Notes: generated by a model not told the origin, from the letters alone. A DNA stretch of 64,000 nucleotides from Dehalococcoidia bacterium (GCA_963663895.2 CAXXRD010000002.1:608001-672000), one strand, 5' to 3'. Counted from the first letter of the stretch, positions 1 to 64,000 are shown. Made by a program: numbers and translations.

Positions 1-288
1 GTCGCCCAGGTCCATCTCCCGCAGGTTGGTCAGGCCGGCCAGCACGGCCGGCACCTCTCCGCTCAACTCGTTGCCGCCCAGGTCCAGGAACTCCAACTCG
101 GTCAGATCCCCGAGCGTGCTCGGGATCGGCCCGCGCAGCTCGTTATCGCCCAGGTCCATCTCCCGCAGGTTGCCCAGGCCGCCCAGCGCCGCCGGTACCG
201 TCCCGCTCAACTCGTTGCCGCCCAGGGCGAGGAATTCCAGATCGGTCAGATCCCCGAGCGTGCCCGGAATCGGCCCGCGCAGCTCGTT
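1..288. repeat. Two near-identical 144-bp units (each two LRRs) within the LRR gene
   Basis: 1-144 and 145-288 align without gaps (e.g. tcgcccaggtccatctcccgcaggttg at 2 and 146; cggcccgcgcagctcgtt at both ends). Confidence 0.85.
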
Positions 289-813
289 GCCGGAAAGCGA
301 CAGGCGTTGGATCCGGGAGAGGGCGCCCAGGGCGTCCGGAATCTCGCCGCGCAACTCGTTGCCGCGCAGAGATAGGGACTCCAGGCTGCTGAGGTCGCCG
401 AGCGCGCTGGGAATCGTCCCGCTCAGGTGATTGCTTTCCAGCGACAAGTAGGTCAGGTGGGCGAGGTCGGCCAGCGCGGCCGGCAAAGCCCCTTGCAAGT
501 TGTTCCCAACAAGCGACAGGTGGGTCACGCGGCCGTTGGGATCCGTCGTGACACCGATCCAGTCCGCGAGCGGCCGGTTGCTGCCCCAGTTGGCGTTAAG
601 GGTCCAGTGGGGGCCGTCGGTGGCGTCGTAGAGGGCCATCAAGGCGGCCCGGTCCGTCGCCGCCGTGCCGCCGGACTGCTGCGCGAGCAGGGGATGGACG
701 GGCCCCAACAGCGCGGCCAGCAGCAGGGCCGCTCCCGCCAGGGCCAGTGCCCGGCGCGCGATGGGCGGCCGGGACCGCGGGGCCTTGCTTCCTCTGCCGG
801 GTCTGCGCCGCAT
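1..813 (-). CDS. Secreted leucine-rich-repeat (plant-type 24-aa LRR) protein, 3' end runs off the window
   Basis: Not in the ORF track (no stop in window). Manual translation from ATG 813 (GGGAG RBS ~821-825): signal-like N-terminus (ARRALALAGAALLLAALLGPVHPLLA), LRR N-cap DRAALMALYDATDGPHW..NW.S..PL..W.GVTTD..GRVT, then repeats LxxLxLxxNxLxGxIP/VP. Confidence 0.9.
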   Translation of the reverse strand, partial: MRRRPGRGSKAPRSRPPIARRALALAGAALLLAALLGPVHPLLAQQSGGTAATDRAALMALYDATDGPHWTLNANWGSNRPLADWIGVTTDPNGRVTHLSLVGNNLQGALPAALADLAHLTYLSLESNHLSGTIPSALGDLSSLESLSLRGNELRGEIPDALGALSRIQRLSLSGNELRGPIPGTLGDLTDLEFLALGGNELSGTVPAALGGLGNLREMDLGDNELRGPIPSTLGDLTELEFLDLGGNELSGEVPAVLAGLTNLREMDLGD

Positions 814-1195
814 CACGCTGCTCCCTAGCTCGCCGGGCCCGCCCGCTGCGGCCGGTGCGCTAGCCCCCGGCCGTTTGGGCGCGCGGCACCACGGCCCAGC
901 GCACGTCGCCGCTCATGATAGTCACTCCGGCCCCGGGCGGGCGCATCCGCGACATTCCAGGCGCGGGCGGCGCACGACCGCCGAGACGGACTCCGTCGCC
1001 GGCCATCGACGCTGTCAGAATGGGCCTTCCCGCGAGTCGCTGCGCGGCGACGGGCGCCTCGGCAAGCCGCTATATTCGCTCCATATTCCATACCATTCCA
1101 AACGTGAATCACTCGATCAAATCGGATACTTCCATGATTCGCTCCACGCTCGTCTTGCCCCGCGCGCACGCGGACGCGATCGGTGATCCGGCGCC

Positions 1196-2071
1196 ATGAA
1201 ACGTCTCCTGCTGATCATCGCCGCCCTCTGTCTTTTCGCCCTCTTCGCCGCCGGCCCGGACCGCGCCCATGCCGACGACGAGGAGTGTCCAACCTGGAGC
1301 TACACCGTGCGGTTCCCGGATCAGAGTCAGCACTGATCGTACGGGTTCGCGACGGAGGAAGAGGCGCAGGAGGCGATGGAGAGGTGGCTTCGGGAGGAGG
1401 CGACCGGCGTCCCGATTTTCCAAGCCGTCTATTGCGGCGATCACCTGACCGAGAGCCCAGAGCCGGAACCGGAGCCGATCGACCATGAAGCGCTTATCGC
1501 GGAGACGCTGGAGCAGATCCCGTCATCGTGGAACGTGACACGGGAGACGATCGCGGTCATCGACTGCGCGGACGGCGCGTCCTCCACAGGCTGGAGCGCG
1601 ATCGACTGGAGCTACTGCCGGCGAGGCTACGCGGGCTGGGCCTACATCACCAGCCGCGAGATCGTCTTGAACGCAGCCTACTCCGAGTCCTGGCAGGGCA
1701 TCATCGTCCACGAGGCCGTGCACATCGCCCACGCGCAGTACTGCAACCTCCAGACCCGGTCGCAGGGGCCGCCGCGCCCGCTGGTCCTCGCGCTCTGGCG
1801 TCTGTACAAGGACTACCGGGGCCCCTTCGCGCAGTACGAGGCGGTCTGCGTCCGCCCGGTCTTCAGGTTCGGCAACAGTTGGGCGGCGACGCAGGCGCGC
1901 CATGCCGCCCTCCCGGCAGGTAACCGGCCCGTTACGGCCTATGCCCTGACGAACTTTTGGGAATACCTGGCGGAGACGATCGGGGTTTGGGTCATCGCCC
2001 CGGACTGGGTCCTCCAGGAAGACCCACGGGCGCATGCGGCAGTGGAGGCGCATGGGATAGGCAGCGATTAG
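1196..2071 (+). pseudogene. Secreted zinc metallopeptidase-like protein (HExxH; lethal-factor/MtfA-like YAxTNxxEYxAE tail) interrupted by one in-frame TGA at 1334-1336
   Basis: ATG 1196 gives signal peptide MKRLLLIIAALCLFALFAAGPDRAHA; frame continues through TGA codon 47 into the 1376..2071 ORF containing IVHEAVH and YALTNFWEYLAE. Confidence 0.7.
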
Positions 2072-2503
2072 TCAGGGCTGATAGACGTGCTTACCCGATG
2101 CGACCCAGTTCGACCCCATAAACAGCTACGCCGTAGCCTTACGATCCAGCGCGCGGCCCCGGGTTCGATGGGGAAGCCACCCGGGTCGCGGGCCCGGCTC
2201 GCCGGGGAACAGGCGCCTAGCTCGGTCATCCCCCTCCGTGCCAAGCCAGGCATCGCCAAGAGCGACGGCAGTCATTATGTCGTTCTTTATACCAAGCGTG
2301 TTTCCTCGTCGAATAGCCGCCATCTTCGCCCTATCGCGCCGCATTCGCAGATTTTTCCACCATTTCCCCATGCTTTGCGGCACTTCTCCACAACCCCGCC
2401 AACCCGGTAGCCGCTATCCACACCTCGGCTCACCGATCCATAACGTTACGTCGCGTACCGGCATGCCCGCGGCCCCAGGAACGGGCCCCCGGCGATCGTC
2501 CCC

Positions 2504-3394
2504 CTAGCCGTAGCGGTAGACGCCGCGGCCGCTCTTGCGGCCCAGCCAGCCGGCCTCCACGTAGCGCCGCAGCATGGTGGGCGCGGCCAGCGACGGCTCG
2601 TGCAGCTCCGCCTGCATCGCCTCGGCGATATCGAGCATCACGTCGAGGCCGATGAGGTCCGCCGTCGCCAGCGGCCCCATGGCGTGGTTGAAACCGACGT
2701 GGCAGGCGGTATCGATGTCCTCGGCGCTGGCAACGCCGCTCTCCAGCAGGCGGAAGGCATCCAGGATGAAAGGCACCAGCAGGCGGTTGGCGATGAAACC
2801 GGGGGTGTCCTTGGCCCGCACGGGTTGCTTGCCCAGGCTGCGCACCCAGCGCTCGCCCAGATCCACGACCTCTTCGTCGGCCGTGTAGGGCACGATCACC
2901 TCGACCAGCGGCAGCACGGGCGCGGGGTTGAAGAAGTGCAAGCCGATCACCCGCCCGGGGCGCTTCGTGACCCCGGCCAGGTTCTGGTTGGAGAGCGAGG
3001 AGGAGTTGCTGGCGAGCACGCGCGCCTGGGGGCAGGCCTCGTCCAGCTCGGCGAAGATGGCGCGCTTGATGTCGAGACGTTCGCTGGCGGCCTCAAGCAC
3101 GAGGTCGGCGTCGGCCAAGGCGTCCAGATCCAGTCCCCCGCCGAGGCGCGCCAGGGCGGCGTCGCGCTCGGCGGCGCCGAGCCGCCCCTTGTCCACGAGC
3201 CGGCCCAGCCCCTTCTCCACGATGGCGATGCCGCGGTCGATCAGGGCCTGGTCGATGTCGCGCAGGACGGTCGCGTAGCCGTGCTGCACGGCGACCTGGG
3301 CGATGCCGGCGCCCATGGTGCCGGCGCCGATGATGGCGACTTTCTTGATCTCGGGCAGGGGCGTGGGAGCGTCTGCGGTCGAAGCGTCGGGCAT
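2504..3394 (-). CDS. 3-hydroxybutyryl-CoA / 3-hydroxyacyl-CoA dehydrogenase
   Basis: GAGTMGAGIA Rossmann motif, SNSSSL, GLHFFNPAP, PGFIANR, GRKSGRG. Confidence 0.93.
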   Translation of the reverse strand: MPDASTADAPTPLPEIKKVAIIGAGTMGAGIAQVAVQHGYATVLRDIDQALIDRGIAIVEKGLGRLVDKGRLGAAERDAALARLGGGLDLDALADADLVLEAASERLDIKRAIFAELDEACPQARVLASNSSSLSNQNLAGVTKRPGRVIGLHFFNPAPVLPLVEVIVPYTADEEVVDLGERWVRSLGKQPVRAKDTPGFIANRLLVPFILDAFRLLESGVASAEDIDTACHVGFNHAMGPLATADLIGLDVMLDIAEAMQAELHEPSLAAPTMLRRYVEAGWLGRKSGRGVYRYG

Positions 3395-3442
3395 GGGAGT
3401 CTCCGCTCGGTACAGGTTCGATGCGTCAGGCGTGGAAGCGGC

Positions 3443-4909
3443 TCACGCCTCGGCGGCTTCGCCGAGCCGGCCGGCGCCCACGGGGATCGTCACCGCAGGG
3501 TGCTCGGCCAGCGCCTCCCAGATCATCGCTCGGATCGCATCGTAGCGCTCGGCGCTCTCCGCTTCGAGGCGCACCGACAGCACCGGCGTCGTGTTGGAGG
3601 CGCGCACCAGCGCCCAGCCGCCCGGGAACTCGATACGCGCCCCGTCGATGGCGAGCACGGGATAGCGCCCGCGAAAGCGCTTGGCCACGGCGGCGGCGAC
3701 GCCGAACTTGTCGGCGTCGGGACAGGGCAGCTTGAGCTCGGGCGACGTGATCAGGCGCGGCAGGCCGGCGCGCATCTCCTCGAAGCGGGCGGAGAGCGGC
3801 GCGGGATCGCGGGCCAGCAGCTCGGCCACGGCGCAGGCGCCGAAGACGGCGTCGTCGATGCCGTAGTCCAAGCCGGGGTAATCCTCGCCGAAGTAGAAGT
3901 GGCCGCTGCTCTCGCCGCCGAAGCGGATGCCCCCCTCGCGCATCTTGCGCTTGCCCAGGGAGTGACCGCTGGGCGCGAAGACGGGCAGGCCGCCCGCGTC
4001 CTCGATCGCGCGCACGACCGTGGCCGAGCACTTCACGTCGATAAGGACGCGAGCGCCGGGGTGGCGACCGAGGAAGTCACGGGCGAGGAGGGCCAGGATC
4101 GCATCCGGCTCGTGGCGCCGGCCGCGCTCGTCCACCACGCCCAGCCGATCACCGTCGCCATCCCAGGCGATGCCGCAGTCGCCGCCGTGCTCGAGCACGG
4201 CGGCGCGCAGGGCCTCCATGGTCGCGGGCTCCTGGGGATCGGGCAGGTGGTGCGGGTAGGTGCCGTCCAGCTCCGAGTAGGTCTCGACCACGTCGCAACC
4301 GATGCGGCGCAGCGCCTCCGGGCCGGTACAGGCGGCGACGCCGTTGCCGGCGTCGGTGACGACCCTGAGGCGGCGAGCGGGAGAGAAGCGCCGGCCGAGG
4401 AAGTCCCAGTAGGCGGGCTTGGGGTCGCGCTCTTCAACGCCCCCCGCGCCGCGCTCGAAGTCGCGCGCTTCCGCTAGGGCGCGCACCGCCTGGATCTCCT
4501 CGGGCGAAATGGGGATGCCCCGGCGCTCGAGCAGCTTGAGGCCGTTCATATGGGGGGGATTGTGGCTGCCGGTGACGCTGGCGCCGCCGTCGACACCCCA
4601 AGCCGCGGCGGCGAAGTAGAGCAGCGGCGAGGGCGCCAGGCCGATATCGATGACGGAGATGCCCGCCGCCCGCGCGCCACGGACGAGACCGTCCCGCAGC
4701 GACGGCGAGGAGGGGCGGTTGTCGCGGCCCAGCACCATCGTCTCGACGCCGTAGGCGCGGCGCAGGTGCGTGCCGTAGGCGCGGCCGATCAGCGCCGCCA
4801 CCTCGGAGTCAAGGTCCTCGCCCACGACGCCGCGGATGTCGTAGGCGCGGAAGATGTGGGGGTTGAGCCGTGGCTGGCGGGCCGTCGCGCCGGTCCGATC
4901 GGCGGGCAT
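3443..4909 (-). CDS. Phosphomannomutase/phosphoglucomutase (copy 1)
   Basis: IFRAYDIRG, TGSHNP phosphoserine loop, WDGDGDR metal loop, GESSGH, LVRASNT. Confidence 0.93.
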   Translation of the reverse strand: MPADRTGATARQPRLNPHIFRAYDIRGVVGEDLDSEVAALIGRAYGTHLRRAYGVETMVLGRDNRPSSPSLRDGLVRGARAAGISVIDIGLAPSPLLYFAAAAWGVDGGASVTGSHNPPHMNGLKLLERRGIPISPEEIQAVRALAEARDFERGAGGVEERDPKPAYWDFLGRRFSPARRLRVVTDAGNGVAACTGPEALRRIGCDVVETYSELDGTYPHHLPDPQEPATMEALRAAVLEHGGDCGIAWDGDGDRLGVVDERGRRHEPDAILALLARDFLGRHPGARVLIDVKCSATVVRAIEDAGGLPVFAPSGHSLGKRKMREGGIRFGGESSGHFYFGEDYPGLDYGIDDAVFGACAVAELLARDPAPLSARFEEMRAGLPRLITSPELKLPCPDADKFGVAAAVAKRFRGRYPVLAIDGARIEFPGGWALVRASNTTPVLSVRLEAESAERYDAIRAMIWEALAEHPAVTIPVGAGRLGEAAEA

Positions 4910-4911
4910 GA

Positions 4912-6348
4912 TCAGGCGGGCTCCTCAACGCCGTCCGGGATGGTCACCTCGGCATGCTCGCCGACCGCCTCCCAGATCAGGGTGCGAATGGCGTCGTACC
5001 GGTCACGGCTCTCGGCCTCGAAACGCACGGAGAGCACGGGATTGGTGTTGGAGGCGCGCACCAGCGCCCAGCCATCGCCGAAGTCGAGGCGCAAGCCCTC
5101 CGCCTCCAGGCCGTCGCACGCCGCGCGCAGCCGCGCGTTCACCGCCGCCGCCACGCGGAACTTGGCCGCGTCGCCGCAGGGCATCATGATCTCGCGCGAG
5201 GTGAAGAGCGGCGGCATGCCGGCTTTCATCTCCTGGAAACGCGCGGAGAGCGGCCGGTCCGCCGCCGCCGCGAGGCGGGCAATGGCGCAGGCCGCGTAGA
5301 CGCCGTCATCGATGCCGTAGTAGTCCTCGCCGAAGATGACGTGGCCGCTGGCCTCGCCGCCAAAGAGGATGCCCTCGGCGGCCATGCGGCGGCGCAGCAG
5401 GGTATAGCCCGTGCGGGTGAGGACCGGCTCGCCGCCCCGGGCGCGGATGGCGCGGATGGCGCCGAGCGAGCACTTGCCGTCCAGCAGGACCCGCGCGCCG
5501 GGGTGACGGTGCAGCAGGTCGCGGGCCAGCAAGGCCACGATCCAGTCGGCCTCGTGGCGGCGACCGCTTTCGTCGACCAGGCCCACGCGGTCGCCGTCGC
5601 CGTCCCAGGCGAAGCCGCAGTCGGCCTCGTGATCAATCACGGTACGGCCGAGGTCGGCCATGGTCTCCGCCGCCTGGGGGTCGGGCAGGTGATTGGGAAA
5701 GCCTTCCAACAGCTCGGTGTAGAGGCCCACGACCTCGCAGCCGGCGCCGCGCAGGGCGGCGGGCCCAGTAAGGGTTGCAACGCCGTTGCCGGGGTCGGCC
5801 ACGACCCGCAGCGGGCGCGCCACGGGGAAGCGCCGCTCCAGCATGGCGACGTACTCGGGCTTGGGGTCGCGCTCGGTCAGCGCCCCCCGGCCGCGCTCGA
5901 AGTCGCCCGACTCCGCCAGCGCGCGCAGATCCTGGATCTCCTCGGGCAGCAGCGCCGCGGCACCCGCCCGCACCAGCTTGAGACCGTTGAAGCGCACCGG
6001 GTTGTGGCTGGCGGTGACGTTGATGGCGCCGTCCAGCGCCCAGGCCGCGGTGGCGAAGCCCGCTACCGGGCTGGGGGTCAGACCCAGCACGGTCACGTCG
6101 ATCCCGGCGGCGCGGACGCCGGCGATGATCGCCTCGTAGAGCGCGGGCGAAGAGGGGCGGCTGTCGCGGCCCACGGCCAAGGCTTTGCCGCCGCGGCGCC
6201 GGATATCGGTCGCGAAGGCTGCGCCGATGCGCTCGGCCACGGCGGGCGTCAGCTCATCCTCGGCCAAGCCGCGGACGTCGTAGGCGCGGAAGATGTGCGG
6301 GTTCATGCGCCGACTCATGCGCGGGGAGAGGTCGTTGCTGGCGGGCAT
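4912..6348 (-). CDS. Phosphomannomutase/phosphoglucomutase (copy 2)
   Basis: IFRAYDVRG, TASHNP, WDGDGDR, GEASGH, LVRASNT. Confidence 0.93.
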   Translation of the reverse strand: MPASNDLSPRMSRRMNPHIFRAYDVRGLAEDELTPAVAERIGAAFATDIRRRGGKALAVGRDSRPSSPALYEAIIAGVRAAGIDVTVLGLTPSPVAGFATAAWALDGAINVTASHNPVRFNGLKLVRAGAAALLPEEIQDLRALAESGDFERGRGALTERDPKPEYVAMLERRFPVARPLRVVADPGNGVATLTGPAALRGAGCEVVGLYTELLEGFPNHLPDPQAAETMADLGRTVIDHEADCGFAWDGDGDRVGLVDESGRRHEADWIVALLARDLLHRHPGARVLLDGKCSLGAIRAIRARGGEPVLTRTGYTLLRRRMAAEGILFGGEASGHVIFGEDYYGIDDGVYAACAIARLAAAADRPLSARFQEMKAGMPPLFTSREIMMPCGDAAKFRVAAAVNARLRAACDGLEAEGLRLDFGDGWALVRASNTNPVLSVRFEAESRDRYDAIRTLIWEAVGEHAEVTIPDGVEEPA

Positions 6349-6431
6349 CGACCCTATCGTATCGGGCCGTATCGGGCGCGCGACGGCGCCACAGACCGCT
6401 ACGGCTGCCCCTGCGGATTAAGCGGCACGGA

Positions 6432-7886
6432 TCAAGCCGAAGTTTCCCCTGCGGTATCCCGCGTGAGGGGCGGGACGGCGCCCGCCCACGGCATCGCCTC
6501 TTCGATCGCGGCCGCCGCCCGCAGCGCCGTGTCGTCCTCGCCCAAGCGCGCGACGATCTGGATCGCGGTGGGGAGGCCCTGCGGGTCGAAGCCGGTGGGG
6601 ACCGAGATGCCGGGCTGGTGGGTCATATTGAAGGGCGCGGTGAAGGGCGTCGCACCCCAGAAGGGGATCGCGGGCTTGCCTTCGATCTCCCGCAGCCGCT
6701 GCCCGTGCGGGTAGGCCGGCACGGCCACGGTGGGGGTGAGCAGCAGGTCGTAGTCGGCGAAGAAGCGGCGCATGAGCGCGCGGAAGCGCTCCAGCTCGGC
6801 GTAGGCCCGCACCACTGCGGCGCCGTCGACCTTGCGGCCGTGCTCGACGGTGCGCCGCACGTACTTCGTCAGCATCTCGGGCTCGGCGTCGTAGAGCCCG
6901 CCGTGATTGGCGGCGGCTCCAGCCAGGGCGATGGGCGCGAAGATATCGAAGGGATAGGGGATCTCGGGCGTCGCCTCCTCGACCACGGCGCCCGCTTCCC
7001 GCAGCCGCGCCACCGCGCGCTCGGCGTTGGCGCGCACGGGGTACGCCACCGTGGCGAAGCCGAGGTCGAGACTCCAGGCAATGCGCAGATCGCCGAGGCC
7101 GGTGCGCTCGCAAGCGGCCAGGTAGTCCGGCTGCGGCCCTTGGAAGGAGGTAGGATCGCGCGGGTCCGGGCCGGCCATGACCTGCAGCATGATCGCCGCG
7201 TCGCGCACGGTGCGGGCCAGCGGGCCCTCGCTGGAGAGCTGGGGCATGCCGGGGTCGCGGGGGACCGCCTTGGGGATGCGTCCCTGCGTGGGCTTGATGC
7301 CGACGACGCCGCAGTAGGCGGCCGGAACGCGGATCGAGCCGCCGCCGTCGCTGCCGTGCGCCAGCGGACCCAACCCCGCCGCCACGGCGGCGGCCGCGCC
7401 GCCGCTGCTGCCGCCGGCGATCCGCTCCGGGCTCCAGGGAGTGCCGGCCGGACCGCCCAGATCGTTGTCGGTCACGGTGATGAGACCGAACTCGGGCGTG
7501 TTGGTCTTGCCCAGCAGCACGGCGCCCGCGGCTTCCAGTCGCTCCCAGGGGATGCCGCTCGCCTGGGCGACGTTGTCCGCGAAGGCGCGCGAGCCGTGCG
7601 TGGTGCGCACGCCCGCGACATCGTGCAGGTCCTTGACGGAAACGGGCACCCCCAGCAGCGGCGGGAGTGCGGCCGGATCGCCGCCCCGCCGCGCGTCCGC
7701 ATAGGCCGCGTCGGCGCGCGCCGCCTGCGCGCGGGCGATCTCCGGAGTCACGGTGAGGAAGGCGTTGAGCGTGGGGTTGAGGGCGTCGATGCGCCCCAGC
7801 GTCTCCCCGACCACGTCGCTGGGACGGGCCTCGCCGGAGCGGTAGAGCGCGACGATCTCTTGGGCGGAACGAAAGGCGTATGCCAT
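6432..7886 (-). CDS. Amidase signature family protein
   Basis: KD..., GKTNTPEFG, GGSSGG, GSDGGGSIRVPA. Confidence 0.92.
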   Translation of the reverse strand: MAYAFRSAQEIVALYRSGEARPSDVVGETLGRIDALNPTLNAFLTVTPEIARAQAARADAAYADARRGGDPAALPPLLGVPVSVKDLHDVAGVRTTHGSRAFADNVAQASGIPWERLEAAGAVLLGKTNTPEFGLITVTDNDLGGPAGTPWSPERIAGGSSGGAAAAVAAGLGPLAHGSDGGGSIRVPAAYCGVVGIKPTQGRIPKAVPRDPGMPQLSSEGPLARTVRDAAIMLQVMAGPDPRDPTSFQGPQPDYLAACERTGLGDLRIAWSLDLGFATVAYPVRANAERAVARLREAGAVVEEATPEIPYPFDIFAPIALAGAAANHGGLYDAEPEMLTKYVRRTVEHGRKVDGAAVVRAYAELERFRALMRRFFADYDLLLTPTVAVPAYPHGQRLREIEGKPAIPFWGATPFTAPFNMTHQPGISVPTGFDPQGLPTAIQIVARLGEDDTALRAAAAIEEAMPWAGAVPPLTRDTAGETSA

Positions 7887-7896
7887 GGGATGCCTC

Positions 7897-10023
7897 TCAG
7901 GTGCTTGTCGGTTGATCTCTATGGGCCAGGAAGCGTCGATCCGGGGCGACGGGGGCGCGCAGCAGCTCGTTCAGCTCGCCGGGCGTGGTCACGGGGGCGC
8001 TGCAGCTAAAGCCCCGGCAGACGTAGGCCGCGGGAGCGCCGCCGACCAGCTCCTTGCCCGCGAGCTGCGGCACCTGGGTGGCCGCGGGGGCGCCGTCCGC
8101 GTCCAGGGCGCGCTGCGCGAGGACGGCGGTGGGGTGATAGTCGCGGCGCACTACGTCGCCCAGGGCGCGCGCCGCCGGCGCAGCCGGGTCGCCGACGAGG
8201 ACGACGGTCTGGTGACGCCGGATCCAGTCCAGGCTGGTGACGAGCAGCGGCACGGCCGTGGGCGCACGCTCGAGCAGGAGCGCGTGCGCGCGGGCGGTCG
8301 CCTCGAAGCGGTCGGCGAAGAGGCCCTCGCCCGTGAGCGCGTAGAGCCGCGCCAGCACCTTGGCGGCGTGGGAGTTGCCGGACGGGGTGGCGCCGTCGTG
8401 GGCGGGCTTGAAGCGGGTGATGAGCGCCTCGTTGTCGCGGCCGGTCGTGAAGAAGCCGCCGTTCTCCTCGTCCCAGAACTTGGCCAGCATCTCCTCTGCC
8501 AGTGCGCGCGCCTCCAGGAACCAGCGCTCGTCGCCGCCGGTCTCGTAGAGCGTCAGCAGCCCGTCCGCGAGGCCGGCGTAGTCCTCCAGGAAGGCCGGGA
8601 TGGAGGCGCGCCCGCGCGCGTAGATGCGGGAGAGGCCATCGACGCCGCGGAGCGTCTCCATGAGAAAGGTCGCGGCGGCGGCGGCGGCTTCGGTGAAGCG
8701 GGGTTCCCCCAGGACGGCGCCGCCCTGCGCCAGCGCGTCGATGACCATGCCGTTCCAGGAAGCGATCACCTTGGTGTCGGTGGCGGGCGGGACCCGTCCC
8801 GCCCGCTCGGCCAGCAGGGCCGCGCGCCCGCGCTCGATAATGGCGGCGGCTTCCCCCTCGTCTTTCTGATACCACTTGGCGACCGCCTCCACGCTCATGG
8901 TGGGGTGCAGGATGCTCTTGCCCTCGAAGCTGCCGTGCGGCGAGATGCCGTAGTAGCGGTCGAAGAGATCGGCCTCCTCGGCGCCCAGGAGCCGGGCGGT
9001 CTCGTCCGGGGTCCAGACGAAGTACTTGCCCTCCTCGCCCTCGGAGTCGGCGTCCGTGCTGGAGTAGAAAACGCCCTCGGGGGATCGCATCTCCCGCAGC
9101 AGGTAGTCGAGGGTCTCGCGGACGATGCGCGCGTGAAAAGCGTCGTGGCTCAGGCGCCAGGCGTCGAGGTAGAGCGGGACCAGCAGGGCGTTGTCGTAGA
9201 GCATCTTCTCAAAGTGGGGAACGAGCCACTGGCCGTCGACCGAGTAGCGGTGAAAGCCGCCGCCGAGCTGGTCGTACATGCCGCCCTCGGCCATCTTGCG
9301 CAGCGTGAAGAGCGCCTGGTCGCCGGCGCGCCGGTCGTCGTTGGCGGCGGCATGCTGCAAGAGCAGGCGCAAGAGGTAGGGCTGCGGGAACTTGGGCGGG
9401 CCGCCGAATCCGCCCCAGCGTGCGTCGAAGGTATCCATCACGGCGCGCGCACCGGAGGCCAGGACGGCAGCGGCGTCGGGCGTCTGGGCCGCCGGCTGCA
9501 TGCTGGCGGGGGCGTGCAGGTGCTGCACCAGCTCCTCGGCCTGCTTATCGACATCGGAGCGGCGCTCGCGGAAGCCCTGAGCCACGGCCTCAAGCACCTC
9601 CGGCCAGGAGGGCATGCCCATGCGGCGCTCGGGCGGAAAGTAGGTCCCGCCGAAGAAGGGGCGTCCGTCCGGGAGGCAGAAGACGTTGAGCGGCCAGCCG
9701 CCCTGGCCGCGCAGGAGCTGCACCGCCTGCATGTAGATCTCATCAACGTCCGGCCGCTCCTCGCGGTCGACCTTGATGCTGATCGCGAGCTCGTTCTGGC
9801 GCGCGGCGATCGCCTCGTCCTCGAACGACTCACGCTCCATCACATGGCACCAGTGGCAGGCGGCGTAGCCGATGCTGACGAGGACCATCTTGTTCTCACG
9901 GCGCGCGCGCTCCCAGGCCTCATCGCCCCAGGGATACCAGTCGACGGGGTTGTGCGCGTGCTGGAGCAGGTAGGGGCTGCTCTCGCCCGCCAAACGGTTG
10001 CTGTGCTTGGGCTCGCCGGACAT
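7897..10023 (-). CDS. YyaL/SSP411-like thioredoxin-domain + six-hairpin protein (DUF255)
   Basis: [44 protein letters not shown]. Confidence 0.93.
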
Positions 10024-10076
10024 GAGAGCCGCCGGCTAGCGGCAGGCGCCCGGGCGGCCCGCCGGGATCACCGGGA

Positions 10077-10508
10077 CTAGGGCCGCCAAGGGATGAGTTC
10101 GGTGAGGATGCCGTTGACATCCTTGGGATAGAAAAAGGCGGCGGGCTGGCGCGCGGGATCGTGGCTGGGACCGAGGTCGATCTGGCCGACGCCGGCCGCG
10201 CGCAGCCGCTTGATCTCGCCCTCCATGTCGCGCACGCCGTAGCAGATGTGGTGCAGGCCCGGCCCGCTCTTGGCCAGATACCTGGCGACGCCGCTGATGT
10301 CGTCTTGGGGGATCAGCACCTCGACCCGCGTCTCGGCCGCGGCCACGCGCAGGAAGTAGATGCGCGTGTTCTGCGGCTTAAAGAGGTTGCCGTCCGGCAG
10401 CTTGGTGCGGCTCTCGTCGACCGTCAGCCCCAGCCTGTCGACGAACACCTCGCGGGCCTCGTCGAACGAGTGGGCCACAATGCCGATGTGGTCGATCTTG
10501 TCCAGCAT
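10077..10508 (-). CDS. VOC family protein, methylmalonyl-CoA epimerase-like
   Basis: IDHIGI, GPGLHHICY, GILTEL motifs. Confidence 0.8.
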   Translation of the reverse strand: MLDKIDHIGIVAHSFDEAREVFVDRLGLTVDESRTKLPDGNLFKPQNTRIYFLRVAAAETRVEVLIPQDDISGVARYLAKSGPGLHHICYGVRDMEGEIKRLRAAGVGQIDLGPSHDPARQPAAFFYPKDVNGILTELIPWRP

Positions 10509-10588
10509 GGCTCTCCTTTCGTCATGGGCCCCGCGCCCCGGAGCCGCGCGTCCGTCCTGCAGGGCGCCGCCGGAGCATAGCCGGTTCG

Positions 10589-11617
10589 CTAGAGCGCGTC
10601 GCCGAAGATCTCGATCAGGCGGCGCGTCTCCTTGACTTTATCGGCGCCGGTCAGCGCCACGGTCGTGCTCCAGAGGAAGAACGAGTCGACCAGCCCATCG
10701 AACTCGGCGACCCGCTCCAGGCACTCCTCGGGGCTGCCGCGGATGAGGAACGTGTCGGCCATGTCGTCGCTCACGGCGGCGACCACGCCCTCGAAATCAT
10801 TGGCCGCGATCGCCTCGCGGGCCGCCGTCACCTCCTCCTCGAAACCGTGCTGGATGAGCAGCTCCTGGTGGTAGTCGATGCCCATGAAGATGGCAGCGGC
10901 CGCGTAGCGCCACCAGCGCACGGCCTCCTCGGCACGTTCCTTGTCGTCGGTGAAGACGATGGGCCGGCCGGCATCGAGCCAGAGGTCGTCGAGGGTCCGG
11001 CCGGACTTGGCCGCGCCCTCGGCGATGGCGGGGCGTGCGACGCCGCGCAGGAAGTCCAGCGTGAAGTTCCAGTTGAAGAGCACGCCGTCGGCGATCTCGC
11101 CCGCCGTGCGCAGCATGCCGGGACGGCTCGCCCCGATCATGATGGGGAGGTGGGGCCGTGGCGGCGGCTCGAACATGCGGTAGCCGCGCACCTGGTAGAA
11201 CTCTCCCTCGTAGTCAACGGGGGTGTTTTGATCGGAGGCCCACAACAGCCGCAGCAGCTCCACGTACTCGCGCATGCGGGAGTCTGGGCGCTGCGGATCG
11301 ATGCCGTGGAAGTCGCGGTTCCAGACCCCCGGCATGCTGCCGAGGCCGAGGACGAGGCGGCCCTTGCTGATCAGATCGACATCGCGGCAGGCGCGCGCCA
11401 TGTTGACCGGCGTCCGGGTCCACGTCGCGACGTTGCTGACGAGCTGGATCCGGTCGGTGACGACGGCCATCGCCGCCAGGTAAGTGAGGCTGTCGCGGAT
11501 GAACTCCGGCACGGAGGTCGACTGAAAGCCGGCGTCTTCCGCCTCCTTGGCGAGAGCGAGAGCGTCGTCGTAGGGCAGGTCGGCGAGGTTGATATTGAGG
11601 GCGGGCAGCTTGGACAT
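10589..11617 (-). CDS. LLM class (luciferase-like, probably F420-dependent) oxidoreductase
   Basis: TDRIQL, SKGRLVLGLG, EGEFYQ, AGEIADG, GSPEEC pattern. Confidence 0.85.
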   Translation of the reverse strand: MSKLPALNINLADLPYDDALALAKEAEDAGFQSTSVPEFIRDSLTYLAAMAVVTDRIQLVSNVATWTRTPVNMARACRDVDLISKGRLVLGLGSMPGVWNRDFHGIDPQRPDSRMREYVELLRLLWASDQNTPVDYEGEFYQVRGYRMFEPPPRPHLPIMIGASRPGMLRTAGEIADGVLFNWNFTLDFLRGVARPAIAEGAAKSGRTLDDLWLDAGRPIVFTDDKERAEEAVRWWRYAAAAIFMGIDYHQELLIQHGFEEEVTAAREAIAANDFEGVVAAVSDDMADTFLIRGSPEECLERVAEFDGLVDSFFLWSTTVALTGADKVKETRRLIEIFGDAL

Positions 11618-11636
11618 CTCGTTCCTCCTGTGTGCT

Positions 11637-12020
11637 TCAAGGCGGCGGCAGTCGTTGATCGGACGGCGCGGCGCGCGCCGGCGGGAGCAGGAAAGCGGCC
11701 AGGACGCCGATCAGATTGAGCCCCAGCCCCAGCGCGGCGCCGAGCCAGCGTGAGCGGCCCTTGCCGCCCGCGATCCACACGCTTGCGATGATGCTGCCGA
11801 TCCAAACAAGAATCAGCAAGATGGAGAAGGTGGTCGGGATCACGGCAGCGAATAGGGCGCTGATGAGTAGGCCGAGGGTGAGCACGAGCCCGATCGCGCC
11901 ACCGGTCGACCACGACCCGCCGTTCATATTGGCGACGGTCGCGCCGGCGGCGATGCCAACGAACAGGACGAGCAAAACGACGAATGAGGGGACGGAGGCG
12001 GACTCTTCCACGCCGTCCAT
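11637..12020 (-). CDS. Small multi-pass membrane protein
   Basis: ATG 12020 (MDGVEE); ~4 hydrophobic segments; KGRSRWLGAALGLGLNLIGVL. Confidence 0.65.
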   Translation of the reverse strand: MDGVEESASVPSFVVLLVLFVGIAAGATVANMNGGSWSTGGAIGLVLTLGLLISALFAAVIPTTFSILLILVWIGSIIASVWIAGGKGRSRWLGAALGLGLNLIGVLAAFLLPPARAAPSDQRLPPP

Positions 12021-12143
12021 TGCGAGCCCCTTCGCGCCGAGCCTACCCGCGCCGGACAAGCGTTGCGCACGCCCGCGGCGCCTCTCTCCGGCAGGCAAGA
12101 GCAGGGTACACGCGCGGCGCCGGCGATGGAGCCCGTCCGCGCG

Positions 12144-12677
12144 TTAAGGGACTCCCCGCGGAGACGACGCCACGGGGGTTCCGCACTGGGAGCAGAAGTG
12201 GTCCATGGAGTGCAGACCGGCTCCACAGGATCGACACTTGCCCACTTCCATATCGAGGCGGGGGAGGGCGACGCGCGACGGGAGTGACAGCCGGAGCAGC
12301 AGCAGCATGCTTCGATCCGCCGGAAGTAAGGCGACGATCAGAACGCCGACTAAATTGAGCCCCAGCCCCAGTACGACGCCGAACCACTGCGAGCGGCCCT
12401 GCCAGCGAGCGAGGATGCCGGCGGCGGCGACGCTGCCCACCCAAACGATGAAGAAGGCGACGATGAGCGGGATGGCGATGACGGACGGGAGCTCGAACGC
12501 CACCAAGAGAACGCCGACGACGCCGACGAGGAAGCCGAAGCTGAGCGTGAACCCCAGCGCGGCGCCGTAGGACCGTGGTCGGCCCTGCCGCGGCGCGAGG
12601 ATGACGCCCGCGAAGCTGCTGCCGATCAGAGCGACCGCAGCGCTGATATAGAGAGCCCGGATCGTGATCTCATCCAT
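12144..12677 (-). CDS. Membrane protein with C-terminal zinc ribbon
   Basis: ATG 12677 (MDEITIRAL); hydrophobic segments; QGRSQWFGVVLGLGLNLVGVL; CRSCG..FCSQCG. Confidence 0.7.
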   Translation of the reverse strand: MDEITIRALYISAAVALIGSSFAGVILAPRQGRPRSYGAALGFTLSFGFLVGVVGVLLVAFELPSVIAIPLIVAFFIVWVGSVAAAGILARWQGRSQWFGVVLGLGLNLVGVLIVALLPADRSMLLLLRLSLPSRVALPRLDMEVGKCRSCGAGLHSMDHFCSQCGTPVASSPRGVP

Positions 12678-12861
12678 CCCGAACCCCTCCGCGTCGTCGC
12701 GCACGGATTCGTCAGCAGTGACTCTAGCGCGGTGGGAACGATATGTAATATGCGGGCCGGGTACATGCGGCGCGACTAGACTTCGCCGATGCGACTGATC
12801 GGCTCCGCGGGAACGGCGCGCGCGACGGCGCCTGCCCCGCCAGCCTGCGAGGGAGGCGCTC

Positions 12862-13647
12862 GTGAACTCGCGTTTCGAGGGACGCTTCGAGGGAAAGGTG
12901 GCGCTGATCACGGGCGCCGGAGGCGGGATCGGCCGCGCGGCGGCGGAGCGGTTCGCGGCGGAGGGCGCGCGGGTCGTGCTGGTCGACGTGGCGGCGCCAG
13001 CGCTGGAGGAGCAGGTCGCGGCGATCGAGGCGGCGGGCGGGCGCGCTCACGGTGTGACGGCGGATGTCAGCATGGCCTCGGAGGTGCGGCGCTACGTGGC
13101 GGAGGCGCGGGAGCACTTCGGCGGGATCGACTACTTCTTCAACAACGCGGCGATCGAGGGGCTGATCGCGCCGATGGTCGACTACCCCGAGGAGATCTGG
13201 TCGCGCGTCTTCGACGTCAACGTGAAGGGCGTCTGGCTGGGACTGAAGCACGTGGCGCCGGCGATGCGCGAGCGGGGCGGCGGCGCGATCGTGATCACGT
13301 CCTCGACCTCGGGGCTGCGCGGCGAGGCCAACAACTCCGCCTACAACGCCAGCAAGCACGCGGTGCTGGGCATCACGCGGACGGCGGCGCAAGAGTTCGC
13401 ACCCTGGTCGATCCGGGTGAACGCGATCTGTCCCGGGCCGGTGGAGACGGGGATGCTGCACCGGATCGAGACCATGATCAATCCCGCGCACCCAGAGCAG
13501 GCGCAGGCGGAGTTCGAGCAATGGCCGCTGCTGAAGCGCTACGGCCGACCGGCCGAGATCGCGGCGATGGCGGCCTTCCTCTGCAGCGACGACGCATCGT
13601 ACGTGACGGGCGGCATCTACGTGGTCGACGGGGGGACGGTGGCGTAA
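12862..13647 (+). CDS. SDR family NAD(P)-dependent oxidoreductase
   Basis: TGAGGGIG, NNAA, YNASK catalytic motif. Confidence 0.93.
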   Translation: MNSRFEGRFEGKVALITGAGGGIGRAAAERFAAEGARVVLVDVAAPALEEQVAAIEAAGGRAHGVTADVSMASEVRRYVAEAREHFGGIDYFFNNAAIEGLIAPMVDYPEEIWSRVFDVNVKGVWLGLKHVAPAMRERGGGAIVITSSTSGLRGEANNSAYNASKHAVLGITRTAAQEFAPWSIRVNAICPGPVETGMLHRIETMINPAHPEQAQAEFEQWPLLKRYGRPAEIAAMAAFLCSDDASYVTGGIYVVDGGTVA

Positions 13648-13663
13648 AGAGCGGCGGGGGCGG

Positions 13664-14356
13664 CTAGCGAGCGTCGGCGCCGTCCCCCGATTCGGCCGCC
13701 GCCTCCTCGCGATCCCGCTTGCAGCGCGCCACGAGCGCGCGAAACTTGGGGCCCTGCTCGTCATCGCGGCGGAGGTTGGCGAGGTCGTTGTCGATCTCGG
13801 CGAAGCCGAAGGCACCGAAGTCGATCGCGAAAGCCCGCTCGAGATCGGCCAGAGCCTCGGCCGGCCGCTCAAGCTGCGAGAGGGCGCAGGCTCGGTCGTA
13901 GAGGGTGGCGGCGTGGTCCGGACGGAGCGCCAGGGCCGCGTCGGTGGCGGCGAGGGCGTCGTCGTAGCGGCCGAGGATCAGCAGGAGGCTGGCGTAGGTG
14001 CTGCGGTTCTCGGGGTCGTCCGGCTCCAGCTTCAGCGCTCTGTCCATCGAGCGCAGCGCGGCCAGACCACGGTTGAGGCCGGCTAAGGCGATCGCGCGCC
14101 GCCCCAGCGTCGCCGCGTCGTCGGCCTCAAGCTCCAGTGCCCGGTCGTAGGCAGCGAGGGCATCTTCATAGCGCTGCAGCGCGGCCAGCGCGGCGCCGCG
14201 CTGCGCGTGGGACTTGGCGTGATCGGGATCGAGCGCGATGGCCCGGTCGAAGGCTTCGATCGCGTGCTCGTGCCGCCCGTCCTTGGCAAGCTCCACGCCC
14301 CAGCCGTGGTGCGTGTTGGGGTCATCGACATCGAGCCGGACACGTTTGGGGGCCAA
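13664..14356 (-). CDS. Tetratricopeptide repeat protein
   Basis: Repeated 34-aa units (AIEAFDRAIALDPD, ALAAYDRALELEAD...); start codon (TTG) uncertain. Confidence 0.85.
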   Translation of the reverse strand: MAPKRVRLDVDDPNTHHGWGVELAKDGRHEHAIEAFDRAIALDPDHAKSHAQRGAALAALQRYEDALAAYDRALELEADDAATLGRRAIALAGLNRGLAALRSMDRALKLEPDDPENRSTYASLLLILGRYDDALAATDAALALRPDHAATLYDRACALSQLERPAEALADLERAFAIDFGAFGFAEIDNDLANLRRDDEQGPKFRALVARCKRDREEAAAESGDGADAR

Positions 14357-14475
14357 GACCGCACCACCGCTTCCATGCGCCGTTCACGGCAGCTCCAATA
14401 TAAAACCGCGCCATCGGTAATGCAGGATAATGCGCGGCACGATCGCGGCGGGGCGCGTCTGGTTAGGATCGGGCC

Positions 14476-15381
14476 ATGGCACTGGATCTCACCGGGGTGA
14501 TGGTGGCGACGGTGACGCCATTCACGCGCGGCGGCGCGGCGGTCGACCATGACTGGATCCCTCCGCACCTGCGCTTCCTCGAGCAGGCCGGCATCAGCTC
14601 GGTGTTCACGCTGGGAACGAACGGCGAGGGCCCGTCGGTTGGCGTGGCGGAGCGGCGGCAGGTCGTGGAGACGGTGGTCGCGCATCAGGGCGGACTGGGC
14701 GTCGTGGCGGGCGCCGGAACGGCCGCGCTGCCCGATACGATCCGGGCCGCCAACGACGCCCTGGAGGCGGGGGCGGACGCCGTGGCGATCCTGCCGCCGT
14801 TCTTCGAGGCGCAGGTGGACGCGGCCGGGCTGCTGGGATACTTCGACGCCGTGCTGGAGGCGCTCCCAGCGCCGGGGCGCGTCCTGCTCTACAACATTCC
14901 CCACAAGGCGCAGGTCGACATCCCGGACGATGTCGTGTTGGCGCTGCTCGATCTCCACGGCGAGCGGGTGATCGGGATCAAGGATTCGAGCGGGGTCGTG
15001 GAGCGCACGAGCCGCTATCTTGCGATCGCGGAGCGCTTTCCCACGTTCACGGTGCTGGCGGGCGCCGACGCGCATCACGATCGGCTGTATGCGGCCGGCT
15101 GCAGGGGCGCGGTGACGGGGCTGGGCAACGCGGTGCCGCACCTCGTGCTTGGAATCCAGGCGGCGCACCGGAGCGGCCGCGATGCCGGGCGCGTGCAGCG
15201 GGAGCTGGAGCGACTGCGGGCGCTGCTCGCGCCCTACCCGTCGCTCGCGGCGTTGAAGCAGCTGATCGGGATCACCGCACGGCTTCCCGTCACGTGCGTG
15301 CGACCGCCGCACCGGGACTTGACGGCCGATGAGCAACGGGAGTTCGAAGCGGCGGTCGTCGCCTATCTACGCGGAGAGTGA
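14476..15381 (+). CDS. Dihydrodipicolinate synthase (DapA/NanA) family aldolase
   Basis: GTNGEG, LLYNIP, GIKDSSG. Confidence 0.88.
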   Translation: MALDLTGVMVATVTPFTRGGAAVDHDWIPPHLRFLEQAGISSVFTLGTNGEGPSVGVAERRQVVETVVAHQGGLGVVAGAGTAALPDTIRAANDALEAGADAVAILPPFFEAQVDAAGLLGYFDAVLEALPAPGRVLLYNIPHKAQVDIPDDVVLALLDLHGERVIGIKDSSGVVERTSRYLAIAERFPTFTVLAGADAHHDRLYAAGCRGAVTGLGNAVPHLVLGIQAAHRSGRDAGRVQRELERLRALLAPYPSLAALKQLIGITARLPVTCVRPPHRDLTADEQREFEAAVVAYLRGE

Positions 15382-15424
15382 CAAGTATACTGTCAGCCGG
15401 TCAGCGCAGCCGAGGACGTAGGCC

Positions 15425-16108
15425 ATGCGCATCCTGATCGCCGACGACGAGCCGCACATCCGTGAGCTGGTGCGCATGTACCTCTCGAAAGAGGGGTACG
15501 AGATCGAGAGCGCGGTCGACGGACAGGACGCAGTGGAGAAGGCGCAGAGCAGTAACCCGGATCTGATCGTGCTGGACCTCATGATGCCGCGATTGGACGG
15601 CTTCGAGGTGACGCGAATCATTCGCGAGCGCTCCGATGTGCCGATCTTGATGCTGACGGTGCGCAAGGAGGACGCGATCAAGGTCACGGGATTGGAGCTG
15701 GGCGCAGACGACTACCTGACGAAACCCTTCAACCCCAAGGAGCTGGTAGCGCGGGTGAAGGCGATCCTGCGCCGCGCGGACGGCCTGCGACGCTCGGGGA
15801 TCGAAGTACGCGTGGGGAAGTTGCACCTGAACCGGCAGCGCCGCGAAGCCACACTCGACGGCGAGCCGTTGAAGCTGCGCACCAAGGAGTTTGACCTGCT
15901 ATTCACGCTGGCGCAGAACGCGGGCGCGGCTCTCTCGCGCGAGCAGTTGTTGAGCCTGGTCTGGGGCTACACGTTCGCCGGGGAAACGCGGACGGTGGAC
16001 GTACACATCAACCACTTGCGCCAGCGGTTGCAAGATCGCGGCGTGCAGATCGAAACGCTGCGCGGCGTGGGGTACAAACTGACGGCCACGCCCCATGGCA
16101 ACGAGTAG
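15425..16108 (+). CDS. OmpR/PhoB family response regulator
   Basis: DD, LDLMMP, GADDYLTKPF, VDVHI..LR, TLRGVGY. Confidence 0.95.
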   Translation: MRILIADDEPHIRELVRMYLSKEGYEIESAVDGQDAVEKAQSSNPDLIVLDLMMPRLDGFEVTRIIRERSDVPILMLTVRKEDAIKVTGLELGADDYLTKPFNPKELVARVKAILRRADGLRRSGIEVRVGKLHLNRQRREATLDGEPLKLRTKEFDLLFTLAQNAGAALSREQLLSLVWGYTFAGETRTVDVHINHLRQRLQDRGVQIETLRGVGYKLTATPHGNE

Positions 16109-17606
16109 CGTCGGGCTGCCGCTCCCCGCGTCCCGCCTGCGGCGACCGCCGCAGGCGTTGCCGCCGCTGCTCGGGGGGATCCGGGCACGGGTCTATCTGA
16201 CCCTGGCCCTCGTCATCGCGGTGACGCTGGTCATCGCGGGCATCGTGTTGTTCTTCCTCTTGGGCGGCTACCAGGACAGGCTCGCAGCCTCGACGCTACG
16301 ACAGATCGGCGGACCCGTGTACGAGTCGGTGACGACGCTGGCCGATGCGAACTTCCAAGCGTTCGAAGTGAGCCGGCAGCTCCAAGGGACGGTCGGCGGC
16401 GAGTCCGACGTGCTGATCCTGTTCGTAGAGGCCAGCGGCCGGGTGGTCAGCGAGGCTAGCCGCGACCCGCGCTTCCGGGGCGAGGTGCTGGAGATCGAAC
16501 TGGCGGCGGCGGGCGTAGGGTCGGCGGGCTTCATCGACGGGACATTGATCGCGCGCGACGGCACGCGGCTCAACTACGCCGCCACGGGCTTGGAGCCGAC
16601 GGCGGCCGAGCGCTTCAACGCCTCCCACGTGGTTTTTGCGCTGCCCAACGAAAACCGGCAAGCGGTGCTGGGCGACCTGACGCCGCGGCTGATCATCGCG
16701 GGGGGGTTCGCGCTGCTGGCAGCGATCATCTTGGCGCTCCTGCTTTCGCGCAGCATTTACCGGCCGCTGGAGGCGACCACGGCGGCGGCGCGCAGCGTGG
16801 CGCGCGGACGCTACGACCACAAGGTCGGCGTGACCGGCAGCAAGGAAGCGCGCGAGCTGGCGGAGTCGTTCAACCAGATGCTGGAAGAGGTGCGGAACCA
16901 ACAGGCGGCGCTTCGCGATTTCCTGGCCAACGTCTCGCACGATCTGCAGACGCCGCTGACATCGATCAACGGCTTCTCGCAGGCGCTGCTGGACGGGACG
17001 ATCGAGGACGACGAATCGCAGTCGAACGCCTACCGGATCATTGAGGAGGAGTCGCGGCGATTGCTGCGGCTCGTGGAGGGGCTGCTGGATCTCTCGCGCA
17101 TGGAGGCCGGGCAGCTAGAGCTGGAGCTGGAGCCGCTCAATGTCGATGAGCTCCTCCGGCACGTCCACGACCTCTTCGCGCTTCGCGCCGAGGATCTGGA
17201 CACCGAGTTGGTCATGGAGGCGGAGGCGGTGTCTCAAGTGATCGGCGACGCCGACCGCCTGGAGCAGGTGCTCGCCAACCTCGTCGACAACGCGCTGCGC
17301 TACACGCCGCCGGGCGGTCGAGTCGTGCTGAGCACGCGCCAGGAGAGCGAAGCGACGGTGAGCGTGAGTGTGACGGACAGCGGGCCGGGGATTCGCGCGG
17401 AGGAAGTCCCGCACTTGTTCGACCGCTTCTACAAAGGCGGACGCCAAGGGGGCACGGGATTGGGGCTCGCGATCGCCCGGGAGCTGGTCCGCGCGCAGCG
17501 CGGCGAGATTCAGATCGCGAGCACGCCGGGCGAGGGAACAACATTCCGCGTGTTTCTCCGGACGGCCCTGCACCGGGGCGGGCCTCCTCGCCGGACGCTC
17601 ACGTGA
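16095..17606 (+). CDS. HAMP-domain sensor histidine kinase
   Basis: Two TM segments, SHDLQTPLT H-box, NLVDNA, DSGPGI, GTGLGL. Confidence 0.95.
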   Translation: MATSSVGLPLPASRLRRPPQALPPLLGGIRARVYLTLALVIAVTLVIAGIVLFFLLGGYQDRLAASTLRQIGGPVYESVTTLADANFQAFEVSRQLQGTVGGESDVLILFVEASGRVVSEASRDPRFRGEVLEIELAAAGVGSAGFIDGTLIARDGTRLNYAATGLEPTAAERFNASHVVFALPNENRQAVLGDLTPRLIIAGGFALLAAIILALLLSRSIYRPLEATTAAARSVARGRYDHKVGVTGSKEARELAESFNQMLEEVRNQQAALRDFLANVSHDLQTPLTSINGFSQALLDGTIEDDESQSNAYRIIEEESRRLLRLVEGLLDLSRMEAGQLELELEPLNVDELLRHVHDLFALRAEDLDTELVMEAEAVSQVIGDADRLEQVLANLVDNALRYTPPGGRVVLSTRQESEATVSVSVTDSGPGIRAEEVPHLFDRFYKGGRQGGTGLGLAIARELVRAQRGEIQIASTPGEGTTFRVFLRTALHRGGPPRRTLT

Positions 17607-18361
17607 GCCGACGGCCGGCGACGGCCTGGGTAACGCTGCGAGCTGTGGGGGCCGGGCTGGCGGCGCTGATGGCGCTGGTGGCCGCAAGCGCCTGCGGGAG
17701 CGAGAGGCCGGACGCCGTGCCCCCCGCACCCCAGCCGCCGGAGCCGGTCTGCGGTCCGGACGTGAACGCGCGCATTGAGGCGGCGGATCTGTCGCCCAAC
17801 TTCGAGGAGATCAGTTTCTATCACGACATCCCGGGGCTGCTGCTGGACAGCAGCGATCCGGTGCTATCGGAGCTCGGATCGCTGGCGCACGAGCCCGCCC
17901 ACTCCGACGGGCAGGGATTCGCCAACCCGGAAACGGGCGAGTTGCTGTTCGTGATCACGCTCGTCCTGAACTCACCCGCCGCTGCACAGGACGCGCTGGA
18001 CTACATCATCGCGCAACCGATCGGGACGATCTTTGAGTTCATCAGTCCCGACGAGCAGCTCTTCGAGAGTGCGGATCTCACACCCCCGGGGCTCGGCGAC
18101 CGCGCCGCGCGCTACACGTTGCGTTACGGCGTCGAGGAAGCAGGACGGCGCATCCGAGACGTGGCGACGGACCTCGTCATGTTCACGGACGGCTGCAGCC
18201 TGCTGTTCTTGGTGCAGTCCGTCAACATCGCCGACAAGCCACGCTTGGGAGAGAGCGCCGATATCGCGGCCGCGGGCCGTGCCATCAGCGAGGCGCTCGC
18301 CGAGGGACGCGCGGCCCAGGCGGCACAATTGAGGGAGGCGGAGGAGCCGCTGTCACCTTAG
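17603..18361 (+). CDS. Putative lipoprotein, unknown function
   Basis: Hydrophobic leader ending ASAC; 4-bp overlap with kinase stop. Confidence 0.7.
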   Translation: MSRRPATAWVTLRAVGAGLAALMALVAASACGSERPDAVPPAPQPPEPVCGPDVNARIEAADLSPNFEEISFYHDIPGLLLDSSDPVLSELGSLAHEPAHSDGQGFANPETGELLFVITLVLNSPAAAQDALDYIIAQPIGTIFEFISPDEQLFESADLTPPGLGDRAARYTLRYGVEEAGRRIRDVATDLVMFTDGCSLLFLVQSVNIADKPRLGESADIAAAGRAISEALAEGRAAQAAQLREAEEPLSP

Positions 18362-20793
18362 GAGGACGCTGCCGGCCAGACGCCGCTCTGGCCCTCCTCA
18401 AGGAATACCCAGACGCCCTGGAAGTGGTCGAGCCGGTCCAACGTGCCGAGGGTGGGAAGGCGTGGATAGAACACACGGAATGACTGATCCACTGCGTCCC
18501 AAGCCAGGATCACTTCGACATTCGTACTGGCGTTGGTGGCGGCCGCCGCGATATCGCTGCCAGCGCCGACCCAAGCGATGATCTGCCAGCCGGGGACGAT
18601 CCGCGCGGGACCGAACGACACGCGCGTCTGCCGCCATTGAATCGGAGGACCGGGCCCGACCAAGATCCACAGCCCCTGACCGGTGCGGATCTCGCCGATC
18701 TGGAAACGCGGGTTGCCGGGAACGGCATTCGCCCAGGCGCTGCCGTCCCATGTGAAGAGACGCAGCACGCGTGCCGGAAGGCTAGCGAAGATGTTCGTGC
18801 TGGAGCTGGGCGCGCCGGCCCAACCGACAAGGTTCCAACCTTCGACCAACTCGACATCGAACGGCAGCGCGAGGACGACGGGCGCTGAAAGCGGCGAGAC
18901 GGCGCCGCCACGGGAAGCGGCGGCGGTAATCGCGACGACGGCCGCAGTCTCGTCGAAGGCAGCGAGCGAGACGGTCATGCTGAAGTGGCCGCTCTCGTCG
19001 GGTCGTGCGCGAGCGATGGCGCCAGCGGGCAGCGCCGCGCCCGGCTCGTCGGTCGGCGCCGCGGCCGGATCATCCGGCGGATCCTCAGCCGACGAGTCGC
19101 CGCCCGTCTCGCCGCCGTCCGTCTCCCGAGATGGATCGTCCGCGTCGGCGACCGTGAGCAGTATCCCGCTGCCACTGGCTGCGATCTGTGTGGAGGTGCC
19201 GTTGGTTACGCCGGTGGTAACAGCGTTGGCAGCAGCGGTATCGACGAAGATGGTCACGGCGCTTTCCGCTTCCGCTTGGCCCTCGATCTCGACATCGTCG
19301 CCGACGACCTCGGCGCGCACGAGAAGTGGCGCGGCCGGGACCTGCGCCGCAAAGGTCCGCAACGTCAAGCCGATGTTGATCAGTCCGCCGCCGTTCTCGC
19401 CACCGTCCCAGTTGGGCCGGTCGCCATCCGGGAGATCCTCGGAGCCTGCCTGTAAAAGGACACGAACGTCCGGCAGCGTGGTGACGGGAGCCACCGCGAG
19501 GATGAGCACGATCGTGCCGGTGATGAAGGGCGCCGAGAACGAGGTGCCGGTGGCGAACCCGTACTCCGGCTCGCCCGTGCTGGAAACCGATGTGGTGGGA
19601 ATGTCGACGCCGGGTGCGACGAACTCGATCTCCGGGCCGGCGGGCGTGAACAGGGTCGGCCCGAAGGCCGCTGCGGTGACGAGTTCCGAGTTCGCCTCTT
19701 CCTCGGCTGAGACGTCAGCAGGGATAGCTTGGCCCTCGGCAGAGCCGACGGCGATCACATTTGGCAGCGCGGCCGGGAAAGCGACGGCACCGTCGTTGTT
19801 CCCCGCAGCGGCGATGACGATCAGACCCGCTTCGGTGGCGGCATCCACCGCCGCGCGGGCGGCGGCCGGGAGATCGCTGGCGGAGAGACTGATGTTAACC
19901 ACGTCCGCGCCGGTGACGATCGCGTAGTCCAGCGCGGCGACGAGGCCGGCCGAGCGCCCCGTGCCCTCCGGGTTCATGATCCGGAGCGGCATGATCGATG
20001 CTTCCCAGGCCGTACCGACGATTCCAAAGCCGTTGCGGCCAACGGCCGCGAGGATGCCGGCCACCTGTGTGCCGTGCGCAAAGGCGTCGTCCGGCACGCC
20101 GTCGTGATCCTGGTCCTGCCCGTCGCCGAGCGCGGGGTCTCCCGGCCTCACATCCGGGTCGGGGTCCTCGTTGGTCTCGCCCTCTTCGTCCCCCGCCCAA
20201 TTGCCAACGAAATCGTAGCCATGGACGTCGTCGATGAAGCCGTTGCCATCGTCGTCTTCGCCATTGCCTGGAACTTCAGCGGGATTGGTCCAGATGTTGG
20301 CCGCGAGATCGGGATGGTCGAGGTCCACCGCGCCATCGACCAGGGCCACGACGATGTCGCGGCTGCCCGTGCTCACACGCCAGGCCCCGGGACCGTCCAA
20401 CTGCTGGTAGATCGCGGCCTGTTGCTCCGCGTAGCGCGGATCTGTCGGGACCACCTGCGCCACGTGCAGGTGGTAGTTGGGCTCCGCGAACTCAACCAAA
20501 TCCGCAGCGAGGAGCTGCCGCTGCGCCTCCGCAAGCGAGCCCCGTGCAATCCGCAAGCGCACGACGCCGCTCGACGGGTAGCTGTCGAGAACGGTGATGC
20601 CGAGGGCACGAAAGATGGCGGCGCGGCTGCCGTCCGAGAACTCATCGTGAAAGCGGACGAGCAGCTCGTCGGCAACGAAACGGGCCTCGGCAGCGCGGGC
20701 GGGGGCGGCCGATCCCGGCGTCTGCACGGCGAGAGCCAGCGTTGCGACGAGCGCAACGGCCAGCGCCACCCGCACGATGCCTCTCAACGTCAT
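18358..20793 (-). CDS. Secreted S8 (subtilisin-like) serine peptidase with C-terminal surface domains
   Basis: Signal peptide from ATG 20793; VALVD, HGTQVAG, AAAGN, GTSFSAP catalytic motifs; C-terminal GWNLVGW-type repeats. Confidence 0.9.
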   Translation of the reverse strand: MTLRGIVRVALAVALVATLALAVQTPGSAAPARAAEARFVADELLVRFHDEFSDGSRAAIFRALGITVLDSYPSSGVVRLRIARGSLAEAQRQLLAADLVEFAEPNYHLHVAQVVPTDPRYAEQQAAIYQQLDGPGAWRVSTGSRDIVVALVDGAVDLDHPDLAANIWTNPAEVPGNGEDDDGNGFIDDVHGYDFVGNWAGDEEGETNEDPDPDVRPGDPALGDGQDQDHDGVPDDAFAHGTQVAGILAAVGRNGFGIVGTAWEASIMPLRIMNPEGTGRSAGLVAALDYAIVTGADVVNISLSASDLPAAARAAVDAATEAGLIVIAAAGNNDGAVAFPAALPNVIAVGSAEGQAIPADVSAEEEANSELVTAAAFGPTLFTPAGPEIEFVAPGVDIPTTSVSSTGEPEYGFATGTSFSAPFITGTIVLILAVAPVTTLPDVRVLLQAGSEDLPDGDRPNWDGGENGGGLINIGLTLRTFAAQVPAAPLLVRAEVVGDDVEIEGQAEAESAVTIFVDTAAANAVTTGVTNGTSTQIAASGSGILLTVADADDPSRETDGGETGGDSSAEDPPDDPAAAPTDEPGAALPAGAIARARPDESGHFSMTVSLAAFDETAAVVAITAAASRGGAVSPLSAPVVLALPFDVELVEGWNLVGWAGAPSSSTNIFASLPARVLRLFTWDGSAWANAVPGNPRFQIGEIRTGQGLWILVGPGPPIQWRQTRVSFGPARIVPGWQIIAWVGAGSDIAAAATNASTNVEVILAWDAVDQSFRVFYPRLPTLGTLDRLDHFQGVWVFLEEGQSGVWPAASS

Positions 20794-20938
20794 GCCGACC
20801 TCAAGCGCTTGCGTTAGCGTAGCGGTCTGCAATACGGGGTACAGCCGTGCGGGCAAAGATCCCGCTCCCCGCCGCGGGACCGGCGATAAAATAGGGCCCT
20901 TCGGAGTGGGTCCGGGACGCGAACCGGCGAGGACGACC

Positions 20939-21979
20939 GTGAAGCTGCCGCCAGGCGAGCTTGGGACTTTTTTTCATAGACCTAGAAGTGCGCGCGACTG
21001 GGCGCGGCTGATCGCGTGGGCTGTGCTGATCATCGGGCTGGCGGCACCCGCCATCCGCATCACCGTCGGCTACAGCGCCATCGGGCTCGCATTCACGCTG
21101 CCGGTCGCGCTGGGAGCCCTTCTCTGGGTGGCGCCGCGGCGCTACGAATTCCGTACCTGGGCATTCTATGTCGTTGCGATCTACTTCTTCACACAGCTGC
21201 GCGATGCGGCCGACGAGACGTCGATCAAGGCCAGCACGGCCTACGTCCTAGACTGGGAGCTGTGGATGTTCGGCGGAACCACGCCCTCCGCCTGGCTCCA
21301 GGACGCGGCGGGCGGAGCCGACGGCGATCCGAACGCACTGGGATTCTTCTCGACCTTCGTGCACTGGACCTGGTTCGCCTTTCCGCACGCGGTCGTATTC
21401 GCAACGTTCTTCTTAGCGCGGGAGCTGTTCTTCCGAGTCGCGGTCATCGTCGCGGGCACCTTCTTCTTCGGCGCGGCGCTGTACTATCTGGTGCCCACGG
21501 TGCCCCCTTGGCTGGCCGCCGAGGAAGGAGCCACGAGTGGGATCCGGCGGATCATGGAGGATGTAGGACCGACGGTGTTCGGACAGCAGTTCTGGGACGA
21601 CGCGTTCCGGCTGTTCGCGGAGCCGAATCCACGCGCGGCTATGCCCTCCCTGCACTTCGCGGTCTCGTTCGTCGTCTTGATCGTGGCCCTGATCGTGCGA
21701 TCGCGGCGGCTCTTCACGCTTACGGTGCTGTACTGCATCGTGCTGGCGTTCTCGCTGATGTACCTGGGCGAGCACTACTTCGCGGACATCCTGGCAGGCG
21801 GGATCTCGGCCCTGGCGGCGTACTTCATCTTCGAGACGGCGCTGGGGCAAGGTCCGGGCGCCCGCTTGTGGAGACCGCTGAAGCGGCAGTTCGAAGGAAG
21901 GGAATACAAGCGGACGGCCTACTGGCCACCGTGGAGTCGGGTCCATCAGCGAAAAGCACGGCATCCGGAGCCAACCTAG
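20939..21979 (+). CDS. PAP2-family (AUR1/IPC-synthase-like) membrane phosphotransferase/phosphatase
   Basis: PTVPPW, AAMPSLH, GEHYFADIL; start GTG 20939 inferred. Confidence 0.85.
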   Translation: MKLPPGELGTFFHRPRSARDWARLIAWAVLIIGLAAPAIRITVGYSAIGLAFTLPVALGALLWVAPRRYEFRTWAFYVVAIYFFTQLRDAADETSIKASTAYVLDWELWMFGGTTPSAWLQDAAGGADGDPNALGFFSTFVHWTWFAFPHAVVFATFFLARELFFRVAVIVAGTFFFGAALYYLVPTVPPWLAAEEGATSGIRRIMEDVGPTVFGQQFWDDAFRLFAEPNPRAAMPSLHFAVSFVVLIVALIVRSRRLFTLTVLYCIVLAFSLMYLGEHYFADILAGGISALAAYFIFETALGQGPGARLWRPLKRQFEGREYKRTAYWPPWSRVHQRKARHPEPT

Positions 21980-21989
21980 GCGGTGATGT

Positions 21990-23075
21990 ATGGCGGGCCG
22001 ACTTCGCAATCGGCTACTGGGACCCGGCACGCGCGTGCTGCTCGGGTTCGTCGTGAGCGCCGTTTTCGTCGTGCTGTTCCTGCGCGGGACCGACTTCGGC
22101 GCGGTCGCCGATGCCTTCCGCGAGGCCAACGTCGTCCTGATCTTGCTGGGGATCGCCGCCTACTTCGCGGGAGTGTGGTTCCGAGCGGCGCGCTGGCACT
22201 ACCTGTTCATGCCCGTGCGGCCGATCCCGGCCCGGCAGCTGTTCCCGATCGTGGCGATCGGATACGCCACGAATAACATCCTGCCAGCCCGGACGGGCGA
22301 AGTCATACGCGCCCACGTCTTCGGGCAGCGCTTCGGCGTGAGCCCGTTGGCGGGACTGGGAAGCGTCGCCATGGAGCGGCTGTTCGACGGGTTGCTATTG
22401 ACGTTCTTCCTATGCGTCGGCGTAGCGGCAAGCCTCGTGGGCGTGTTCGGGATGGCATACGCGGGGGACGTGCTCACCGCGGCGATGGTTTTCCTGGTCT
22501 TCGGTGTCAGCGTGGCGTTTCTCTTGAGCTACCGGATCGCGCGCTACCCGCGCACGACGGGCCGGACCATCCGCCGCTTGCTCCGGCGGCTGCCGGGTCT
22601 GCGATCGCTCGATCACCGCTGGGTGGATACCTTTATCTCGGGACTGGGAGCGCTGCGGCGAAGGCGGCTGGCGACCGCGGCCCTCTGGACCAGCGCCGTC
22701 GCCTGGGGCTTCGAAGCGCTGACCTATTGGCTGGTGGGCGAGGGCTTCGGGCTGGACCTGGCCTTCCCCGTCTATCTGCTCACCGCCGCCGCGGCGAACA
22801 TCATTATCACGGCGCCGTCGACGAGCGGCGGCATCGGGCCTTTCGAGTGGGCGGTGAAATCGGTGGTGCTCATCTTCGCATCGGGAGAAGGCGCCGAGGA
22901 GGTCGCGATCGCATACGCGGCCGCTTTGCACGGACTCGTCCTGGTCCCGATCACGATCGTCGGGCTGGGCTTCCTCTGGATCCTGCACGTGCCGATCAGA
23001 CGCCATGTGCGGGTCGGCATGGGTACCGACGATGAAGCCGCGGCGGAGCCCGTGACGCCGCCGCGGAACTCTTAG
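21990..23075 (+). CDS. Lysylphosphatidylglycerol-synthase TM / flippase-like (UPF0104) membrane protein
   Basis: RAARW, NNILPARTGE, ERLFDG, PSTSGGIGPFE. Confidence 0.85.
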   Translation: MAGRLRNRLLGPGTRVLLGFVVSAVFVVLFLRGTDFGAVADAFREANVVLILLGIAAYFAGVWFRAARWHYLFMPVRPIPARQLFPIVAIGYATNNILPARTGEVIRAHVFGQRFGVSPLAGLGSVAMERLFDGLLLTFFLCVGVAASLVGVFGMAYAGDVLTAAMVFLVFGVSVAFLLSYRIARYPRTTGRTIRRLLRRLPGLRSLDHRWVDTFISGLGALRRRRLATAALWTSAVAWGFEALTYWLVGEGFGLDLAFPVYLLTAAAANIIITAPSTSGGIGPFEWAVKSVVLIFASGEGAEEVAIAYAAALHGLVLVPITIVGLGFLWILHVPIRRHVRVGMGTDDEAAAEPVTPPRNS

Positions 23076-24307
23076 GCCGGAGCGGTCGCCATCGCCGGGA
23101 GGCGGCCGGTGCGGTAGACCGCTCGCAAGTCGGCCTGGGACAGCGACCAGGCCAGCACCAAAGCGATGAACGTCGCGGGAGAGGCGATCAGCAAGATGCG
23201 CACGTTGATCACGTCGGCGAGCGCGCCGTTGCCGAAGATCATGGTCGCCATGGTGCCGGCGGCGAGCAGGACGTAGAGACTCATCACTCGCCCGCGCAGC
23301 GCGTCGGAGACCACTTCCTGGATGAAGGTTGCGGACAGGGCCATGAAGACTGCCTGGGCGGCGCCGACCACGACGGCCGCCGCGACGGCCGTCACCGGAC
23401 CCGAGGCCACTGCCAGCCAGAGCATCGCCGCGCCCGAGAGCACGCCGGTGCCCAAGAAGGTCGCGCCGCGCGCCGCGCCGTTGTGAACGAAAGAAAGGAT
23501 CAACGTACCCACGAGTGCGCCAGCACCGACGCCAGCGAGTAACGCGCCGAAGGCGCCGGATCCGCGCCCCAGAGCGTCGGTCGCGAAGATGGGAAGCAAG
23601 GAGTCGAATGACATCACCAGCATGCAGTGGAACATGGTGAGCGCGAAAACCAGCATCAGCGGGCGGTGCTGGCCGACGTAGCGCACGGCTTCGCGGATGC
23701 CGCGCCCGGCCGCGCGAAACCCGCCCTCGGTACCGGCGAGTCCGCCAGAGGAGCGCACGCGGAAGCGGATGAACACGAGCGCGGAGACGGCGTAGAACAC
23801 GGCGCCGAGCACGAAGAGCCAGCCGGGCCCGACCCCCGCGATCAGCGGCGCGCCCACGAGTGGCCCGATGAAGCGGGAACCATGGCGGGCGAGGCTGGCG
23901 AGCGTGATCGCGTTGAGCAGCGAATCTCGATCGACCACGTTCGGGATCAGGGCCTGCTCGGCGGGGATCTCGAAGATGCGAACGACGCCAGAGGCGGCGG
24001 CGATGACGATGAGATGCCAGATCGCGATCACGTCCGTGAAGGCGAGCGCCGCCAATGCAAAGGCGAGGCCCATCAAGGCGACGCGCCCCCAGAGCACCAG
24101 CCGCGCCCGGTCGAAGCGGTCGGCGAAGGCGCCGCCGATGGGTGCCAGGGCCCAGGGCGCCATGGCGGCGAAGGTGACGGCGCCGACGGCCAATCCGCTG
24201 CCGGAGAGCTCGAAAACGAGCCAGCCCCGAGCCATGAGCATGGCCCATAGCGACGCGGCGGCAACCGCGGAAGAGAGCCAGAGCGTGCGGTAGTCCGCAT
24301 AGTGCAT
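23072..24307 (-). CDS. MFS transporter
   Basis: ~12 TM segments, GAFADRFDR, LRGRVMS. Confidence 0.9.
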   Translation of the reverse strand: MHYADYRTLWLSSAVAAASLWAMLMARGWLVFELSGSGLAVGAVTFAAMAPWALAPIGGAFADRFDRARLVLWGRVALMGLAFALAALAFTDVIAIWHLIVIAAASGVVRIFEIPAEQALIPNVVDRDSLLNAITLASLARHGSRFIGPLVGAPLIAGVGPGWLFVLGAVFYAVSALVFIRFRVRSSGGLAGTEGGFRAAGRGIREAVRYVGQHRPLMLVFALTMFHCMLVMSFDSLLPIFATDALGRGSGAFGALLAGVGAGALVGTLILSFVHNGAARGATFLGTGVLSGAAMLWLAVASGPVTAVAAAVVVGAAQAVFMALSATFIQEVVSDALRGRVMSLYVLLAAGTMATMIFGNGALADVINVRILLIASPATFIALVLAWSLSQADLRAVYRTGRLPAMATAPA

Positions 24308-24554
24308 GGCGGGGAAATGCCGGGGCCGGGATTCGCTCTCGGGTCGCAGGGTGCGCCGCCAGTCGCTCTCGGTCGCGAGGGTGGACGCAGTCTAGGGGTG
24401 GGGGCGACGCCGTAGTGTAAGCGCGCGCCGGGCAGGCCTTTACTCTGCTCCGTCCGGAGCCGATATTGGCCCGAGAGCGAGACCAGCCCGAAGCGGGCAC
24501 GAACCGCAGCCTCGCCGTCCGGGAACGGTCGGCGCGATCCGAGCAGGAGCAGCG

Positions 24555-26228
24555 ATGACCCTCGATCCCAGACACCGCAGCCATATCCTGGTCGACGGCC
24601 CGGCGCGCGCGCCGGCGCGCTCGTACTTCAAGTCGATCGGATTGACAAGCGAGGACCTGCGCAAGCCGCTGGTGCTGGTGGCGCATAGCTGGACCGGGAC
24701 GATGCCGTGCAACTTCAGCCAGCGCGTGCTGGCGGAGTCGGTGATGAGCGGGGTGCGAGAGGCGGGCGGCACGCCGATGGAGGTCAACACGATCGCGATC
24801 AGCGACGGGATCGCGATGGGGACGGAGGGGATGAAGGCGTCCTTGATCAGCCGGGAGGTGATCGCCGACTCGATCGAGCTGTGCGCCATCGGCTACTCGT
24901 TCGACGCCGCGATCGTGATCGTGGGGTGCGACAAGACGATCCCGGCCGGGCCGATGGCCCTCGCGCGCTTGGGCCTGCCGGGGCTCACGCTGTACAGCGG
25001 CTCGATCGACCCGGGCCGCTACGAGGGGCGTGACATCACGATTCAGGACGTTTTCGAGGGCGTGGGACAGCACGCCGCGGGATCGATCACGGAGGAGCAG
25101 CTCACGGCGATCGAGGACGCGGCCTGTCCCGGCGCGGGCGCCTGCGGCGCCCAGTACACGGCCAACACGATGGCGATGGTGACCGAGTTTCTCGGGATCG
25201 CGCCGCTGGGCAGCGGCAGCGTGGGCGCGACCGATCCACGCAAGGACGCGGTGGGGCGCGCGGCCGGACGCACGCTGATGGAGATGCTCGGACGAGGCGC
25301 GCGCGCGGGCGAGATCTTGACGCGCGAGGCGATCGAGAACGGGATCATCTGCGCGGCGGCGACCGGCGGCTCGACGAACGCCGTGCTGCACCTGCTCGCG
25401 ATCGCGCGAGAGGCGGGCGTGCCGCTGTCGATCGACGACTTCGACCGGATCAGTGAGCAAACGCCCTTGATCGGCGATCTGCGGCCGGGCGGGCGCTACG
25501 TGGCGCTAGACGTCGACCGGGCGGGGGGCACGCGCCTGCTGGCGAAGCGGCTCCTGGAAGCCGGGAAGCTGCACGGCGACGTGATGACCGTGACGGGCCG
25601 CACGATCGCGGAAGAAGCGGCACTGGCGGTGGAGACGCCGGGGCAGGACGTGATCCTGCCGGTCGAGAAGGCCCTCAAGCCGACGGGCGGGCTGGTGATC
25701 CTCCACGGCAACTTGGCGCCGGCGGGCTGCGTGGTGAAAGTGGCGGGACATGAGCGGCTGCGGCATCGGGGTCCCGCGCGGGTGTTCGAGCGGGAAGAAG
25801 ACGCCTTTGCCGCGGTGGTGGCGAAGGGGATCCGCTCGGGCGATGTGGTCGTGATCCGCAACGAGGGCCCGAAGGGCGGTCCGGGCATGCGCGAGATGCT
25901 GGGCGTCACGGCGGCGCTGGTCGGGGAAGGGTTGGGCGAGGAGGTGGCACTGCTGACGGACGGCCGCTTCAGCGGGGCGACGCGGGGCCTGATGGTGGGG
26001 CACGTGGCGCCCGAAGCGGCCGTGGGTGGCCCCATCGCCGTCGTGCAAGAGGGCGACACGATCAGCGTCGACATTGAGGAGCGGCGGCTGGACATCGAGA
26101 TCGACGAGGCGCAGCTGCAGCGCCGCCTCGCGGCCTGGACGGCGCCGGCCCCGCGCTACACGCAGGGCGTATTCGCCAAGTACGCGCGGAGCGTGTCCGG
26201 GGCCGAAGAGGGAGCGATCACGCGCTAG
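24555..26228 (+). CDS. ilvD: Dihydroxy-acid dehydratase
   Basis: PCN, SDGIAMG, GCDKT, CGAQYTANTM, GGSTN, GPGMREM, TDGRFSG. Confidence 0.96.
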   Translation: MTLDPRHRSHILVDGPARAPARSYFKSIGLTSEDLRKPLVLVAHSWTGTMPCNFSQRVLAESVMSGVREAGGTPMEVNTIAISDGIAMGTEGMKASLISREVIADSIELCAIGYSFDAAIVIVGCDKTIPAGPMALARLGLPGLTLYSGSIDPGRYEGRDITIQDVFEGVGQHAAGSITEEQLTAIEDAACPGAGACGAQYTANTMAMVTEFLGIAPLGSGSVGATDPRKDAVGRAAGRTLMEMLGRGARAGEILTREAIENGIICAAATGGSTNAVLHLLAIAREAGVPLSIDDFDRISEQTPLIGDLRPGGRYVALDVDRAGGTRLLAKRLLEAGKLHGDVMTVTGRTIAEEAALAVETPGQDVILPVEKALKPTGGLVILHGNLAPAGCVVKVAGHERLRHRGPARVFEREEDAFAAVVAKGIRSGDVVVIRNEGPKGGPGMREMLGVTAALVGEGLGEEVALLTDGRFSGATRGLMVGHVAPEAAVGGPIAVVQEGDTISVDIEERRLDIEIDEAQLQRRLAAWTAPAPRYTQGVFAKYARSVSGAEEGAITR

Positions 26229-26303
26229 CCCGCGCCACGCCGTGGGGCGCGAGCCTTGCCCTGCGATCGGGACACGCGCGAGAGGGCGAAACGGAGCGCC
26301 AGC

Positions 26304-27677
26304 CTAGAGAGGCGGCCGGCGCCTGTGCCAGTCGGTGGCTTGCTCGTAGGCGTGCGCGGCGCGGAGCAGCGCGGACTCCCCAAAGTGCCGTCCGCCCAGC
26401 ATCAGGCTGATGGGCAGGCCGTTGTCGCTGAGGCCGCAGGGGATGCTGATGGCGGGGATCGCCGTGACGTTGAAGTCCATGATGTAGCGAGCCAGCACGA
26501 ACTTGGGGTCGCCGGCCTCGATCGTGGGAGCGACGACGGGGCTGGTGGGTGAGGCCAGGACGTCGATCTCGTTGAAGAGGGCGCGGGTTTCGTCGATGAT
26601 CTTGGTGCGCAGACGCTGGGCCTGCACGTAGGCGGTGCCGGGGATAAGCGCGCCGGCCTCCAGCAGGGAGCGGGCGTCGTCGCCGTAGCGGTCGGCATGC
26701 TGGCGCAGCCAGGTGGAGTGATAGGCCGCCGCCTCCACGGCGAGGATCGGCGTGCGACGGGCCCCGTGCAGCAGCGGGAGATCGACCTCGTGGACCGTGG
26801 CGCCGAGACCCCGGAGCACGTCGATCGCCGCCGCGCAGGCGGCCTCGATCTCCGGGTCGCAGCGGGACCAGAAGAGCTTGCGCGCGATGCCGATCCGCAG
26901 GCCCTCCACGCCCCGGCCCAGATCACGGGTGAAGTCCTCCGCCGGATCCTCCGCAGAGCCTCCGTCGTTCGGATCGTAGCCGGCGATGGCGTTGAGCATC
27001 AGCGCAGCGTCCTCGACGGTACGCGTGAGGGGACCGACGTGATCGAGTGACCAAGAGATCATCACCACACCGCTGCGCCCCACGCGGCCGTAGGTCGGCT
27101 TGAGTCCCACGACGCCGCAGAGCGCGGCAGGGAGGCGAATGGAGCCACCGGTGTCGCTGCCCAACGTGGCGAGAGCGGAACCGGCCGCGACCGCCGCGGC
27201 GCTGCCGCCCGAGCTGCCGCCGGCGACGCGCGCAGGGTCCCAGGGGTTGCCAACCGGCCCGTAGTACGGGTTGATGCTGGTGGTGCTCATGGCGAACTCG
27301 TGCAGGTTGAGCTTGCCCACGAGCACGGCGCCGGCGTCGTAGAGCTTGCGAGTGACGAAGGCGTCGCGTTGGGGCACGCGATCGCGGAGGAAGTCCGAGC
27401 CGGCGGTGGTCGGAATGCCGGCGGTATCGATGATGTCCTTCAGCGCCACGGGGATACCGTGCAGGGGGCCGCGGTCGCGGCCGGCGCGAAGCTCCTCGTC
27501 GGCGCTGGCCGCTTGCTGGCGGGCGAGGGCGGCCGTGAGGGTGATGTAGGCGTTGATCGCGGGCTCGGTCGCGGCGGCGCGGGCGAGGACGGCATCGGTG
27601 AGGGCGGCCGCGGTAAGGGATCCATCGCGCAGGGCGGCGGCGGCTTCTCGGATCGTGAGGTCGTGCGGCTCGGACAC
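26304..27677 (-). CDS. Amidase (GatA/AtzE-like)
   Basis: GIPVALKD, GGSSGGS, GSDTGGSIRLPA. Confidence 0.9.
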   Translation of the reverse strand: MSEPHDLTIREAAAALRDGSLTAAALTDAVLARAAATEPAINAYITLTAALARQQAASADEELRAGRDRGPLHGIPVALKDIIDTAGIPTTAGSDFLRDRVPQRDAFVTRKLYDAGAVLVGKLNLHEFAMSTTSINPYYGPVGNPWDPARVAGGSSGGSAAAVAAGSALATLGSDTGGSIRLPAALCGVVGLKPTYGRVGRSGVVMISWSLDHVGPLTRTVEDAALMLNAIAGYDPNDGGSAEDPAEDFTRDLGRGVEGLRIGIARKLFWSRCDPEIEAACAAAIDVLRGLGATVHEVDLPLLHGARRTPILAVEAAAYHSTWLRQHADRYGDDARSLLEAGALIPGTAYVQAQRLRTKIIDETRALFNEIDVLASPTSPVVAPTIEAGDPKFVLARYIMDFNVTAIPAISIPCGLSDNGLPISLMLGGRHFGESALLRAAHAYEQATDWHRRRPPL

Positions 27678-27679
27678 GG

Positions 27680-27886
27680 TCAGCCGGACGCAGGGCGCGG
27701 AGGGCGCAGGCTGGAGGCGGGCTGAACCTGGTCAAGGTCCAACTCGGCGAAGGCGCCGAAGCGATCGAGGAGGATCTCGGCCAGGGGCGCGATCTCGGCC
27801 AGGCGTTCGTCGCTGATGGAGAGCCGGGCCGCATCGGCGAGGGTGCGTAGGCGGGCGAGTCGCTGCGAATCGATCTCGGGTGGCAT
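27680..27886 (-). CDS. Small GatC/AtzG-like amidase partner protein
   Basis: 68 aa, LA..ARL.ISDE.L...LDL..V.P pattern, stop 2 nt upstream of the amidase start. Confidence 0.6.
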   Translation of the reverse strand: MPPEIDSQRLARLRTLADAARLSISDERLAEIAPLAEILLDRFGAFAELDLDQVQPASSLRPPRPASG

Positions 27887-28011
27887 AAGGAAATGATAGC
27901 AACGGATCCGAGGTGGGGCATGGAAGAGTACCTAACGGAAGCAGAGTCGCGTGTGGTCTCCCGATCGGCCAGAATGGCCGAGCCGCAGCGCCGGACGTTC
28001 GCGGCTGAGGA

Positions 28012-29223
28012 GTGTCGATGGGCAAGAACGCAGCGCGCTCGATCCGCGACAAGGTATGCGTGGTCGGCGTGGGGGAGAGCGAGTACGGGCGGCACGGATC
28101 GATCGCCCGGCCGGAGTTCCAGCTCGCGATCGAGGCGATCCTGGCGGCGTGCAGCGACGCGGGGCTGGATCCGCGCCAGCTGAACGGGTTCGCGTCGTAT
28201 GCGAACGATCGCAACGACGCGATCCGGATTGCGACGGCGCTGGGCGTCGAGCAAACCGCGTTCAACAACATGCATTGGGGGGGAGGCGGGGGCGGCGTGG
28301 CCGGGGCGGTGGCGAACGCGGCGGCGGCGATCGTCGCCGGATACGCGGACTACGTGGTCGCCTACCGAGCGCTGGCGCAGGGGCAGTTCCGCCGCTTTGG
28401 GCAGGCGAGCGTCACCGGCCGGAGCCGCGGACAGGATATGTGGCGGCTCGCGGTGGGGCTGCTGACGCCGCCGCAGCGGTTCGCACTGCCGATCAGGCGT
28501 TACATGTACGAGTACGGCGTAACGAGCGAACAGCTCGGACTCATCGCGGTGGCCAGCTACAAGCATGCGCAGCACAACCCGCGCGCCGTCATGAACGGCA
28601 GGCCGATCACGATCGAGGATCACCAAAACTCACGCATGATCGCGGATCCCTTGCGGCTCTACGACTGCTGCCAAGAAACGGACGGCGCGGCGGCGGTAAT
28701 CCTGACGACGCCCGAGCGGGCGCGGGACCTGCGGCGGCCCCTGGTCTATCTGGCGGGAGCGGCGCAGGGCGCCGGCTATCGTGAGGGAGCCATGAGCGAC
28801 AACCGGCCCAACTACACGACGGCCGCGTTCTCGGACGTGGCGCGGCGGCTGTATGCGTCGGCGGGGATGGGGCCGGAGGAGATCGACGTGGCGCAGATCT
28901 ATGAGAACTTCACCGGGCTGGTGCTGATGGCGATGGAGGATTTCGGATTGTGCGGGCGGGGGGAAGCGGGCCGGTGGGTAGAGGGCGGGCGGATCGAGCA
29001 CAAAGCCGTGGCGGATGCGGGGGCGCCGCACGCCGGCGCCTTGCCGATCAACACCAGCGGCGGCAACTTGGCCGAGGCCTACACCCACGGATTCGAGTTG
29101 ATGGTGGAGGCCACGCGGCAGCTCCACGGCACGGCAACCCTGCCGGTGGAGGGCGCGCGCACCTCCTTGCTGGTGAGTGGTCCCGGGGTGGCGCCGGCAA
29201 GCGCCCTGATCTTGCACAACTGA
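28012..29223 (+). CDS. SCP-x/thiolase-fold protein, Ltp2-type aldolase-like
   Basis: DCCQETDGA, AQIYENFT, INTSGGNLAEAYTHG; GGGGGG where thiolases have the nucleophilic Cys. Confidence 0.85.
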   Translation: MSMGKNAARSIRDKVCVVGVGESEYGRHGSIARPEFQLAIEAILAACSDAGLDPRQLNGFASYANDRNDAIRIATALGVEQTAFNNMHWGGGGGGVAGAVANAAAAIVAGYADYVVAYRALAQGQFRRFGQASVTGRSRGQDMWRLAVGLLTPPQRFALPIRRYMYEYGVTSEQLGLIAVASYKHAQHNPRAVMNGRPITIEDHQNSRMIADPLRLYDCCQETDGAAAVILTTPERARDLRRPLVYLAGAAQGAGYREGAMSDNRPNYTTAAFSDVARRLYASAGMGPEEIDVAQIYENFTGLVLMAMEDFGLCGRGEAGRWVEGGRIEHKAVADAGAPHAGALPINTSGGNLAEAYTHGFELMVEATRQLHGTATLPVEGARTSLLVSGPGVAPASALILHN

Positions 29224-29696
29224 TGGCGGAGTTCGTCGACAGCCAGTACTTCCCCGAGGGCTATGCCGTCCCCGACCCGAACGACGCCCTGAGCCGCGGC
29301 TTCTGGGAGGCGGCACGCGAGGGGCGCCTCGTGGTGCAGCAGTGCCGCGACTGCCCAACGGTGCAGCATCCGCCGGAGGTACTCTGCCACGCTTGCCACT
29401 CGTTCGACCTGGGCTGGAAGGATGTCTCCGGGCGGGCAACGATATACAGCTTCACGCGCACGGTGCATCCGGCCAACGACCTACTGCGCGAGCGCGGCCC
29501 CTACAACGTGGTGCTGCTGCAGCTTGACGACCATCCGGAGGTCCGGATGCTGGGGAACGTGCTCGACGCCGACGAGGAGGGCGCGCTGGCGATCGGAATG
29601 CCGCTGCGGGTGGTCTTCGAGCGCACGGCCGTCGATCCGGACGTCGGCGAGATCGTGCAGCCCCGCTGGCGGTTGGCCGAGCCCGAGTCCGGCTAG
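29223..29696 (+). CDS. DUF35 Zn-ribbon/OB-fold protein (thiolase/aldolase partner)
   Basis: ATG overlaps upstream TGA; FWEAAREGRL..QQCRDC..CHACHS..G.ATIYSFT. Confidence 0.88.
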   Translation: MAEFVDSQYFPEGYAVPDPNDALSRGFWEAAREGRLVVQQCRDCPTVQHPPEVLCHACHSFDLGWKDVSGRATIYSFTRTVHPANDLLRERGPYNVVLLQLDDHPEVRMLGNVLDADEEGALAIGMPLRVVFERTAVDPDVGEIVQPRWRLAEPESG

Positions 29697-29730
29697 CGAC
29701 GACCACCCGCGAGCAGCGAGAGCAGAGTCC

Positions 29731-30567
29731 GTGCGCGCGACGATCTTGGGCAGCGGACAGTCGATGTTGAACGCGCGCCGGGCGGGCGCGGCGATCTTCG
29801 TTGAGGGGACGGCCAACGCTCCCGGGATCCTTCTGGACTGCGGTCCCGGGTCGCTGGAGCGGGCCCAGGCCGCGGGAATCGGGCTGGAGCGCGTGGCTGC
29901 CGTGTTCCTCAGCCACCTGCACTTCGATCACGCCCTAGCGCTGGCGGAGTTGCTGACCCGGTTGGCGTTCGGGGGACGCGAGCCGCCCCCGGTCTATGGA
30001 CCGGAGGGAGCCGCGCAGTACGCGTCGAGCGCGGTGGAATACGCGCGGACGCAGCTCCGCTACCTGAGCGGAGGACGGCGGCTGCCGCTACTGGGTTCGG
30101 TCCGCGTCGAGGAAGTAACGGAAGGGGAGGCCCTGGAGGCGGCCGGTTTCGAGGTGGAATCGGTAACGGTGCCGCACTCGGAGATGCTGGTCGCGCAGGC
30201 GCGCCGCATCGCAGGGGATGGCCGGACGCTCGTGTACAGCGGCGACAGCGGGCCGGCGAGCGCGCTGATGACGGCATTCGCTCGGGGCTCCGACGTGCTG
30301 GTGCACGAGTGCTACGGCCGGCCCGCACTCGAACGGTACGCGTCGCGGTTGGACGCGCAAGGAGCACGGTCGATCAAGGCGGCCTTCGCCCGCTCTCACA
30401 GCGAGGTGGGAAGCGTCTCGCGGATAGCGGCGGCGGCGCGAGCGGGCCGGCTGGTACTAACGCATTTGCTGCCGACGGAAGAGGACGGGGAATTGGCAGA
30501 GGCGGCCCGCCGCGAGTACGCGGGCCCGGTGACCGTGGCGCGGGACGGGCTCGTGGTGGAGGTATAG
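29731..30567 (+). CDS. MBL-fold metallohydrolase (RNase Z/arylsulfatase-like)
   Basis: LLDCGPG, SHLHFDH, YSGDS, LVHEC, LVLTH; GTG start inferred. Confidence 0.85.
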   Translation: MRATILGSGQSMLNARRAGAAIFVEGTANAPGILLDCGPGSLERAQAAGIGLERVAAVFLSHLHFDHALALAELLTRLAFGGREPPPVYGPEGAAQYASSAVEYARTQLRYLSGGRRLPLLGSVRVEEVTEGEALEAAGFEVESVTVPHSEMLVAQARRIAGDGRTLVYSGDSGPASALMTAFARGSDVLVHECYGRPALERYASRLDAQGARSIKAAFARSHSEVGSVSRIAAAARAGRLVLTHLLPTEEDGELAEAARREYAGPVTVARDGLVVEV

Positions 30568-30571
30568 GTCG

Positions 30572-30931
30572 ATGGAGGTGCAGGAGCTGACGGTGCTGGT
30601 GGGGAGCGATCAGCCCGAGGAGCTGGCACGGTTCTACGGGGAGCTGCTGGGGCTGCCGCGCGTATCGAAATACAGGGACCCGGTGTTCCGGGCAGGGGGC
30701 GCGAACCTACGGATCGCCCGGCACTCCGAGGTGACCGGACGAAACCGCACGCCCGCGCGCCACCTGCTGAATCTCTTCGTGGATGGCGATGTGAGCGCGG
30801 CGGTCGAGCGGCTGCGGCGGCTGGGGATCACGGTGGTGCGGGAGCCGGAACGGGAATGGTGGGGCGGGCTGGTATCGACGGTCGAGGACCCCGACGGAAA
30901 CTACGTGCAGCTGATCGAGGGGACTAGATAG
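30572..30931 (+). CDS. VOC/glyoxalase family protein
   Basis: FYGELLGL, EDPDGNYVQL. Confidence 0.85.
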   Translation: MEVQELTVLVGSDQPEELARFYGELLGLPRVSKYRDPVFRAGGANLRIARHSEVTGRNRTPARHLLNLFVDGDVSAAVERLRRLGITVVREPEREWWGGLVSTVEDPDGNYVQLIEGTR

Positions 30932-31763
30932 CAGCCCCTTCGACCCGCTGCTCTTCGATGACGGCGAACTCGGCGGCGCCGAGATCTTCGAGTTCGCCCT
31001 TGCGGTAGCTGTCGTAGAGCTGGAAAAGCTCGCTCTTGTGGGGGCGCTTGCGGCCCAAGGGGCAGGCCTTCCAGGCGTCGTACTCCTCGTCGCAGTAGCC
31101 CAGGCGTTTCTCGCCGCATTTGGGTTGCAGATAGCGGCCAAGGGCCGGGACCTGGCGCAGGACTTCGGCGCGCATGAGGGCGGTGACCTTGCGGAACTCC
31201 CATTGCGCGCGGATGCAGAGGCGCTGGTCGCAGAGATGCAACAGCTCGAGGAAGTTCACCGCGATCTTGAAGTTGGTGTTCGTGGCGTTGGGGAGAAGGA
31301 AGCGCGCGTCCTCCGCAGGGACGCCGGCCTCCACCATGCGCTGGTAGAGCGTCCCCGCCCGGTCGAAGAGGGCGTGCATCTCAGCGGCGAGGCCGGCATG
31401 CTCGACGGTCGCGGGGACGGTGTAGGGAAAGGTGCCGTCTTTATAGGTCACGTAGCGCTGGCTCTGCTGCTCGAAGGAGATGCCGATGCGGTGGCGGACG
31501 AACTGGTGGCTGAAGGCGCGGGAGACGCCGGCGATGCCAAACTCGAACCACACTTGCTCGAGCGGCGAGGTATGCCCGGTCTTGAGCCGGGCCGCCACGA
31601 ATTCCTCCATGGTCTCCTGGGAGATGCGCTCATCCTCAATGCGGTCGAGGACCTGCTGCGGGGTGAGGGCGGAGTAGCAGACCCGGTAGGCCATGTAGAG
31701 GGCCCGAATGGGATTGGCGGTGGACTCGATCAGGGTGACTTGGATCGCCACGGCACTCTCCAC
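30924..31763 (-). CDS. thyX: FAD-dependent thymidylate synthase
   Basis: GHTSPLE, RHRIGISFEQQSQRY (RHRx7SxR), EDARFLLP, AQWEFR. Confidence 0.93.
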   Translation of the reverse strand: MESAVAIQVTLIESTANPIRALYMAYRVCYSALTPQQVLDRIEDERISQETMEEFVAARLKTGHTSPLEQVWFEFGIAGVSRAFSHQFVRHRIGISFEQQSQRYVTYKDGTFPYTVPATVEHAGLAAEMHALFDRAGTLYQRMVEAGVPAEDARFLLPNATNTNFKIAVNFLELLHLCDQRLCIRAQWEFRKVTALMRAEVLRQVPALGRYLQPKCGEKRLGYCDEEYDAWKACPLGRKRPHKSELFQLYDSYRKGELEDLGAAEFAVIEEQRVEGAAI

Positions 31764-31831
31764 GCTGCCGAGCGAGCGTACACCCCCACACAGCGCGGGC
31801 CAGCGATAACGCCCGGCCGGTAGGCTTTACG

Positions 31832-32977
31832 TCAGTGGTCGCCGAAGGACCGGTAGGCGTCGATCCCGCCCTGGCGGGAGCGGCGGCGCAGACGGCGGAA
31901 GCTCCGGGCAAGCAGGCCGCCAACCCGCAAGGCCGGAGGGCGGCGAAGCGCTCGGGTGGAGCGCACGGAGCGCGCGCGGATGCGAACGACGATCGAGGAG
32001 GGCAGACTGGAGCCTGCGGCGGCGGGCAAGCGGACAGCGGAGAAGCCCAGCCGCTTGCGATGGCCGGCGGACCGCCAGAAGCCGCTCATCCCGGGCGGGA
32101 GGTTCCAGGTGGGGCCCACCTCTTGCCGGGGGGCGCGCCAGCGCCCAACGAGAAAGGGGTAGATGAGGATCATGCCCGCCACGAAGCCGCCGAGGTGCGC
32201 CCACCAAGCCGTGCCGCCGCTCCCGACGGATTCCGCCGCCAAGCTGCCGACGCCGCTGAACAGGTTCAGCGCGAACCAGATCCCGATCATGAGCGGGGCG
32301 GGGACCACGGCGGGGACGAGCAGGATGATGGGGAGAAAGACGCGCACCAGGGCGCGCGGAAAGAGCAACAGGTAGGCGCCGAGGACGGCGGAGATGGCTC
32401 CGCTGGCGCCGACCATCGGCACGAGGTCGCCGGAGTCGATCCAGATGTGAGCGGCGGCGGCGGCGTATCCGCCGACGAAGTAGAAGACGGCGAATCGCCA
32501 GCTCCCCAAGCGATCCTCGACGCTCGTGCCGAACACCCAGAGGAAAAGCATGTTGCCGATGACGTGGAGCCAACCGGCGTGCAGGAACATGGCGGTGAGC
32601 GGCGTGAGGAGCAGCAGGACGCCGTCGAGGAGATCGATCCCGCCGCTGCTGCGGGCGCCCGTGAATCGATTGAAGCGGAACGCTTCAACCCCGTCGTGGG
32701 AGATGTTGTCGCCGTTGAGATAGCCGACGATGAACTCTGGAACCGCGCCGTAGCGCAGGGTGAAGTCGTCGAGTGGAGACGACGGATAGGCGATAGCGTC
32801 TTCGCGGCTTTGGAGAGCCGGGCTGGCCGCCAAGTCGCTGTCGATGATCAGCACCGCCGAAGTGCCGCTCTGATTGAGGGTGAGCATGTAGAGGAAGATG
32901 AGGGCGTTCATCACCAGCAACACGCGCGTGACGTAGGGAGTGGATGAGCGCTGCCGGCTGTCGCCAATGGGAATCAT
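31832..32977 (-). CDS. Rhomboid family intramembrane serine protease
   Basis: MFLHAGWLHVIGNM, GASGA, AHLGG. Confidence 0.92.
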   Translation of the reverse strand: MIPIGDSRQRSSTPYVTRVLLVMNALIFLYMLTLNQSGTSAVLIIDSDLAASPALQSREDAIAYPSSPLDDFTLRYGAVPEFIVGYLNGDNISHDGVEAFRFNRFTGARSSGGIDLLDGVLLLLTPLTAMFLHAGWLHVIGNMLFLWVFGTSVEDRLGSWRFAVFYFVGGYAAAAAHIWIDSGDLVPMVGASGAISAVLGAYLLLFPRALVRVFLPIILLVPAVVPAPLMIGIWFALNLFSGVGSLAAESVGSGGTAWWAHLGGFVAGMILIYPFLVGRWRAPRQEVGPTWNLPPGMSGFWRSAGHRKRLGFSAVRLPAAAGSSLPSSIVVRIRARSVRSTRALRRPPALRVGGLLARSFRRLRRRSRQGGIDAYRSFGDH

Positions 32978-33183
32978 GTCGCGGGCATCGTATAGCCCCT
33001 ACGGCGATGAGGAGCGGAGCGGGTGCGGAAAGTACCTGTAGGGCAAGGAAGAAACGCGGGTAAGGAAATGTCACGAGCAGCGCTGACAGCCGTAAACCAA
33101 GCGTAAATTCAAGCCGCGATCCGCGCTGGAATCAGTCAAGCAAACACGGATTGGGTTGACGGTTCCGAAAAAGCGTCGTGAGG

Positions 33184-33201
33184 ATGTGCAATAATTCACA
33201 A
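33184..33201. promoter_or_regulatory. Palindromic operator ATGTGCAATAATTCACAA (Rex-like TTGTGAA-N4-TTCACAA; also fits CRP/FNR TGTGA-N6-TCACA)
   Basis: AT-rich dyad in a GC-rich background, downstream of TTGACG (33156-33161) and upstream of a GGAGG RBS. Confidence 0.6.
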
Positions 33202-33231
33202 GTGGCGGCGGCCACGGAGGCCTTGATACCC

Positions 33232-33447
33232 ATGCCTGTACAGACACGAATGCGAATGCAATGTCCGCGCTGCGGCGGCTCGATGCTGGCCGAGTCGGAC
33301 AACCACGGCAACTTCGGTACCTGTATCTCCTGCGGATACGTTTACGAGAGCCACGTGATCTCGGTCTTGGAGCTTGAGGAAGAGCAGGCGGTCGAGGCAG
33401 GCCGCCAGCGCCGCCGCCAGCCCTCGCACGGCAAGCTCCGACTCTAG
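33232..33447 (+). CDS. Small zinc-finger protein (CPRCGG...CISCGY)
   Basis: GGAGG RBS ~33216-33220; two CxxC pairs, basic C-terminus; start could be 33223, 33232 or 33250. Confidence 0.75.
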   Translation: MPVQTRMRMQCPRCGGSMLAESDNHGNFGTCISCGYVYESHVISVLELEEEQAVEAGRQRRRQPSHGKLRL

Positions 33448-33922
33448 CCCAACTTCCCGCCCTTTCCGGCTCGGCCCCTCGTGAGGCCCGAGTTGCCCAT
33501 TGCCCCTTCCCATCGGTGGTTGACCCTGGTCCCCGGTCCATCGTGTCCGCACGTTGTCCCACACGGCGCGCGACCCGCTCCCTCGTCCAACTCCTCAAGA
33601 CATATGCGTGCGAGCGGGAACCTCGCGTGCCTCAGACGCTACGCGATGGCTGCCAAGGAGGGCACTTCGTGACCGCTGGCCGCCGCCGCGAGATCGCAGG
33701 TGATTGTCCCAGGCCGCGAAGCATGCCTAGAGTAGCCCCCTTTTCAGTGATCACGGAGCCGCGGCCGGAAAGCGGGTACGCGCGGCGCGCGAGGCAGGCA
33801 GGAGGAACGCGGTGGAGACACACGGCACTCGGCACCACGCGGATGTCGTCCGCCATGCGATCCGGCGCCGGATCATGGGCGCGGAGCCGCGGGTGCGGCG
33901 GCGCATAGGTTAGCCGGCTCCC

Positions 33923-34186
33923 TTGTCCGAGCAGCAACAGCCCTGGGCATTCGAATTCGATCCGCCGATCGAGCGGGCGCCGGCAGAACTGGCGCAAGAG
34001 CGGTTCCAGCGGCTCGAGCGGCTGGTGTGCCTGCGCGACGTGCACGACGACGAGCTGAACGAAGAGGGACGACGGCTCCTGCAACGCGCGATCTTCACGA
34101 CCTACCTAGACTGTCGCGAACTCGGGATGGTGGAGATCGTGGATGCGATCGTCCGCCCGCCGAAGTCGGCGCCCCGCCACCTCTGA
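33923..34186 (+). CDS. Small hypothetical protein
   Basis: 87-aa ORF with protein-like composition (L.EEGRRLL.RAIF.TYLDC..LG); TTG start. Confidence 0.6.
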   Translation: MSEQQQPWAFEFDPPIERAPAELAQERFQRLERLVCLRDVHDDELNEEGRRLLQRAIFTTYLDCRELGMVEIVDAIVRPPKSAPRHL

Positions 34187-34241
34187 AACTCCAGCGCGGA
34201 GGGCCGATCACGGGACCGTCTTCAAGCGCCCCCCTGCGCTC

Positions 34242-34934
34242 CTAACCCGTCCGCCCTGCGCCGGTTCGTTCGAGCGCCGGCGGCGTGAGATCCTGCCGGA
34301 GCTCCGCCCGCAACTCGGCGGCCAGGGCGCGCGCGAGCCCGCTTCGCACCTCGGCGAGGGGCGGCGCGACCCCAAGGTGCTCCGCCATGGAGGTGGCGAC
34401 GGCGCCCGGCTGCCCGCAAGGCTCGATCAGCCGCCATTGCTCCGGATCCGTCGCGACGTTGAGGGCAACCCCGTGCATCGTGACCCAGCGGGAGATGTGC
34501 ACGCCGACCGAGGCGATCTTGCCGCGATCCGTGAATACCCCGTGCTGAACGTCGCGGCCCGCGCCGATGCCGTACTTCCCAAGAAGCGCGATGACGGCCC
34601 CCTCAAGTCGCTCCACGTACCAGCGCAAGTCGGTACGGAAGCGCCGCAGATCCACGATCGGATAGGCGACGACTTGGCCGGGACCGTGATAGGTGACGTT
34701 GCCGCCCCGCTCCGTCTTGATGACCTCGATGCCGAGTTGGTCGAGGAGCTGCGGTGCGAGGATGCCGCGGCGATCCCCGCGCTGGCCCAACGTAATCACG
34801 GGGGCGTGTTCCACGAGGAGCAGCGTGTCCGCTTGGGCGCCGTCATGCACGGCGTCGCGGGTCGCACGCTGCAGGGCGAGCGCGTCACGGTAAGGGAGAC
34901 GGCCGAGATCGCGGAGGAGCAAGGAGCGCGCCAT
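34242..34934 (-). CDS. lipB: Lipoyl(octanoyl) transferase
   Basis: VEHAPVITLG, RGGNVTYHGPGQ, KIASVG, TMHGVALNV. Confidence 0.92.
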   Translation of the reverse strand: MARSLLLRDLGRLPYRDALALQRATRDAVHDGAQADTLLLVEHAPVITLGQRGDRRGILAPQLLDQLGIEVIKTERGGNVTYHGPGQVVAYPIVDLRRFRTDLRWYVERLEGAVIALLGKYGIGAGRDVQHGVFTDRGKIASVGVHISRWVTMHGVALNVATDPEQWRLIEPCGQPGAVATSMAEHLGVAPPLAEVRSGLARALAAELRAELRQDLTPPALERTGAGRTG

Positions 34935-34956
34935 GATGAGACGAGGCAGAGCCCCC

Positions 34957-36357
34957 TTAGAAGTGGATGGGGCGCCCATGCGCGGCGAGCGCGGCCTCGC
35001 CCAGCGCTTCGGCCAGCGTCGGATGGGCGTGCACGGCGTGGAAGAGGGATTCCGCCGTCGCCTCCAGGCTGAGGGCTGCGGAGGCCTCGGCGATCAACTC
35101 CGTAGCATGCGGACCAATGATGTGCACGCCAACGATTTCGTCGTACTGCTTGTCCGTCACCACCTTCACGAAGCCAAGCGTGTCATTGAGAATCTTGGCC
35201 TTACCCACCGCTTGGAAAGGAAAAACGCCCACGGAGACATCCTGGCCACGCTCACGAGCGGCCTCCTCGGAAAGCCCGATCGAAGCCACTTCCGGATGGG
35301 AGTAGGTGCACGAGGGGATCTTGTCGTAGTTGATGGGTTCGGGGCTGCCGCCGGCGGCGTGCTCGGCGGCGACGATCCCTTCATGGGACGCCACGTGCGC
35401 AAGCATCGGACCCGGCACGATGTCGCCGATGGCGTAGAGGCCCGGCTCGGCAGTTTGCATGCCCGCATCGACCTGAACAACGCCCCTCTCCGCGACGGCC
35501 GCGACGGTTTCGAGCCCGAGATCGTTCGTGTTGGGCGCGCGGCCGACGGCGACGAGCAGGACCTCGGCGCTGAGGTCGAGCGATTCGCCGGCCGCGTTGG
35601 TCGCGGCGATGCGGACACCGTCGGCAGCGACGGCGACGCGCTCAACCTTGGTGCTAACGTGCACATCGATCTTTCGCTGCTGGAAGGCCCGCTGAAGCTC
35701 GGCGCCGAGGTCGGGGTCCTCAAGCGGAAGGAGGCGCGGCAGCAGCTCCACGATGGTGACGGTCGAACCATACGACGCGTAGATGGAGGCGAATTCCACA
35801 CCTACCGCGCCGGCACCCAACACCACGATGGAAGCGGGGACCCGCGGCATCTTGGTCGCGTCGTCCGAGTTGATGATCGTCTCGCCATCGAACTCAATGC
35901 CGGGCAGGGCGCGGACCCGGGAGCCCGTCGCGAGGACGATGGCGCGGCTCTCGATCGTTGCAGTGACGCCGTCCGCAGCGGTGACGTCGATGCGGCCAGG
36001 CCCGGCCAGCCGGCCGCGGCCGTCGATCGCCGTGATCTGGTTCTTCTTGAACAGATACTGAATCCCCCTCGCGTTCGAGCGGACGACCTTGTCCTTGTAG
36101 GCATTGAGGGCAGAGAGATCGAGCTGAGCGTCTGGGATCCTGACGCCGAAGCTGGATGCGGCCCGTGCGCCATCCAGTACCTCCGCAGCCTGCAGCAAGG
36201 CCTTGGTGGGAATGCAGCCGACGTGCAAGCAGGTGCCGCCCGGCAGCGGATCCTTTTCGATCACGGCCGTCTTCAGCCCCAATTGGGCGGCGCGGATGGC
36301 GGCAACATAGCCGCCCGGGCCGCTGCCGATGACCGTGAAGTCGAAGAGGTCCGCCAC
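34957..36357 (-). CDS. lpdA: Dihydrolipoyl dehydrogenase (E3)
   Basis: GTG start 36357; GSGPGGYVAA, GGTCLHVGCIP, HAHPTLAE. Confidence 0.95.
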   Translation of the reverse strand: MADLFDFTVIGSGPGGYVAAIRAAQLGLKTAVIEKDPLPGGTCLHVGCIPTKALLQAAEVLDGARAASSFGVRIPDAQLDLSALNAYKDKVVRSNARGIQYLFKKNQITAIDGRGRLAGPGRIDVTAADGVTATIESRAIVLATGSRVRALPGIEFDGETIINSDDATKMPRVPASIVVLGAGAVGVEFASIYASYGSTVTIVELLPRLLPLEDPDLGAELQRAFQQRKIDVHVSTKVERVAVAADGVRIAATNAAGESLDLSAEVLLVAVGRAPNTNDLGLETVAAVAERGVVQVDAGMQTAEPGLYAIGDIVPGPMLAHVASHEGIVAAEHAAGGSPEPINYDKIPSCTYSHPEVASIGLSEEAARERGQDVSVGVFPFQAVGKAKILNDTLGFVKVVTDKQYDEIVGVHIIGPHATELIAEASAALSLEATAESLFHAVHAHPTLAEALGEAALAAHGRPIHF

Positions 36358-36371
36358 GGCTCGATCGCCCG

Positions 36372-37595
36372 CTAATCGCCGAGCAGAAGCGCGGGATGCT
36401 CCAGGTACCGCCGAAAGGCCTGAAGATATTGCGCGCCCGGGGCGCCGTCCAAGATTCGATGGTCGATCGTAAGACTGGCGGTCATGAACGCGCGCCGCTC
36501 GATTTGCGTCCCGCTCTCTCCCACCAAGACCGGACGATCGGCCACTTGGCCGATGCCGAGAATCGCAGCCTGCGGGGGATTGACGATCGGGGTGAAGGCG
36601 TCGATACCGAACATGCCCAGCGCGGTGACCGTGAAGGTGCCGCCGGTAAGATCGTCGGGGGTGAGGCCGCCGTCGCGCGCCTTCGCGGAGAGCTCGGCCG
36701 CCTCCACGGCGATGCGGCGCAAGGACTTGGCATCCGCGTTGCGGATTACCGGAACGATGAGGCCTTCCTCCAGCGCGACCGCGATCCCGATGTGAACCTC
36801 GGGCTGAACCCGCACCGTATCGCCGTCGAGAGTAACGTTCACGCGCGGCAGGTCGCGCAAGGCGAGCGCGGCGGCCCGGAGGGCCAGCGGTGTGTACGTG
36901 AGCCGCACCCCCTCGCTCTCCCATGCCTCGACCAGGTCCGCGCGAAGAGCAGCGGCGTGCGTCATGTCGACACCCATGGTGAGCGTGAGCTGCGCCATGG
37001 ACTGCAGCGACTCGTGCATGCGCTGACCGACCGTGCGACGCATCCCTTTGTAGGGGATGGCCCCCTCGAGCGGTGGACGTGCCGCGGCGGGCGCGGGCGC
37101 GGGTGGGGACGCGGCCGCGGCGGTGATCGCTTTCTGCACATCCTCGACGACAACCCGCCCCCCGGGCCCACTGCCGGGCACGGTGGCGATATCTAGGTCA
37201 TGCTCGGCGGCGAGTTTCTTGGCGGCGGGCGATGCTTTGACCCGCCCGCCGGCAGCGCGTGGCGTGGCCGCCGCTTCCGGCTTTGCCGAGGCAGGCGCGG
37301 CCGCCGGCGGGGGCGCCGCGGCGCTGGGTGCCGCGCCCGCGTCCGCTGGCAACTCCTCGCCCGCCGCGAGAATGTAGGCGGCGACGCCGCCGGCAGCGAT
37401 CGTCGCCTCGACGGGGGCAACGATGCGGATCGTGCCGGCGGCCTCCGCCTGGACCTCGTAGGTGACTTTCTCGGTCTCGAAGCTGTAGAGGAGCGTGCCC
37501 TCCGCGACGGTATCGCCATCGCCGACGAACCACTCGGTAATCGTTCCCTCGGTCATGGTCATGCCCTGCTTGGGCAGGACGACAGTCGTAGCCAC
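36372..37595 (-). CDS. Dihydrolipoamide acyltransferase (E2, AcoC-like)
   Basis: Lipoyl ETEKV, E3-binding ASPAAKK..GSGPGGRV, DHRILDG. Confidence 0.93.
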   Translation of the reverse strand: MATTVVLPKQGMTMTEGTITEWFVGDGDTVAEGTLLYSFETEKVTYEVQAEAAGTIRIVAPVEATIAAGGVAAYILAAGEELPADAGAAPSAAAPPPAAAPASAKPEAAATPRAAGGRVKASPAAKKLAAEHDLDIATVPGSGPGGRVVVEDVQKAITAAAASPPAPAPAAARPPLEGAIPYKGMRRTVGQRMHESLQSMAQLTLTMGVDMTHAAALRADLVEAWESEGVRLTYTPLALRAAALALRDLPRVNVTLDGDTVRVQPEVHIGIAVALEEGLIVPVIRNADAKSLRRIAVEAAELSAKARDGGLTPDDLTGGTFTVTALGMFGIDAFTPIVNPPQAAILGIGQVADRPVLVGESGTQIERRAFMTASLTIDHRILDGAPGAQYLQAFRRYLEHPALLLGD

Positions 37596-37618
37596 GTTTC
37601 CCCCTTTTCGCGCGCCCC

Positions 37619-38626
37619 TCAGCCGCTCTGAACGGCAGCGGCGATCTCTGAACGCAAAAATCCAACCTCCTGCGCTGCGGTCAGGCAGCGGTGCGCATCC
37701 ACGACGGGCGGACCGAGCCGCGTAACGTAGAGCGATGCCTCTTCACCGTCGCGGATGGTGAACTCGCGCTCGCCGTCGAGGGCGAAGAGGGCGGGTCCCG
37801 CGACAGCGACCCGCGCCCCAAATTCTAGTCGCCGGACGGCGGCAATGGGGACGGGGCGGAAGAGGCCTGGAGCGATGGGGGCCGTCACGCAGGAGCCGCC
37901 TTGGCCGAGGGTGAGGTGCAGACCCCAGTCGTCTTCCGGACTGACGGGTCCGACGAACCCGCCCAGAGAGGCCATACCGACGGCGTCGGGGACGGCGCGC
38001 GTCAGGACGACCTCGCGCACGCGGTCGATCTGCCAGATGGCGCGGCTGGCCACGAAGCCGTCGGTCATGACGACGGCGTCGATCAGCGCGACATCGCGGC
38101 CGATGCCGTCGACCGCCAGCTCAATCCACTTGCATCGCGGCGCGACCACGGCGGGATCGGCCGCCCCGGCGGCGATCGCGCCGGCGGCGAGCCCCGCGAC
38201 CGTCCCCTCGATCATCGTGGGGAACACGTTGTTCGTGCCGGTCGAGAGGGCCACGAGGGGCACGTTGCGAGCGCCCTTGGCGATGGCGCGATTCGTGCCG
38301 TCGCCGCCGAGAGAGAGGATCGCGACCGCGCCGGCGGCTTCGATCGCCGTGGCCGCGCGGACGGTGTCGAGCGCGTCCGCGCGCAGCGTGTCCGCAACCG
38401 GTTCGAGCACGAAAGGCAGGTCGAGCTCGGCGGCGGCTTTGGTGCAGATATGGAACGTATCGGGCATGTAGAGCACCCGCTCGACGCCGGCGGCGGCGAG
38501 GCCGACCATGGCGCGCCGGACGATGCTGACCTTCTCGTAGTTATTGAAGACCGAAGCATGCGCGACGAGACGCCGGATGTCCTTTCCGGAGGCCGGATTG
38601 GCGATGATGCCGACGGTACCCGGCAC
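37619..38626 (-). CDS. acoX: AcoX / ATP-NAD kinase family protein
   Basis: GTG start 38626; GIIANPASGKDIRRLVAHA, LGGDGTNR, STGTNNVFP. Confidence 0.88.
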   Translation of the reverse strand: MPGTVGIIANPASGKDIRRLVAHASVFNNYEKVSIVRRAMVGLAAAGVERVLYMPDTFHICTKAAAELDLPFVLEPVADTLRADALDTVRAATAIEAAGAVAILSLGGDGTNRAIAKGARNVPLVALSTGTNNVFPTMIEGTVAGLAAGAIAAGAADPAVVAPRCKWIELAVDGIGRDVALIDAVVMTDGFVASRAIWQIDRVREVVLTRAVPDAVGMASLGGFVGPVSPEDDWGLHLTLGQGGSCVTAPIAPGLFRPVPIAAVRRLEFGARVAVAGPALFALDGEREFTIRDGEEASLYVTRLGPPVVDAHRCLTAAQEVGFLRSEIAAAVQSG

Positions 38627-38639
38627 AGTCAGCGACCGG

Positions 38640-39629
38640 TTAGGCGGAGGGCGCCGTCGGGATGAGCGACTCGATCGCGGAGACGATCTCGGCCTGGCCG
38701 GGCAGCCACGCCTTCTCCAGGGTGGGATTGAAGGGAACGGGGCTGAAGGGAGCGCCCACGCGCTTGACCGGCGCGTCGAGGTAGTCGAAGGCTTCTTCCG
38801 CGATCTGCGCCGCGACCTCGGCACCGAAGCCGCAGAAGGTCACCGCCTCGTGGGCGATCACGACGCGGCTGGTCTTCTTGACCGAGGCAAGGATCGTCGC
38901 GCTGTCAAGCGGCGAGAGCGTGCGGGGGTCCACCACTTCGACGCTGATGCCGCGCTCCGCCAACTCGGCGGCGGCGGCGAGGGCGTCTTGCACCATCGAA
39001 CTCAGGGCGACGACGGTCACGTCGTCGCCTGCGCGCTTCACGTCGGCCTGGCCGATCGGGACCTCGTAGAGCTCTTCGGGAACCTCGCCGCGCATGCCGA
39101 TGCCGAGCTTGTTCGTGATGTAGACAACGGGGTTATCGTCGCGGAGCGCGGCGACCATGAGCCCCTTGGCGTCATAGGGAGTGGACGGCGTGACGACCTT
39201 CAAGCCGGGGATGTGGCAGAACCACGCCTCCAGCGTCTGGCTGTGCTGCGCGCCCATGCTGCGGCCACCGCCCTGGTGGGTGAGGAGCACGATCGGCAGC
39301 TTCGCCTTGCCGCCGAACATGTACTTCATCTTGGCCATCTGATTGACGATCTGGTCCATGGCGACGGTCGCGAAATCGATGAGCTGGATCTCGACCACGG
39401 GGCGCATGCCGACCGCCGCCGCGCCGACGGCGAGACCGACAAGGGCCGTCTCCGAGATCGGGGCGTCGCGCACGCGCTCGGGGCCGAGCCGCTCGAGCAG
39501 GCCCTCGTTGGTCATGAACGTGCCGCCGGGCTCAATGTCGATCCCGACGATGAACGACTCGGGCTGACGCTCCATCTCGTCGCGGAGCGCTTGTGCGATC
39601 GCCTTGCGGTACTTGACCCCCGCGACCAC
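38640..39629 (-). CDS. acoB: 2-oxoacid/acetoin dehydrogenase E1 beta subunit (copy 2)
   Basis: PISETA, DQIVNQMAK, AQHSQ, DPRTLSPLD. Confidence 0.88.
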   Translation of the reverse strand: MVAGVKYRKAIAQALRDEMERQPESFIVGIDIEPGGTFMTNEGLLERLGPERVRDAPISETALVGLAVGAAAVGMRPVVEIQLIDFATVAMDQIVNQMAKMKYMFGGKAKLPIVLLTHQGGGRSMGAQHSQTLEAWFCHIPGLKVVTPSTPYDAKGLMVAALRDDNPVVYITNKLGIGMRGEVPEELYEVPIGQADVKRAGDDVTVVALSSMVQDALAAAAELAERGISVEVVDPRTLSPLDSATILASVKKTSRVVIAHEAVTFCGFGAEVAAQIAEEAFDYLDAPVKRVGAPFSPVPFNPTLEKAWLPGQAEIVSAIESLIPTAPSA

Positions 39630-39668
39630 GGCTAGCTCACCGCCGGTTCACGAAGCGAAGCGCGCCCA

Positions 39669-40670
39669 TTAGGCAGGCGCGCCGACGGGGACGATCTCTT
39701 CAATGGCGGCAACGATGTCTCCCTTTCCTTTAATCCAGGCCGCCTCCAGGGTGGGGGCGAAGGGAACGGGACTGAACGGCGCTCCGATCCGCTTGATCGG
39801 CGCGTCCAGGTAGTCGAAGGCTTCATCCGCGATCTGCGCCGCGAGCTCCGCGCCGTACCCGCAGAACCGCACCGCCTCTTGGGCCACCACGGCGCGGCCG
39901 GTCTTGCGGACGGAGTTGATGATCGTCTCGCTATCGAGGGGAGAGAGGGTGCGGGGATCGACGACCTCGACGCTCACGCCCCGCCCGGCGAGCTCGTCCG
40001 CGGCCTTGAGCGCCTCCTGTACCAGGCGTCCGGTCGCGACGACGCTGACGTCCGTCCCTTCGCGCTTCACCGCCGCTTTGCCCAGCGGCACGCGGTAGGG
40101 CTCGTCGGGCACGTCCCCGCGCAGGCCGAGCAGCCGCTTGTTCGTGATGAAGATGACGGGGTTGTCGTCCCAGATCGCGGAGGCCATGAGCCCGCCGGCG
40201 TCGTAGGGGTCGGAGGGCATCACGACCTTGAGGCCCGGAATGTGCGCGAACCAGGCCTCAAGGCTCTGACTGTGCTGCCCGGCTTGGCCGGTGCCGGCGC
40301 CTTGGTGGGTAATAATGACAAGCGGCAGCTTCGCCTTGCCGCCGAACATGTACTTCATCTTGGCCATCTGATTGACGATCTGGTCCATGCAGCAGGCCAT
40401 GAAGTCGATGAACATGATCTCGACGATCGGGCGCATGCCGGCAACGGCGGCGCCGACGGCGAGTCCCGCCATGGCGGTCTCCGAAAGCGGCGTGTTGCGG
40501 ACGCGCTCCGGCCCGAAGCGCTCGCGCAGGCCTCGCGCCGTCGACCAAAGGGCGCCCATCTCGATGTCCTGCCCGGCCACGAAGATCTCCGGGTCCGCGT
40601 CCATGGCATGGGACTGCGCCTCCGCGATCGCCGCCCAGAACTTCTTGCCTTTTCTCTTTTGGTCCGCCAT
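39669..40670 (-). CDS. acoB: 2-oxoacid/acetoin dehydrogenase E1 beta subunit (copy 1)
   Basis: PLSETA, DQIVNQMAK, GQHSQ, DPRTLSPLD. Confidence 0.88.
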   Translation of the reverse strand: MADQKRKGKKFWAAIAEAQSHAMDADPEIFVAGQDIEMGALWSTARGLRERFGPERVRNTPLSETAMAGLAVGAAVAGMRPIVEIMFIDFMACCMDQIVNQMAKMKYMFGGKAKLPLVIITHQGAGTGQAGQHSQSLEAWFAHIPGLKVVMPSDPYDAGGLMASAIWDDNPVIFITNKRLLGLRGDVPDEPYRVPLGKAAVKREGTDVSVVATGRLVQEALKAADELAGRGVSVEVVDPRTLSPLDSETIINSVRKTGRAVVAQEAVRFCGYGAELAAQIADEAFDYLDAPIKRIGAPFSPVPFAPTLEAAWIKGKGDIVAAIEEIVPVGAPA

Positions 40671-41644
40671 TACGCCGTGACCTCCGTGTAGACATCTTCC
40701 AGCAAGGCGCTGACTTCCGGTTCGGGGCTCTCCTCCGCGAACTTGATGGCGGCTTCGACCTCATCGCGAACGGACTGCGTGATCGCGTCCGCGGAGGCGT
40801 CGCTGAGGACGCCGCGCTCGATGAGGATTGCGCGGAAGATGTCGATGGGGTCGCGCGACTTCCAATAGTTGACCTCTTCTTCCGGCCGGGGCACGACGCC
40901 GTAGTCGCGGCCCACGTGGTCGTAGTAGCGGTAGGTTTTCGTCTCGATAAAGCTGGGGCCATCGCCACGGCGCGCGCGGTCGACGGCCTCGGAGGCGGCC
41001 TCGAAGACGGCGAGGACGTCCTGGCCGTCCACGGCGACGCCGGGCATGCCGTAGCCTTGGGCGATGTCGGAGACGTCGTCGATAGCGTGCTGCGAGCCAT
41101 AGGCCATGAACTCGCCGTAGAGGTTGTTCTCGCAGACGAAGATGACCGGCAGCTTCCAAGTGGCCGCGAGGTTCATCGCCTCGTGGACGGCGCCTTCGGA
41201 GGCAGCGCCGTCGCCGAAGAAGCAGACGGTGACTTGCCCGCGGGCGCGATGCTTGCAGGCGAAGCCCGCGCCGGCGGCGATGGGAGCCCCGGCCCCAAGA
41301 ATGCCGTTGGCGCCCAAGATGCCCAGGTCCAGGTCGGACATGTGCATCGAGCCACCCTTGCCGTGGCAGTAGCCCGTCGATTTCGCATAGAGCTCGGCGA
41401 ACATCTTCCGCATGTCGCCGCCCTTGGCGAGCAAGTGGCCATGGCCGCGGTGGGTGGAGGTGATGTAGTCGTCATCGTTCAGGGTGGCGCAGACGCCGAC
41501 GCCGGACGCCTCCTCGCCCACGTACAGATGGACGCTGCCGACCACTTTGGCCTCTTCGGTCAGGTGACCCGCGCGCTCATCGAATTCACGGATCCGCGTC
41601 ATTCGCGTGAACATCTCGATCAGCTTGTCGTTCGAAAGATCCAT
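40670..41644 (-). CDS. acoA: TPP-dependent dehydrogenase E1 alpha subunit (AcoA-like)
   Basis: HLYVGEEA, STHRGHGH, GKGGSMH, FGDGA..ENN TPP motif. Confidence 0.9.
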   Translation of the reverse strand: MDLSNDKLIEMFTRMTRIREFDERAGHLTEEAKVVGSVHLYVGEEASGVGVCATLNDDDYITSTHRGHGHLLAKGGDMRKMFAELYAKSTGYCHGKGGSMHMSDLDLGILGANGILGAGAPIAAGAGFACKHRARGQVTVCFFGDGAASEGAVHEAMNLAATWKLPVIFVCENNLYGEFMAYGSQHAIDDVSDIAQGYGMPGVAVDGQDVLAVFEAASEAVDRARRGDGPSFIETKTYRYYDHVGRDYGVVPRPEEEVNYWKSRDPIDIFRAILIERGVLSDASADAITQSVRDEVEAAIKFAEESPEPEVSALLEDVYTEVTA

Positions 41645-41721
41645 CCGCCGCCTCTCTCACGTACTTGAGCGCGTTCTTATGGGGAGGCGCCGTCCCCCGG
41701 CGCCCATTTCGCTGCGTCAGG

Positions 41722-42261
41722 CTACGAGCGCCCTTCTGAGGGTGTCAATTGAGGATCGATTCCGCGACGGCGGCGGGAGCGCCAGACGGCGAGAATCTCG
41801 GCGTCGGAGGGGAAAGCGGGCGGCGGCAGGGCGTCCGGCGCGAAGAACTGGACCGCGTGGGCCTCCGGCCCCGGCCGGGGTTGGCCGCGCACCACACGGG
41901 CACGGTACGCGATCAACACCGCGGGCTCGCCGGCGCGAGAAAAGACGCCGAGGAGATCGCGCAACTCGATCTCGAGGCCGGTCTCCTCACGCACCTCGCG
42001 GACGGCGGCGGCTTCGACGACCTCCCCCCGGTCGACCCAGCCGCCCGGCCAAGCCCAGGCGCCCAGCATGGGGTCGTGATTGCGCTTGGTGTAGAGCAGG
42101 CTCCCGTCGCCGCTCTCGACCAACACGACGACGGCGAGCTTGGGGTCCGCGAAGTGGACGAAGTCGCAGCGGTCGCACGCCGGCCGCGGCACCCCCGCAA
42201 CCTCGCGCCGTCCGATCGGGACGCCGCAGCGCGGGCAGTAGCGCGGGTCCACGGGGTCCAC
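41722..42261 (-). CDS. NUDIX hydrolase with N-terminal zinc ribbon
   Basis: YCPRCG..CDRC, GGWVDRGE..AAVREVREETG Nudix box. Confidence 0.9.
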   Translation of the reverse strand: MDPVDPRYCPRCGVPIGRREVAGVPRPACDRCDFVHFADPKLAVVVLVESGDGSLLYTKRNHDPMLGAWAWPGGWVDRGEVVEAAAVREVREETGLEIELRDLLGVFSRAGEPAVLIAYRARVVRGQPRPGPEAHAVQFFAPDALPPPAFPSDAEILAVWRSRRRRGIDPQLTPSEGRS

Positions 42262-42271
42262 GGCCTGCGGC

Positions 42272-43021
42272 CTAGAAGGGGAGTACGACGTGCTGGAAGC
42301 GCTCGTAGTAGCGGCCGTCCTCATCCCGCCAACGGTTGCGCACCCAGTCGAAGAACTCTGCGTCGCGGTCGGCGAACTGGGAAGTATGGCATCGGAGCGC
42401 ATCGATCTTGAGCGGCAGGACCTCGGTGATATCGATAGCCAGGTTGGGCGCGTTCGAGCCGAAGAGGTAGAGCTCGGCGACGTTGTGGGTCTCGAGGCCT
42501 TCCTGCAGATGCTCGGGGAAGTTGAGGTGGTCGCGGGCGGTGGGATAGACGGCGTCGATGGCCATGGTGCCAGCATTGCGGTGATCGCGGTGATTGATGA
42601 ACCCGAGGTGCTCGGGCATCGCCGGGTCCGGCGTGCCGCCGGTCGGAAAGAGAACGATCTCCGGCGTGTTGGCGAAAACGGCGCGCGGACGGATGCGCCG
42701 GACTTCGCGCACCACCTTTCCCAGCATTTCGCGCGTGTAGTCGAGCTCGCCGTCCTCAGCGCCCAAGAACGTGCAACTCTTCACCCCCAGCATCTCGGCG
42801 GCGGCGCGCTGCTCGGGCTCGCGCAGCGCGATCAGCTCCGCTTGCGTCAGGCCGCGGTCGGCGGTGCCCTTGGAGCCGTTCGTCAGCAAGAGGTAATGAA
42901 ACTCCCAGCCCTGCCGCGACCAGAGCGCGGCGGTCCCGCCCGCGCCGAACTCGGGATCGTCGGGATGGGCGGCGATGACCAGCGCGACTTTGGGAGCGGA
43001 TTCATCCAGCGGCTGCAACAT
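42272..43021 (-). CDS. PIG-L family deacetylase
   Basis: AHPDDPE, HRDH, HTSQ. Confidence 0.9.
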   Translation of the reverse strand: MLQPLDESAPKVALVIAAHPDDPEFGAGGTAALWSRQGWEFHYLLLTNGSKGTADRGLTQAELIALREPEQRAAAEMLGVKSCTFLGAEDGELDYTREMLGKVVREVRRIRPRAVFANTPEIVLFPTGGTPDPAMPEHLGFINHRDHRNAGTMAIDAVYPTARDHLNFPEHLQEGLETHNVAELYLFGSNAPNLAIDITEVLPLKIDALRCHTSQFADRDAEFFDWVRNRWRDEDGRYYERFQHVVLPF

Positions 43022-43147
43022 ACGTCGTCCTCGCGAAGCTTGCGGCGGCGGTCACGCGATCCGGCGCGGGCGGTCACAACCCAGGCGGAGTCATCTTACG
43101 GAGCCATCACTCTCGAGGCAGCCGTTGTGTCGCCTGGGGGCGGAGGT

Positions 43148-43177
43148 TTGACATAGCCAAAAATACGGTGTTACCGT
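43148..43177 (+). promoter_or_regulatory. Sigma70-type promoter of lexA (TTGACA ... TGtTACCGT)
   Basis: Perfect -35 at 43148-43153; extended -10 TACCGT at 43172-43177. Confidence 0.65.
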
Positions 43178-43180
43178 TTC

Positions 43181-43194
43181 AGAACACACGTTCC
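43181..43194. promoter_or_regulatory. SOS (LexA) box AGAAC-ACAC-GTTCC
   Basis: GAAC-N4-GTTC (Firmicutes/Actinobacteria/Chloroflexi type) just downstream of the predicted lexA -10. Confidence 0.85.
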
Positions 43195-43262
43195 ACGCCT
43201 CCACCTGTGGATGACGTGGAAATCGTGGACCGGTCCTACACGAGTGAGGATGGCGGGCGCCA

Positions 43263-43904
43263 GTGAAGAAGATCCGCTCCGAAAAGCAACAGCGCATCCT
43301 GGATTTCATTCGCACCTTCCTAGAGGAGCACGACTACCCGCCGAGCATTCGCGACATCCAGTCCGGATGCGAGATCTCGTCGACCTCCGTGGTCGACTAC
43401 AATCTCAAAGCTCTGGAAGCGCGAGGCTTGATCCGGCGCGACCGCGAGGTGTCGCGGGCGATCCAACTCGTCGGAACAGGAGGGCGCGGCGGCGGCGCCG
43501 TGGAGGTGCCGGTGGTGGGCACGATCGCCGCCGGCGAGCCGCTGGCGCTGCCCAGCCAGGAGGGGATCGACCCCCGACAGGTCGACGAGACCGTGAGCGT
43601 GACCCAGGAGATGATCCGCGGCCGCGATCAGGTGTTCGCGCTGCGGGTGCGCGGCACCTCCATGATCGATGCGCTGATCAACGACGGCGACATCGTGCTG
43701 ATGGAGCCGACGGACAGCGTCGACGACGGCGAGATGGCGGCCGTCTACCTGGGCAGCAGCAACGAGACGACGTTCAAACGAGTCTATCGCGAGGGCAAGC
43801 GCGTGCGGCTGCAGCCCGAGAACGCGACGATGCAGCCGTTCCACGTCGACGCGGACGACCTCTCGGTCCAGGGCCGGTTCGTGGGAGTCGTGCGCGCGCT
43901 CTAG
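43263..43904 (+). CDS. lexA: SOS repressor LexA
   Basis: YPPSIRDI HTH, IAAGEP cleavage site, GTSM Ser, TFKR Lys. Confidence 0.96.
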   Translation: MKKIRSEKQQRILDFIRTFLEEHDYPPSIRDIQSGCEISSTSVVDYNLKALEARGLIRRDREVSRAIQLVGTGGRGGGAVEVPVVGTIAAGEPLALPSQEGIDPRQVDETVSVTQEMIRGRDQVFALRVRGTSMIDALINDGDIVLMEPTDSVDDGEMAAVYLGSSNETTFKRVYREGKRVRLQPENATMQPFHVDADDLSVQGRFVGVVRAL

Positions 43905-44908
43905 CGCCGCGCCGCCGCCGCGCCGCACAGATCGGCGACCAGTAGATCCACCGCCAGGTCTTGCTGCATCCCGCCGGGGCGGCCTTGCCAGTAGTCCTGG
44001 ATCGCCACCTCGCATTGCAGGAGGCGCTGCATCGCGGCCGCGGCCGTGGCTTGGGAGAAGCGGCGGGCCTGTTCGCTGGCGCGGCGGGCGACGAACTCCT
44101 GGACGTTGAGCGCCTCGCGCACCTGCGCCGCCGATCCGCCGCCGTCCAAGACCTCCCGTGCGATCACGATCATGCGGAACTGCCGGGCGATCATGCCGAT
44201 CAGCCGCTGCGGCGTCTCCCCGTCGCTGCGAAGAGTCTCCAACGCCTGCAGGGCAGCGGCCAGACGCCCTTCCGCGACCGCGTCCACCAGCCGGAAGATG
44301 TTGGCCTCCCGCGCGGGCGCGACGAGCGCGCGCACGTCCTCGGCGCCGACGGCGTCATCGCCGGCGTAGGTCTTGAGCTTCTCCACCTCGGAAGCGAGGG
44401 CGCCGGTGTTGCGGCCGATCAGCTCCACGAGCAGCCGCGCGGCCGCGGGCTCCAGCTTGAGGCCGGCGGCCTGCGCGCGCCGCTGCAGCCAGGGACCGAG
44501 CTCGCGCTCGCGCGGGAGCGGAAACTCCCGGACCTCGCCCGCCGCCGCGATCATCTGCCGCAGAGGGTTCGCGGGCGGCAAGGCGTCGTCGATGAAGACC
44601 AGCAGCGTACTCTCGGGCAGGGTTGCCAGCACGTCGCCGAGCAGCTCCCACTCGCCCAGGCCGCGCGTGCGCCGCCTCCCCGGACCACCGCCCAAGCGGC
44701 CGCCCAATCCCTGGACGACGACGAGCCGGTGACTGGCGAGGAAGGGCACGGTGGAGGCGGCGGCGCGCAGCTCCTCAAGACCGAGCGCCCCCGCTTCGAG
44801 CGTGGTGGTGTTGGCGGCGAGGGCGCCGTCATCGTCGTATTGCGCCTTGAGGGCCTGCAGGGCCTCGTGGCGAGAGAAGGCATCGGCGCCGTGGAGGAGG
44901 AGGATCAC
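43901..44908 (-). CDS. holA: DNA polymerase III delta subunit
   Basis: LLHG.D.F, PFLASHRLVVV, EVEKL..Y, IF.LVDA, IARQFR. Confidence 0.88.
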   Translation of the reverse strand: MILLLHGADAFSRHEALQALKAQYDDDGALAANTTTLEAGALGLEELRAAASTVPFLASHRLVVVQGLGGRLGGGPGRRRTRGLGEWELLGDVLATLPESTLLVFIDDALPPANPLRQMIAAAGEVREFPLPRERELGPWLQRRAQAAGLKLEPAAARLLVELIGRNTGALASEVEKLKTYAGDDAVGAEDVRALVAPAREANIFRLVDAVAEGRLAAALQALETLRSDGETPQRLIGMIARQFRMIVIAREVLDGGGSAAQVREALNVQEFVARRASEQARRFSQATAAAAMQRLLQCEVAIQDYWQGRPGGMQQDLAVDLLVADLCGAAAARR

Positions 44909-44924
44909 GGCCGGGCGCGCGGCG

Positions 44925-45782
44925 CTACGGCCAGCCGGCGCCGGGGACGCCGACCGGGACCTGGCGAAGCCGGCCGCCGTTGCTCGGCCCCTCGATCTTG
45001 GAGGGGTCGCCCGTGATCGCCTCGGCCAGAATGAGGGTGCGGCGATCGGGGCCGCCCAGGGCGCAGGCGAAGATGGGCCGGTCCTGATCGACCTCGATCG
45101 TCTCCTGGATGACGCCCCCCTCCGCGATGCGGACCGCGGCGGCCGTGCGGAAGGGCACGGCCACCCACACGCAACCCTCGGCGTCGAGGGCGATGCCGTC
45201 CGGGATGCCGGGCACCGCGGCCCAGAGGCGGCGGTTGCCGAGCGAGCCGTCGTCGGCGATGTCGAAAGCGCTGAGCCGCTTACCGTACGACTCGGCGATG
45301 ATCAAGGTGCCGCCGTCGGGCGTGACCGCGGTGCCGTTGGGAAAGCGCAGATCGTCCGCGACGACGCGGGCCTCGCCCTCCGGGGTGACGAGGATCAGCT
45401 CCGTGCCGCGGGGCTCGTCGCCGCCGAAGGGGTCGAAGCCGAAGTTGCCGACGTAGGCGCGCCCCTGGCCGTCCACGACCATGTCGTTGAGGTTGTGCGA
45501 GGCCAGGCCGCTGAGGTCCGCGTGCTCCCTGAGGCCGTCCGGATCGAGGCGCAGGAGCTTGCGGTCCAGCATCGACACGATCAGCAGGCGGCCGTCCGGG
45601 AGCCAGCCGAGCCCCGACGGCTGCTGCGGCACCCGCACGATCGTCTCCCGCTTGCCGTCCATGCCGACGGCGACGACCTCCTTGGCGTGCATGTCCGAGA
45701 ACCAGAGACGCCCTTCGTGCCAGCGCGGCCCCTCGGGAAAGACGAGGCCATCGAGCAACAGGGCCGGGGTGGGAGCGGGCAT
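44925..45782 (-). CDS. SMP-30/gluconolactonase/LRE family protein
   Basis: FPEGPRWH, NDMVVD, FPNG, PDGIALD. Confidence 0.9.
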   Translation of the reverse strand: MPAPTPALLLDGLVFPEGPRWHEGRLWFSDMHAKEVVAVGMDGKRETIVRVPQQPSGLGWLPDGRLLIVSMLDRKLLRLDPDGLREHADLSGLASHNLNDMVVDGQGRAYVGNFGFDPFGGDEPRGTELILVTPEGEARVVADDLRFPNGTAVTPDGGTLIIAESYGKRLSAFDIADDGSLGNRRLWAAVPGIPDGIALDAEGCVWVAVPFRTAAAVRIAEGGVIQETIEVDQDRPIFACALGGPDRRTLILAEAITGDPSKIEGPSNGGRLRQVPVGVPGAGWP

Positions 45783-46018
45783 GGGAGCCGCCTCTCTAGG
45801 CGAGCCGGGCTCGCCGGTGCGCGGCTCGTGGTCACGCCGCTGTCCGACAGGGTAGCGGCAGCGCGCGCCCCAAGAAGGAGAGGAAGTCGCCGTGCCCGCC
45901 CGCGGCTTCCAGGGGCGGCGCACGGAGTCTCCCTCCCCACACCCATGCGGACGCCGCGCCCCGCTTCTAGAATCGCGCCGCGGCCGGGCACCGGCACGGC
46001 GGCCGAAGGGAGGCGACG

Positions 46019-46435
46019 ATGGCGCTGACGGCGGAGGACAAGCTGGAGATCATGGAGCTCGTGGCGCGCTACAACCACGCGCAGGACCAGGACGACTACG
46101 ACGGCTGGGTGGACACCTTCACGGAGGACGGCGTCTTCGAGTCGCCCCAGATCCGGCACCAGGGGCGGGAGGAGCTGCGGCAGCTCTCCCTCGACACCGC
46201 CGCCGGCATCCCCCACGTCCGCCATCTGACGCAGAACTTCATCATTGAGGGCGAGGGCGACGCGGCGACGATGCAATCCACGATCGAGGTGCGGTCGATC
46301 GCCGAGGACCGCCAGAGCTGGCGGGTGGTGGGCATCGGCAACTACGAGGACGCCCTGCGCCGGGTGGACGGCCGCTGGAAGTTCCAGCGGCGCTTCGTGC
46401 GGATGCTCTACTGGAAGAACGACGCCTGGCCCTAG
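46019..46435 (+). CDS. SnoaL-like (NTF2) protein
   Basis: EDKLEI.EL.ARY, FTEDG, YED.LRRVDGRWKF. Confidence 0.88.
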   Translation: MALTAEDKLEIMELVARYNHAQDQDDYDGWVDTFTEDGVFESPQIRHQGREELRQLSLDTAAGIPHVRHLTQNFIIEGEGDAATMQSTIEVRSIAEDRQSWRVVGIGNYEDALRRVDGRWKFQRRFVRMLYWKNDAWP

Positions 46436-46454
46436 ACCGGGCCCGCCCGCGCGA

Positions 46455-47423
46455 TCAGTCGAAGGCGGCGGCGACCCGCATGATCGCCTTGGCCTGGTCC
46501 CGGCTGTGGAACATGGTCGAGAGGCAGAGCTGATTCATGCCCGCCTCCTGGAAGGCGGCCACCCGCTTGCGCACGTCCGCCGGCGTGCCGTAGATGCCGA
46601 TGTCGTCGGCCATGCGCTCGGAGACGGCGGCGGCCACGGCGGCGTGGTCGTCGCGGGCGATGGCGGCGCGGGCCTGCTCCACCTCGTCCCCGTAGCCGCA
46701 CTCGATGAAGTAGTTCTGGTAGTTCGTGAGGGTCATGTAGTTGGTGAGGGCCAGGCGCACGGCGGCCAGCGCCTCGCCGCGGTCCTCGGAGACGTAGGCC
46801 GGGGCCACGTCGCCCACGATGAAGCGCTCGCGCTTGGCGGCGGGCACGACGCTCAGCGAGCGGCCCAGCTGGGAGCGGCAGCAGTTGGCCCAGATCACGC
46901 CGTCGGCCAGCTCGCCGGCGAGCGCCACCATCTTCTGACGCAGGGCGGCGAAGACCAGGGGCGGCATGGGACCGTTCCCCACGCTGGCGCGCATCGCCTC
47001 CACGTAGCGGCGCATGTGGGCCAGCGGCTTCTCCATCGTCACCTGGAAGGGGCTGAGGATCTCGCTGTGGCCGGGGCCGATGCCGAGGATGAAGCGGCCG
47101 TCGCAGACCTCGTTGATGTAGTTGGCGATGGCGGCCATCTCGTGCGGCATGCGGTGGTAGGTGACCTCGATCGCCGTGACGAGCGTGATCCGCTCCGTGG
47201 CCATGCCCAGCGCCAGGGCGTGGGTGAGCGCGTCCTGCCAGACGGCCGTCCCCTCGTAGGGGCGCACGACGCCCTCGGAGGACGCCTCCGGCTCGATCGC
47301 GGGCGCGGAGCCGTGGCTGGCGTAGAGGAAGGGGAAGCCGCGCCGGTCCAGCTCGCGCGCGGCCTCGATCAGGGCCTTGCGCTGCCCCGGCACCGCGTAG
47401 ACGAAGATTCCCGGCTTCTCCAT
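46455..47423 (-). CDS. LLM class (luciferase-like, probably F420-dependent) oxidoreductase
   Basis: ATERITL, GRFILGIG, AGELADG, GTPADV. Confidence 0.85.
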   Translation of the reverse strand: MEKPGIFVYAVPGQRKALIEAARELDRRGFPFLYASHGSAPAIEPEASSEGVVRPYEGTAVWQDALTHALALGMATERITLVTAIEVTYHRMPHEMAAIANYINEVCDGRFILGIGPGHSEILSPFQVTMEKPLAHMRRYVEAMRASVGNGPMPPLVFAALRQKMVALAGELADGVIWANCCRSQLGRSLSVVPAAKRERFIVGDVAPAYVSEDRGEALAAVRLALTNYMTLTNYQNYFIECGYGDEVEQARAAIARDDHAAVAAAVSERMADDIGIYGTPADVRKRVAAFQEAGMNQLCLSTMFHSRDQAKAIMRVAAAFD

Positions 47424-47618
47424 GGGTGGCCCTCCTCCGCTCATAGGAGCGGACACAAGCTAGCATGGCGCTCTACCGGAATCCCGAGGGGCGCGACGGC
47501 GGGGGCGTCTAGGCCTTGAACTCTCTCAAGACGGCTGTGTCCGCCATTGACCGCGGCGCCGGCTACCCGGTGACGCCGGCCAGCTTGATCGAAAACGCCG
47601 ACGGTTAGGTCACAGACG

Positions 47619-50564
47619 ATGACTCTCGTCCAAGAGAGCGATGCCGCGAAGGTACTGCAAGAATTCGGCGGCGACCCGCAGAGTGCGGAAAGCCTAGCGG
47701 CGTTCTTGGGATTTGATCCGATCTCGAGCCCGCAGGATCTGCTGGCCGGGCAGCTCACCGGAGACCTAAAGCACTTCTTCGCACGTCAGGACGACAGGTT
47801 CGGCGTCCACCAGTTGTACAAAGTGGGAGCGTGCGCCGCAGCCCCCGCAACGGTCGGCTTCTACATCGCGGTTCTCGCTGATTGGGGGCACCGCTCTTCG
47901 GATCGGGACCGCCCGCGCCGTCGCATCGCGCGTGCCCTCGTCGAGTACACGCCGGACCGCCGATCGCTGGCCTTGCTCGTGCCGCCAGCTGCGGACGGCC
48001 GTCGCGAGGCGGAACTCGTGTTTCCGCGAACTCAGGCGGACGCCTCCAGCGGGGCCGTAACCAGCATCCGCGCTCATCTGGATCTCGACGCCCCCACGCG
48101 CTTCCACCGGGACCTGTTGCGCGGTCTGCGCATTCCCGCCGAAGCGATCCTTCTTGAGGTATCCCGGCGCTGGCAGTCGCAGTTCAGCATTGAGCGCGTC
48201 ACCACCAAGTTCTACCAGGAGTACGCCGCCGTCCGAGACCGCATGGCCTCGGCCTTCCTCTCACGCAACCAAGAACACCCCGTAGTCAAAGAGTTCGACC
48301 AAGACGACGCGCGCGCTTGGGCGACCCGGCAGATGGGGCGAGTGCTGTTTCTCTGGTTCCTGCAAGCCAAGCGCTGGCTCGGGAAGCCCGGCGGACAGGG
48401 CTCGGCAACCTACCTGCTGGATCTATGGGGCCAGCGCGCTAGCACGGCGGCGGATGAATACTACCGCGACATCCTCGTCCCGTTGTTCTTCGACGCCATG
48501 GCCACCGGTAGCAGCAGCCGCGGCGAGGATCCGATCCTGGGCTTTGTTCCCTACCTCAACGGCGGCCTGTTCCGGCGAAACGCGCTGGAGGACCGCGTGG
48601 ACGACGCCGGCCCGATCTCGCTGCCGGACGAGGTGTTCGACCCGGCAACCGACGACTCACTGCTCGGCCTGCTCTCTCGCTACCGCTTCACCACGCGCGA
48701 ATCCACGCCGGACGACCAGTCCGTGGACCCGGACCCGGAGCTGCTGGGTCGCGTCTTCGAGAATCTCTATCAGGGCGACGAGCGTCACAACACCGGCACC
48801 TACTACACCCCGCGAGAGATCGTCCACTTCATGTGCCGCGAGGCTTTGGACGGCTACCTGCGCGACAGCACCGGCGTGGACCAGGGAACGCTCGATTCCC
48901 TGCGCGGGGAAGCCTTCGGATCCAGGGACGAAAGTTCAGCCGTCAGCCAGCATCCGGTGGATGATCTCATCGACGCCCTCGAAACCGTCCGCATTTGCGA
49001 CCCCGCCGTCGGCTCCGGCGCCTTCCTCTTGGGGAGTATCCAAGAGATGGTCGCGCTGCGGCGGGGCATCCTCTTTTCTCAAAGCGGCTACGTCGAGCCT
49101 GCAGAGCTCTACCGGATCGTGAGCGAATGGAAGCGGCGCATCATCAAGAACAGCCTGTACGGGGTGGACATCAATCCCGAGGCCGTCGAGATCTGCCACC
49201 TGCGGCTCTGGCTCTCCATGGTGCTGGACATGGACGAGCCTCCCGATGCTCCGTCGGACTGGGCGCTCCCCAACCTGGACTTTCAGATCGTTGCGGGCGA
49301 CTCGTTGGTGGACCGGGTCGCCGGCATCACCTTCAAGGAGTCTTGGCCGCCGCCGACAGATCTGCAGTTGGAGATGGGATTGCAGATAAAGCTTCGGCGG
49401 CTGGAAACGAACATCGCCCGGCGGAAGCAGGAGTTCGGGAGCACGCACCGCAATCCCAAACGTCTCCGGGATCTGCGTGACCTGATCGCAAGGGACCAAC
49501 GCGAGATCATCCGCTTGCACCTAGAGGAGGCTCAGGCCAAGGCAGAGCGTGAAGCTCTGACCAAGGCCGTCCGGCCTGGCAAAGCCGCGCTGCGGAAGGC
49601 CGATAGCTTCATTGACCGCATCCGCTCCTTGTTGGAGGAGATGGACGCGCAGGACTTCGCCCTGGTTCAGAAACCCTTCCTCTGGCCGATCGCCTTTCCT
49701 GATGTCCTGCGGGCAGGCGACCCCAATGCCGGGTTCGATATCGTCCTAGCTAACCCGCCGTATGTGCGGATGGAGAAGATTGATAACGAAGATGAACTGG
49801 CCTACGGCGAAGCCTTCCCGCAGGTCAGTGCTTCAAGGGCGGACCTTCTCGTCTATTTCTACGCCCGCGCCCTGCAGATACTCCGGCCCGGCGGCTGGCT
49901 GGCGTTCATCACCAGCAATAAGTTCATGCGGGCCGGTTACGGCGCCGGAATCCGTGAGCATCTGCCCGCTGCGCTTCGCATCCGGCACGTGATCGATTTC
50001 GGCGACCTGCCGCTCTTCGAGGCGAACGGCAAACCGGTGGCCGCCTATCCCAGCGTGGTGGTCGGAAGCCGCTCGAACACGACGCAAGACCATGCTCTCA
50101 GCGTCGCGGACCTGACGCATCCCATCCGCTCGAACCTCTCCAAGGATGGCCGGAAAGTGAATCCGGAGAACGTCCGCAGCGTCCTGGAAGACCTGAATGG
50201 CTTGCTCTCGCGGGCGGCTACGCCAGATTTCCCCCAAGTGATGCTGAAGAACGAGGGCTGGATCTTGGAAGATCCCGCCCTGATCCGTCTCTTCAACCGG
50301 CTGATGAATCAAGGCACGCCACTGGGTGAGTTCGTGAAAGGACGTATTTACTACGGAGTCAAGACTGGCCTGAACGCTGCCTTCGTCATCGATCAAGCCA
50401 AACGCGACGAACTTGTCTCCGAGGACCCGCACAGCGCGGAGATCATCAAGCCGTGGCTGCGGGGCAAGGACATCAAGCGCTGGAGGGCAGAATCTCCAGG
50501 GTTATACGTGATATTCACAAATCGCGGAGTGGAGATCGACCGTTATCCAGCAATCCAAGGGTAG
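47619..50564 (+). pseudogene. Eco57I/type IIG-like N6-adenine DNA methyltransferase, N-terminal part, interrupted by IS1595
   Basis: PYLNGGLF, DPELLGRVFE, GTYYTPRE, DPAVGSGAF (motif I), ANPPY (motif IV); the ORF stop lies inside the IS left TIR. Confidence 0.92.
50552..50559. repeat. Target-site duplication AATCCAAG (left copy)
   Basis: Identical 8-mer at 53132-53139. Confidence 0.95.
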
Positions 50565-50567
50565 TTA

Positions 50568-50597
50568 TAGACAATAGTAGCACTCCTATGGTACTAT
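50568..50597 (+). promoter_or_regulatory. Putative transposase promoter (TAGACA in TIR ... TGgTACTAT)
   Basis: -35-like 50568-50573, extended -10 50592-50597, AAGGGGG RBS before ATG 50620. Confidence 0.5.
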
Positions 50598-50619
50598 AAG
50601 TACGTAAAGGGGGTGCGTA

Positions 50620-51552
50620 ATGGCCGGTGGACCGGGGCGATCGGAGCGGGAAGGGCTGACGCTGGCGGAGCTGTTCAAGCGGTTCCCCGACGATGCGAAG
50701 GCAGAGGCATGGTTCGTAGCAGGGCGCTGGTCAGATGGCCCGATCTGCCCGCACTGTGAGTCCGACACGATCAAGATCGGCCCGAAGCATCCGACGATGC
50801 CCTACCGCTGCCGTGCCTGCAAGAAGTACTTCAGCGTCAAGATGGGGACCGTGATGGAGGGGTCGAACCTCGGCTACCAGACGTGGGCCATTGCGATTTA
50901 CCGCATGACGACCAGTCTGCGCGGCGTCTCCAGCATGCAGCTTCACCGCGATCTGGGGATCTCCCAGAAGGCGGCTTGGCACTTGGCCCACCGCATCCGG
51001 CAGGCGTTCGGCACGCCAGCGGAACCGATGGCCGGCCCGGTCGAAGTGGATGAGACCTACATCGGCGGACTGGAAGGCAACAAGCACGAATCCAAGCGCC
51101 AGCACCGGGGCCATGATGGCAAAGTCGCGGTCATTGGCGCGAAGGACCGGGCGACCGGGAAGGTGCGAGCGGAAGTGCTCGGCAAGGCGGAAGCGCCCCG
51201 CATGCGGGAGTTCGTGCGGCGGCAGGCGGCTCCGAAAGCGTCGGTCTACTCGGACGGGCATGGAGCCTACACGTCGCTGGAAGGAGAGTTCCGCCACCGC
51301 GCGGTCCAGCATGCGGCGGGAACCTACGTCATCTTCGATACGCACACGAACGGGATCGAGGGGTTCTGGTCGCAACTCAAGCGCGGCTACCACGGAACCT
51401 ACACGCATTGGAGCGCGAAGCACACGCACCGCTACCTGGATGAGTTCACAGGCCGCTACAACGCCCGGAGCGCAGACACCGTGGACCAGATGGCGGGCAT
51501 CGCCAAGGGGATGCAGGGGAAGCGGCTCCGATACCGAGAACTCGTGGCTTAA
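50620..51552 (+). CDS. IS1595 family (ISXO2-like) DDE transposase
   Basis: Zn ribbon CPHC..CRAC, HTH SSMQLHRDLGISQKAAW, VEVDETYIGG, YSDG, TNGIEGFWSQLKR, YLDEF..RYN. Confidence 0.96.
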   Translation: MAGGPGRSEREGLTLAELFKRFPDDAKAEAWFVAGRWSDGPICPHCESDTIKIGPKHPTMPYRCRACKKYFSVKMGTVMEGSNLGYQTWAIAIYRMTTSLRGVSSMQLHRDLGISQKAAWHLAHRIRQAFGTPAEPMAGPVEVDETYIGGLEGNKHESKRQHRGHDGKVAVIGAKDRATGKVRAEVLGKAEAPRMREFVRRQAAPKASVYSDGHGAYTSLEGEFRHRAVQHAAGTYVIFDTHTNGIEGFWSQLKRGYHGTYTHWSAKHTHRYLDEFTGRYNARSADTVDQMAGIAKGMQGKRLRYRELVA

Positions 51553-52364
51553 TCTGTCGGCAGACCAGACGGTAGTTGCAGGATGCGATCGAGGTGGGGC
51601 AGCGCGTCGGGAAAGCGATCCTGGAAGTACGCGTGCGCCCGCGTTGGCAGCCAGACCTCGTGGAAGTACCGGCGAAAATCCGCCAAGTGCTCAATCGGGT
51701 AGAGTCGCGCCTGCACGGTGGGGCGTCGCCCGTCAATGAACTCGTGGTCATAGGTGGGGAACTGGTTGGGGTCGATGCCTCTTCGCCGGAGGAAATCGGA
51801 GAACATGCGGCCCGTCGAAATGTCCGGCATCATCCTGTCTGGCGGAATCACCCCCACGTCTTCCAAAGGCGCGAGCAGGTGTAGGTAAATCTCATTCAGC
51901 ATCGAGAAATGGGTGTGGGGAATCTTCGCCCGATTCTTCAAGAATCGCTGAATGTGGACGGGCATGTAAGCCCGGAAGTTGCCCGACATCCAGTCGTAGA
52001 CCCACCGGTTTACCTTGACTGCGAACTCGGGCGAGAGCCATTGGCCGAGGTGCGTAGCAACTTGGGGGTGAACCCAAGTACCCTGCAACTGTGGCTCCCC
52101 TCCTTTGATGATCTGCACGAGTTCCGATATGGGAATTCCCATATCGGCTGAAAGTTCATCAAGGTACGCCTTCGTTTGGCTGTTTCGGTGGTAGTCCGCA
52201 AATAACTTCCCTGCTTCCTGGCAGAGCCTCGTAGCGTTGATGTAACCGTCGCGCGGTCGCTGAGGAACGAGGCCGCCATTGGCCGGGTGTTCGATGATGA
52301 GGGGGAGCTGCTGAAACTCCATGGGTTTTGTGAGAGCGCGTTGTTTCTTGTTCATCTCTGGCAT
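51549..52364 (-). CDS. KilA-N domain protein with BstA-like C-terminal domain (putative anti-phage/Abi protein)
   Basis: KilA-N: DGYINATRLC, QGTWVHPQVA, QWLSPEFAVKV; C-terminus HFSMLNEI...PDISTG...YDHEF...LYP..L.DFRRYF...WLP recalls BstA; start could be 52322. Confidence 0.8.
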   Translation of the reverse strand: MPEMNKKQRALTKPMEFQQLPLIIEHPANGGLVPQRPRDGYINATRLCQEAGKLFADYHRNSQTKAYLDELSADMGIPISELVQIIKGGEPQLQGTWVHPQVATHLGQWLSPEFAVKVNRWVYDWMSGNFRAYMPVHIQRFLKNRAKIPHTHFSMLNEIYLHLLAPLEDVGVIPPDRMMPDISTGRMFSDFLRRRGIDPNQFPTYDHEFIDGRRPTVQARLYPIEHLADFRRYFHEVWLPTRAHAYFQDRFPDALPHLDRILQLPSGLPTD

Positions 52365-52522
52365 CCCTGCCCGTATGCCACGCTCTCTATACCGCAGATG
52401 CCCCGGCTGCTGTGGTCCGAACGGGGAAAAGTCACGATTTCTCGTAGACGGATTGTGTATTGAGGGGAAAATGTGCAGGTTTGGAGACGCGAGCAGAACG
52501 GGGGCAGGCTATCCGAACCCCG

Positions 52523-52618
52523 TTACTTCTTCGGCTTCCGTACGCCGCCGCCCTTCACGATCGCCTGCATCACCTGCTGGGGCGTCGCCTTGATGCGGAG
52601 GTCTTTGATCTTCGGCAT
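52523..52618 (-). CDS. 31-aa basic micropeptide MPKIKDLRIKATPQQVMQAIVKGGGVRKPKK
   Basis: ATG 52618, TAA 52523-52525, GAGAG upstream, G/C-ending codons, hairpin right after the stop; below ORF-track cutoff. Confidence 0.6.
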   Translation of the reverse strand: MPKIKDLRIKATPQQVMQAIVKGGGVRKPKK

Positions 52619-52650
52619 GGCAACTCTCAGGTTACTACCAGAGGCGCGCG

Positions 52651-53049
52651 TCAGAAACAGTCAGCACCACGGAAGCGGACCGACCCAGTGAAAGGATCGA
52701 GCCGCACAGAGCAGGTGATGACCTGGTCATCACCATCGAAGAGGAATGATTCTTCCGCGCAGCGAGATGCTGGACGATCGCAGCGCACCGCCACGACGAA
52801 CTCAAAGATATCGTCGTCTGTCTCGCGGTAGCGCCAGGTCTCTTGCTGATCAGAGCAATCGGTCTCAGGGGACGCCAGAGTAACGTCCTCCTGGACGTTT
52901 TCGAGGACAAGCCCGACAGCAGCACGGCAGCCATCAGCGGCGGTGAAGTCATCGAAGAGGACAGAGTCACCACCACCGCAGGCCAAGACTGTGACGCTAC
53001 CTAGACAGGCGATCACCCCGAGCAGCGCTACTTTAATTCGCTGAGACAT
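52651..53049 (-). CDS. Cys-rich lipoprotein of unknown function (IS cargo)
   Basis: AAGGGG RBS; signal with lipobox VLAC-GGG; six further Cys. Confidence 0.75.
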   Translation of the reverse strand: MSQRIKVALLGVIACLGSVTVLACGGGDSVLFDDFTAADGCRAAVGLVLENVQEDVTLASPETDCSDQQETWRYRETDDDIFEFVVAVRCDRPASRCAEESFLFDGDDQVITCSVRLDPFTGSVRFRGADCF

Positions 53050-53079
53050 AGGTATCCCCTTACCGCGCGAGCGGGCGGC

Positions 53080-53108
53080 ACACTACGGGATCACCTGTAG
53101 GCGGTCAA
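53080..53108 (-). promoter_or_regulatory. Putative cargo-operon promoter TTGACC-17bp-TAGTGT next to the right TIR
   Basis: Minus strand reads TTGACC gcctacaggtgatcccg TAGTGT, then AAGGGG RBS and ATG 53049. Confidence 0.55.
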
Positions 53109-53131
53109 TGCTACTATTGTCTATAACTACC

Positions 53132-53139
53132 AATCCAAG
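53132..53139. repeat. Target-site duplication AATCCAAG (right copy)
   Basis: Identical to 50552-50559. Confidence 0.95.
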
Positions 53140-53651
53140 AGCATCTCCGATGGTTCCGAAGCGGCCTCGAAGAGCGGGCAACTGCCAATCTTCATCCTTG
53201 GTACGAGCTTCAGCAGCCGCAGGAAGGAATCTACGAGGAATTCACTCTTCCCAAGATCATCTGGCCTGACATAGCTCGCGAGGCACGGTTCGCTTCCGAC
53301 ACTAGCGGAAGCTACCTCGGTAACACAGCTTACGCGATGCCCGCAGACAGGACTTGGTTGTTGTCAGTCATGAACACTGACTTGATCGAATTCATACTGT
53401 GTCAGATGACCAATTCACTACGTGGTGGCTTTATACGATTTATTTATCAATATATTATCCATACGCCTATTGTAGCTCCTGACACAGCCATCACGTACCA
53501 CCTTGAATCCATTGCCCAAGCAGGACAAGTTGGAGAGTCCGTGGATAACGACGAACTAAATAACGTCGTGTACGACCTTTATGGACTGTCCCACAGCGAT
53601 GTGACAGTCGTGAAGGATTGGTTCGAGCGGCGGAGCCTGGAGAAAGATTGA
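53140..53651 (+). pseudogene. C-terminal (TaqI-C-like target-recognition) fragment of the interrupted methyltransferase
   Basis: Removing the IS plus one TSD gives an in-frame join RYPAIQ/EHLRWF...WYELQQPQ...PKIIWPDIA...VYDLYGLS. Confidence 0.92.
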
Positions 53652-53666
53652 CGGTACGGACCGAAC

Positions 53667-56600
53667 ATGGCTACTGAAACTACCGACATCCTCCCTATAG
53701 CCAACGAGTCCACCATCGGCTCCATGCGGGAGCATCTTGCCGGCGCCCTGGCCCGCGTCGGCCCCCGAGAGATCCGCATCGCGACCGCCTACCTAACTCC
53801 CGACGGCTTCCTCGAACTGAAGAGTGGGATGCAAGAGGCCGCGAGCGTGCGACTGCTGTTGGGCGAGCGGCCCTTCCTCAACCGCCGCGGGCCCGGGGAC
53901 ATCCTCGCCCGGCCCGGCGAACAGGACGAGCTTCACGGTCCGGCGGAGTCGGTGAACTGGTACACCTTCTTGGAGGGAGGCTACCCCTGGCTGCTGCTCA
54001 CCCACGAAGAGCGGCGGGATCTGCTGCAGAGCGGCATGACGCCAGATGCCAGCGCCTTCAACCTCTTGGCCTGGGAGCGGGTCACCGCCCTGGCCAGCTT
54101 CCTGCGCAGGGACAACGTGGAGATCAGGCGTTTCCTGGGGGCCGATGCGGGCAAGGTCCTGCCGGAGGAAGTGCTCGACTACCGCTCTCCCAGGAACCGG
54201 CTCCACGCCAAGGCCTATCTTTTCTCGGGCGAGACGAAACGCTATGCCGCCGTCGGCTCCAGCAACCTGACCAAAAGCGGGCTGTCCGAGAACTCGGAGC
54301 TCAATCTCGCCTCCTACGACCGCGAACTCGTCGCCCAACTCGAAGGCTGGTTCGACGACAAGTGGGAGCAGGGGCAGGACTGCAAGGCGCAGTTCATCCA
54401 GCGTCTGGAAGAGTGCGTGCTGTTCGGCCGGCGCTACACGCCCTGGCAGGTCATGCTCAAGTCCCTGCACGCCGCCTACGGCCGCTTCCTGGAGCTGGGC
54501 CTGTCCGAGGAGGTCATGGGCAGGCTGGCCGGCTTTCAGCAGCTGGCCGTGCAGAGCTGCGTTGTCCTCCTCAAGCGCCACTGGGGAGCCATGCTGTGCG
54601 ACTCGGTCGGCCTGGGCAAGACCTATGAGGGGTTGGGGGTTCTGCGGGAGTTCGCCAACCAGCGCGGCGAGGACCCGCAGCAGGCGAGCCGCCTTACGCG
54701 CGCCCTGATCGTCTGTCCCGCACAGCTTCGGGACAATTGGAACACGGACAAGCTGGCGGATTGGGGAATCAGCGCCAGCACCGTCACCATGGAATCACTG
54801 CCCAGCCTGACGGACATCGAGAGCGAGCCCGCGCCGCTTCAACGGCAGCGGCTCCGAACCACGCTGAAACGCTACCAGCATCAATACGACATCATCCTGG
54901 TCGACGAATCCCACAACTTCCGCAATCCCCGTACCAAGCGCTACCGCGCGCTCATGGAGATCATCCGCGGCGGCAAGCCCGATAAGCGTGTGCTCCTAAT
55001 GACCGCCACGCCGATCAACAACTCGATCTGGGACCTCTACCACCAGCTCATGCTCATCACCAGAGGCGACGACACCTGGTACGCGGGGCGCGGGCCGGTA
55101 CCCAACCTGAAAACGGCCTTCCAGGCCATTGAGCAGGGCGAGTCCGGCGCCGGCCTGCTGGACGCGATGATGCTTTCCTTGGTGCGCCGAACCCGCCACG
55201 ACATCCGCGCAATGCAGGAGGCGGGGGAGGAGATGGAGGTCGACGGCCAACCGCTGCGCTTCCCGGAGCATGAGATACCGAAGGCGGTGGACTACAGCCT
55301 GCAGGGACTGTACGGCAACATCTACCTCGACATCATCGACGCCATCGAGCATCTCAAATTCGCGGTCTATCGCCTTGACGAGTACGGAGTAGCGACCGGA
55401 GAAGGGGAGACGAGCGCGCGGCTGAGACAGCGCAACGCCAACTTCGTCGGCATCATGCGCACCATCCTGCTAAAGCGCATGGAAAGCTCCCTGGCGGCGA
55501 TCACCTCCACGGTGCAGAGCTTGGTGGACTACCTCAACCTGTTCCTGTCCCGGCTGGAGCAGGGCTACGTGCTCACCCCCAAGCAGGCCTACAAGCTGCG
55601 CGCCGTCTTGGGAGGTTCGCTGCCGGACCACGACCAGGATCTGGATGATCTGGACTTCGGGTCTGTGGCGGCGCTGCGGCAACAGATCGAAGCGCCGGAA
55701 GATCCAGACCGCAAGGCCAACTTGCAAGCGGACGTGGAGTCAGACCGCGACCGGCTCCAAATGCTTCTCACCCGGCTCAAGTGGCTGGAAAAGATGCTGG
55801 CCGAGCAAGGCGACCCCAAGGCCCAGGCCGTACGCCAACTGCTCGAAACGCTCCCCAAAGAGGACGCCCGTGGAAACCCCACCAAGGTGGCCTTGTTCAC
55901 CACCTACAAGGACACCGCCCAGCACCTGTTCCGGCTGCTCGGAGGAGACACGGAAACCCTGGAAGAAGACTACCGCGTGCTCAGCAACCTGAAGGACGAA
56001 CGCTGGATGTCGCTGCTTACGGGCGACGACAACCAGAATCGCAGACGCGCCATTTTGGAGCGCTTCGCGCCCCTCGCAACGCACCGCGAGACCGAACCGC
56101 TGGATGATCCGGCCTTGCTGAAAAAGATCGAGCCGTTGCGGGCCCAGAGCATCGAACTGCTGATAGCGACAGACGTGCTCTCGGAAGGCCAGAATCTCCA
56201 GGACGCCCAGTTCCTCATCAACTACGACCTGCCCTGGAATCCAGTGCGCCTGATCCAGCGCGCCGGGCGTATCGACCGCCTGCTTTCCCCTCACGACAAG
56301 GTGTACATCTACAACCTGATGCCCGAAGACGGCTTGGAAGACTTACTTAGCCTCGTCCAGAACCTCTCGAAGAAGATCGAAGCGATAGATGATGCGGTGG
56401 CGCTGGACGCTTCGGTACTCGGCGAACAGATAGAGGCGCGGGAACTGGACAAAATCATGAAGCTGCGCGCCGGCGGCGCCCAAGCCGAACAGGTCTACCG
56501 CGAGGAAGAGCGGGACCAGGGGCTGGACGAAGGTACGGAGTTGCTCAACAAGTACTTCGATCTAATGAAGGAATTCGCCACCGAGGACATCCGCGACATC

Positions 56601-57251
56601 CCCAACGGCGTCTACAGCGTGAAAAGTGGGGAGGCAACCGGCGTGTACGTCATGCTGAAGATGCCCGAGGAAGCATCCGGCGAAGTGTTCTGGAGATTCT
56701 ATCCTTCGGGCAACGTGGCCCAGCCGGTCACGTCACCCAACGATGTGCTCTCAATCGTGGAGGCCAGTAGAAAAGAGAATCGGTACAAAATCCCTGAGGA
56801 CGAAAATCCCTTCAAGTACCTAAAGGACCCGCTACAAGCCGCAGTGGACCAGATCGGCAGCGCGTACTTGGACGCCATCGCTGCGGTGACGCCTGACAAC
56901 TTCACCAGAAAGATTAGGCAGTTCCTCAATCGCGACGACTTGTTGGAGTCGGACCGGGAATTGTTTGATTTCTTCAGCGGGTGGGTGGAGCTGCCCCTGC
57001 CCTCGGATGCGATCAAGCGCGTGGGGATGCAGGACCCGGTAAGGATCGTGAACCAGCTCGCGCCTAACCGCGCGCCGCTCGACCAAGTGATCCCGGCCCT
57101 GACTGCGCTCAGGGAAGCCATCCAAGCCGAGGGGCTCGACCGTCCGCTCACACGGCCGGACACGAAACAGCCATCGGCCGAGGACTTGGAGTTGGTGGCG
57201 TGGGAACTCATAGTCGGTCCGGAAGGGCTCTCACAACCTACTAACAAGTAG
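53667..57251 (+). CDS. PLD-nuclease / SNF2-like helicase fusion (RM-associated, DrmD-like)
   Basis: LHAKAY + GSSNLT + NSELN PLD motifs; DSVGLGKT, DESH, TATP, SEGQNLQ, QRAGRIDR helicase motifs. Confidence 0.9.
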   Translation: MATETTDILPIANESTIGSMREHLAGALARVGPREIRIATAYLTPDGFLELKSGMQEAASVRLLLGERPFLNRRGPGDILARPGEQDELHGPAESVNWYTFLEGGYPWLLLTHEERRDLLQSGMTPDASAFNLLAWERVTALASFLRRDNVEIRRFLGADAGKVLPEEVLDYRSPRNRLHAKAYLFSGETKRYAAVGSSNLTKSGLSENSELNLASYDRELVAQLEGWFDDKWEQGQDCKAQFIQRLEECVLFGRRYTPWQVMLKSLHAAYGRFLELGLSEEVMGRLAGFQQLAVQSCVVLLKRHWGAMLCDSVGLGKTYEGLGVLREFANQRGEDPQQASRLTRALIVCPAQLRDNWNTDKLADWGISASTVTMESLPSLTDIESEPAPLQRQRLRTTLKRYQHQYDIILVDESHNFRNPRTKRYRALMEIIRGGKPDKRVLLMTATPINNSIWDLYHQLMLITRGDDTWYAGRGPVPNLKTAFQAIEQGESGAGLLDAMMLSLVRRTRHDIRAMQEAGEEMEVDGQPLRFPEHEIPKAVDYSLQGLYGNIYLDIIDAIEHLKFAVYRLDEYGVATGEGETSARLRQRNANFVGIMRTILLKRMESSLAAITSTVQSLVDYLNLFLSRLEQGYVLTPKQAYKLRAVLGGSLPDHDQDLDDLDFGSVAALRQQIEAPEDPDRKANLQADVESDRDRLQMLLTRLKWLEKMLAEQGDPKAQAVRQLLETLPKEDARGNPTKVALFTTYKDTAQHLFRLLGGDTETLEEDYRVLSNLKDERWMSLLTGDDNQNRRRAILERFAPLATHRETEPLDDPALLKKIEPLRAQSIELLIATDVLSEGQNLQDAQFLINYDLPWNPVRLIQRAGRIDRLLSPHDKVYIYNLMPEDGLEDLLSLVQNLSKKIEAIDDAVALDASVLGEQIEARELDKIMKLRAGGAQAEQVYREEERDQGLDEGTELLNKYFDLMKEFATEDIRDIPNGVYSVKSGEATGVYVMLKMPEEASGEVFWRFYPSGNVAQPVTSPNDVLSIVEASRKENRYKIPEDENPFKYLKDPLQAAVDQIGSAYLDAIAAVTPDNFTRKIRQFLNRDDLLESDRELFDFFSGWVELPLPSDAIKRVGMQDPVRIVNQLAPNRAPLDQVIPALTALREAIQAEGLDRPLTRPDTKQPSAEDLELVAWELIVGPEGLSQPTNK

Positions 57252-57285
57252 GGGCTCTTCCATGAGGCTGCCGCACAGCAAAGAG

Positions 57286-57383
57286 TGGCGGGAGCGCATG
57301 GGAGTCGAACCCACCCAGGACGACGCGGGCCGCCCCGCAACGGTTTTGAAGACCGCGAGGGCCACCGGGCCCCCTCCGCTCCC
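57286..57383 (-). tRNA. selC: tRNA-Sec (anticodon UCA)
   Basis: GGGAGCG...GCGGT-CTTCAAA-ACCGT anticodon arm, 6-7 bp D stem, long variable arm, GTGGG-TTCGACT-CCCAT T arm, G discriminator + CCA; 98 nt. Confidence 0.93.
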
Positions 57384-57509
57384 GTGAGGCGACAGTATCG
57401 CACGCGGCGATCGCGCTGAGGAGCGAAAAGCGCCGAGAAGGACCGGCGCAGCACAGCGCCGCGCGCTGCTGGGGCAAGAGTCTCAGCGGGGCCTCAGCCC
57501 CGGCATGAG

Positions 57510-57836
57510 TTAGACGAGGGCGTCGTCCAGCCGCTTCTTGAGGTCGCCCTTGGGGCGGAAGCCGACGATCTGGCCGACCTGCTCGCCGCCCTTGAAGACG
57601 AGGAGCGTGGGGATGCTGCGGATGCCGAACTGGGTGGCGACGCGGGGGTTCTCGTCGGTGTTGAGCTTGTAGAAGGCGACTTGGCCGTCGTACTCCTCCG
57701 CCAGCTCCTCCACCACGGGCGCCACCATGCGGCAGGGGCCGCACCAGGGCGCCCAGAAGTCCACGAGCGATGGCTTCTCGTTCTCCAGCACTTCCTGCTG
57801 AAAGGTGTCGTCGGTGATCTCCGTCGGCTTGGGCAA
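57510..57836 (-). CDS. trxA: Thioredoxin
   Basis: [15 protein letters not shown]. Confidence 0.96.
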
Positions 57837-57957
57837 GGCGCACCCCTCTCTCCGAAATGGCCTGTGTACGTCTCGCTCTCTGTCCCTCAGTCTAGGCAGG
57901 CCGGCGCGATCCGTCTGTCGCCTCCGACCGCCCGCCGCCGGCGCCCTGTAGCGCCGG

Positions 57958-59052
57958 TTACGAGGTCCGCTTCAGCTCCTGCTGCTCGAGCCCCGGCTCC
58001 AGCGCGGGCTCGCCCCGCTCCGCCGCGGGGTTGGGCCGCAATTGGGAACGGTGGGCCGGCAGGGAGCGGGCCTCGCCGAAGGCGGCGCGTATGGCCTCCA
58101 CCAGGCCGGACTCGGCCAGGGTGCGGGCCGTGCGGATGCCGCTGGCCACGGCCTCGGCGTCGGCGCGGCCGTGGCCGATGAGCACGGCGCCATCGACCCC
58201 GAAGAGGGGGGCGCCGCCGATGCGCTGGTAGTTAAGCCGCGCCTTGAGCCCGTCGAAGGCGCCGCGCGCGACCCAGGCCCCCAGCTTGTAGTGGGGGCGG
58301 CTCATGAGGGACTCGCGGATCTCGCCGGCCAGCATGGCGGCGATCGCCTCCGCCACCTTGATGGCGACGTTGCCGGTGAAGCCGTCCGTGACCACGATGT
58401 CGGCGCCGCCGCCGACCAGCTCCTTGCCCTCCACGTTGCCGATGAAGTGGGTCTCCAGCTCCGAGAGCAGCTCGTGGGCGCGCTGGGCGCGCTGGTTGCC
58501 CTTGGCCCGCTCCTCGCCCACGTTGAGCAGCCCAACGCTGGGGTTGCCGTGGTGCAGCACGCGCTGGAAGTAGGCGCGGCCCATGGTGGCGAACTGGACG
58601 TAGTACTCGGGACGGCAATCGACGTTGACGCCCACGTCCAGCAGCAAGGTGCGCGAGCCGCGGGCGTTGCGGAAGATGGTGCCCAGGGCGGGCCGGTCGA
58701 CGCCGGCGATGCGGCCGAGCTGGCGCAGGCTGGCGGCCACGATGGCGCCGGTGTTGCCGAAGGAGACGAAGGCGTCGGCCTCGCCGCGCTGCACGCATGC
58801 CAGGCCCACCATGATCGAGGAATGGGGCTTGCTGCGGATGGTGGCCGAGGCGGATTCGTCCATCGCCACGGCGTCGGGGGCGTCCACGAAGCGCAGGTTG
58901 GCGGGAACGGTGGGAAGAAGGGGGCGCAGCTCGTCGCGGCGGCCGACCAGCAGGATCCGCAGGGCCGGATCGCGGGCGGCGCTCAGCGCCCCCTGCACGA
59001 CGGCCGCCGGGGCGTTGTCGCCGCCCATCGCGTCGACCGCAATGGTGGTCAT
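57958..59052 (-). CDS. plsX: Phosphate acyltransferase PlsX
   Basis: [37 protein letters not shown]. Confidence 0.95.
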
Positions 59053-59080
59053 GGACGCTCCGTTCTCCCGCCGCGCGCGG

Positions 59081-60382
59081 CTAGGGCGCCGATCCGTCGT
59101 CGCTGGTGCAGCGGAACGCGTCGAGCGTGGGCTGCACCATGGCGCGCACATCGTCGCGGCTGAGGGATTGTAGGACGAACGATCGGCCGCTGTCTTGGCA
59201 GTACCAGGCGTAGAGGCCCACCTGAGCGGTGAGTCCCCCCTGGAGCACCGCGTCGAAGACGGCGAAGCGGCCGCTGGCGTCCCGCAGCCGCAGATCGGCG
59301 CGCTCCAGCTCGCGGGCCTCGACGGCGGAGTTGACCAGCCCCTCTTCCAGCATCCCGATCGCCTCGTCCGGGTCGAAGAACTCCTCGCCGATCGTCTCCC
59401 AGCGCAGGAGCATCTCCAAGAGGCCGTCCAGGGCGCGCTGCTCGAAGAGGCCGATGTCGAAGGTCGGGAGCGGCGTGCCCAGTTCGGTCGTGACGGAGCG
59501 GTGGTCGTAGAGGAAGACGAAGCCGAAGCGCGTATACCGGCCCGGAAGGCTGGGCGGGTTGGGGCTGGCGATGAAGGAATCGAGGGCGGCCTGGAGGTCG
59601 GCCTCGACGGCGGGCAGCTCTTCGGCGGAGGCGCCGGTCTCGATGAAGTAGGCCAGCGGGCCGACCCGCACGAGCAGCGAGCGGATCTGCAAGAGGTCGC
59701 CGCCGAGGGCGCGCCGGTCGACTTCCCACGCGATCAGGCGCGCCGGCGTCTGGCCGTCCGAGGGAAGGGCCGCGTCCTCGCGGCTGAGAACATTGAAACC
59801 CGGGGCGGCGCCGCGCTGCCGATCCCATTCCGCTTCCAGCGCGGGCAGCCCCGCCTCAAGGCCCAGCAGCAGCGGGTTCAGGACGGAGATATCGATGAAG
59901 GCGCGGCCGCTGTCGGAGACGAACAGGATGCGGTCGAGACCGGTGGTATCGACGCTGCAGAAGGCGCCGCAGACGAGATCGAGGCTGAAGCGGTAGGCGT
60001 CGTTGAGATAGCGGCGGATGACGTTGTCGGCGAGATCGATCTCGTCGAAGCTGCCAAGGTCATCGAGCTCGCCGGGCGGACTGGAGTCGGACGGGGGAGG
60101 AGAATCGGACGGCGCCGGAACGGGAGCGGCCTCCTCTGCGCCGCTATCGTCCTCCTCCGCGGCAGCATCCTCCTCGCCGGCAGCGGCCGCATCGCCGGCG
60201 GGCGGCGTCTCGCTGTCGGGCGGCGCGGTGCGGATGAACTCGTCCGCTTCGACCGTCTCGTTGGGGTTGCCGCCGCAGGCCGCCAGGGTCACGACGCCGG
60301 CGAGCGCCAGCAGCGCGAGCCATCCCGCCAGCCGCGGGAAGCAGCGAATGCCGCGCGGCCGGCCGGCGCACCTGTCGTTCAT
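59081..60382 (-). CDS. Putative lipoprotein, unknown function
   Basis: Hydrophobic leader ending LAAC-GG, acidic Pro-rich linker, globular C-terminal part. Confidence 0.7.
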   Translation of the reverse strand: MNDRCAGRPRGIRCFPRLAGWLALLALAGVVTLAACGGNPNETVEADEFIRTAPPDSETPPAGDAAAAGEEDAAAEEDDSGAEEAAPVPAPSDSPPPSDSSPPGELDDLGSFDEIDLADNVIRRYLNDAYRFSLDLVCGAFCSVDTTGLDRILFVSDSGRAFIDISVLNPLLLGLEAGLPALEAEWDRQRGAAPGFNVLSREDAALPSDGQTPARLIAWEVDRRALGGDLLQIRSLLVRVGPLAYFIETGASAEELPAVEADLQAALDSFIASPNPPSLPGRYTRFGFVFLYDHRSVTTELGTPLPTFDIGLFEQRALDGLLEMLLRWETIGEEFFDPDEAIGMLEEGLVNSAVEARELERADLRLRDASGRFAVFDAVLQGGLTAQVGLYAWYCQDSGRSFVLQSLSRDDVRAMVQPTLDAFRCTSDDGSAP

Positions 60383-60485
60383 CCCATCATCTTATCGCCC
60401 TCCTCCGCAAGCGGCCCGGCGCAAATTGACGGGCCGGATCAGCGTCCATAGCCTGTTGCGGGCCTGTGGTCGGCCCGGGGCGAGG

Positions 60486-61016
60486 ATGCACGACGAACTC
60501 AGGGTCTTGATCCGCGACGTACCGGACTTTCCCCAGCCGGGGATCCTGTTCCGCGACATCACGCCGTTGCTCGCGGACGCGGCCGCGCTGCGCACGGTGC
60601 TGGATTGGCTGGCCGCGACCTACCGCGAGGCGCGGCTGGACGCGGTGGTCGGCATCGAGTCGCGCGGGTTCATCTTCGGGGCGCCGCTGGCGGAGCGGCT
60701 GGGGATCGGCTTCGTGCCCGTGCGGAAGCCGGGCAAGCTCCCGGCCCAACGGCACGTTGAAGAGTACGCCCTGGAGTACGGGACGAGCGCCCTGGAGATC
60801 CACCAGGACGCGCTGCGATCCGGCCAGCGCGTCGTGATCGTCGACGATCTGCTCGCCACGGGCGGCACGGCCTCGGCGGCCTGCAAGCTGGTGGAGCTGA
60901 CGGGGGCCGAGGTCCACGCGCTGGCCTTCCTGATCGAGCTGGGCGCGCTCCAGGGCCGGGCGCGGCTGCGGCACTATCACCTGGACGTGCTCCTGCGATA
61001 CGACGAGGACGCTTAG
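60486..61016 (+). CDS. apt: Adenine phosphoribosyltransferase
   Basis: PDFPQPGILFRDIT, GIESRGF, RKPGKLP, LEYG, VDDLLATGGT. Confidence 0.96.
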   Translation: MHDELRVLIRDVPDFPQPGILFRDITPLLADAAALRTVLDWLAATYREARLDAVVGIESRGFIFGAPLAERLGIGFVPVRKPGKLPAQRHVEEYALEYGTSALEIHQDALRSGQRVVIVDDLLATGGTASAACKLVELTGAEVHALAFLIELGALQGRARLRHYHLDVLLRYDEDA

Positions 61017-61048
61017 CAGCCTCCCGGCCGGCGGCGGGGCGGGGCCGC

Positions 61049-61077
61049 TTGACGGCTGCCGGAAGCGGCCATACGGT
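61049..61077 (+). promoter_or_regulatory. Sigma70-type promoter upstream of the SAM riboswitch (TTGACG-17-TACGGT)
   Basis: Canonical 17-bp spacing, ~20 nt upstream of riboswitch P1. Confidence 0.55.
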
Positions 61078-61097
61078 CGCAGCACCGATCGATCGCG

Positions 61098-61209
61098 GCT
61101 TTCATCGCGAGTGGTGGAGGGATCTCCGGCCTAACGAAGCCCGGCAACCGGCCGGCCGCCGACCGGCACGGTGCCAAGTCCGGCAGACTCGACGTCTGAG
61201 GATGAAAGC
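61098..61209 (+). ncRNA. SAM-I (S-box) riboswitch
   Basis: P1 GCTTTCATC/GATGAAAGC, GAG-TGGTGGAGGGA..GGCC..CGAAGCC, GGCAACC, GGTGCCAAGTCC, CAG..CTG; upstream of methionine-salvage genes. Confidence 0.92.
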
Positions 61210-61281
61210 GGTGCGCGGGCATTCCCAGCCACCGCGGAGTGCCTGAATTCATTGCCAACCGAGGAGATCTCCGGAGAGGGA

Positions 61282-62325
61282 TTGCCGCCGACCATCGAGT
61301 GGCGGGCCGGCCGGGTGCGCTTCCTCGATCAAACCGCGCTGCCCGGAGCGGTACGGTTTATCGAGACCAGCGACCCCAGCACGATCGCGGAAGCGATCCG
61401 AACGCTGCGGGTGCGGGGCGCGCCGGCCATCGGCATCGCCGCGGCCTACGCCCTGGCCGCCGCCGCCTGGACGGGACCGGACGACCCCGCCGCGCTGCGG
61501 CGGCGGCTGGCGGAGACGGCGGCCCAGCTCCGAGCCACGCGACCGACGGCGGTGAACCTGGCGTGGGCGATCGAGCGGACGCTGCGCGCCACCCAGGAGG
61601 CGAGCAGCGGGCAAGCCTTGCGGCGCGCGGCGCTGGCGGAGGCGGAGGCGATTCACGCGGAGGACGTGGCGGCCAATCACCGCATCGGCGAGCTGGGAGC
61701 AGACCTGCTGCCGGATCGCGGCGGCGTCCTGACGCATTGCAACGCCGGCGCGCTGGCGACGGGCGGATACGGTACGGCGCTGGGGGTGCTGCGCGCGGCC
61801 CGCAGCAGCGGCAAGTCGCACACCGTCTTCGTGAGTGAAAGCCGTCCCCTGCTCCAAGGCGCCCGCCTCACGACCTGGGAGTTGTTGCAGGAGGGGTTCC
61901 GTGTGAAGCTTCTCAGTGACGCAGCGGCCGCGAGTCTGTTCGCGCGGAGGGAGTTGGCCGCGGTGATCGTCGGTGCGGACCGCATTGCGGCGAACGGGGA
62001 TGTCGCGAATAAGGTGGGAACGTACGGGCTCGCCCTGATGGCGGAGGCGCACGGCGTGCCATTCTACGTCGCGGCGCCTTGGAGCACGGTGGACCTCGAC
62101 ACGCCGAGCGGCGACGCGATCCCGATCGAGCAGCGCGGCGCCACGGAAGTGACTTGCTTCGCCGGCATCCGCACGGCGCCGGCCGAGGTTTCCGTGGAGA
62201 ATCCCGCCTTCGACGTCACCCCGGCCAGGCTGGTGCGCGCGATCGTGACGGAGCGCGGCCTGCACCGGGCGCCCCATGGCGCGTCCCTGCGCGCCGCCGC
62301 GCGGGAGAGGGCGTTGCATGTCTAG
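61282..62325 (+). CDS. mtnA: S-methyl-5-thioribose-1-phosphate isomerase
   Basis: LDQTALP, VRGAPAIG, RPTAVNL, THCNAG.LAT, GADRI, ANKVGT, NPAFDVTP; TTG start 61282 after GGAGAGGG. Confidence 0.95.
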   Translation: MPPTIEWRAGRVRFLDQTALPGAVRFIETSDPSTIAEAIRTLRVRGAPAIGIAAAYALAAAAWTGPDDPAALRRRLAETAAQLRATRPTAVNLAWAIERTLRATQEASSGQALRRAALAEAEAIHAEDVAANHRIGELGADLLPDRGGVLTHCNAGALATGGYGTALGVLRAARSSGKSHTVFVSESRPLLQGARLTTWELLQEGFRVKLLSDAAAASLFARRELAAVIVGADRIAANGDVANKVGTYGLALMAEAHGVPFYVAAPWSTVDLDTPSGDAIPIEQRGATEVTCFAGIRTAPAEVSVENPAFDVTPARLVRAIVTERGLHRAPHGASLRAAARERALHV

Positions 62326-63199
62326 CGGCGCCGTCCCTGCCGCGCGTCTGGCGGTGATCGGTGGCTCGGGCTTTTACGACATGGCGGAGCTGACGGAGCG
62401 GGAGGAATGGAACCCCGAGACGCCGTTCGGCCAGCCGAGCGACGCCATCGTCATCGGCACGCTCCACGGCGAGCGCGTGGCGTTCTTGCCCCGGCACGGA
62501 CGCGGGCACCGGCTGCTCCCGCAAGAGATCCCCGCGCGGGCCAACCTGTGGGCGCTGAAGTCGCTGGGGGTGGAGGGGATCATCGCGGTGAGCGCGGTGG
62601 GATCGCTGCAAGAAGCGATCGCCCCAAGAGATATGGTGGTCCCGGATCAGATCATCGACCGTACGCGGCACGCGCGACCGACGAGCTTCTTCGGCAACGG
62701 GATCGTGGCGCACGTGGGCTTCGCCGACCCGTTCTGCCCCGATCTCAGCGAGCGGCTGGCGGCGGGCGGGGAGGCGCGGGGCCAACGCCTGCATCGCGGG
62801 GGCTGCTACGTGTGTATGGAGGGCCCGCTATTCTCGACGCGCGCGGAGTCCCACCTGTACCGGTCGTGGGGCGCGTCCATCATCGGGATGACGGTGATCC
62901 CCGAGGCGAAACTGGCGCGTGAGGCCGAGATCGCCTACGCCATGCTCGCGACCGCGACCGACTACGACGTCTGGCGTGAAGGAGAAGAGGACGTGAGCGC
63001 CGACATGGTGGTCCGCAACCTCCGCGCGAACGTCGAGAGCGCCCAGCAGATCGTGGCGGGCGTGATCGCCGGGCTCCCCGCCGACTGGCGCAGCACGGCC
63101 CGGGGCGCGTTGGCGGCGGCGATCGTCACGGAGCGGGAGCGGATTCCGGAGCAGACCAAGCGGGACCTCGCCCCGATCATCGGCGGGTACCTGTCATGA
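62318..63199 (+). CDS. mtnP: S-methyl-5'-thioadenosine phosphorylase
   Basis: IGGSG, TPFG.PS, FLPRHG, EGP.FSTRAES, PEAKLAREAE, TDYD. Confidence 0.94.
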   Translation: MSSGAVPAARLAVIGGSGFYDMAELTEREEWNPETPFGQPSDAIVIGTLHGERVAFLPRHGRGHRLLPQEIPARANLWALKSLGVEGIIAVSAVGSLQEAIAPRDMVVPDQIIDRTRHARPTSFFGNGIVAHVGFADPFCPDLSERLAAGGEARGQRLHRGGCYVCMEGPLFSTRAESHLYRSWGASIIGMTVIPEAKLAREAEIAYAMLATATDYDVWREGEEDVSADMVVRNLRANVESAQQIVAGVIAGLPADWRSTARGALAAAIVTERERIPEQTKRDLAPIIGGYLS

Positions 63200-64000
63200 C
63201 CGACGCGTTCCGGCTCCGCGCAAGCGTCGATCGGCAGGCCTATCTGATCGCGCGAGAGCGCGAGCCGGCCGCCGTCGCCGCCCTGCTGAACCGGGAGCGG
63301 TTCATCGCCGCCTACGCCCTCGCCCAACTGGAGCCGGACGCGCTCCCGCGCGCGGAATACTGGATCTGCATGACACCCAAGGGCACGGCCGTCGTCTGTC
63401 ATTCGCGGGCGGGGCTGGGCGACGCCACCGTCGTCCTGGGCCCCAGCGACGCCGTGACGGCGATCCTGTCGGTGCATCCCGGGCCGCAGCAAACGTTCGC
63501 GACCGCCGACCCCGAGCATCTGCCGGGGCTCGACGAGGCCTACTACATCGCGGAGCAGCGGATCATGTGGCGGATGCATCTGACCGCGGCGACGTTCACA
63601 GCCAAAGGAAACCGAGCGGTCCGCCTGCAGGGGAATCAGGTCCGCGCCTTGAACCAGCTCTACGGCAGTGAAGGCGCGCCGACCTCCTATCGCGCCCGGC
63701 ACATCGACGGCGGTTGCTACTACGGCGTCGTCGACGCGGGACGGCTGGTGGCGGCGGCAGGCACGCACGCGATCAGCCCGACCTACGGGATCGCCGTGGT
63801 CGGCAACGTGTTCACCCACCCGCAATACCGAGGCCGGGGACTGGCGACCGAGACGACGAGCGCCGTGGTGGCGGCGCTGTTGCCGCACTGCGACGACATC
63901 GTCCTCTCGATGGACCCCACGAACACGCCGGCGGTGAAAGCGTACGAGGCGCTGGGCTTCCGCGCGGTGGGCGAGATCGTCGAGGCGGCTGCGTGGCGCC
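63196..64000 (+). CDS. GNAT family N-acetyltransferase (3' end beyond window)
   Basis: ATG overlaps mtnP stop; VGNVFTHPQYRGRGLA and NTPAVKAYEALGF motifs; absent from ORF track because no stop in window. Confidence 0.88.
   Translation, partial: MTDAFRLRASVDRQAYLIAREREPAAVAALLNRERFIAAYALAQLEPDALPRAEYWICMTPKGTAVVCHSRAGLGDATVVLGPSDAVTAILSVHPGPQQTFATADPEHLPGLDEAYYIAEQRIMWRMHLTAATFTAKGNRAVRLQGNQVRALNQLYGSEGAPTSYRARHIDGGCYYGVVDAGRLVAAAGTHAISPTYGIAVVGNVFTHPQYRGRGLATETTSAVVAALLPHCDDIVLSMDPTNTPAVKAYEALGFRAVGEIVEAAAWR

Follow-up and report, generated by a model that had tools for sequence, protein, structure and literature searches.

The window, the whole 64,000-nucleotide stretch from a Dehalococcoidia bacterium analysed here, contains a 2,572-bp transporter insertion sequence (tIS) of the IS1595 family at positions 50560-53131. 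Taken as a whole, the evidence makes it likely that this element is an active tIS and a mobile single-gene abortive-infection unit carrying a homologue of bstA. A palindrome inside bstA is tentatively inferred to be the binding site, in DNA, of a BstA dimer. The features of the element and its surroundings are collected in Table 1.

Table 1. Features of the IS1595-family element and its insertion site (window coordinates).
Feature	Position	Strand	Comment
Interrupted host gene, N-terminal 980 codons	47619-50559	+	type IIG restriction-modification / DrmMI-like N6 methylase
Left target-site duplication	50552-50559	.	octamer AATCCAAG, identical to that at 53132-53139
Left terminal inverted repeat, 23 nt	50560-50582	+	100% complementary to right arm
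Promoter-like site TAGACA-18-TACTAT	50568-50597	+	TG-extended; only scan site in the region
IS1595-family DDE transposase, 310 aa	50620-51552	+	full length; Pfam and NCBIfam profiles
bstA homologue, 271 aa	51549-52364	-	KilA-N/APSES-like N-terminal DNA-binding domain and BstA C-terminal region
Perfect 24-bp palindrome	52124-52147	.	within bstA coding sequence, KilA-N region
Conserved 31-aa basic peptide gene	52523-52618	-	companion of IS1595 elements of this lineage
Orphan 132-aa ORF	52651-53049	-	N-terminal signal-peptide-like segment, possible lipobox Cys, 6 further Cys
Promoter-like motif TTGACC-17-TAGTGT	53080-53108	-	-35 at 53103-53108, -10 at 53080-53085
Right terminal inverted repeat, 23 nt	53109-53131	-	100% complementary to left arm
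Right target-site duplication	53132-53139	.	octamer AATCCAAG
Displaced C-terminal part of host gene, ~170 codons	53140-53651	+	contains HPWYELQQP; open frame 53142-53651
PLD (HKD) + SNF2 helicase, 1194 aa	53667-57251	+	downstream partner gene; context, outside the element

Structure, mobility and insertion site of the element

The terminal inverted repeats (TIRs) are perfect, and at up to three mismatches the motif occurs in the window just as these two arms, with none expected from 100 shuffles. The transposase matches Pfam DDE_Tnp_IS1595 (PF12762; 3e-34, profile positions 2-153 of 153), Zn_ribbon_IS1595 (PF12760; 1.5e-6, 28.5 bits, cut-off 25.4) and the NCBIfam model NF033547 "IS1595 family transposase" (2.1e-51, 174.9 bits, cut-off 75, positions 2-215 of 215), while NF050000 scores 26.2 bits, slightly below its cut-off of 28. 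The element thus shows the DDE catalytic domain of the IS1595/ISXO2 type, the N-terminal zinc ribbon, the TIRs and the 8-bp target-site duplication (TSD) of the family; 8-bp TSDs flank both genomic copies (see below) and the sibling elements L012, L019 and L021. All three cargo ORFs are on the minus strand, and the bstA stop overlaps that of the convergent transposase gene. The original prediction of an IS1595-family element with perfect repeats, an 8-bp TSD, an intact transposase and passenger genes on the opposite strand was confirmed.

Similar to other IS1595 tIS, the element combines a single transposase, short TIRs and an 8-bp TSD with passenger genes that lie within the repeats and move together with it. 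Although the cargo combination had not been recognised originally, the class itself is already described in the TnCentral preprint. What sets this element apart is a phage-defence gene (BstA family) as the passenger, the recurrence of that passenger in divergent IS1595 elements across several lineages, and a conserved ORF of 31 aa that accompanies this lineage and converges on the transposase gene. Larger transposons, among them Tn7-like elements, also carry defence systems as cargo. The likeness is in the use of a transposon as a vehicle for anti-phage genes; the element described here, however, belongs to minimal IS-type elements of 2.2-2.9 kb with one defence gene, and has neither targeting machinery nor a large cargo region.

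The promoter-like motif TTGACC-17-TAGTGT, placed originally in front of the cargo, is present and its -35 box indeed abuts the right repeat, but its status as a promoter is no better than chance. Its -10 box agrees with TATAAT at three of six positions (counted by hand), and it is not among the sites of the promoter scan, which yielded one site in the region against 1.1 expected from shuffles. That one site, TAGACA-18-TACTAT, overlaps the left repeat in part and is located upstream of the transposase gene. Given the same count, it is weak evidence; the transposase is probably transcribed from a promoter partly within the left repeat.

In the same genome, we found a second copy of 2,572 bp (G000:C2:122920-125491), 100% identical. 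Its 8-bp duplication, TAAAACAG, is not that of the window copy. That identical copies carry distinct TSDs means that the whole unit moves, cargo included; the element is recently active, as had been proposed. Its transposase moves the entire 2,572-bp unit and generates the 8-bp target duplications.

Identical copies are a classic cause of mis-assembly, and a short-read contig from run X1 links the left flank of the first copy to the right flank of the second. Still, the chance that the element is an assembly chimera or mis-join is negligible. The octamers on the two sides match at each copy and differ between the copies, and the interrupted host gene continues in frame beyond the element. Both junctions are bridged, the left one by a contig of run X1 (record 1) that covers the left flank and the whole element (50000-53131), and the right one by a contig of run X4 (record 26) covering 52591-53185, while other contigs break off precisely at the element ends, 28-30 nt into the repeat. 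Beyond 53131 and 50558, the loose contig ends consist of second-copy flank sequence. The compared sequencing runs share a single study, and the sample behind the assembly may be among them.

The gene interrupted by the window copy has an N6-adenine methylase fused with a TaqI_C-type specificity domain. Its 5' part, which is now terminated by a stop codon within the left repeat, contains Eco57I (1e-33), N6_Mtase and MmeI_Mtase domains and matches the PADLOC profiles REase_MTase_IIG (5.9e-87) and DrmMI (2.4e-39), while the displaced 3' part carries the TaqI_C specificity domain (1e-9). By frame arithmetic, the two halves are in the same frame after removal of the element and one copy of the duplication. 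The insertion has probably inactivated a resident type IIG defence gene by splitting off its specificity domain. The downstream partner gene encodes PLDc_2, SNF2-rel_dom and Helicase_C domains and matches PADLOC C3a139 "HKD+Snf2" (1.3e-54) and DrmD (2e-34).

The BstA homologue and its companion ORFs

The KilA-N/BstA-like protein of the original prediction is a homologue of BstA-type abortive-infection proteins. It matches KilA-N (PF04383; 6.7e-25, residues 29-127), phrog_6287 "BstA abortive infection system" (3e-52, residues 15-250, profile positions 6-277 of 304, both domains) and, with its C-terminal half, PADLOC BstA (9.2e-16, residues 134-251, profile positions 149-270 of 292). Identity to phage-borne homologues is 51-55%, including 54-55% over ~90% of the length to Proteus and Escherichia phage ORFs. 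No other ORF of the element had a PHROG defence or structural match.

The AF2 model (pLDDT 79.4) had no PDB fold match at E <= 0.001, and the C-terminal domain had no structural match. The best Foldseek matches were to the APSES/KilA-N DNA-binding domains of yeast Mbp1, Magnaporthe PCG2 and S. pombe Bqt4 (E 2.4e-3 to 0.3, probability 0.8-1.0); these matches are weak and confined to roughly the N-terminal third. APSES/KilA-N domains bind short, partly palindromic DNA elements. In addition, a homodimer with a two-fold symmetric interface is predicted, with a score of 0.46 against 0.00 for the best control, contact agreement between runs of at least 76% and partner pLDDT of at least 77. For calibration, 20 of 30 proteins with a solved one-chain pair attained this mark, compared to one of 23 solved as single chains, although these counts are only rough because our own alignment was used.

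According to the main text of Owen et al. (2021; PMC8585504), BstA works alone, its named homologues come from alpha-, beta- and gammaproteobacteria, and 79% of 72 homologues are prophage-associated; 15 of 72 are "putatively prophage independent", and a minor fraction is plasmid-borne. The homologue described here differs from BstA of the Salmonella prophage BTP1 in being located inside an IS, a context unmentioned in that main text, rather than in a prophage, although a prophage location is typical of the family and not strictly defining. Moreover, its closest homologues are from Dehalococcoidia, Chloroflexota or Binatia MAGs, and the host appears to lie outside Proteobacteria, where BstA was characterised. 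Judging from homology, it is fairly probable that bstA acts here as a single-gene abortive-infection defence: the protein would bind replicating phage DNA and block its replication, leading to abortive infection.

The original prediction had joined this protein with the lipoprotein-like ORF and the micropeptide into one co-operating anti-phage module. The three ORFs indeed share the minus strand and lie close together, and in L012, L019 and L021 bstA is followed by a non-homologous ORF with a signal-peptide- or transmembrane-like segment (translations read by eye). However, the module is very unlikely: the small ORFs are not co-conserved with bstA, neither has a PADLOC match, and BstA was described as working on its own (Owen et al., 2021, main text).

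The micropeptide, MPKIKDLRIKATPQQVMQAIVKGGGVRKPKK, has homologues with 44-87% amino acid identity, and its substitutions are distributed over the three codon positions as 55/38/88, which means that the ORF is coding; by this sequence measure, it is a real conserved gene. It is found beside IS1595 transposases without bstA in L049 (element 1543-3304), L054, L056 and L045, its gene being convergent with and adjoining the transposase gene in the first three, and is missing from the other IS1595-bstA elements among the loci screened. As it travels with transposases that lack bstA, it looks less like cargo than like a part of this lineage's IS backbone. A role in the regulation of transposition is a guess, and a doubtful one.

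The 132-aa ORF had no family match in Pfam, PADLOC, PHROG or NCBIfam, no homologue at E <= 0.01 among the 72-231-aa proteins of a 5.8-billion-protein collection, and no credible match in 28 related bstA loci, the sole hit being 30 aa long (E 0.042, L043). Its structure model is unusable (pLDDT 36.7), and its best atlas score, 0.80, is within the noise range. Candidate lipoboxes VIAC (Cys15) and VLAC (Cys24) were read by eye, and by this reading alone the product is predicted to be exported or a lipoprotein. The GC content at the three codon positions (0.66/0.46/0.62) is weakly coding-like, and we lean towards a real gene; it is improbable that it serves in defence or superinfection exclusion. 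The ORF seems to be an incidental passenger, an orphan that is not co-conserved.

A palindrome maintained within bstA

The coding sequence of bstA contains a perfect 24-bp palindrome, CCGATATGGGAA/TTCCCATATCGG, which encodes ADMGIPISE (approximately residues 73-81) and, in its own genome, is present just in the two bstA copies. A palindrome of 22-28 bp is found at the same position of the KilA-N coding region in every intact bstA of its clade, and is absent from the prophage-type clade. Arms of 11-14 are seen in 18 rows of a 44-row table (the window and 17 loci), where L065 and L020 probably represent one and the same locus.

In 17 sequences, 91.6% of the cells are paired, compared to 72.7% in shuffles, and none of 500 shuffles reached the observed value; when the partner column was slid, paired cells fell to 25-54%. 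Changes on both sides were observed in ten of 14 pairs (45 cells). Among the inner 12 pairs, two of 204 cells are unpaired and no cell shows a one-sided change of the G-U type. Where the third base of the Pro codon pairs with that of the codon preceding Gly, each of the four possible base pairs is observed. Thus, the palindrome is kept by strictly Watson-Crick compensatory changes, even at amino-acid cost, and is a cis element acting at the nucleic-acid level.

Covariation alone cannot separate a duplex site from a hairpin in mRNA or single-stranded DNA, which could be a signal for processing, stability or translation pausing, or a replication structure, rather than a protein-binding duplex. 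The palindrome does fold well as ssDNA (a 10-bp stem with a 4-nt loop, -10.2 kcal/mol, z -5.24; none of 200 shuffles as good), and L018 retains 11 arm pairs around a central AATC that is not self-complementary, which fits a hairpin loop or a spacer alike. G-U pairs, however, are common in selected RNA helices, and their complete absence from the inner pairs argues against a hairpin. Moreover, 17 of the 18 sequences with arms of at least 11 are self-complementary through the centre, with no loop, no Rfam family matched the palindrome, and a symmetric homodimer is predicted for the DNA-binding protein. A hairpin is therefore unlikely.

We tentatively prefer a putative double-stranded site for a symmetric BstA dimer, which would recognise the palindrome in its own gene for autoregulation or for aba-like self-recognition. 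The aba of BTP1 is 63 bp long, lies where the gene begins and carries direct repeats at its ends (Owen et al., 2021, main text), while here a perfect palindrome is internal, ~215 bp into the gene. No such BTP1-type aba was recognisable in this bstA, although its sequence conservation is not expected. The words "palindrom" and "inverted repeat" have no occurrences in the main text of Owen et al. (2021).

bstA as a passenger of divergent IS1595 elements

In other genomes, bstA is located inside three complete repeat-bounded IS1595 elements (L012, L019 and L021) with exact 8-bp duplications. A fourth such element, L048, has imperfect repeats and a duplication matching at seven of eight positions; in addition, L020 has a transposase near bstA, and L011 retains a remnant of one. 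The transposases of the bstA-bearing elements are 40-58% identical to each other, and their bstA genes 60-73%. In the 44-row table, IS1595 adjacency is seen in seven rows, all from the palindrome clade, compared to none of the 21 rows at <=56% identity; the loci had flanks of unequal length, so this test was not uniform. Shared environment and ancestry may account for the association of the palindrome clade with IS1595.

The recurrence of bstA with such divergent transposases and the restriction of IS1595 adjacency to the palindrome clade could also mean that the KilA-N/BstA-like protein serves the transposon, as a DNA-binding accessory, regulator or addiction factor with the palindrome as its operator. 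Consistent with this, none of ten neighbouring ORFs in five non-IS loci had a phage-related Pfam family. This explanation is nevertheless quite improbable: the similarity to the BstA family is full-length and covers both domains, 11 of the 18 palindrome rows have no transposase in the fetched flanks, and close relatives of the transposases occur without bstA, for example, that of L049, which is 76% identical to that of L048. This means that bstA is dispensable for transposition.

Beyond the original prediction, the analysis adds bstA in further IS1595 elements, the split type IIG gene and the maintained palindrome. As divergent IS1595 elements from several bacterial lineages repeatedly carry bstA, the meaningful unit is "IS1595 + bstA", which, with defence assigned by homology, would represent a minimal mobile defence gene.

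Structure and transposition of the element

The element is bounded by 23-nt inverted repeats that are fully complementary and flanked on both sides by the duplication AATCCAAG, in agreement with the original prediction of perfect terminal repeats and an 8-bp target duplication. Allowing up to three mismatches, the repeat motif has only two matches in the window, with none expected from 100 shuffles. The transposase gene, predicted to be intact, encodes a complete protein that covers the entire Pfam profile DDE_Tnp_IS1595 (3e-34) and the entire NCBIfam model NF033547 (174.9 bits, cut-off 75), and also carries the Pfam IS1595 zinc ribbon (1.5e-6). The remainder of the element consists of three ORFs on the minus strand. 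Its G+C content is 60.2% compared to 68.3% in the window, and an Rfam scan of the element gave no match at E ≤ 1. The predicted promoter-like sequence TTGACC-17-TAGTGT does adjoin the right repeat, but its -10 box agrees with the consensus at three of six positions by our own count, and it is absent from the list of the promoter scan. The sole site listed by the scan, against 1.1 expected, lies upstream of the transposase gene and partly within the left repeat; thus there is no excess of promoter-like sites.

Coordinates of the element, its genes and related loci; positions without a prefix are those of the window
Feature	Position (strand)	Length	Target duplication	Remarks
IS1595 transporter IS	50560-53131	2,572 bp	AATCCAAG, 50552-50559 and 53132-53139	
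Transposase gene	50620-51552 (+)	310 aa		
bstA	51549-52364 (-)	271 aa		
Palindrome in bstA	52124-52147	24 bp		
Micropeptide gene	52523-52618 (-)	31 aa		
Lipoprotein-like ORF	52651-53049 (-)	132 aa		
Displaced 3' piece of the type IIG gene	53140-53651			
PLD + SNF2 helicase gene	53667-57251			
Methylase-nuclease and helicase locus	47619-57251			
Transposase stretch shared with other sequences	51034-51068	~33 nt		
Second copy, own genome	C2:122920-125491	2,572 bp	TAAAACAG	
Complete IS1595-bstA element	L012	2,637 bp	TTTGTGAG	Record title Binatia MAG
Complete IS1595-bstA element	L019	about 2.94 kb	AAAAAGAT	Record title Dehalococcoidia MAG
Complete IS1595-bstA element	L021	2,164 bp	ATTCTTTA	Record title Gammaproteobacteria MAG
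Relic, own genome	L004:1433-1616			G000:C3, about 118.9-119.1 kb
Degenerate transposase gene, own genome	L003:1223-1900			G000:C2:443903-444264 and surroundings
bstA with deletion	L017:5001-5711			Chloroflexota MAG record
bstA with in-frame TGA	L014:5001-5792			Probably the same as L049:8465-9256 and L062
Genes beside solitary bstA	L016:6626-7888; L013:6685-7410			
ORFs after bstA	L012:5905-6460; L019:5943-6866; L021:5794-6066			
Imperfect inverted repeats	L046:4498-4594 and 7030-7127	53-54 nt		~2.5 kb between them

The genome of this bacterium (2.37 Mb in five contigs) contains a second copy, identical at all 2,572 bases and with another 8-bp duplication at its ends. Two long ORFs, housekeeping-like by eye only, surround this copy. 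The presence of two identical copies at separate sites, each bordered by a duplication of its own, shows that the unit transposes as a whole, cargo included, and has done so recently, as had been proposed. The element is therefore an autonomous IS1595 transporter IS (tIS) that has transposed within this genome.

We compared the locus with contigs of four public sequencing runs. One contig of run X1 spans the left flank and the whole element (50000-53131), and one contig of run X4 crosses the right junction (52591-53185); since all four runs belong to one study, possibly including the assembly's own sample, these contigs are not independent support. Further contigs end 28-30 nt inside the repeats, and loose contig ends at both ends of the element lead into the flanking sequence of the second copy, the pattern that a repeat present twice should give in short-read graphs. 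None of the contigs of the four runs contained a joint skipping the element, which says nothing about polymorphism, as contigs drop rare variants. A fifth run, labelled as a sponge metagenome, contained only 0.09 of the words and was left out, also for habitat. An exact search of genome contigs with the 23-nt repeat gave no matches, and no identical element was found in 40 relatives, so that elements sharing these ends are known from this genome only. Other sequences in the contigs of all four runs share only the ~33 nt around the VEVDETYIGG-coding region of the transposase gene, which indicates further IS1595 relatives in the same samples. In addition, the own genome carries a third, degenerate IS1595-type transposase copy (L003), with 51% amino acid identity, gaps and a scrambled C-terminus.

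The insertion has split a 981-codon ORF with Eco57I, N6_Mtase and MmeI methylase domains (Pfam), for which PADLOC gives models of type IIG restriction-methyltransferases (5.9e-87) and DrmMI as the best matches. This ORF now stops within the left repeat. After removal of the element and one copy of the duplication, its frame resumes at the displaced piece, reads HPWYELQQP and stays open to the end of that piece, which encodes a TaqI_C specificity domain (1e-9). Given this in-frame piece beyond the element, the insertion severed the enzyme from its target-recognition domain; hence one copy of the element disrupts a type IIG restriction-modification gene. Five relatives considered as an empty-site reference had no close orthologue of the interrupted methylase, only paralogue-level matches (33-49% identical) with uninterrupted frames of 958-1149 aa. 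The adjoining gene encodes a PLD + SNF2 helicase (PADLOC 'HKD+Snf2', 1.3e-54). The locus that starts with the type IIG/DrmMI-like methylase-nuclease and continues with this helicase (PADLOC candidate 'HKD+Snf2') has a G+C content of 63% compared to 68% in the window; it probably represents a defence locus that was acquired and has since been disrupted by the IS.

Passenger genes and the recurrence of bstA

The cargo had been predicted to form a three-gene module with a possible role in defence. A possible defence role is supported by homology for the 271-aa ORF, a BstA homologue across both domains; the 132-aa ORF has no match in Pfam, PADLOC, PHROGs or NCBIfam. In particular, the 271-aa ORF matches KilA-N (Pfam, 6.7e-25, residues 29-127), phrog_6287 'BstA abortive infection system, replication inhibitor' (3e-52, residues 15-250) and PADLOC BstA (9.2e-16, residues 134-251), and is 54-55% identical to ORFs of Proteus and Escherichia phages over ~90% of its length. 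According to the main text of Owen et al. (2021; PMC8585504), BstA is a prophage gene product that acts at phage DNA replication sites, aborting infection, and is turned off for the carrier by aba, a short cognate DNA element in the bstA locus; how BstA recognizes DNA and how aba silences it are left open there.

An AlphaFold model built with 30 homologues has a pLDDT of 79.4. The top PDB matches of its N-terminal domain are the APSES DNA-binding domains of Mbp1, PCG2 and Bqt4, all of them weak (E of 2.4e-3 and worse), while the C-terminal half has no structural match in PDB. The predicted homodimer passes the controls (score 0.46, best control 0.00), with a two-fold symmetric interface, at least 76% of contacts agreeing between runs, and partner pLDDT of at least 77. 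Of 30 proteins with structures solved as pairs of one chain, 20 reach this mark, compared to 1 of 23 with single-chain structures; these counts apply only roughly here, since the prediction used an alignment of our own.

A search with the BstA protein yielded 21 loci in species-representative genomes, two in viral contigs and 15 in metagenome contigs; matches occur in 7 of 301 genomes of the class, the own one included. At three loci (L012, L019 and L021) bstA follows the transposase gene inside a complete element with perfect repeats and exact 8-bp duplications. The 1.9-kb element of L048 comprises the transposase gene and bstA only, and has imperfect repeats and a duplication matching at 7 of 8 positions. 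At L020 a transposase gene is 2.3 kb off, and at L011 a transposase remnant is 12 bp off. The two genes are convergent in the window element and co-directional in the others. Between these elements, the transposases are 40-58% and the bstA genes 60-73% identical. The L048 transposase shares 76% identity with its counterpart in the L049 element, which lacks bstA; bstA carriage is thus patchy in this part of the IS1595 tree. A small relic on a different contig of the own genome (L004) retains the first ~42 bstA-like codons and the first ~22 IS1595-like transposase codons head to head, and may be what is left of an older or rearranged IS1595-bstA element.

No bstA homologue with at least 60% identity was found in phage and plasmid collections (44 and 52 records, all below 60%); thus, the clade with the palindrome described below was not found in those collections. 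Ten neighbours of bstA at five transposase-less loci belong to no phage-related family, and include an rve integrase, a Uma2 nuclease, a DUF6791-ThiF protein and housekeeping enzymes. At L016 and L013, a DUF6791 + ThiF (E1-like) protein and a Uma2-family putative restriction endonuclease stand beside a solitary bstA, which may be a defence-island context. We regard the IS1595 + bstA unit as probably a minimal mobile abortive-infection gene: the transposase moves the unit, and bstA rides on it as a single gene.

The proposed three-gene module holds only in part: the BstA homologue and the micropeptide are real, but the latter recurs without bstA and the 132-aa ORF is an orphan with no counterpart in related loci. 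Among 65 genomes of the family, five (the own one included) carry homologues of the 31-aa ORF, with 44-87% amino acid identity, and substitutions among seven homologues number 55/38/88 at codon positions 1/2/3. At L049, L054 and L056 the gene immediately follows an IS1595 transposase gene, in convergent orientation; at L049 both are inside a 1.76-kb element with 42-nt repeats and no bstA. At L045, from the same genus, it lies ~55 bp inside a repeat that differs from the window repeat at 1 of 14 positions, with other ORFs between it and an 87%-identical transposase fragment. As the gene is not tied to bstA and recurs at IS1595 transposases, we read it as part of the backbone of this IS lineage; that the peptide may regulate transposition is a guess. 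It has no Pfam or NCBIfam match, including its 51-aa natural ORF form from L045. In a related genome, imperfect inverted repeats (85-87% complementary) adjoin a micropeptide-bearing IS end at L046, and may represent another mobile element.

The 132-aa ORF has a signal-peptide-like N-terminus and possible lipobox cysteines (by eye only), and its codon-position G+C is weakly gene-like. No homologue was found among proteins of 72-231 aa, the lengths searched; the AF2 single-sequence model was unusable (pLDDT 36.7), and the best ESM-atlas score, 0.80, is noise, as shuffled proteins reach it one third of the time. This ORF is probably an incidental passenger. Other passengers vary from element to element and none has a Pfam family, the only Pfam result for nine passenger or neighbouring ORFs (L012, L019, L021, L045 and L046) being a sub-threshold match to XhlA. 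The ORFs after bstA at L012, L019 and L021 are related neither to each other nor to the window lipoprotein, and also lack a Pfam family. At each locus, at least one has a signal-peptide-like or transmembrane-like segment by eye, which may be a coincidence or a recurring theme of bstA plus an exported protein.

A palindrome in the coding sequence of bstA

The KilA-N domain of bstA contains a perfect palindrome, centred on GGAATTCC and coding for ADMGIPISE. We tabulated this region for the window and 43 loci. Perfect palindromes with arms of 11-14 nt are present at the homologous position in 18 of the 44 rows (L065 is probably the same place as L020), and in L018, where the centre has a single mismatch, 11 pairs of the arms are retained. 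The rest of the closer clade is not intact at the palindrome: 19 residues are deleted in L017, L023 is a truncated and degenerate copy, and the L067 sequence leaves the region uncovered. No palindrome is present in L070 (59% identity), and among the 21 rows with at most 56% identity, 17 of which cover the region, the arm never exceeds 6 nt. The deletion in L017 begins exactly at the palindrome centre, between ...LSADMG and TWVHPQV..., which suggests a palindrome-associated deletion and a palindrome costly to keep. The L014 homologue (68% identity) keeps a perfect 26-bp palindrome despite one in-frame TGA, and may be a pseudogene.

Pairing was counted in 17 aligned sequences. The arms are paired in 91.6% of cells compared to 72.7% in shuffles, and none of 500 shuffles reached the observed value, although these figures overstate significance since the sequences are related. 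Two observations do not depend on relatedness: about 12 different arm variants exist, and in the control with a slid partner column, paired cells fall to 25-54%. Both-sided changes occur in 10 of 14 pairs (45 cells); the inner 12 pairs contain no one-sided (G-U type) cells, and 2 of 204 are unpaired. The third base of the codon before Gly is linked with the third base of the Pro codon, and all four Watson-Crick pairs are found there (ATG/CCC, ATA/CCT, ATC/CCG and ATT/CCA). The amino acids encoded by the outer arms covary as M-I, T-V, V-T and L-R, and natural arm types among the homologues include GATATGGG-, GAAACGGG- and GATGTGGG-type arms. Switches of third-base pairs, together with amino acids changing in step, could not be produced by protein-level selection. 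Hence, bstA contains a nucleic-acid-level element under selection.

Two other explanations were rejected. The palindrome is not a genome-wide motif, as in the own genome it occurs only in the two bstA copies (up to three mismatches) and half-sites in the window are at chance level. Nor is it likely to mimic transposon ends: a half-site is matched by no more than 7 nt (GGGAATT) at the start of the L012 and L021 repeats, probably by coincidence, and is not matched by the window's own repeat.

By analogy with the BstA family, the protein would bind at phage DNA replication sites and abort infection, and an aba-type cognate element in the bstA locus would silence it for the carrier. We tentatively propose that the palindrome is a duplex site of the BstA dimer, serving autoregulation or aba-like self-recognition. 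It could instead act as an RNA or single-stranded DNA hairpin, given that its arms fold at -10.2 kcal/mol as ssDNA and that L018 tolerates an unpaired centre, but we consider this improbable. A more specific form of the duplex-site reading, itself rather doubtful, is that the palindrome is the cognate ligand of the dimer, aba-like or autoregulatory, written in the codons of the KilA-N domain itself. Under this reading, the protein would co-evolve with its site inside a single stretch of 24-28 bp, in which the arms coding for DM..IS, ET..VS, DV..TS or SL..RD change together.

Novelty and implications

IS elements are usually taken to carry the transposase alone. IS1595-family tIS are a described class (TnCentral preprint), and BstA is already known as a defence protein. 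We found no published report of bstA on insertion sequences, of BstA homologues in Chloroflexota-type genomes, or of a palindrome in bstA; the supplements of Owen et al. (Table S1, Figure S2) may list relevant contexts or taxa. Among the papers matched, BstA together with KilA-N was found only in Owen et al. (two versions), in whose main text (PMC8585504) 'palindrom', 'inverted repeat', 'insertion sequence' and 'Chloroflex' are absent and 'transpos' is confined to the references. None of the papers listed joined IS1595 with a defence term, and among those listed on IS1595 passengers no title or abstract opening dealt with phage defence. The element is ordinary in structure; what makes it of interest is the defence gene found repeatedly on IS elements and, most of all, the covarying palindrome in its coding sequence.

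In contrast to the BstA of prophages, what by sequence appears to be a complete abortive-infection gene resides here on IS1595 elements of 1.9-2.9 kb in several bacterial lineages. An IS1595 element with bstA comes close to the minimum size of an autonomous carrier for a defence gene, and one has just jumped in this genome. Defence genes can therefore spread and duplicate by simple transposition, outside prophages and defence islands. The insertion also exemplifies defence turnover, with one defence element knocking out another by splitting a type IIG enzyme from its specificity domain. Even if bstA is non-defensive here, its recurrent association with IS1595 needs explaining.

The palindrome, which evolves by compensatory changes that are strictly Watson-Crick, and the predicted symmetric dimer make a concrete candidate for a BstA binding site, and its natural allelic variants are directly testable. 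If the proposal is true, each bstA allele would gain a private specificity, the palindrome would be the first defined DNA target of the BstA family, and a coding sequence would have been shaped as an operator for the protein it encodes. Each IS1595 + bstA unit would in that case be a mobile defence gene that is self-contained and marks itself.
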